The position numbers and the translations under genes were made by a program. The notes under the pieces are model-generated. The model saw only the letters and a list, made by a program, of their open reading frames with translations. It was not told where the DNA came from and searched no databases. DNA of 32,440 nucleotides from Melioribacteraceae bacterium. GTDB taxonomy: Bacteria > Bacteroidota > Ignavibacteria > Ignavibacteriales > Melioribacteraceae. Each line of letters opens with the position of its first letter. Positions within the stretch are counted from its first letter, which is position 1. Of the stretch, positions 1-32,440 are shown one piece after another. The stretch is from positions 1 to 32,440 of the forward strand of contig JAQICK010000097.1 of NCBI GenBank assembly GCA_027858595.1, read 5' to 3'.

Positions 1-733
1 CATCTTCAAACAAAACAAATATAAAATTTACTTTTTTCAGTTCATCAAGAATAGGAATGAAATTTAATTGAAAGCTAATTGATGTATTTAAGTCATCAGT
101 TATACTTTGAGAAGATATAGGTTCTTTTGTAGCAATAGCTTCATCAAATAGCTCGGAAATTATATCATCATATTTGCCATTAAAAATCTGTTTTATCGAT
201 TGATATTTTCTATTAAATATATTGTTGTGCGATTTTAACGAGCCAATTGGAGGGGAATAGATTACCTCACCTCTACTATTTAGAATCATAAAGTAATCAG
301 AAATAGATTTTACAAACTTATTGAACAACTCATTTTCTATCACTTTATCGGGAGTTAAAGTTAAAGGAACTTTGAAATCTTCAAAAATAAAGATTGCACC
401 TTTGAAAAGTCCATTTTCTAGATTTGGCGAAGCTTTTAGAATTACTGTGATTTCATTTCCATCCAAGGTTAATTTAGAAGTTAATTCGGCTTCAAACGGA
501 ATTCCGTTTGTAAGCTCTTCTAAATCATTTTTAATTCTCGGGGAGCTGAAGAGAGGCAAAACATCTATTTTTAATCCAATTAACTCATTAACTGAACTTG
601 CAGATGTTAACTCGAACTGAAGTGATGTTTCATTAGCATTATTTATTACTAAATTAGCATCAACAGTTATTATACCAACTGGTGCGTTTAAAAATAGATT
701 ATCCAAAAGGTCCTCGGATAAATTTTGTTGCAC
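1..733 (-). CDS. PAS-domain sensor/signalling protein, N-terminal part (3' end runs off the left edge of the window)
   Basis: The minus-strand frame is open from the window edge up to an in-frame stop at 767-769. It is absent from the ORF track because it has no stop inside the window. Translation from GTG 733 reads VQQNLSEDLLDNLFLNAPVGIITVDANLVINNANETSLQFELTSASSVNELIGLKIDVLPLF..., which looks like the start of a PAS fold. There is no ATG near the 5' end, so the start (GTG 733 or TTG 706) is uncertain. Confidence 0.5.
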   Translation of the reverse strand, partial: MQQNLSEDLLDNLFLNAPVGIITVDANLVINNANETSLQFELTSASSVNELIGLKIDVLPLFSSPRIKNDLEELTNGIPFEAELTSKLTLDGNEITVILKASPNLENGLFKGAIFIFEDFKVPLTLTPDKVIENELFNKFVKSISDYFMILNSRGEVIYSPPIGSLKSHNNIFNRKYQSIKQIFNGKYDDIISELFDEAIATKEPISSQSITDDLNTSISFQLNFIPILDELKKVNFIFVLFED

Positions 734-910
734 TTTTTTCTCTCTTTCTATTTCGCTTAAACGATGTTAATAGTTTAAACATTATTAATATACTTTTAAC
801 AAAAACTTTCGACAAAAATCATTCCAACTATTTTGTCCTTTTTCAACGGAAACACGAAGAATAATAGTTATAATAAGCATCATTTCGAGAGAAATGTAAT
901 ATTTTAAGAC

Positions 911-943
911 ATAAAAAGATAGCGAGCCAAGAGACTCGCTATC
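911..943 (-). terminator. Intrinsic terminator downstream of pckA
   Basis: Perfect 9-bp stem GATAGCGAG (918-926) / CTCGCTATC (935-943) with an 8-nt loop. On the minus strand it is followed by TTTTT (911-917 region), 25 nt after the pckA stop. Confidence 0.7.
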
Positions 944-967
944 AATACAAGAAATATAATTTACAAT

Positions 968-2569
968 TTATATTTGAGGTCCGGCTGCAACAAGCGATTT
1001 GCCTTCGTCATTATCTGTATATTGTGCAAAGTTTTTGATGAATAACTCTGCTAATTCATTTGCTTTTTTATCCCATTCTGATGCATCCGAATAAGTATCA
1101 CGTGGGTCAAGAATTTTAGTGTCAACATCATGCAATGCAAGTGGAACTTCTAAATTAAATACAGGCATTACTTTCGTTTCAGCTTTTTCAATTGAACCAT
1201 CAAGAATAGCGTCTATAATTCTTCTAGTATCTTTAATTGAAATTCTCTTACCTGTACCATTCCAACCGGTATTAACTAAATATGCTTTTGCGTTATTCGC
1301 ATCCATTTTTTTCACCAATTCTTCACCATATTTTGTTGGATGAAGTGACAAGAAAGCCGCACCAAAACATGCCGAGAAAGTTGGCTGAGGAGTTGTAACA
1401 CCTCTTTCTGTTCCAGCTAATTTTGCTGTAAATCCAGAAAGGAAATGATATTTAGCTTGTTCGTGATCTAATTTAGAAACAGGAGGCATAACACCAAAAG
1501 CATCTGCTGTTAAGAAAATAACTTTATTTGCGTGTCCACCTTTTGAAACTGGTTTAACAATATTATCAATATGATAAATGGGATAAGAAACACGAGTATT
1601 TTGTGTTACTGAACCATCATTAAAATCAATTTTTCCATCAGCATCAAGAGTTACATTTTCTAATAATGCATCACGTTTTATTGCATGAAAAATATCTGGC
1701 TCAGAATCTTTATCTAGATTAATAGTTTTTGCATAACATCCGCCTTCAAAGTTGAAAACACCATTATCATCCCATCCATGTTCGTCGTCACCAATTAATT
1801 GACGATGAGGATCTGTTGAAAGAGTTGTTTTCCCTGTTCCAGAAAGTCCAAAGAAAATAGCTGTTTCTCCATTTTTGCCAACATTGGCTGAACAGTGCAT
1901 CGATGCCATCCCTTTAAGTGGAAGATAGTAATTCATCATAGCGAAAATACCTTTTTTCATTTCGCCACCATACCAAGAACCGCCTATTACCTGCATTTTT
2001 TCAGTTAGATTAAAAACTGTAAAATTTTCAGAATTTAATCCATGTTTTTGCCAATCTGGATTTACTGTTTTTGAACCATTCATAGAGACGAAATCAGGTT
2101 CACCATAATTTGCTAATTCTTCCTCTGTTGGTCGGATAAACATATTTTTAACAAAGTGGGCTTGCCATGCAACTTCCATAATAAAACGAACTTTTAATCG
2201 AAAATCACCACTAGTACCAGCAAAAGTATCTACAACATATAGTTTTTTGCAAGAAAGTTGCTTGCTAACTAATTTTTTAAGATCCGTCCACACTTCGGTA
2301 GTTGTGGGTTTATTATCGTTTTTCGCTTTATTTGATGTCCACCAAATTGTGTCACGTGTTACATCGTCTTCAACAATAAATTTATCTTTGGGCGAACGTC
2401 CGGTAAAAATGCCGGTCATCACATTTACTGCACCAAGTTCAGAAACTTGTCCTTTTTCGTATCCTTCAAGATTTGGATTTGTTTCATGGTCGTATAGTAG
2501 TTCGTAAGATGGATTATGGAAAATCTCTACTGAATCTTCAATTCCATATTTTGATAAATCAAGAGACAT
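968..2569 (-). CDS. pckA: Phosphoenolpyruvate carboxykinase (ATP)
   Basis: ORF 968..2614. It carries the ATP-PEPCK kinase-1a loop [11 protein letters not shown] and is similar to Pck family proteins along its whole length. I prefer ATG 2569 ([10 protein letters not shown]...) because GGAG lies 5 nt upstream; the track start at 2614 is a TTG extension. Confidence 0.95.
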
Positions 2570-2652
2570 TTTTACTCCTTGTCTATATTTTTTGAAAATT
2601 ATTTTACGTATCAAAGCTACTTAAAGTAATTGAATTCTTAATAATTAGAAAG

Positions 2653-2675
2653 CATATAAACATAATGTTTATATG
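2653..2675. promoter_or_regulatory. Candidate operator palindrome upstream of pckA
   Basis: CATATAAACA-taa-TGTTTATATG, perfect 10-bp arms with a 3-nt spacer, 84-106 nt upstream of the pckA ATG. A TAgcTTTG box (minus strand, 2612-2619) lies between it and the start codon. Confidence 0.25.
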
Positions 2676-2797
2676 TGCATTATATTCCAACTAAATATCA
2701 TTCTAATAAATTGGCAATCATAAAAAGATTAAGATCTCTTGTTTCAAAAGGAACCTGCTTATTCAAGATTTTAAGCAATTAAAAAAATTTAGAATTA

Positions 2798-3796
2798 TTA
2801 TTTTCTGTAATGCACTAGGCTAAACCAATGGTTATCATCAGTAAGTATTTTTTCAACATTTAGCCCTGCCCAGCTTCCAAATTTACTTATGCTTTCTTCA
2901 CTAAATTTATGTGAATTCTCAGTGTGAATTGTTTCACCAGTCTTAATATAAATTCCATCTTTTCCAGAATTGGAAGTAATAATCATATCGTTCTTAGCTT
3001 TCAGATGCATTTCAATTCTTTCTTTTTCTCTGTCATAAAATGCAAGGTGCTCAAAATCAGCAGAATTAAAATTTGTCCCCACTAAGTTATTTACAACATT
3101 TAAAATATTTAAGTTAAACTTAGCTGTAATATATTTTGAATCGTTATATGCTTTCTCCAAAACTTCTATATCTTTTACCATATCCATTCCGAGTAAAAGA
3201 CAATCACCGCTCTCCATTTCTGAGCCTATGAGTTTTAGAAATTCTTCAATTTCTGAAATATTCATATTGCCAATTGTGCTACCAAAGAAACAGAAAAGTC
3301 TATTGCCCGATTCAGGCACCCAGCTTTTTTGATGAATATAATCAGCAACAATTCCATTTATAACTATTGATGGAAACTCTTCGGCTAATATCTCCGATGA
3401 TTTCTCTATAGCAGACTGACTAATATCTATTGGATAATATTTAATACCAGCTAAATCATTTTCTGGAATTTGACTAATTAGTAATCTAATTTTTGAAGCA
3501 TCGCCACTACCAAGTTCAATAATTGACATATTGGAAAAATCTAAATCCAGTTTTTGACCAATTGTTTGAATAATTGATTTCTCTGTACGAGTTGGATAAT
3601 ATTCATCCAGCTCTGTGATTTCCTCAAAGAGTTCAGAGCCTCTTGGGTCATAAAAAAACTTTGGGGAAATATATTTAGGATTTTCTTTAAGTCCTTTTAA
3701 TATCTCATCTTCTACTTTTTCAATACCAAGTTGAGGTAAGTGGTTTTCAAGATTAGTAACTACATCTGTATTTATTGTTTGTTCTGTATAATTCAT
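2798..3796 (-). CDS. egtD: SAM-dependent L-histidine N-alpha-methyltransferase, EgtD/EanA family (hercynine synthase)
   Basis: 332 aa with the EgtD hallmarks PKFFYDxRGSELFEEIT, EYYPTRTE, ELGSGxxxK, FFGSTIGN and ERIEMHL. It is collinear with mycobacterial EgtD as I remember that sequence. Confidence 0.85.
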   Translation of the reverse strand: MNYTEQTINTDVVTNLENHLPQLGIEKVEDEILKGLKENPKYISPKFFYDPRGSELFEEITELDEYYPTRTEKSIIQTIGQKLDLDFSNMSIIELGSGDASKIRLLISQIPENDLAGIKYYPIDISQSAIEKSSEILAEEFPSIVINGIVADYIHQKSWVPESGNRLFCFFGSTIGNMNISEIEEFLKLIGSEMESGDCLLLGMDMVKDIEVLEKAYNDSKYITAKFNLNILNVVNNLVGTNFNSADFEHLAFYDREKERIEMHLKAKNDMIITSNSGKDGIYIKTGETIHTENSHKFSEESISKFGSWAGLNVEKILTDDNHWFSLVHYRK

Positions 3797-3832
3797 TTTT
3801 AGTCTTCATATTATAAAATTAGTCTTAATACT

Positions 3833-4117
3833 TTAATCGCTTACTACTTTAACACCTTTCCAAAATGCAACATGATTTTTAATTTGCTCTGCTTTCTCTT
3901 TAGGATTAGGATAAAACCACGCTGCATCTTTGTTGGTCTTCCCATCAACTATTAGACTGTAATATGATGCTTCTCCCTTCCATGGGCATATGGAGTGCAT
4001 ATCACTATTTTCGAAATATTTATTATTTATAGAATTTACTGGGAAATAGTGATTATTTTCAACGACTACTGTTTCGTTGCTCTCTGCTATTATTTTGTTA
4101 TTCCAAATTGCTATCAT
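3833..4117 (-). CDS. DUF427 domain protein
   Basis: The sequence MIAIWNNKIIAESNETVVVENNHYFP...CPWKGEASYY...AAWFYPNP...FWKGVKV matches the DUF427 pattern. The ORF-track start at 4183 would run into a repeat element, so I prefer ATG 4117. Confidence 0.75.
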   Translation of the reverse strand: MIAIWNNKIIAESNETVVVENNHYFPVNSINNKYFENSDMHSICPWKGEASYYSLIVDGKTNKDAAWFYPNPKEKAEQIKNHVAFWKGVKVVSD

Positions 4118-4160
4118 TGTAATTCCTTTGTTTATTGAGCATTTGTAAAATAGTTTTAAT

Positions 4161-4272
4161 GTCATGCCATTTCGAACCAGCATTTTGGGAGAGAAATCTT
4201 ACTAAGCAATTGTTCGCATGCGATTTCTCAATCGTCCCGACAAAAAGAAATCGGGACTCATTTCGAATTACA
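4161..4272. repeat. GTCAT-module intergenic hairpin element (copy A)
   Basis: 4161-4200 reads GTCATgccaTTTCGAACCagcaTTTTGGgaGAGAAATCTT. This is about 80% identical to the reverse complement of 12587-12620. Internal inverted repeats are GAGAAATC (4191-4198) / GATTTCTC (4222-4229) and GTCCCGA (4234-4240) / TCGGGAC (4251-4257). Confidence 0.55.
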
Positions 4273-4289
4273 GATTCCATTGGTGAAAT

Positions 4290-5576
4290 TTATTCTGGCA
4301 CTCCTGTTTCATAAGGATTACTTGGGTCGTTACTCCATTCAAACCATCCACCATCGAATACTGAAACTCTTGGCCAACCCATTAGCCAGGCATTGTAAAA
4401 AGCTTCACTTCCTCTCCATCCAGTTCCGCAATAAAATGCTAAGTGCTTATTTGGAGTTATACTTGCACCCTTCCAAATTTCTTCAATTTCATGAAACTCA
4501 CGAGTTGTATGATCCAGATTTCTGTAGTTCTCCATGTGGTAAGCATCAGAACCACAATTTCCAAAAATTGCTCCTGGAATTCTTCCTTTCTTTTGGATGT
4601 AATTATATCCGCTTACTTCGCCAATAAATTCTGGCCAACTTCTAACCGAAACTAATTCTGCATCCTGCGATTTAAGCATTTCTTTCGCTTCTGGAATATC
4701 TACAGCAAGTTCAGGTTTGCTTGGAATATCAACTCCAAAATCGGCGACTGGAGTTTTAGAAATATCATCCATAGTTATTTCGTATCCTGCATCTTTCCAT
4801 GATAGAAATCCACCATTTAAAACTCTTACGTCTTTAACACCAGCATGCATCATAATAAATGCATTACGTATTGCACCAATATGACCGGCAGCACTACCTG
4901 GAAAATCATGATCATTATCAGGCTTCATGAATTTTCCGTATAAAATCACTGTTGTATCAGCAGTAATTCCGTGTTTCTCCAAGGCAAGTTTCAATTCTTC
5001 AGGAGAGCGTCTATTCCAAGTTTCGGGTGCCTCGAGAGCAAGCGTATCCAGATCAATTGCTCCTGGAATATGTCCAGAAAGATAAGCATCTCTATTTCTG
5101 TAATGAGCATGGACAATTACTGTTTTATTTCCTTTATGTTCAGGGGGTGTTCCACCATCAACAATTGTCTTAACCCAAGATGGATGCACAAGATGTTTAT
5201 AGCGTTCTAGTTTTTCCATTGGTAAATTTTCGTTTGCTGCCCACTCATTTACAAAATGGTTATATAACCTTATATCTTTGTATCCATTGATATTAAATGC
5301 TTCTGCTACTTTCATACTCTCTTCAAAGTTGTATCCGTAAACAATAATTTTATGTTCAGGTAAAATATCTTTTGTGCTAACTATTTCAGCCCAATCTATA
5401 TAATTAGTCCATTTTGCAGGTATGGCTTTTGCACCTTTGATGTGCACACCTCTAGTTTGGTTCTCATGCTGCCAGCCGTTGTAGGCATCCATTGAACGAA
5501 CATCAATAATTTTTATATTTTTATTATCTAATATATCTGTTAATTCTTTTGTTGATATTTCGACAAATTCTGTCAT
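4290..5576 (-). CDS. eanB: Multi-rhodanese sulfurtransferase, YnjE/EanB type (candidate anaerobic ergothioneine synthase)
   Basis: 428 aa with repeated rhodanese modules and a C-terminal active-site loop FYCGTGWRGSE. A strong SD (GGAGGAAtttATG) precedes the start. Assignment to EanB rests on linkage to the EgtD-family gene and on the absence of any EgtB-type gene in the window. Confidence 0.7.
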   Translation of the reverse strand: MTEFVEISTKELTDILDNKNIKIIDVRSMDAYNGWQHENQTRGVHIKGAKAIPAKWTNYIDWAEIVSTKDILPEHKIIVYGYNFEESMKVAEAFNINGYKDIRLYNHFVNEWAANENLPMEKLERYKHLVHPSWVKTIVDGGTPPEHKGNKTVIVHAHYRNRDAYLSGHIPGAIDLDTLALEAPETWNRRSPEELKLALEKHGITADTTVILYGKFMKPDNDHDFPGSAAGHIGAIRNAFIMMHAGVKDVRVLNGGFLSWKDAGYEITMDDISKTPVADFGVDIPSKPELAVDIPEAKEMLKSQDAELVSVRSWPEFIGEVSGYNYIQKKGRIPGAIFGNCGSDAYHMENYRNLDHTTREFHEIEEIWKGASITPNKHLAFYCGTGWRGSEAFYNAWLMGWPRVSVFDGGWFEWSNDPSNPYETGVPE

Positions 5577-5743
5577 AAATTCCTCCGTTTTTTAAACGTG
5601 TTTTTAATTTTGGTATTAAACTTTCTCGGAGAATTCTCAGAATAAGAGTGGTTGTCCGAAAACATTTTAAAATAGTTATCACTAATATCTTAAAAATTTA
5701 ATAAAGATGTTTTGTTTTAGATCCTCTGATAAATTAAGTGACT

Positions 5744-5801
5744 GTCATTTCTTCAAAAGGAATTCCCTCGAAGAGTTAGATTGACCTTTGGAAGAAATCA
5801 C
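5744..5801. repeat. GTCAT-ended intergenic hairpin (copy B)
   Basis: GTCATTTCTTCAAAAGG (5744-5760) pairs with CCTTTGGAAGAAATCAC (5785-5801): 15 of 17 positions are complementary, with a 24-nt loop. It lies 12 nt past the DUF5996 stop on the minus strand. Confidence 0.5.
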
Positions 5802-5812
5802 AATACGAAAAT

Positions 5813-6592
5813 TTATTTTGTAGAAACAATTAAATTGAAATTTTTATTTAGCAGCTCTGTGAATAATGAAAACAGAGCTGTGAATATTTCTTCTTGATTA
5901 GCTAATTGGTTTAATTTGACAACCAACCCATTCCACCCCTCTGTGTGCCACTCAGCAAATTCTGGCAATTCAATTTTTAAAAGTGTTTTGTCGAAAGGAT
6001 AGGCGGTTACATAAAAATATGGTTGCGGTATTCCTGCATCACCTGATGATAAACCAAAATTCATTTGCTCGCGCGAATAATCCCAATTAGTTTCGTCTTG
6101 CCCATCAATAAGCTTTCCAGAAAACACTAGCAATGCTAAATCGAAATGATGAGGCCAAAAGTTTATATTACTTTTTTCTTTTAATGTTGAACCCCGAAGT
6201 TTCAAAAACAAAAAATATACTTGGCGGAACAGATTCCACAATTTTGAAATTTCATACGAACTTAAAATAGCGACTAACTTTTTTGTAAACTCAGCAATTG
6301 ATGTTTGCTCAAGAGCAATTTCATCTCTGTTATTTTTGAAGAATATTTTAAGTTTATGTTCAATTAAATTTATGTTTAATTCAAGTGCTTCTATTCCATT
6401 ATCAGTTTGAATAGGAATGGAAGTGGTTGTAAATCCTTTTGCATAAACTTTTAAGCTAAACTCTTCCCAATTTTTTTGATGAGGAACCAGTTTCCCTTTT
6501 ATAGCACTAATCAATTGAGCATATATTTGAATAGTGTCTCTTGTTTTAGCAAAATTATTATATTCTATTTGCGGCAATATTATGATTTCCAA
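5813..6592 (-). CDS. DUF5996 family protein
   Basis: 259 aa. The N-terminal pattern (TRDTIQIYAQLISAIKGKL...KNWEEFSLKVYAKGFTTTSIP) and the C-terminal pattern (HFDLALLVFSG ... PYFYVTAYP) match my recollection of DUF5996 proteins. It starts 16 nt downstream of the preceding gene. Confidence 0.65.
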   Translation of the reverse strand: MEIIILPQIEYNNFAKTRDTIQIYAQLISAIKGKLVPHQKNWEEFSLKVYAKGFTTTSIPIQTDNGIEALELNINLIEHKLKIFFKNNRDEIALEQTSIAEFTKKLVAILSSYEISKLWNLFRQVYFLFLKLRGSTLKEKSNINFWPHHFDLALLVFSGKLIDGQDETNWDYSREQMNFGLSSGDAGIPQPYFYVTAYPFDKTLLKIELPEFAEWHTEGWNGLVVKLNQLANQEEIFTALFSLFTELLNKNFNLIVSTK

Positions 6593-6608
6593 TTTTTAAA
6601 CTTCCTTA

Positions 6609-8552
6609 TTATATTAATTCGACATCAGCCATAACTTCAACCATCGAAGGTCCACTGTGTTCAATGGCTTTCACTATTGCAGATTCTAAATCTTCCTTTT
6701 TTGTTACTCTAATCCCATATGCACCACAATTATTTGCATATTCAGAAAAATTGGGATTAACTAAATCAGTTTCCCAAACATTAAATTCATCAGCTTTTTG
6801 CTCTTTGGATATTTTTCCAAGTTCATTATTGTTTAACAAAATATGAGTGATATTCATATTATATTTTACAGCAGTTGTTAGTTCGGCCAAATATTGAGCA
6901 AATCCACCATCGCCAGTAATAGCTATTATTTTTCTATTTGGTTCTGCCGCAAAAGCTCCCATTGCTGCTGGATAACCAAAACCAATTGATCCAAGATAAC
7001 CTGACATAAGTATTGATTGGTTTTTACACTCAAAATATCTTCCAAAAGAATAAGCATTGTTTCCAACATCAACGGTTATAACTGCATTCTCTGGAACAAC
7101 ATTACTTAGCACCTCAAAAATTAGAGCAGAGTTTAATCCATTGCCATTGTCATCCTTTGTTCTGCTCGATTTTTCATCTCGCCATATTTTCCAACGTGAT
7201 GCAATATCATCACGTATTTTTGAATCGCCGGAATGTTGAATTAATCCGTTATTTAAAATATCAACAGTTGTTCCAATTTCTCCCCAAACCGGAATGTCAA
7301 CTTTATGAAATTTCCCAAGTGCCATCGGATCAAAATCAACTTGAATTATTGGTCGGAATGTAGCAATACCAGTATGATTAGAGAATGATGCTCCCAAAAC
7401 AATAATGAGATCCGAAGCATTCATAAAGTAGCTTGCAATCGGTGTTCCACTTCTTCCCAAAACTCCACACGCCAATGGATGAGAATCTGGAACTAATCCT
7501 TTTCCCTTAAATGTTGTAATTATCGGAGCTTCTATTTTCTCGGCAAACTTAATAATAGAACTCATATTAAACTTAGCTCCATTGCCAAGAATAATACACG
7601 GACGCTTCGCCGTTTTTATCTTTTCCATAGCATCTTTAACTGAACTAGCGGGAGGAGTTATTCTTAAATCAGTCAATCTTCCTTCTGGAGATGATGCAGG
7701 AGTTTCATCGCCTACTTCAATTTCTTGAACTTCGTTTGGAAATATTAAATGGGCAACATCTCTTTTTAAAATTGCATTTTTAAGTGCAAGCGTCATCAAC
7801 TCAGCATGTTTACTGGATGGCAAAACTGTTTGGCTCCATTCTGCAACTGAACTGAAAGCAGAGGATAAATTAACTTCTTGGAAAGCACCTGGACCTAAAA
7901 CTTGTGTATCAACTTGCCCAGTTAATGCAAGTATTGGAACTCTATCAACCTTTGCATCCCATAAACCAGTGAGCAAATTAGTTGAACCGGGACCAGCTAT
8001 TGCAAAGCATGCAGCGGGTTTTCCAGTAAGTTTTGCATAACCAGATGCTGCAAATGAAGCAGCTCCTTCGTGACGAATTCCAAAATATTTAAGTTTTCCT
8101 AACTCTACTTGTCGTCTTATTGCATCAGCCAATCCAAGATTTGAATGTCCGACCATACCGAAAACTGAATCAACTCCCCAGTTAATCATTGTTTCAACCA
8201 TTACATCGGATACAGTTTTAACGTGAGGTTTCTCTTCTTCAATTCCAATAGAGATGTTATCTTCATTCACTTCAATTGGATAAGTTGTAACTAAATCATC
8301 AAGTCCAGCCGGTGGTTTACCAGTGCAAGGATGATATTCATAACCGTGCCAAGGACAACGGAGCCATCCTTCTTCAATGGAGCCTTCGCCCAATGGGCCG
8401 CCTTGATGCGGACAGTGGTTATCAATTGCACGGAACTTTCCTTCAAACAAAGAAAGAGCAACAGTCTTTGTGCCAGCAGTTACAGTTTTTACACGACCTT
8501 CTTCAAAGTCACTAACCTTAGCAACCTTATACCACTTAATGATTTTTTCCAT
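6609..8552 (-). CDS. Rieske [2Fe-2S] domain fused to a thiamine-diphosphate enzyme (pyruvate oxidase / acetolactate synthase-like)
   Basis: The N-terminal ~105 aa carry CPH-x17-CPWH (all Rieske ligands present). The rest is a three-domain ThDP enzyme (GMVGHSNLGLADA..., IAGPGSTNL) with the ThDP motif GDGGFAQYLAELTTAVKYNMNITHILLNNNELG. Confidence 0.85.
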   Translation of the reverse strand: MEKIIKWYKVAKVSDFEEGRVKTVTAGTKTVALSLFEGKFRAIDNHCPHQGGPLGEGSIEEGWLRCPWHGYEYHPCTGKPPAGLDDLVTTYPIEVNEDNISIGIEEEKPHVKTVSDVMVETMINWGVDSVFGMVGHSNLGLADAIRRQVELGKLKYFGIRHEGAASFAASGYAKLTGKPAACFAIAGPGSTNLLTGLWDAKVDRVPILALTGQVDTQVLGPGAFQEVNLSSAFSSVAEWSQTVLPSSKHAELMTLALKNAILKRDVAHLIFPNEVQEIEVGDETPASSPEGRLTDLRITPPASSVKDAMEKIKTAKRPCIILGNGAKFNMSSIIKFAEKIEAPIITTFKGKGLVPDSHPLACGVLGRSGTPIASYFMNASDLIIVLGASFSNHTGIATFRPIIQVDFDPMALGKFHKVDIPVWGEIGTTVDILNNGLIQHSGDSKIRDDIASRWKIWRDEKSSRTKDDNGNGLNSALIFEVLSNVVPENAVITVDVGNNAYSFGRYFECKNQSILMSGYLGSIGFGYPAAMGAFAAEPNRKIIAITGDGGFAQYLAELTTAVKYNMNITHILLNNNELGKISKEQKADEFNVWETDLVNPNFSEYANNCGAYGIRVTKKEDLESAIVKAIEHSGPSMVEVMADVELI

Positions 8553-8570
8553 TTCTATTCCTTTAATATT

Positions 8571-15825: not shown

Positions 15826-17458
15826 GGGTTTGCTGAAAAGCTCTATCCCCGCATAAATAAAGGGTCATGATAATAATAAACATGAAAAAGTGCAAATGTA
15901 TTAATATATTGTGTTCAAAAACCGTGCATTTTTTATAAGGAAAAAGGTCATCTTACATTACAAAAGTGAAAATCAAATAGAGTTATTCGAGTTTGAACAT
16001 CCCTTTGGTGGCAAATTAGACCCAACGAACAGATGGGTAAAGTTATCAAAAATACTACCGTGGGAAGAACTCATTAGCATTTACGGAAAAAGTTTATCAA
16101 CCAGTAAGGGAAGATACGGCATAGATGGACGACTAGCCGTAGGCAGTTTGATAATAAAACATAGATTAGGTTTAAGTGATAGAGAAGTAATCTCTATGAT
16201 TCAAGAAAATATTTATTTGCAATATTTTCTTGGTTTTCACAGTTTTAAGAAAGAGCCAGCATTTGATTCTTCCTTGTTTGTTCATTTACGCAAACGCTTA
16301 GGTTCAGTAGCCTTCGATGAAATGACGCAATTGATAATATCAGCTTCAGAGAGGATAAAGAACAAGAAGAACACAAAAACTTCATCAGATAATGTTTCGA
16401 CAGATAAAACTGACGGACATCATAAGAAAAAGCCAAACAAAGGAAAACTAAAGATAGATGCAACAGTAGCCGACCAAATGATAGAATACCCTACAGACCA
16501 TAGTCTGTTAAACAATGCTCGTGAAAAAAGCGAGAAAATAATTGATACACTCTACAAACAAACAGATTTGCGACAGAAGCCCCGTACTTATAGAAGGAAT
16601 GCTAGAAAAGCATATTTAAGTTTTTCAAAGATGAAAAAAAGAAGTAGGAAACAGATACGCAAAGCAGTAGGCAAACAACTCAGATACCTTAGCCGGAACA
16701 TAGGTCATATTCACAAATTGTTAGATATTTTTGATGAGAAAGAATTTCCATTAAGTAAAAAAGAGCAGAAGATATTTTGGATAATCCAAGAACTCTATAG
16801 GCAACAAGAGGAGATGTATAGAGAACACAAACATAGTACAAAAGATAGAATAGTCAATATTCATCAGCCTTATGTTCGTCCAATACCAAGGGGCAAAGCA
16901 AAATCACAGACTGAATTTGGAGCAAAAATAGGAGTATCTCTCGTAGAAGGCTTTAGCAGAATAACCACACTTAGTTGGGATGCTTATAGTGAGTCTAAGG
17001 ATTTAGAGAAACAAGTAGAAGATTACAATACACTTTACGGATGCTATCCCGAAGTGGTTCTAGCTGACAAAGCATATCTGACACGAGAGAATCGCAAATA
17101 TTTAAGAGAACTTGAAATACGAGTAACTGGGGCACCTATTGGGAGACCTAAAAAAGAGGAATCATATTATGAAAAAGCTAAGAAACGGAAAGAGAATAAT
17201 CAAAGAAATCACATAGAGGGTAAATTTGGTCAAGCAAAAAATGCTTACGGTTTAAGTAAAATAAGAGCCAGAAGACAAGACACATCTGAAAGCTGGATAG
17301 CTTCAATATTCTTTGTAATGAATTTGGTTAAATTCTTACATCTTTTTTATGCTCTTAAAAAGAAAGCATATTATTCCTTTATTGAGTCCTTTTTACTAAA
17401 TCAAATTATATTGAAACTTAGATTTAAGATTATTCTTCTTTAGAAATTCAGCAAGCCC
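15826..17458 (+). mobile_element. IS5-superfamily insertion sequence (IS1182-like by size), 1633 bp
   Basis: Terminal inverted repeats are GGGTTTGCTGAA (15826-15837) and TTCAGCAAGCCC (17447-17458), matching at 11 of 12 positions. They are flanked by TAATTA on both sides (15820-15825 and 17459-17464). There is a single transposase ORF. Confidence 0.85.
15911..17443 (+). CDS. IS5/IS1182-type DDE transposase with an InsH-like (DUF772) N-terminal domain
   Basis: 510 aa. N-terminal part: NRWVKLSKILPWEEL...DGRLAVGSLIIKHRLGLSDREVISMIQENIYLQYFLGF. C-terminal part: LADKAYLTRENRKYL...NHIEGKFGQAKNAYGLSKIRARRQDTSESWIASIFFVMNL. The start is GTG 15911 and no in-frame ATG is nearby, so it is uncertain. Confidence 0.9.
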   Translation: MFKNRAFFIRKKVILHYKSENQIELFEFEHPFGGKLDPTNRWVKLSKILPWEELISIYGKSLSTSKGRYGIDGRLAVGSLIIKHRLGLSDREVISMIQENIYLQYFLGFHSFKKEPAFDSSLFVHLRKRLGSVAFDEMTQLIISASERIKNKKNTKTSSDNVSTDKTDGHHKKKPNKGKLKIDATVADQMIEYPTDHSLLNNAREKSEKIIDTLYKQTDLRQKPRTYRRNARKAYLSFSKMKKRSRKQIRKAVGKQLRYLSRNIGHIHKLLDIFDEKEFPLSKKEQKIFWIIQELYRQQEEMYREHKHSTKDRIVNIHQPYVRPIPRGKAKSQTEFGAKIGVSLVEGFSRITTLSWDAYSESKDLEKQVEDYNTLYGCYPEVVLADKAYLTRENRKYLRELEIRVTGAPIGRPKKEESYYEKAKKRKENNQRNHIEGKFGQAKNAYGLSKIRARRQDTSESWIASIFFVMNLVKFLHLFYALKKKAYYSFIESFLLNQIILKLRFKIILL

Positions 17459-18240
17459 TAATTAGAATAGATTGATAGAATATCTTCTCTATCTGAATAC
17501 AATAATCCCGAAAGAATAATTTTTCCATTTGGAACTGTTAATTTGACAATAGATTCTGCAATGTCTAATAATATATGCTTATTAATATTGGCTAAAATTA
17601 AATCAAACGGTTCATCTTTTACATTACTAATTTCTGAAAGCCTAACCTCAACACTTGATTCAACTTTATTAAGTAAAATATTTTCATTCCCATTTTCTAT
17701 ACACCACTCGTCGTTATCAATTCCAACAACGTTTTCTGCACCCAAAAGCGATGCGGCAATTCCAAGAACTCCTGTTCCACTTCCAACATCTAGCACCCGT
17801 TTAGCATTTCCAATATGGTTTTCTAAAAATTGAAGAACCAATTTTGTTGTTTCATGCTCCCCTGTTCCGAAAGACATTTTAGGATCAATTGTAATAACAA
17901 GCTGATTCTCCTTTGGTTTGTATTCTCTAAATGTAGGCTTAATCACAATTCTGTCGTTTACTTCAATAACATTAATTGTCTTTTCCCATTCTGCATTCCA
18001 ATTTATTTCTTCAATGCTACTTTCAACAACCAAAAAGTTTTCAATTAAATTTTCACTTTTAATTTTTTCTAAAAATTCTTCTATTTCATGTTTTGATATT
18101 TCACTTTCGCCTTTTGCAAAAATAACCAAATTATTGTCGTATTCGTTTATGCCCTCAATGTCTAGTTGCCAAAGTAAGCCACTTAGTAAATCAACGTTAT
18201 ACGGTGTTGCTGTAATATTAAATTGTTTATGTGTTTTCAT
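17458..18240 (-). CDS. prmA: Ribosomal protein L11 methyltransferase, 3'-truncated by IS insertion (the stop codon spans the IS end)
   Basis: 260 aa with the PrmA pattern FGTGEHETTKL and the SAM motif VLDVGSGTGVLGIAA. The TAG stop at 17458-17460 uses the last base of the IS inverted repeat. Confidence 0.9.
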   Translation of the reverse strand: MKTHKQFNITATPYNVDLLSGLLWQLDIEGINEYDNNLVIFAKGESEISKHEIEEFLEKIKSENLIENFLVVESSIEEINWNAEWEKTINVIEVNDRIVIKPTFREYKPKENQLVITIDPKMSFGTGEHETTKLVLQFLENHIGNAKRVLDVGSGTGVLGIAASLLGAENVVGIDNDEWCIENGNENILLNKVESSVEVRLSEISNVKDEPFDLILANINKHILLDIAESIVKLTVPNGKIILSGLLYSDREDILSIYSN

Positions 18241-18289
18241 ATGTTTGGAACCTTTTCTTCAAAGTTGATTAGAATTCATTTTCTTTAAT

Positions 18290-18365
18290 GAGATTCCCGA
18301 TAACCCCGAAGGGATGCCTTTGGCAGAACATTCCCCGAAAAACACTGGGGACAGGCAGGAATGAC
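18290..18365 (-). repeat. GC-rich structured intergenic element (GTCATTCC...GGGAATCTC), copy D
   Basis: The minus strand reads GTCATTCCtgcctgtccccagtgtttttcggggaatgttctgccaaaggcatcccttcggggttatcGGGAATCTC. It contains TGCC-aaa-GGCA and a CCC-TTCG-GGG tetraloop hairpin. It is much more GC-rich than its surroundings and sits between dacB and prmA. Confidence 0.4.
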
Positions 18366-18402
18366 ACGATTTTAGACAATTCACTTTTCCCTAAATTGAA
18401 TT

Positions 18403-19821
18403 CTACTCCATGTTGGAAAGTATTTCACAAATTTCATCTTGGAAATTTCTAGCGGTGCGTGCACTACCAACAAAATTTTGTGTGTTTATTGAAAAAGAAA
18501 TTAAATCGCCACTTTTAGAATGCAGATAACCAGATAGTGCACTCACTCCACTTAGGGTTCCTGTTTTGGCGTGAACATTATTATGAGCAGTTCCTTTTTT
18601 CATTCTATCTTTAAGTGAACCATCAACACCAGCAATAGGAAATGAGTTATAAAGCACATCAAATAATTTTGGATGATACAAGTTCATATAAATTAATATT
18701 TCATTCAACAATTCATCAGAGACAAGATTGTAGTGTGAAACACCTGAACCATCTACAAGTCTGTAATTTTTTGGGTTTAGACCCACCTCTACTATTAAAC
18801 TATCAAGAAGCTTTATACCTTTTTTAGCCGAGGCATATTTCCCATATCTTTCAAATGCCATAGCACGCAAGGTCATTTCTGTGCTTAGGTTATCACTATC
18901 TTTATTAAGATTTATAATTACTTCACTAAAAAGTCTTTCTTTTGTTACAATTTCTTTTGCATTATCTGGAGCTATTTTAATTCCACAAGTTCCATCAAAA
19001 CCTATTTTGTTTTTTTGCAAAGTCTCTTTAGCAAGAGTTAAAAAATATTTATTTGTGTGTCTAAGGTTTACCATTATAGTATCTGGTTCTGCATCAACAA
19101 ACAATCCGCCTTCCAGAATTAATGAATCGCTTCTGTTAATCCAATCTCTGCTTACTATTAAATCAGATGTGTCATTATCAACTGTAACAATATTGTTAGT
19201 AAACTTAAAATAGTTAGATTCTGGAATTGTAAATATACTTGCCTTTTCGCCCAACAATGATGGTGCAATTACCACATACATTGAAACGTCATTTATAACA
19301 AGTGGTGTCATGTATGGGAAATTATATGAAGGATCATCATCCCACATCCAACCGTTCCCCCAGAAAAGTGAATCCATGTTGGAAACATCTGAGTAGATAT
19401 TTCCAGTAATTTTATTTATGCCTTCATCTTTTAATTGCATTATCATTGTATCTAAATCTGCTGATGTAAAATCAGGATCAAATCCACCAATGAAATAGAG
19501 ATTACCATTTAAAACTGAATCTTCAATTTTTCCATCATATTTTATTTTTGTTTTAAATTTATATTCTGGACCAAGAAAGCATAGAGCAGTTGTAGTTGTA
19601 ATTAGCTTCATGTTTGAGGCAGGTCTGAAAAGAAGCTTTTCGTTATGCCTAAAAACAATTTCTTTCTTGGTTATATTATATGCATCAACGCCAACTTGGC
19701 ATGTCTTGAAAAATGGATCACACAACAGATATTCTAATTCATCAGCAGTAGTGAATTTTTTTTCTTGTGCAAAAAAACTGGTTGTAAATAGAACGAATAA
19801 AACGGCAAATAATTTCTTCAT
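18403..19821 (-). CDS. dacB: D-alanyl-D-alanine carboxypeptidase/endopeptidase, PBP4 (peptidase S13)
   Basis: Signal peptide MKKLFAVLFVLFTTSFFA, SxxK motif SNMK, DGSGVS, and KTG in KTGTLSGVSALSGY. Confidence 0.9.
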   Translation of the reverse strand: MKKLFAVLFVLFTTSFFAQEKKFTTADELEYLLCDPFFKTCQVGVDAYNITKKEIVFRHNEKLLFRPASNMKLITTTTALCFLGPEYKFKTKIKYDGKIEDSVLNGNLYFIGGFDPDFTSADLDTMIMQLKDEGINKITGNIYSDVSNMDSLFWGNGWMWDDDPSYNFPYMTPLVINDVSMYVVIAPSLLGEKASIFTIPESNYFKFTNNIVTVDNDTSDLIVSRDWINRSDSLILEGGLFVDAEPDTIMVNLRHTNKYFLTLAKETLQKNKIGFDGTCGIKIAPDNAKEIVTKERLFSEVIINLNKDSDNLSTEMTLRAMAFERYGKYASAKKGIKLLDSLIVEVGLNPKNYRLVDGSGVSHYNLVSDELLNEILIYMNLYHPKLFDVLYNSFPIAGVDGSLKDRMKKGTAHNNVHAKTGTLSGVSALSGYLHSKSGDLISFSINTQNFVGSARTARNFQDEICEILSNME

Positions 19822-21179
19822 TAAAAATACTCCCTTTCTCTAAAGTTAGCTCCAATTTCATTTATTACAAATTGTTTTGCATTTTCTGTGTCAACTGAAC
19901 TAAGACCCACAATAGACATTACAACGTTGGTATATTCTTTGGCCTTCTTTGCAAAGTCAATCATTTCAGCATGAAGACTTTCATCCACGCGCATTAATTT
20001 TGCGTATTGAACTTTATCTGTGGAATTTAAACTAATTGAAACAGTATCAATTGTATCTTTTAATTCTGAAGTAATATCACGTTTATTAATAAAATTACCG
20101 TGGCCATCACTATTCATCCTAGTTTTGCCCCCGTTTGCTTTTACATAGGTTGCAATCTCTTTTACAACTTCCCATCGGATTGTTGGCTCGCCATATCCAC
20201 AGAAAACAATTTCATTGTATTTTGAAGGATCACCAATTTCAGAAATGTATACTGATGCTTCCGGTTCCTCAGCCTTACTCATTTTAAGACTATAGCCATT
20301 TATAACAGCATCACCTTTTCTGTCACAGAAAACACAATCCGAATTGCATCTGTTTGTAACATTTACATACAGAGATTCGCCAATTTGATATGTAAAACTT
20401 AATTTCATTCTCTCTCCAATTCCAAAAAGTTTGAATGCATTCCACGAAGTTGTACGAGCAACATCTTCAATTCTTAAATGATGAGTTTCAGCAACAACTT
20501 CTGCTATAAGTGGAATATGTTTCGACTCGTTTCGCTTTCCTCTGTGTGGCACTGGAGTTAAAAACGGAGAATCTGTTTCGAGCAAAATATTTTCGACACT
20601 TACTTTTGATAACACTTCACGAATACTATCGGCATTTTTGAAAGTTATGTTTCCAGTAAACGAAATGTAGTGCCCCATCTCAACTAATTCTCTTGCATTT
20701 TCAACTGTTCCAGCAAAACAATGATATTGGGCTTTGAGTGATGTGTCTTTATACTTTCGAGCAAATTCCATTATATCATCATTCGAATCGCGGTTGTGAA
20801 TAATGACAGGTAAATCAAGTTCTAAAGCTAATTGAATTTGTTTATCAAACGCTTGATGTTGTTTATTCTTTGGCGAAAAGTCGTAAAAATAATCGAGACC
20901 AATTTCACCAATGGCAACAACCTTTTTGTGTTTTGCTAATTCTCTTATTTCATCTATCCAAGTGTCATCCCAATCTTTTGTGTCGTGTGGATGAACTCCA
21001 ACAGCAGCATAAACAGATTCATATTTTTCAGCTAATGCAATAGCTTGTTTGGAAGTCTCAATATCTGTTCCAGGAACAAGCATATATTTCACTCCAGAAT
21101 CCAGAGCGTTTTTAATTACTTCGTCTCTATCTTCATCAAAATTTTTGAGAAATAGATGTGTGTGTGAGTCTATAAACAT
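19821..21179 (-). CDS. TatD-family metal-dependent hydrolase fused to a TatD-associated radical SAM domain
   Basis: The N-terminal ~255 aa are TatD-like (MFIDSHTHL, GEIGLDY, ETDSPFL). The C-terminal ~190 aa carry NVTNRCNSDCVFC (CX3CX2C) and FCGYGEPT. The stop overlaps the dacB ATG by 1 nt (TAATG at 19819-19823). Confidence 0.85.
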   Translation of the reverse strand: MFIDSHTHLFLKNFDEDRDEVIKNALDSGVKYMLVPGTDIETSKQAIALAEKYESVYAAVGVHPHDTKDWDDTWIDEIRELAKHKKVVAIGEIGLDYFYDFSPKNKQHQAFDKQIQLALELDLPVIIHNRDSNDDIMEFARKYKDTSLKAQYHCFAGTVENARELVEMGHYISFTGNITFKNADSIREVLSKVSVENILLETDSPFLTPVPHRGKRNESKHIPLIAEVVAETHHLRIEDVARTTSWNAFKLFGIGERMKLSFTYQIGESLYVNVTNRCNSDCVFCDRKGDAVINGYSLKMSKAEEPEASVYISEIGDPSKYNEIVFCGYGEPTIRWEVVKEIATYVKANGGKTRMNSDGHGNFINKRDITSELKDTIDTVSISLNSTDKVQYAKLMRVDESLHAEMIDFAKKAKEYTNVVMSIVGLSSVDTENAKQFVINEIGANFREREYF

Positions 21180-21355
21180 AACTTTAAAATCCTAAATTAT
21201 AAACCTTAAAAGTCAACTAAATTTCAAACGATAAAACATAAATTACAAATAAACTCCAAAGAGAAAAAAAACAAATTCAAAACTTAAGTTTGTCTTTTCT
21301 GATTTTGGATTTGTGATTTATTTGTTTTTTATTATTTGAAATTAGGTGCTTGTTG

Positions 21356-22351
21356 TTAATCAACAGTTCCCATTACAAAACAATCTTCATTTATATCCGC
21401 AGCAATCGATTTTAATTTTTCCACATCATCTTTATCAACAATTGCTATCATCCCAATTCCAATATTAAATGCTTTACGCATTTCTTCATCTGAAATATTT
21501 CCAGTTGTTTTAATTAATTTAAATATTGGTGGAAGTTCCCATGAATTCCAATCGATGTTTAAACTTAATCCTTCTGGTAAAACGCGATTTGTATTACCAA
21601 CTATTCCGCCACCGGTTATATGAGAGAACGCGTGAACATCCATTTTATTAATAATAGTTTGGATTAAATTAAGATACGATTTATGAACTTGAAGTAATTC
21701 TTCACCAATGCTGTTTTCTAATCCTTCTGGTTTATCGTGAGCTGAGTATTTTTCAAACAATACTTTTCTTGCTAGCGAATACCCATTAGTGTGCAACCCT
21801 GTAGAGGGAAATCCTACAAGTACATCACCTTGCTTAACTTTATCGCCATTTAGGATTTTCGATTTTTCAATAATTCCAACAATTGTTCCTGACATATCAT
21901 ATTCTTTTTCAGCATAAAGACCTGGCATTTCAGCAGTTTCACCACCAATGAGAGCAACGCCGTTTTCACGGCAGGCTTTACCAAAACCTTCCATAATTTT
22001 TTCAGCTACTTTAGGAACAAGTTTTCCAAATGCCATGTAATCCATAAAGTATTGAGGAATTGCTCCACCTACTGCAATATCATTTACACAATGATTTACA
22101 AGGTCCTGACCTACTGTATCATGCTTATCCATCATGAAAGCAACTTTAAGTTTAGTACCAACTCCATCAACGCTAGATACTAGAACTGGATTTTCATATT
22201 TCATAAAATCCATTTCATAGAAAGCACCAAAATGCCCAATTCCTGAAAGGACATTTTTATTAAAAGTTGATTTTACTATTTCCTTAATTTTATCAACTGT
22301 CTCTTCTCCAGCTTTAATATCTACACCAGAATCTTTGTAGGAAATGCTCAT
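21356..22351 (-). CDS. purM: Phosphoribosylformylglycinamidine cyclo-ligase (AIR synthetase)
   Basis: SYKDSGVDIKAGEE, DGVGTKL and GGETAEMPG are PurM motifs. I prefer ATG 22351 (MSISYKD...) over the TTG at 22363 used by the track. Confidence 0.93.
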   Translation of the reverse strand: MSISYKDSGVDIKAGEETVDKIKEIVKSTFNKNVLSGIGHFGAFYEMDFMKYENPVLVSSVDGVGTKLKVAFMMDKHDTVGQDLVNHCVNDIAVGGAIPQYFMDYMAFGKLVPKVAEKIMEGFGKACRENGVALIGGETAEMPGLYAEKEYDMSGTIVGIIEKSKILNGDKVKQGDVLVGFPSTGLHTNGYSLARKVLFEKYSAHDKPEGLENSIGEELLQVHKSYLNLIQTIINKMDVHAFSHITGGGIVGNTNRVLPEGLSLNIDWNSWELPPIFKLIKTTGNISDEEMRKAFNIGIGMIAIVDKDDVEKLKSIAADINEDCFVMGTVD

Positions 22352-22473
22352 TTTTTGTTCCAATATTTATGTTATTTATAAAGTGCAAAGATACAGATTT
22401 TCAAGTAAAATAAATTTGAGATTTTTGGACTATTCTACTGAGTTACAAGGAGGAGAAAATTAAATTCGGCTTC

Positions 22474-22558
22474 CATTGTGTAACTTTCTTTTCCTTTGTG
22501 GTAGAATCTTTTGAACTTTTCCACAGAACTTCACAGAGAAACTCGAAGCTACACAGTG
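22474..22558. repeat. Paired inverted array of CTTTGTG / CACAGAG-type motifs (no gene inside)
   Basis: CATTGTGTAACtttcttttcCTTTGTGG (22474-22501) stands against CCACAGAActtCACAGAGaaactcgaagCTACACAGTG (22521-22558). The outer decamers CATTGTGTAA / CTACACAGTG are complementary at 8 of 10 positions, with a 19-nt spacer. Confidence 0.45.
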
Positions 22559-22665
22559 ACTAATTCCATAAAATTAATTATTTGAATTGCTTCTTAAAGT
22601 TAAATGGAATAATTTTATTAGTTGAAAAAAAATAATTTAGTTTATAAATAACTTTAAAGGTTGCT

Positions 22666-23829
22666 ATGAAAATTCACGAATATCAAGCAAAAGAAATTTT
22701 AAGAAAGTACAATGTTCCAGTGCCAAATGGCAAAGTTGCATACACAGTTGATGAAGCTGTTGCTGTAGCAAAAGAGATTGGTGGAAAAATTAGAGTTGTA
22801 AAAGCTCAAATCCACGCTGGTGGAAGAGGCCTCGGTGGTGGAGTTAAAGTTGTTAAAGGACTTACAGAAGTTCGCAAATATGCAAAACAAATTCTTGGAA
22901 TGAATTTAATTACACATCAAACTGGTCCTGAAGGAACAATTGTAAAACGACTACTAGTTGAGCAAGGCGTAAACATTGAAAAAGAATTTTATGTTGGAAT
23001 TACGCTTGATCGTGCATCTTCAAAAAATACTGTTATGGTTTCCACAGAAGGCGGAATGGAAATTGAAAAAGTTGCAGCTGAATCGCCAGAAAAAATAATT
23101 AAAGAATCAGTTGATCCTTCAGTTGGTTTACAAGCATACCAAGCAAGAGCTTTAGCTTTTGGATTAGGCCTTGAAGGAATTCAATTCAAAAATGCAGTTA
23201 AGTTTTTACTTAGTCTATACAAAGCATTTTACGAAACAGATGCATCAATTGCCGAAATCAATCCTTTAGTTGTTACTAAAGAAGGTGATGTAATGGCATT
23301 GGATGCGAAAATGAATTTTGACGATAACGCAATGTTCAAGCATAAAGACATTTTCGCTTATCGCGATTTAGATGAAGAAGATCCATTAGAAATTGAAGCA
23401 TCAAAATATAATTTAAATTATATAAAATTAGATGGTAACGTTGGCTGTATGGTTAATGGTGCCGGACTTGCAATGGCTACAATGGATATTATTAAACTTG
23501 CTGGTGGTGATCCTGCAAACTTCCTAGATGTTGGTGGTTCGGCAAATAAAGAAACTGTTGCAGCTGGATTTAAGATTATTCTTACAGATCCAAAAGTGAA
23601 AGCAATTTTAATTAACATCTTTGGTGGAATTGTAAGATGCGACCGTGTTGCTCAAGGTGTTATTGATGCAGTTAATCAAGAAAAAGTTACAATACCAATT
23701 ATTGTACGTCTTGATGGAACAAACGCTGAAGAGGCTCAAGTATTGTTGAACAAATCAAAAATGAATTTTGAAGTTGCTGCAACATTAAAAGATGCTGCTG
23801 AAAAAGTTACTGCTGTTTTAGCAAAATAA
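22666..23829 (+). CDS. sucC: Succinyl-CoA synthetase (ADP-forming) beta subunit
   Basis: [20 protein letters not shown]..., 387 aa, with the ATP-grasp and CoA-ligase pattern of SucC including [15 protein letters not shown]. Confidence 0.95.
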
Positions 23830-23850
23830 ATTTCGGCTAAATATATATTA

Positions 23851-23881
23851 AAAAAGGTCATTCGTTTGAATGACCTTTTTT
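23851..23881 (+). terminator. Intrinsic terminator of sucC
   Basis: AAAAAGGTCATTC-gttt-GAATGACCTTTTT followed by more T residues, 22 nt after the stop. The stem contains the GTCATTC/GAATGAC motif. Confidence 0.8.
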
Positions 23882-24028
23882 GTTTTTAAAATTATTTCTA
23901 GACCTAATCACTTCTGCTCTATTCTAAAATAAGACAGGTCTCAATATTTCAAACCTTCGAGGTTTTGACTACAAAAACAAAAAAATCTTAAACAAGCAAA
24001 GTAGTTAAATGATTAAAGTTGAATGCAT

Positions 24029-24050
24029 AAAAAACCTCGAAGGTTTTTTA
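24029..24050 (-). terminator. Intrinsic terminator of dnaG
   Basis: On the minus strand AAAACC-ttcga-GGTTTT is followed by TTTT, 9 nt after the dnaG stop. Confidence 0.6.
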
Positions 24051-24058
24051 TGAAAACT

Positions 24059-25936
24059 CTAAATTAAATCAGAATTCCCTTCGCCATCCAAAATCATTTT
24101 TCTTTGAAGTGTTAATTCCATGTTCTCTCGTAATAATTTCATTTCTTCATTCTCATTTTCAGCAACAACCATTTTATGATCATTGCTTTTAATTTGTGAA
24201 TCAATCATCAAAAGTCTGTATTTACGAACTATATCCTTTGTTTTTTGTAAATGGTTAAGGCCTATTTTATCTACATCATCTTTTTTCTTATTCCATTTGT
24301 CGCTAATTATCTCTTCTCCGAGTGTTAGAGAGAGTGCTGTTGTTTTTGTTGCTTCATCCAAAATGCTACCAACAATTGCAGATGTTGTTATATCGTTTTT
24401 TTGATAACACTTTTCAATTGTGGTTGCAATCTGATTAAACGTTTTATTTTTAAAATCATCTGGATGAATGTAATCCAAAATGTTTTCAATAATCTCTTCA
24501 CTTCCTTCTAGCATTAGTTTTATTAGCTCTTTTTCAAATTGGAAAGAAGAATTAGATTCTGTATCTCCTTGCAGTACTTCAATGCTCTTTGCATTTTTTT
24601 TCTCATTTCTAAACTCAACTTTAGAGTCCTTTTTTTTATTTAATTCTAGAACACTATCCAATTCTTTTTCGAGCAACTTTTCTCTTAGCTGAAACTTAGT
24701 TGAAATAGTTTTTATTAGAATATTTCTTTTTAGCTCATCCTCAATAAGGGCAACGTATTTAACTAACTCACGAATTGCTTCGGCAGATTTTTTAGAGTCG
24801 TCAAAAACTCCTGCGTTATAAAACTGCTCTGTTTGGAATTCTAAAAAGTCTTTTGCGTTTTCAACTTGTTTGTTAAATTCCTCAGTTCCAAATTTATTGA
24901 TATACGAATCGGGGTCTTCGCCATTGGGGAGAGAAATTAATTTTACGTCAAATCCATTTTTTAAAAGAACTTCGATACTACGCGTTGCTGCTTTTTGTCC
25001 TGCTAAATCAGAATCAAAATTAACAACTATATTTTTTGTGAATCGTGAAAGCAAAAGAACTTGTTCCTCTGTTAAAGCTGTACCGGAAGAAGCCACAACG
25101 TTTTTAACTCCACTTTGGGAAAGTGAAATTACGTCCATATATCCTTCAACTAGAATTGCTTTATCCAGTCGGCGAACTTCATCCTTTGAGTGGAAAAGTC
25201 CATAAAGAGTTTTACGTTTTGAATAAATCTTGGATTCGGGAGAATTAATATACTTTGCTGTCTTCTCCTCTTTATTCATTACTCTACCACCAAAACCAAT
25301 TACTCTTCCGTTTGGAGAAAATATTGGAAATATTGTTCTTCCACGATATTTGTCGTAAAAGCCTCCCTTATCCTTTTCATCAATCAAACCAATATCTTTA
25401 GCTTTTTGCAAATTTACTTTGCTCTCAGTTAGGTGATGCAACAACGAATCCCATTCTGGCAGTGCGTATCCTAATCCAAAAGTAGTATTTGTTTTAGTTT
25501 TAATTTTTCTATCTTTGAAATAATTTCTTGCAATCTCTCCACCAGTACTTTTTAACAAATTATTGGAAAAGTATTTTGCAGCAATAACATTAATTTCATA
25601 AAGTTCTTCAAACTCAGATTTCTCTTCAGTGTTTGGTGCAGAGTTTTCTTCAAGTTTTATCCCAAGATTTTCGGCTAGCTCTTGAACAGATTCAACAAAG
25701 GAGATATTTTTATATTCCATCAGAAACTTAAAAGAATTTCCACCTGCATGACATCCAAAACAATGATAAATTTGCTTTTCAGGACTTACTGTAAAAGAAG
25801 GTGTTTTTTCATTGTGAAACGGACAGAGGCCAATGAAATTTCTGCCTCGTTTGCGCAACTGGACGAAACCAGAAATCAAATCCACTATATCTGTGCTGCT
25901 TCGAATCTCTTCTATTTGGTGTTCTGGAATTTGCAT
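24059..25936 (-). CDS. dnaG: DNA primase
   Basis: Zinc-ribbon motif CPFHNEKTPSFTVSPEKQIYHCFGCHAGGN and TOPRIM region ILVEGYMDVISL...DSDLAGQKA. 625 aa. Confidence 0.93.
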   Translation of the reverse strand: MQIPEHQIEEIRSSTDIVDLISGFVQLRKRGRNFIGLCPFHNEKTPSFTVSPEKQIYHCFGCHAGGNSFKFLMEYKNISFVESVQELAENLGIKLEENSAPNTEEKSEFEELYEINVIAAKYFSNNLLKSTGGEIARNYFKDRKIKTKTNTTFGLGYALPEWDSLLHHLTESKVNLQKAKDIGLIDEKDKGGFYDKYRGRTIFPIFSPNGRVIGFGGRVMNKEEKTAKYINSPESKIYSKRKTLYGLFHSKDEVRRLDKAILVEGYMDVISLSQSGVKNVVASSGTALTEEQVLLLSRFTKNIVVNFDSDLAGQKAATRSIEVLLKNGFDVKLISLPNGEDPDSYINKFGTEEFNKQVENAKDFLEFQTEQFYNAGVFDDSKKSAEAIRELVKYVALIEDELKRNILIKTISTKFQLREKLLEKELDSVLELNKKKDSKVEFRNEKKNAKSIEVLQGDTESNSSFQFEKELIKLMLEGSEEIIENILDYIHPDDFKNKTFNQIATTIEKCYQKNDITTSAIVGSILDEATKTTALSLTLGEEIISDKWNKKKDDVDKIGLNHLQKTKDIVRKYRLLMIDSQIKSNDHKMVVAENENEEMKLLRENMELTLQRKMILDGEGNSDLI

Positions 25937-26057
25937 TTACAATCAGATTATTAATAAAAACTTGAGTGCTAAACTTAGCAAATAAATATAAACTCAGTTC
26001 TCTAAAATATTTTTTAGCATACATTTATTATATTGTTGCACTAATTAAAAAAATATT

Positions 26058-27995
26058 ATGAAAGATTTTATGAACAATGATTTTAAGTATTGTAACAGCC
26101 TCACAGAATATTCACGATTAAAAACTAGGGTTGTAAACGTAGGCAATGTAAAGATTGGTGGAGATAATCCAATACGAATTCAGTCAATGACAACAACCAA
26201 AACGATTGATACAATTGCCACAGCTGATCAAGCAATTAGAATGTTTGAATCTGGAAGTGAGCTTGTAAGAATAACAGCACCAAGTTTGAAAGATGCCGAA
26301 AACCTGCAGAATATAAAAGATGAATTGAAAAAACGTGGATATAGTTTTCCCCTAATTGCAGATATTCACTTCACACCAAATGCCGCTGAAGCAGCTGCTC
26401 GAATTGTTGAAAAGGTGCGTGTTAATCCTGGCAATTATGTTGACAAAAAGAAATTTGACCAAATTGAATATAGCGATGAGGAATATGTTGCTGAAATTGA
26501 GAGAATAACAGAGCGTTTCTCTCCGTTAGTTAAAATTTGCAAAGAGCACGGAACAGCTATGCGAATTGGGACAAATCACGGGTCACTTTCCGATAGAATT
26601 ATGAGTCGCTACGGTGATGCTCCACTTGGGATGGTTGAATCGGCACTTGAATTTGTGAGAATTTGCCGTTCACTTGATTATCACAATTTAGTTTTGTCAA
26701 TGAAATCTAGCAATCCACAAGTAATGGTGCAAGCATATAGATTGCTGATTAACAAAATGATTTCAGAGAATATGGACTATCCTTTACACCTTGGTGTTAC
26801 AGAAGCTGGAGATGGAGATGATGCCAGGATTAAATCCGCAGTTGGAATAGGAGCATTGCTCGAAGATGGAATTGGGGACACAATAAGAGTTTCACTAACT
26901 GAACCTCCTGAAAATGAATCTCCTGTTGCAAAAAAAATAGTTGCTAAATATTCTGAACGAAACAACCCCACTGAAATTAAGGAGATTAACAATTTAGTTT
27001 CTAATCCATTTAGCTATAAAAGACGAATCACAAAAGAAATTTTTAATGTTGGGCACAAGAATGTTCCTGTAGTAATAGCTGATGCTAACGATGTAAAAGT
27101 GGATTACCCTTTATTAGAGAACTTTGGATACACATTTAAAAACGACAAATGGAATATAAGCGATTCGGCTATAGATTATATTTATCTTGGAAACGAAACA
27201 TGTGCTATTGAACTTCCGCAAAACCTATTTGGAATAATTGATTTTGAAAAGTGGAATGAATCTGATTTAGCAAAAAATATTTTTCCACTATTTTCAGCTA
27301 TGGAATATTTATCAAGCAACAAAAAATCAGATAAAATTAATTTTGTGAAACTTTCACTTAAAGATTTTTCTAATGAGTTATTAGCAACAATTAAAAATGA
27401 CAATGGTGTAGTGCTTGTTTTAACTACATCCAACAAAAATGGAATGGTTGAGCAAAGAAGAGCTATTTGGCAATTGATGGAAAATGAAATTGACAATCCA
27501 GTAATTATTAAAAGAGAATATAGCCTTACAGATGCAGAACAATTAGTAATTAATTCATCAACAGATTTTGGAGCATTGTTCCTCGAAGGTTTAGGAGACG
27601 GGATTTGGATTAATAACTCTGAAGCCATTTCTCATTCAAAAATTAATTCGACCGCCTTTGGAATTTTACAAGCAACAAGAACTAGAATTACAAAAACTGA
27701 ATATATTTCATGCCCAAGCTGTGGCAGAACTCTTTTCGATTTAGTTGAAGTGACTAATAAAATAAGAAGTAGAACAGAACATTTGAAAGGTGTAAAAATT
27801 GGCATAATGGGATGTATAGTAAATGGTCCTGGTGAAATGGCGGATGCCGATTATGGATATGTTGGAAGCGGTGTTAGTAAAATATCACTCTATCGCGGAC
27901 AAGAAGTTGTTCAGAGAAATTTGGATCAGGAAGATGCGGTAGAAAAACTAATTCAGTTAATTAAAGACGATGGTAATTGGGTGGAGAGAAGATAA
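26058..27995 (+). CDS. ispG: 4-hydroxy-3-methylbut-2-en-1-yl diphosphate synthase, long form with inserted domain
   Basis: GGDNPIRIQSMT, ADIHF, GTNHGSL, LGVTEAGDG, and a C-terminal 4Fe-4S region SCPSCGRT...GCIVNGPGE. The 645-aa length implies the roughly 270-aa insert typical of the long class. The start could also be ATG 26070. Confidence 0.93.
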   Translation: MKDFMNNDFKYCNSLTEYSRLKTRVVNVGNVKIGGDNPIRIQSMTTTKTIDTIATADQAIRMFESGSELVRITAPSLKDAENLQNIKDELKKRGYSFPLIADIHFTPNAAEAAARIVEKVRVNPGNYVDKKKFDQIEYSDEEYVAEIERITERFSPLVKICKEHGTAMRIGTNHGSLSDRIMSRYGDAPLGMVESALEFVRICRSLDYHNLVLSMKSSNPQVMVQAYRLLINKMISENMDYPLHLGVTEAGDGDDARIKSAVGIGALLEDGIGDTIRVSLTEPPENESPVAKKIVAKYSERNNPTEIKEINNLVSNPFSYKRRITKEIFNVGHKNVPVVIADANDVKVDYPLLENFGYTFKNDKWNISDSAIDYIYLGNETCAIELPQNLFGIIDFEKWNESDLAKNIFPLFSAMEYLSSNKKSDKINFVKLSLKDFSNELLATIKNDNGVVLVLTTSNKNGMVEQRRAIWQLMENEIDNPVIIKREYSLTDAEQLVINSSTDFGALFLEGLGDGIWINNSEAISHSKINSTAFGILQATRTRITKTEYISCPSCGRTLFDLVEVTNKIRSRTEHLKGVKIGIMGCIVNGPGEMADADYGYVGSGVSKISLYRGQEVVQRNLDQEDAVEKLIQLIKDDGNWVERR

Positions 27996-28001
27996 GTTTC
28001 A

Positions 28002-28443
28002 CGCAAAGTCGCCAAGACCAGAGAATAAAGGAGGGAGCAATGACAGAAAACGAAATAGCAAAAATAGTTGTGAATATTGCTTATAATATTCATGTTTAAC
28101 TTGGTCCTGGTTTGTTGGAATCAGTTTATGAAGAAATACTATATTATGAATTAAAGAAACAAAATATATTAGTAAAACGTCAAAAAGCAATTCCAGTTAT
28201 TTGAGAAAACAAAAAAATGGAAATTGGATTTAGAGCAGATTTAATAGTGAGACAAAGTTATTATTGAATTAAAATCGGTTGAACGAATTGCACGCGTTCA
28301 CCCTAAGCAATTACTCACATATTTAAAAATCACAAATCTTAAATTGGGATTATTATTAAATTTCAACGAAAAACTCATTAAAGATGGAATAACAAGAATA
28401 GTAAACAATCTATAATATTCTTTTGCGACTTAGCGTCTTTGCG
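28002..28443 (+). repeat. Inverted-repeat-bracketed cassette carrying the GxxExxY pseudogene
   Basis: CGCAAAGTCGCCAAG (28002-28016) against CTTAGCGTCTTTGCG (28429-28443, reverse complement CGCAAAGACGCTAAG): 13 of 15 positions match. Confidence 0.55.
28040..28415 (+). pseudogene. GxxExxY protein (PD-(D/E)XK-like family), decayed
   Basis: A good RBS (AAGGAGGG) precedes the ATG at 28040. The reading is MTENEIAKIVVNIAYNIHV*LGPGLLESVYEEILYYELKKQNILVKRQKAIPVI*ENKKMEIGFRADLIV, then a frameshift near 28250, then DKVIIELKSVERIARVHPKQLLTYLKITNLKLGLLLNFNEKLIKDGITRIVNNL*. In-frame stops are TAA 28097-28099 and TGA 28202-28204. Confidence 0.8.
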
Positions 28444-28469
28444 AGAGGATGATTATTTAAGGAGCAAAC

Positions 28470-31400
28470 ATGAAACATTTAAAACTAACCCTATTATTTT
28501 TAATGCTACTTCAAATTTTTCTCATTGCAGAAGATGATAAAAAAGAGAACAAATCCCCTTGGCAATCAAAGACTTTTTCTGGATTAAAATTTAGGAATAT
28601 TGGGCCTGCTTTTCCATCCGGAAGAATTGCTGATTTTGCCGTTAACCCCAATGACTATAGTGAATACTATGTTGGTGTTGCATGTGGCAATATCTGGAAG
28701 ACTAATAATTCTGGAACTACTTGGAAACCAATATTTGAAAACTATGGGTCCTATTCCATTGGTGCATTAAAAATGGATCCAAATAATTCAAATGTAATTT
28801 GGGCTGGGACTGGCGAAAACAATCATCAACGCGCCTTGGGGTATGGCGATGGTATTTATAAATCTGTTGATGGTGGAGAAAGCTGGAAGAACGTGGGGCT
28901 TTACGATTCACGACAAATTGGAATGATTGCAATTGATTCACGTAATAGCGATATAGTTTTTGTGGCAGCCGAAGGCTCTGTTTGGGGACCAGGTGGTGAT
29001 AGAGGACTCTACAAAACAACTGATGGTGGAAAAAGCTGGAAGAACGTTCTTGAAATATCCGAGAACACTGGAGTAAATAATGTCGTTATCGATTCAAACA
29101 ATCCAGATGTAATGTATGCAACATCCGAGCAGAGACGACGACACGTATTTACTAAAATTGGTGGTGGTCCAGAATCGGCTGTTTACAAATCAACTGACGG
29201 TGGAGAAAGTTGGAATAAAATAATGAAAGGATTGCCAAAAGTTCACATAGGCGGAATGGGAATAGCCGTATCTCCTGTAAACACGGATATTATATACTTA
29301 ATAGTTGAAGCGGCTGATAATGAAAGTGGATTTTACCGTTCAGCTAATCGTGGTGAGTCTTGGAAGAAAATGAGCAGTCATGCAGCTAGTGGACAGTATT
29401 ACAATGAAATTTATTGTGATCCAAAAGATGTGGATAAAGTATATTCTGTTGAAACAGTTTCACACTTCACAGAAGATGCTGGTAAAACTTGGAAACCATT
29501 AGGAAGGAAACACCGCCATGTTGATGATCACGCATTGTGGATTGACCCTACGGATACTAAGCATTTCCTAATTGGTGGAGATGGCGGAGTTTATGAGTCT
29601 TTTGATAGTGGTGAAAATTATTTGTTCAAAAACAATCTTCCTGTAACACAATTTTATAGGGTGAGTGTTGATAACGATTATCCATTCTACAATGTTTATG
29701 GTGGAACGCAAGATAACAATAGTATGGGCGGACCTTCGCGAACACTCCGTTCTTCGGGCATAGTAAATGACGATTGGTTTGTTACTAATGGTGGTGATGG
29801 ATTTTGGGGAGCAGCTGATCCTACTGATGCAAACATTGTTTATGCTGAAGCTCAATATGGTAACATGGTTCGCTACGATAGGAAAAGTGGTGAAGCTATT
29901 TCAATCCGCCCAGAGCCTAGAGAAGGTGAATTAACTTACAAATGGAATTGGAATACTCCGCTTGCTATTAGTCCACACGCACACACTAGATTATACACAG
30001 TTGCAAACAAAGTTTTCCGAAGTGATGATAGAGGCGATAGTTGGGAAGTAATCAGCGATGACATTACAAGAAAAATAGATAGAAATACTTGGAAGGTAAT
30101 GGATAAGTATTGGAGTAAAGATGCAGTTGTAAAAGATGTTTCTACTTCGCAGTTTGGAATGGGAGTTGCTTTTGATGAGTCTCCCTTAAAAGAAAACCTA
30201 CTTTATGTCGGTACGGATGATGGTCTCATTCAGGTTAGCAAAGATGCAAAGACTTGGAGAAAGATTGCCGACTTTCCTGATGTTCCAGAGTTTACTTATG
30301 TAAGCGATATTCGTGCATCCAAATTTGATGAAAATATTGTTTTTGCATCTTTCGATAATCGAAAACGTGATGATTTCAAACCATACGTTTTAATAAGCAA
30401 CAATAAGGGTAAGTCTTGGGAATCAATCGCAGGAGATTTACCAGATAGCGGAACAGTTCATTCTATCGAACAAGATTATATAAATCCAAATCTTCTTTTT
30501 GCTGGAACTGAGTTTGGAGTTTTCTTCTCATACAACAAAGGCGGAAAATGGATTCAACTTAAAAGTGGAATTCCAACAACTGCAGTAAGAGATATAGCTT
30601 TGCAAGAGAGAGAAAATGATTTGGTTTTAGCAACCTTTGGAAGAGGGTTTTATATTCTCGATGACTATTCATCCTTACGTGCTTTGAGCGATTCTCTTCT
30701 TGCAGCAGAAGCAACAATTTTTCCTATTAAAAATTCTCTTGCATATATTCAAGAGCGTGGTAGATATGGACAGGGTGCAACTTACTTTGAAGCAAAAAAT
30801 CCAGAGTTCGGTGCCACATTTACTTACTATTTGAAAGAAGTTCCTAAAACGAAAAACCAGATTAGGAAGAAAAATGAGAAAGAATTATTTAAGAATAGCG
30901 AGAAAATTTATCAACCGACTTACGACGAGTTGACTGCAGAAAAGAAAGAGTTGAAACCTCATCTTATCTTTACCATTACTGATGAAGATGGAAATTTCGT
31001 TCGCAGAATGACTGCTCCTGCTTCAAAAGGAGTTAACAGAATTACTTGGGATTTACGTTATCAAAATTTGCGACCTACAAATATCAAGGATGGTAAGTTT
31101 AATCCTACACCAAAGAGTAGCAGTAGCTATCCAGTTATTCCTGGGAAATATTTCGTCTCTATGGATATGCATATTAATTGGACTGTGAAAAAATTAGTAT
31201 CCAATGTTGAATTTAAAACAGAGACACTGAATAACACTACTCTTCCATCTACTGATAGAACATCTTTGGAAGATTTTCAGAAAAAAACTGTTGAGTTAGC
31301 AAGAGTTGTTTGGGGAACGGAAAAATATGCCGATGATTTATATAGGAGACTACAATTTGTAAAACAAGCTATTTACGAAACTCCAGCTGTGTCGTTGGAT

Positions 31401-31730
31401 ATGTTTAATATTGCATCAAAGCTCAGTAATGACGTGGATAATATTCTATTCCTATTCAATGGTGAAAAAGCCAAAGCTAGTCAAGAGGAGGTTTCTCCAG
31501 CTCTAGTTTCACTAAATGAACGATTGGGAACTCTGTTATACACACACTGGAGATCGACATCTAACATAACTAAAAATCAAAAAACTGCATATAAGTTATT
31601 ATCAAAAAAAATTCCAGAGATTCAAAAAGAGTTATTAAGAATTAGTGAAGTGGATGTAAAAAAACTTGAGGAAGAAATGGAGAACAAAGGAGCACCTTGG
31701 ACCCCTGGAAGAATGCCAAAATTAAATTAG
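28470..31730 (+). CDS. Secreted BNR/Asp-box repeat protein (sortilin/VPS10-like beta-propeller; the family is often annotated as a glycosyl hydrolase)
   Basis: Signal peptide MKHLKLTLLFLMLLQIFLIA. Repeated S/T-x-D-x-G-x-x-W boxes are present (SVDGGESWKN, TTDGGKSWKN, STDGGESWNK, SANRGESWKK, TEDAGKTWKP, SDDRGDSWEV, SNNKGKSWES). 1086 aa, with an AAGGAG RBS. Confidence 0.8.
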   Translation: MKHLKLTLLFLMLLQIFLIAEDDKKENKSPWQSKTFSGLKFRNIGPAFPSGRIADFAVNPNDYSEYYVGVACGNIWKTNNSGTTWKPIFENYGSYSIGALKMDPNNSNVIWAGTGENNHQRALGYGDGIYKSVDGGESWKNVGLYDSRQIGMIAIDSRNSDIVFVAAEGSVWGPGGDRGLYKTTDGGKSWKNVLEISENTGVNNVVIDSNNPDVMYATSEQRRRHVFTKIGGGPESAVYKSTDGGESWNKIMKGLPKVHIGGMGIAVSPVNTDIIYLIVEAADNESGFYRSANRGESWKKMSSHAASGQYYNEIYCDPKDVDKVYSVETVSHFTEDAGKTWKPLGRKHRHVDDHALWIDPTDTKHFLIGGDGGVYESFDSGENYLFKNNLPVTQFYRVSVDNDYPFYNVYGGTQDNNSMGGPSRTLRSSGIVNDDWFVTNGGDGFWGAADPTDANIVYAEAQYGNMVRYDRKSGEAISIRPEPREGELTYKWNWNTPLAISPHAHTRLYTVANKVFRSDDRGDSWEVISDDITRKIDRNTWKVMDKYWSKDAVVKDVSTSQFGMGVAFDESPLKENLLYVGTDDGLIQVSKDAKTWRKIADFPDVPEFTYVSDIRASKFDENIVFASFDNRKRDDFKPYVLISNNKGKSWESIAGDLPDSGTVHSIEQDYINPNLLFAGTEFGVFFSYNKGGKWIQLKSGIPTTAVRDIALQERENDLVLATFGRGFYILDDYSSLRALSDSLLAAEATIFPIKNSLAYIQERGRYGQGATYFEAKNPEFGATFTYYLKEVPKTKNQIRKKNEKELFKNSEKIYQPTYDELTAEKKELKPHLIFTITDEDGNFVRRMTAPASKGVNRITWDLRYQNLRPTNIKDGKFNPTPKSSSSYPVIPGKYFVSMDMHINWTVKKLVSNVEFKTETLNNTTLPSTDRTSLEDFQKKTVELARVVWGTEKYADDLYRRLQFVKQAIYETPAVSLDMFNIASKLSNDVDNILFLFNGEKAKASQEEVSPALVSLNERLGTLLYTHWRSTSNITKNQKTAYKLLSKKIPEIQKELLRISEVDVKKLEEEMENKGAPWTPGRMPKLN

Positions 31731-31937
31731 TTATAATTTTTGTTTTGCTATTAGCAATCGAATTAATTTGATTTTATGTTTTTCGATGATTATGTTGCAA
31801 ACGGATGAGGAACTTAAACCTGTTTTAAAAGGGTTTAAATAAAAACCGAACAAACGATTAACAGAAAGTAAATCATCTGGGAAGTCAGCATAACTTCTCT
31901 TAATAGGAACCTCGAGACCTTACGAGGATAAAATTTA

Positions 31938-31972
31938 CCCCGCGTTTCTTTTTTTGAGACGAGGGGTTTTTT
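31938..31972 (+). terminator. Intrinsic terminator not attached to an annotated ORF
   Basis: CCCCGCGTTTC (31938-31948) pairs with GAGACGAGGGG (31956-31966): an 11-bp stem with one mismatch and one G-U pair, and a 7-nt T loop, followed by TTTTTT. It lies 208 nt downstream of the BNR gene stop. Confidence 0.65.
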
Positions 31973-32121
31973 AATGTTCAAAGAGAACGTTCGGCAGAAT
32001 TTCATGTCGCAAATGTCTTTCATTTCGCAGTGATAATTTTGTTTTTTAGATCAATTTTATATCATGACACTCAACTAATATAAGACACCACATTCTGTTC
32101 CATTCAATTTAACAATTAATC

Positions 32122-32150
32122 TTGACCTAATAACAATTTTTTCATACATT
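32122..32150 (+). promoter_or_regulatory. Sigma-70-like promoter candidate for the downstream membrane-protein gene
   Basis: TTGACC (32122-32127), a 17-nt spacer, then TACATT (32145-32150), about 48 nt upstream of ATG 32199. Hexamer matches of this kind are common in AT-rich DNA. Confidence 0.3.
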
Positions 32151-32198
32151 CATTTATCCACGTAACTATTCTCTTTAGAAAATATTAAGGAGGAAAAG

Positions 32199-32440
32199 AT
32201 GAAAGCTTTTAGCTTATCAGTTCAGAGTTTTATCTCGTCAACTCGTTTTTTGGCTCACTTATTTAGTGTTCTCCTAATTTTTGCAGTCATTCTCTTAGCT
32301 TTTGGAGAAACACTTCAGAACACAGAAAAGGTCAGTAGTAGAGAAATACTTCTAACTCTCTCATTGTTAATTACACTGGGGGGACTTTTTGCAGCTTGGA
32401 AATGGGAAGGGATTGGTGGCACCCTAATTATTTCTGGATT
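32199..32440 (+). CDS. Small hydrophobic (membrane) protein, 5' part; the ORF runs off the right edge
   Basis: A strong RBS (AAGGAGGaaaagATG) precedes the start. MKAFSLSVQSFISSTRFLAHLFSVLLIFAVILLAFG...LLTLSLLITLGGLFAAWKWEGIGGTLIISG has at least two predicted TM segments, and the frame is open to the window end. Confidence 0.55.
   Translation, partial: MKAFSLSVQSFISSTRFLAHLFSVLLIFAVILLAFGETLQNTEKVSSREILLTLSLLITLGGLFAAWKWEGIGGTLIISG

Follow-up and report, generated by a model that had tools for sequence, protein, structure and literature searches.

The question raised by this locus is what a small DUF427 gene is doing between two genes resembling those of an ergothioneine pathway. The locus lies in a stretch of 32,440 nt (the window) from contig JAQICK010000097.1 of a Melioribacteraceae bacterium, whose GC content is low (approximately 32%). 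A sequence-only reading of this DNA had proposed an EanA/EanB-type, oxygen-independent ergothioneine locus with an embedded DUF427 gene. Its three open reading frames are all present where it had placed them, on the minus strand. The features discussed here are as follows.

8571–10199, minus strand: Rieske plus glutamate-synthase FMN-domain-like fusion, 542 aa
6609–8552, minus strand: Rieske plus TPP-enzyme fusion, 647 aa
5813–6592, minus strand: DUF5996 gene, 259 aa, PF19459
5577–5812, minus strand: region upstream of eanB, 235 nt, with an imperfect long hairpin
4290–5576, minus strand: eanB, 428 aa, three rhodanese-like domains, loop FYCGTGWRGSE
4118–4289, minus strand: eanB–DUF427 spacer, 172 nt, stem-loops with a core hairpin at 4234–4257
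3833–4117, minus strand: DUF427 gene, 94 aa, PF04248, CPWKGEASYY motif
2798–3796, minus strand: eanA/egtD, 332 aa, Methyltransf_33, motifs YYPTRTE and FFGSTIGN

Read from the sequence, the eanB stop codon is 172 nt from the DUF427 start, and the DUF427 stop is 36 nt from the eanA start. The eanB stop to eanA start distance is 493 nt, i.e. both genes lie on one strand within 0.5 kb, as had been noted.

The eanB product shows three stretches of similarity to the Pfam Rhodanese model (E-value = 8.4e-40). In a phmmer search of PDB sequences, residues 3–428 match C. limicola EanB (6ktv) with a score of 668.5 bits and an E-value = 4.6e-200, whereas YnjE scores 291 bits. The identity is 65% to the crystallised C. 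limicola protein and 40% to YnjE. Structures of C. limicola EanB are 6KTV and 6H98. In the alignment, C383, Y324, T385 and R388 of the window protein correspond to C. limicola C412, Y353, T414 and R417, and PDB entry 6kw0 shows a Phe at exactly the Tyr353 column. The 59-residue spacing between Tyr324 and Cys383, offered earlier as a sign of EanB, is thus real and aligns with Tyr353 and Cys412, but it has no diagnostic value, since both this Tyr and the CGTGWR loop are found in E. coli YnjE as well. YnjE also has the three-domain architecture in common with EanB, and the protein could on these grounds be read as a YnjE-type thiosulfate/molybdopterin-synthase sulfurtransferase in a locus that makes no ergothioneine. 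This reading is already disfavoured and appears extremely unlikely. Scores and identities place the protein on the EanB side. It carries the EanB-specific 15-residue insertion PDNDHDFPGSAAGHI (residues 219–233), which is missing from YnjE, as well as a HAHYRNRDAY block, and it does not have the export-type N-terminal extension of YnjE. The genomic context differs as well. E. coli ynjE is found with the ynjBCD ABC transporter genes, whereas the window gene adjoins an EgtD equivalog whose histidine site is intact, and a methyltransferase gene is beside eanB in 38 of 50 orthologous loci.

The eanA product matches Methyltransf_33 (E-value = 1.5e-100) and exceeds the NCBIfam cutoff for the egtD equivalog TIGR03438 (344.9 bits, cutoff 290.9); against EgtD structures in the PDB it scores 187 bits. 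All ten histidine-site residues of EgtD that were checked are kept in EanA (Y49, F57, Y66, T174, N177, Y217, T224, M263, E293 and S295). The assignment to the EgtD family of histidine methyltransferases is therefore borne out at the sequence level, since the equivalog cutoff is passed and the histidine site is kept. EanA would act as a SAM-dependent L-histidine N-alpha-trimethyltransferase converting L-histidine to hercynine, and EanB would form ergothioneine by transferring the Cys383 persulfide sulfur onto hercynine at its imidazole C2. No EgtB/OvoA-type gene is present in the window, as tblastn of the whole window and Pfam searches of the larger open reading frames agree with the earlier claim. 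The same searches detect no PLP C-S lyase or GR-type flavoprotein in the window, and no EgtE or EgtUV homologues are found there. Together eanB and eanA show, on the sequence comparisons, a predicted bona fide oxygen-independent ergothioneine pathway.

A pathway of this kind, consisting of EanA and EanB, was reportedly described in Chlorobium limicola by Burn and co-workers in 2017. The two systems are alike in having the same two enzymes encoded on one strand; EanB keeps its catalytic Cys, Tyr, Thr and Arg, and EanA qualifies as an EgtD equivalog whose histidine site is intact. Unlike C. limicola, the window has a DUF427 gene between the two, and it continues upstream into the DUF5996 gene and two Rieske-fusion flavo/TPP enzymes. 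A Chlorobium-type locus (L073) shows eanB–eanA and no DUF427 within 10 kb. Compared with aerobic EgtB/EgtD clusters, with or without EgtE and EgtUV, the product and the EgtD-family first enzyme are the same. However, the C-S bond is formed there by an iron sulfoxide synthase and in the window by a rhodanese persulfide.

The upstream genes are probably members of an extended cluster, which with DUF5996 is probably a redox cluster. DUF5996 (PF19459, E-value = 4e-29) displays an invariant WPHHFD motif; its AF2 model (pLDDT 84) has no fold match in the PDB. DUF5996-like open reading frames are found in 10 of 80 EanB loci. The 6609–8552 product contains Rieske and TPP_enzyme_N, M and C domains and is pyruvate-oxidase/acetolactate-synthase-like, but it reaches no NCBIfam equivalog (the best, pyruvate oxidase, gives 416 bits with a cutoff of 742). 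Homologues with 62–65% identity are near eanB in four loci (L025, L033, L043 and L059). The 8571–10199 product combines Rieske and Glu_synthase domains. Homologues of this Rieske-GltS protein are near eanB in 9/80 loci, from Bacteroidota, Ignavibacteria and Chlorobiota MAGs, in varying order, and in two loci (L171 and L172) the DUF5996 gene is situated between Rieske-GltS and MsrB.

The eanB gene had also been described as insulated on both sides by GTCAT-type hairpins. Stem-loops do exist on both sides, but they are unrelated in sequence and have no GTCAT element in common. The GTCAT...ATGAC pattern is found once in the window, elsewhere than in these hairpins and no more often than by chance. 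Hairpin 4234–4257 is moderately stable, with a 7–8 bp stem (−15.6 kcal/mol, z = −2.9), and the region 4150–4289 folds with −35.1 kcal/mol (z = −2.4). The upstream hairpin (5729–5816; −26.5 kcal/mol, z = −2.5), likewise moderately stable and situated just past the DUF5996 stop codon, has arms at 5729–5760 and 5785–5816 that are 75% complementary. Neither hairpin shows a U-tract, a repeat elsewhere in the window, or an Rfam family match. The structure in the 4118–4289 spacer may be a partial terminator or an RNA-processing/stabilising element. The eanB–DUF427 junction itself is not conserved: it measures 172 nt in the window and 35 nt in L017, and an extra 122 aa gene occupies it in L081. The region 5577–5812 probably contains the eanB promoter; a sigma-70-type scan, with 31 sites found and 31 expected, adds no information on this.

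The longest DUF427 open reading frame (3833–4183) encodes 116 aa. An internal ATG at 4117, preceded by AAAGGAA, gives a 94 aa protein, and this start agrees with homologues, which have 92–94 aa and in every case an M-[KI]-A-[IV]-W-N N-terminus. The protein matches PF04248 (E-value = 2.3e-32). The CPWKGEASYY motif pointed out earlier is present and its CPWKG segment holds the only Cys of the protein, C44, found in 52 of 53 diverse representatives. Residues Y24, F25, K47 and F85 are invariant and W46, Y52, W67 and Y69 nearly so; 13 of the 94 residues are aromatic.

Linkage of DUF427 to ergothioneine genes was scored within 10 kb of eanB in 50 loci from different species, each with at least 3 kb on both flanks. 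DUF427 is found in 19 of these (38%), in at least five gene orders, which answers the earlier question of recurrence. Well below one locus is expected by chance (binomial p < 1e-12 at a generous p0 = 0.05). Eight loci show DUF427–eanB–eanA, seven eanB–DUF427–eanA as in the window, and four eanB–eanA–DUF427; DUF427 is on the eanB strand in 25 of 26 cases, mostly less than 1 kb away. In an unbiased clustering of open reading frames from EanB loci, DUF427 ranks second among the neighbours, behind the methyltransferase, and no family besides eanB/eanA and DUF427 exceeds 11 of 80 loci. In the other 31 of the 50 loci DUF427 is missing within 10 kb, including Chlorobium-type L073 and all Salinimicrobium genomes.

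Seen from the DUF427 side, the linkage is broader than the sequence-only reading supposed, and spans aerobic EgtB/EgtD clusters and an EgtUV-like transporter operon. Thirteen DUF427-anchored loci from metagenomes have flanks of at least 6.5 kb on either side; 10 of them contain EgtB and a Methyltransf_33 gene, and 8 contain a flavoprotein gene. Such egt-context clusters come from Bacteroidota and from soil and marine metagenomes, and some include an EgtE-like PLP enzyme. Locus L086 shows Aminotran_5, DUF427, flavoprotein, ABC ATPase, a permease/OpuAC fusion, EgtB (TIGR03440, 527 bits, cutoff 360) and EgtD in that order, and L083 (Aequorivita) shows EgtB–EgtD–DUF427. In L081, with the order eanB, 122 aa open reading frame, DUF427, flavoprotein and eanA, the DUF427 protein is 80% identical to that of the window. 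The DUF427 gene of L168 runs into the start of an ABC ATPase gene, after which comes an EgtU-like fusion; ergothioneine biosynthetic genes are absent within 8 kb. The binding domain of this fusion scores 184–194 bits against solved EgtUC ergothioneine-binding domains, but choline-binder-derived sensors score equally, so that it is a putative ergothioneine binder. Of eight DUF427 homologues looked up singly by exact sequence, five have no ergothioneine gene within 6–8 kb. One of these five lies amid copper-homeostasis genes and one near AhpC/thioredoxin genes.

The ean-linked and egt-linked DUF427 proteins share a mean identity of 62%, with zero discriminating alignment columns. These comparisons show a single orthologous subfamily, which on sequence serves all the ergothioneine contexts, and they show DUF427 to be a predicted conserved accessory of ergothioneine loci and not a passenger. 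Linkage to aerobic and transporter contexts indicates that DUF427 is probably not specific to the sulfur chemistry of EanB. This bears on the possibility that DUF427 is a persulfide/sulfur carrier feeding EanB Cys383, as a dedicated part of the anaerobic pathway. A single Cys that hardly varies, the position beside eanB in many loci, a genuine DUF427-rhodanese fusion (found on four contigs) and a DsrE-like sulfur-relay gene at the end of the L025 cluster would all fit such a carrier. The physiological sulfur donor of EanB is also debated; according to a review, the active site closes off a tunnel and may be out of reach for IscS. Yet the linkage of the same subfamily to O2-dependent EgtB/EgtD clusters is no less tight, and there sulfur comes from cysteine or gamma-glutamylcysteine and no persulfide donor is needed. 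The subfamily also occurs in the transporter-only operon L168, and in aerobes the gene found most often directly beside DUF427 encodes an NAD(P)H disulfide reductase rather than a desulfurase. A role as sulfur carrier is thus improbable.

The flavoprotein belongs to the glutathione-reductase family (class I disulfide reductases), and in 18 loci its start is 1–67 nt past the DUF427 stop. CxxxxC is present in 23 of 26 members and HxxxxE in 15 of 15 full-length members; among proteins of solved structure, RclA, LpdA, MerA and mycothione reductase are the closest. In aerobes the most common arrangement puts DUF427 in close translational proximity to the flavoprotein gene, with egtD approximately 4 kb away. 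This spacing argues against DUF427 being a partner or regulator of EgtD/EanA that binds hercynine and relieves product inhibition or channels hercynine, as does L168, where only an EgtUV-like importer is present and no methyltransferase is found within 8 kb. A methyltransferase partner also leaves the conserved Cys and the thioredoxin and rhodanese fusions unexplained. The idea draws on Methyltransf_33 being the commonest co-neighbour in both ean and egt contexts, on the 36 nt separating DUF427 from eanA in the window, on the egtB–egtD–DUF427 order of several aerobic loci, and on a conserved aromatic core that, from its sequence, may be compatible with trimethylammonium binding. We regard it as quite doubtful.

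The AF2 model of DUF427 (pLDDT 97.5) has as its best Foldseek match 3DJM, a DUF427 crystal structure (TM 0.85), and the modelled fold is a beta-tent, the fold class of MsrB (SelR), GFA, CULT, yippee and Mss4. MsrB was absent from the Foldseek matches; yippee and LGP2-RD were the only ones of this class, with weak scores. MsrB reduces an oxidised sulfur compound in a Cys-dependent manner, and CULT has an aromatic cage for small ligands. Unlike MsrB and related beta-tent proteins, DUF427 does not have the four-Cys zinc site, and it shows no significant sequence similarity to MsrB. Single examples of a DUF427-thioredoxin (WCGPC) fusion and of a DUF427-PAS-histidine-kinase fusion were also seen.

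All the DUF427 contexts share only the ergothioneine molecule and no one C-S chemistry; therefore DUF427 most likely acts on ergothioneine. By guilt by association, the chances appear slightly better than even that ergothioneine itself is the target of DUF427, as a one-cysteine protein of thiol-redox or ligand-binding function. The conserved aromatic core of the Cys44 beta-tent protein would bind the betaine/imidazole moiety, and the protein would have a part in managing the thiol-redox state of ergothioneine, e.g. by reducing or exchanging disulfide, sulfenate or persulfide forms. The adjacent NAD(P)H flavoprotein, where there is one, would supply the electrons; in anaerobes with none nearby, as in the window, other reductants would do so, and the neighbouring Rieske-flavoenzyme module is a possible source. 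DUF427 would thus fill for ergothioneine the place of a redoxin/disulfide-reductase pair such as glutaredoxin/glutathione reductase, mycoredoxin/mycothione reductase or bacilliredoxin/bacillithiol-disulfide reductase, which likewise combine a small Cys protein with a class I flavoprotein (CxxxxC, HxxxxE) in or beside a thiol biosynthetic cluster. DUF427 is a predicted beta-tent with one Cys and not a thioredoxin fold, and tblastn of the window finds no flavoprotein disulfide reductase beside DUF427, so that the proposed reductant is missing here; both points count against a redox role. According to published work, C. limicola EanA and EanB yield ergothioneine in vitro and in heterologous hosts with no DUF427, and DUF427 is therefore not required for synthesis.

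It is rather unlikely that DUF427, with or without the flavoprotein, serves general oxidant or metal-stress defence, i.e. that it is a parallel antioxidant, co-localised and co-regulated but not acting on ergothioneine. The best characterised relatives of the flavoprotein do point that way (RclA, for reactive chlorine and copper, and the HOSCN-reductase-type MerA), as do the many generic redox genes near EanB (AhpC/TSA, FMN_red, NmrA-like and NDH-2-like), the five singly retrieved homologues with no nearby ergothioneine gene, and the upstream Rieske-GltS/DUF5996 module, which elsewhere travels with MsrA and MsrB. However, the association of DUF427 is much stronger than that of any generic redox family. 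It survives many rearrangements, two unrelated biosynthetic chemistries and an importer, which is how functional partners, more than loosely co-regulated genes, typically behave.

A literature search found no work tying DUF427 to ergothioneine and no description of a dedicated bacterial ergothioneine reductase. DUF427, as a protein that may act on ergothioneine itself, makes a good candidate for a component of ergothioneine biology that has gone unrecognised.

The ergothioneine genes of the window are three neighbours on one strand:

4290–5576, minus strand: eanB, 428 aa, with three rhodanese stretches (Pfam, E = 8.4e-40)
3833–4183, minus strand: longest open reading frame of the DUF427 gene (Pfam PF04248, E = 2.3e-32), 94 aa when read from the ATG at 4117
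2798–3796, minus strand: eanA/egtD, 332 aa (Pfam Methyltransf_33, E = 1.5e-100)

The intergenic distances are 172 nt between eanB and the DUF427 gene, 36 nt between the DUF427 gene and eanA, and 493 nt between eanB and eanA. The ATG at 4117 is almost certainly the true DUF427 start, since AAAGGAA stands before it and since the homologues all have a length of 92–94 aa and an M-[KI]-A-[IV]-W-N N-terminus. The open reading frames and Pfam matches confirm the three-gene arrangement that a sequence-only reading of this DNA had described, and all of the sequence motifs quoted there are found in the genes.

The window EanB aligns end to end with Chlorobium limicola EanB (6KTV) at 65% identity (668.5 bits, E = 4.6e-200), whereas YnjE, the three-domain rhodanese of E. 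coli and the next family, gives 290.9 bits and 40% identity. EanB proteins are cytoplasmic, of about 430–460 aa, with three rhodanese-like domains, and the 428-aa protein displays this form; the N-terminal extension of YnjE is missing from it. The importance of EanB Cys412 (the persulfide carrier), Tyr353, Thr414 and Arg417 is known from published mutagenesis and QM/MM work, and C383, Y324, T385 and R388 of the window protein align with these. The register at Y324 is confirmed by PDB entry 6KW0, which has a Phe in exactly that column. However, YnjE carries the same four catalytic-site residues, which are thus a necessary but non-discriminating feature; when E. coli ynjE is aligned to the window EanB, the Tyr is present and the CGTGWR loop is identical. 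The Cys/Tyr spacing on which the sequence-only reading had relied is therefore correct but not diagnostic, and Tyr353/Cys412 was rejected as an EanB marker. What separates EanB from YnjE, besides the overall identity and the missing N-terminal extension, is an EanB-only insertion of 15 residues, PDNDHDFPGSAAGHI, present at residues 219–233 of the window protein, and a HAHYRNRDAY block is a further discriminator. Scores, identity and insertion together identify the window rhodanese as an EanB and not a YnjE-type protein. An EgtD-type methyltransferase adjoins eanB in 38 of 50 orthologous loci, as it does in the window. The window EanB is predicted to convert hercynine to ergothioneine without O2.

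The window EanA passes the NCBIfam EgtD equivalog model TIGR03438 (344.9 bits, cutoff 290.9) and fails the EasF subfamily model (177 bits, under the 205.6 cutoff). Ten histidine-site positions of mycobacterial EgtD were compared (Tyr39, Phe47, Tyr56, Thr163, Asn166, Tyr206, Thr213, Met252, Glu282 and Ser284), and the window EanA has the identical residue at each. Met252 is presumably a residue of the histidine site. The other nine are named as histidine-binding in the published EgtD paper. The assignment as an EgtD-type methyltransferase thus stands, with an intact histidine site, and the predicted reaction is trimethylation of histidine to hercynine.

The methyltransferases adjacent to EanB form two classes (the genes in loci L025, at 11302–12264, L043 and L079 versus the window gene at 2798–3796). 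Those of class I are 46–74% identical to the window EanA, and where DUF427 is present the gene order is always eanB-DUF427-eanA. Those of class II are 29–34% identical to it and differ at only two histidine-site positions (T163N and M252S), both differences being common to the aerobic Aequorivita EgtD. In Salinimicrobium spp. (L034, L035, L041, L054, L063, L064) an EanB orthologue of 69–71% identity has no Methyltransf_33 gene within 10 kb, so that EanA would be coded elsewhere or hercynine acquired.

A tblastn search with Bacteroidota EgtB shows no EgtB/OvoA sulfoxide synthase in the window, and none of the larger open reading frames has an FGE-sulfatase/DinB_2-type Pfam domain, which bears out the earlier statement that no such enzyme is present. 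Neither a PLP lyase nor a glutathione-reductase-type flavoprotein is detectable in the whole window by tblastn and Pfam. The sequence evidence places the locus firmly in the oxygen-independent EanA/EanB pathway. The EanA/EanB pair is already known, and the window is a new instance of it in a different lineage.

Stem-loops are found on both sides of eanB, as had been claimed. That at 4234–4257, in the spacer between eanB and the DUF427 gene, has a delta G of −15.6 kcal/mol (z = −2.9), and an imperfect long hairpin lies at 5729–5816 (z = −2.5). The further claim, that these are copies of a GTCAT-type element insulating eanB, is rejected: the two share no common sequence, have no U-tracts, no Rfam match and no further copies in the window, the core hairpin is unique, and the GTCAT..ATGAC pattern is present in the window at chance frequency. 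The spacer itself is not conserved, being 35 nt in L017 and holding an extra gene in L081. The hairpins are ordinary intercistronic structures. A sigma-70 promoter scan gave as many sites as expected and is uninformative; promoters of other types are probably at work in these organisms.

Upstream of eanB lie three further genes, separated by 16–18 nt from each other and by 235 nt from eanB:

8571–10199, minus strand: Rieske-GltS(FMN)-like gene
6609–8552, minus strand: Rieske-TPP (pyruvate-oxidase-like) gene
5813–6592, minus strand: DUF5996 gene, TTG start, 259 aa

Homologues of these genes are found near eanB, in varying orders, in about 9–10 of 80 loci from Bacteroidota, Ignavibacteria and Chlorobiota MAGs, i.e. 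in two phyla (besides the window, L017, L025, L031, L033, L043, L044, L059 and L068). The L025 homologues lie in a same-strand array of 13 kb, together with genes for an NDH-2-like flavoprotein, a DUF3179 protein, a DsrE-like protein and an EgtUV-like transporter. In two distant loci (L171, 7364–10305; L172, 7365–10309) Rieske-GltS and DUF5996 genes are followed directly by MsrB (SelR), with MsrA divergent and upstream; thus the pair keeps company with genes of sulfoxide repair and not solely with those of ergothioneine. These arrangements suggest that the upstream genes and eanB belong to a larger conserved cluster, and suggest for the upstream genes the role of an electron-supplying redox-repair module. 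DUF5996 homologues are mostly about 275 aa long with an invariant WPHHFD motif. The family yields no structural relative (AF2 pLDDT 84; best PDB neighbour at E = 0.07; phmmer against PDB empty), and nothing on it was found in the searchable literature.

Elsewhere in the window, an IS5/IS1182-like insertion sequence at 15820–17464 codes for a DDE transposase of 510 aa (DUF772 + DDE_Tnp_1_2); its 18-bp terminal inverted repeats are 94% complementary, and the right one overlaps the stop end of prmA (17458–18240). At 19821–21179 a TatD-type hydrolase domain and a radical SAM domain are fused in one protein of 452 aa, an unusual architecture, and a separate radical SAM/SPASM protein is found at 10415–11359. 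A GBBH-like_N (DUF971) gene (12078–12416, 112 aa) and a PIN-domain gene (11640–11990, 116 aa) separate the redox cluster from an HD-domain phosphohydrolase gene; the PIN gene has no obvious antitoxin partner.

The linkage of DUF427 to eanB was assessed in a scan of one genome per species. At least 577 genomes encode an EanB relative, and the best 80 loci were used, mostly from Bacteroidales, Marinilabiliales, Ignavibacteria and Chlorobiota MAGs, with some isolates. By tblastn, 26 of the 80 have DUF427 no more than 10 kb from eanB; in 25 of these 26 the two genes share a strand, and the distance is usually less than 1 kb. Where both flanks extend for 3 kb or more the count is 19/50 loci (38%), so the proximity remarked on in the sequence-only reading does recur, and in several orders: DUF427-eanB-eanA in 8 loci, eanB-DUF427-eanA, the window order, in 7, eanB-eanA-DUF427 in 4, plus others. 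When the 1,857 open reading frames of the 80 loci are clustered without bias, only the methyltransferase is a commoner neighbour than DUF427, and no other family is found in more than 11 loci. Chance predicts far fewer than one such locus (p < 1e-12, even when the background is set generously), and the linkage, far above chance, is thus real. It is not universal, as no DUF427 is nearby in the Chlorobium-type locus L073 or in several Salinimicrobium genomes. A 281-aa NmrA-like NAD(P)-binding protein is coded directly 5′ of eanB in 11 loci, 10 of them lacking DUF427 (at 69–185 nt in L005, L008, L015, L016, L018, L028, L058 and L077); this may point to an alternative accessory gene or to an effect of lineage.

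Homologues of the window DUF427 number in the thousands. All of the closest 120 are single-domain proteins of 92–112 aa (nearly all 92–98) with 65–80% identity, and aerobic Bacteroidota are included among their hosts. The locus of the closest relative, L081, reads eanB, a 122-aa open reading frame, DUF427, a Pyr_redox_2 flavoprotein, eanA. In Aequorivita capsosiphonis (L083) the order is EgtB-like, EgtD, DUF427, with a divergent Aminotran_5 gene. A metagenome scan with DUF427 as anchor gave 80 loci, 13 of them with at least 6.5 kb on each side; EgtB and Methyltransf_33 genes are found in 10 of these 13 and the flavoprotein in 8. A complete aerobic island is seen in L086 (8705–16260), where Aminotran_5, DUF427, GR/MerA-family flavoprotein, ProV-like ATPase, permease/OpuAC, EgtB (527 bits against TIGR03440) and EgtD genes follow one another, and similar islands are found in L089, L090, L107, L109, L110, L134, L151, L153 and L164. 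A third context is displayed by L168 (8001–10692), where the DUF427 gene runs into the start of an ABC ATPase gene and a permease/OpuAC (EgtU-like) fusion comes next; no biosynthetic ergothioneine gene lies within 8 kb, which makes the context transporter-only. The binding domains of the permease/OpuAC fusions match solved EgtU ergothioneine-binding domains with 184–194 bits, a top or near-top match tied with sensors derived from choline binders. DUF427 proteins from ean and egt contexts share a mean identity of 62% between groups and 61–70% within them. No alignment column discriminates the two, separate clades are rejected, and by this comparison the copies are one subfamily.

The flavoprotein coded beside DUF427 in other loci is a class I disulfide reductase, with CxxxxC in 23/26 members and the C-terminal HxxxxE in all 15 full-length ones. 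Of the 59 DUF427 loci whose downstream sequence is long enough, 15 have its start within 600 nt downstream on the same strand, and the distance from the DUF427 stop is 1–67 nt in 18 loci. The L081 protein passes the NCBIfam model 'FAD-containing oxidoreductase' PRK06370.1-4, which is uninformative. Among characterised proteins the closest to it are RclA, LpdA, MerA/HOSCN reductase, mycothione reductase and glutathione-amide reductase. The layout of a redoxin and reductase pair, with a small Cys protein beside a CxxxxC flavoprotein, is seen in relatives but not in the window.

The window DUF427 scores 111 bits against PF04248 (cutoff 22.1), and its AF2 model is all-beta (pLDDT 97.5) and superposes on 3DJM, the sole solved family member, with a TM score of 0.85. 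After 3DJM, Foldseek gives weak matches to yippee and LGP2-RD domains; MsrB is not retrieved with the DUF427 model. The beta-tent fold (Lupas et al.) is common to MsrB, GFA, CULT and Mss4, with DUF427 systematically devoid of the zinc site. The two CxxC pairs, zinc site and catalytic Cys typical of MsrB and the zinc beta-tents are not found in DUF427. With one Cys, no zinc site and no MsrB match, it stands outside the MsrB family, and the likeness is limited to fold and proposed chemistry. The sole Cys, C44 within CPWKG, is kept in 52 of 53 representatives of 43–62% identity; Y24, F25, K47 and F85 are invariant and W46, Y52, W67 and Y69 nearly so. His23 and His41 vary among diverse representatives, which argues against a metal site, and a His/Cys site was rejected.

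An exhaustive profile search gave 6,288 representative clusters, of which the best 150 include several fusions. A genuine fusion of DUF427 with a rhodanese is found on four contigs in an archaeon-like context (P0308/P0391; L173, 9001–9630). Fusions with a WCGPC thioredoxin and with a PAS-Hpt-histidine kinase are also among these 150, each seen once on a short contig and for that reason weak; the rhodanese fusion alone is replicated. The same 150 hold one protein with four tandem DUF427 repeats.

DUF427 thus accompanies ergothioneine loci as a conserved accessory, however the C-S bond is made, and is often coupled with the disulfide reductase and an EgtU-like transporter. It is very probably a functional part of ergothioneine metabolism. 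We infer that the common denominator of its contexts is ergothioneine itself, which speaks against DUF427 donating sulfur to EanB and also, though less strongly, against its being a partner of EgtD. It is not essential for synthesis, since C. limicola EanA and EanB alone yield ergothioneine in vitro and in heterologous hosts. The conserved Cys, aromatic core, reductase coupling, rhodanese and thioredoxin fusions and MsrB-type fold together suggest that DUF427 handles ergothioneine, or oxidised forms of it, by thiol-redox chemistry. DUF427 would then be an ergothioneine 'redoxin' and the adjacent flavoprotein, where present, its reductase, the pair regenerating ergothioneine from disulfide, sulfenate or persulfide forms in aerobic makers, anaerobic makers and importers alike. 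A serious alternative is a general defence against oxidants, made up of DUF427 and the flavoprotein and sharing no more than its regulation with the ergothioneine genes; among eight DUF427 homologues looked up individually by exact sequence, five have no ergothioneine gene within 6–8 kb. That the two proteins are the missing ergothioneine-specific redox-recycling system of bacteria is a tentative proposal, drawn from guilt by association, and we hold it to be rather unlikely.

Ergothioneine is a widely studied antioxidant, made solely by microbes and accumulated by animals. The other major low-molecular-weight thiols (glutathione, mycothiol, bacillithiol, trypanothione and CoA) each have a dedicated reductase, usually with a small redoxin. 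We know of no dedicated bacterial reductase or redoxin for ergothioneine. A DUF427 structure was reportedly solved in 2008, and its function is said never to have been explained. In the searchable literature, outside of which most subscription journals lie, the one paper that bears on DUF427 is that on the beta-tent fold, no paper links DUF427 or PF04248 to ergothioneine, the coupled flavoprotein and the aerobic-cluster and transporter-operon links of DUF427 are not found, and 'ergothioneine reductase' gives nothing.

A protein of 93–94 aa thus tracks ergothioneine genes across two unrelated chemistries and an importer. The two small soluble proteins offer a cheap handle, with Thermophagus xiamenensis DSM 19012 (gene order DUF427-eanB-eanA) and Aequorivita capsosiphonis (egtB-egtD-DUF427) as cultured carriers, and there may be relevance to engineered producers built on eanA and eanB. 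The DUF427 linkage makes the question of a dedicated bacterial ergothioneine redox system directly testable, and the proposal, if true, would for the first time assign a function to this Pfam DUF, whose representative clusters number more than 6,000.
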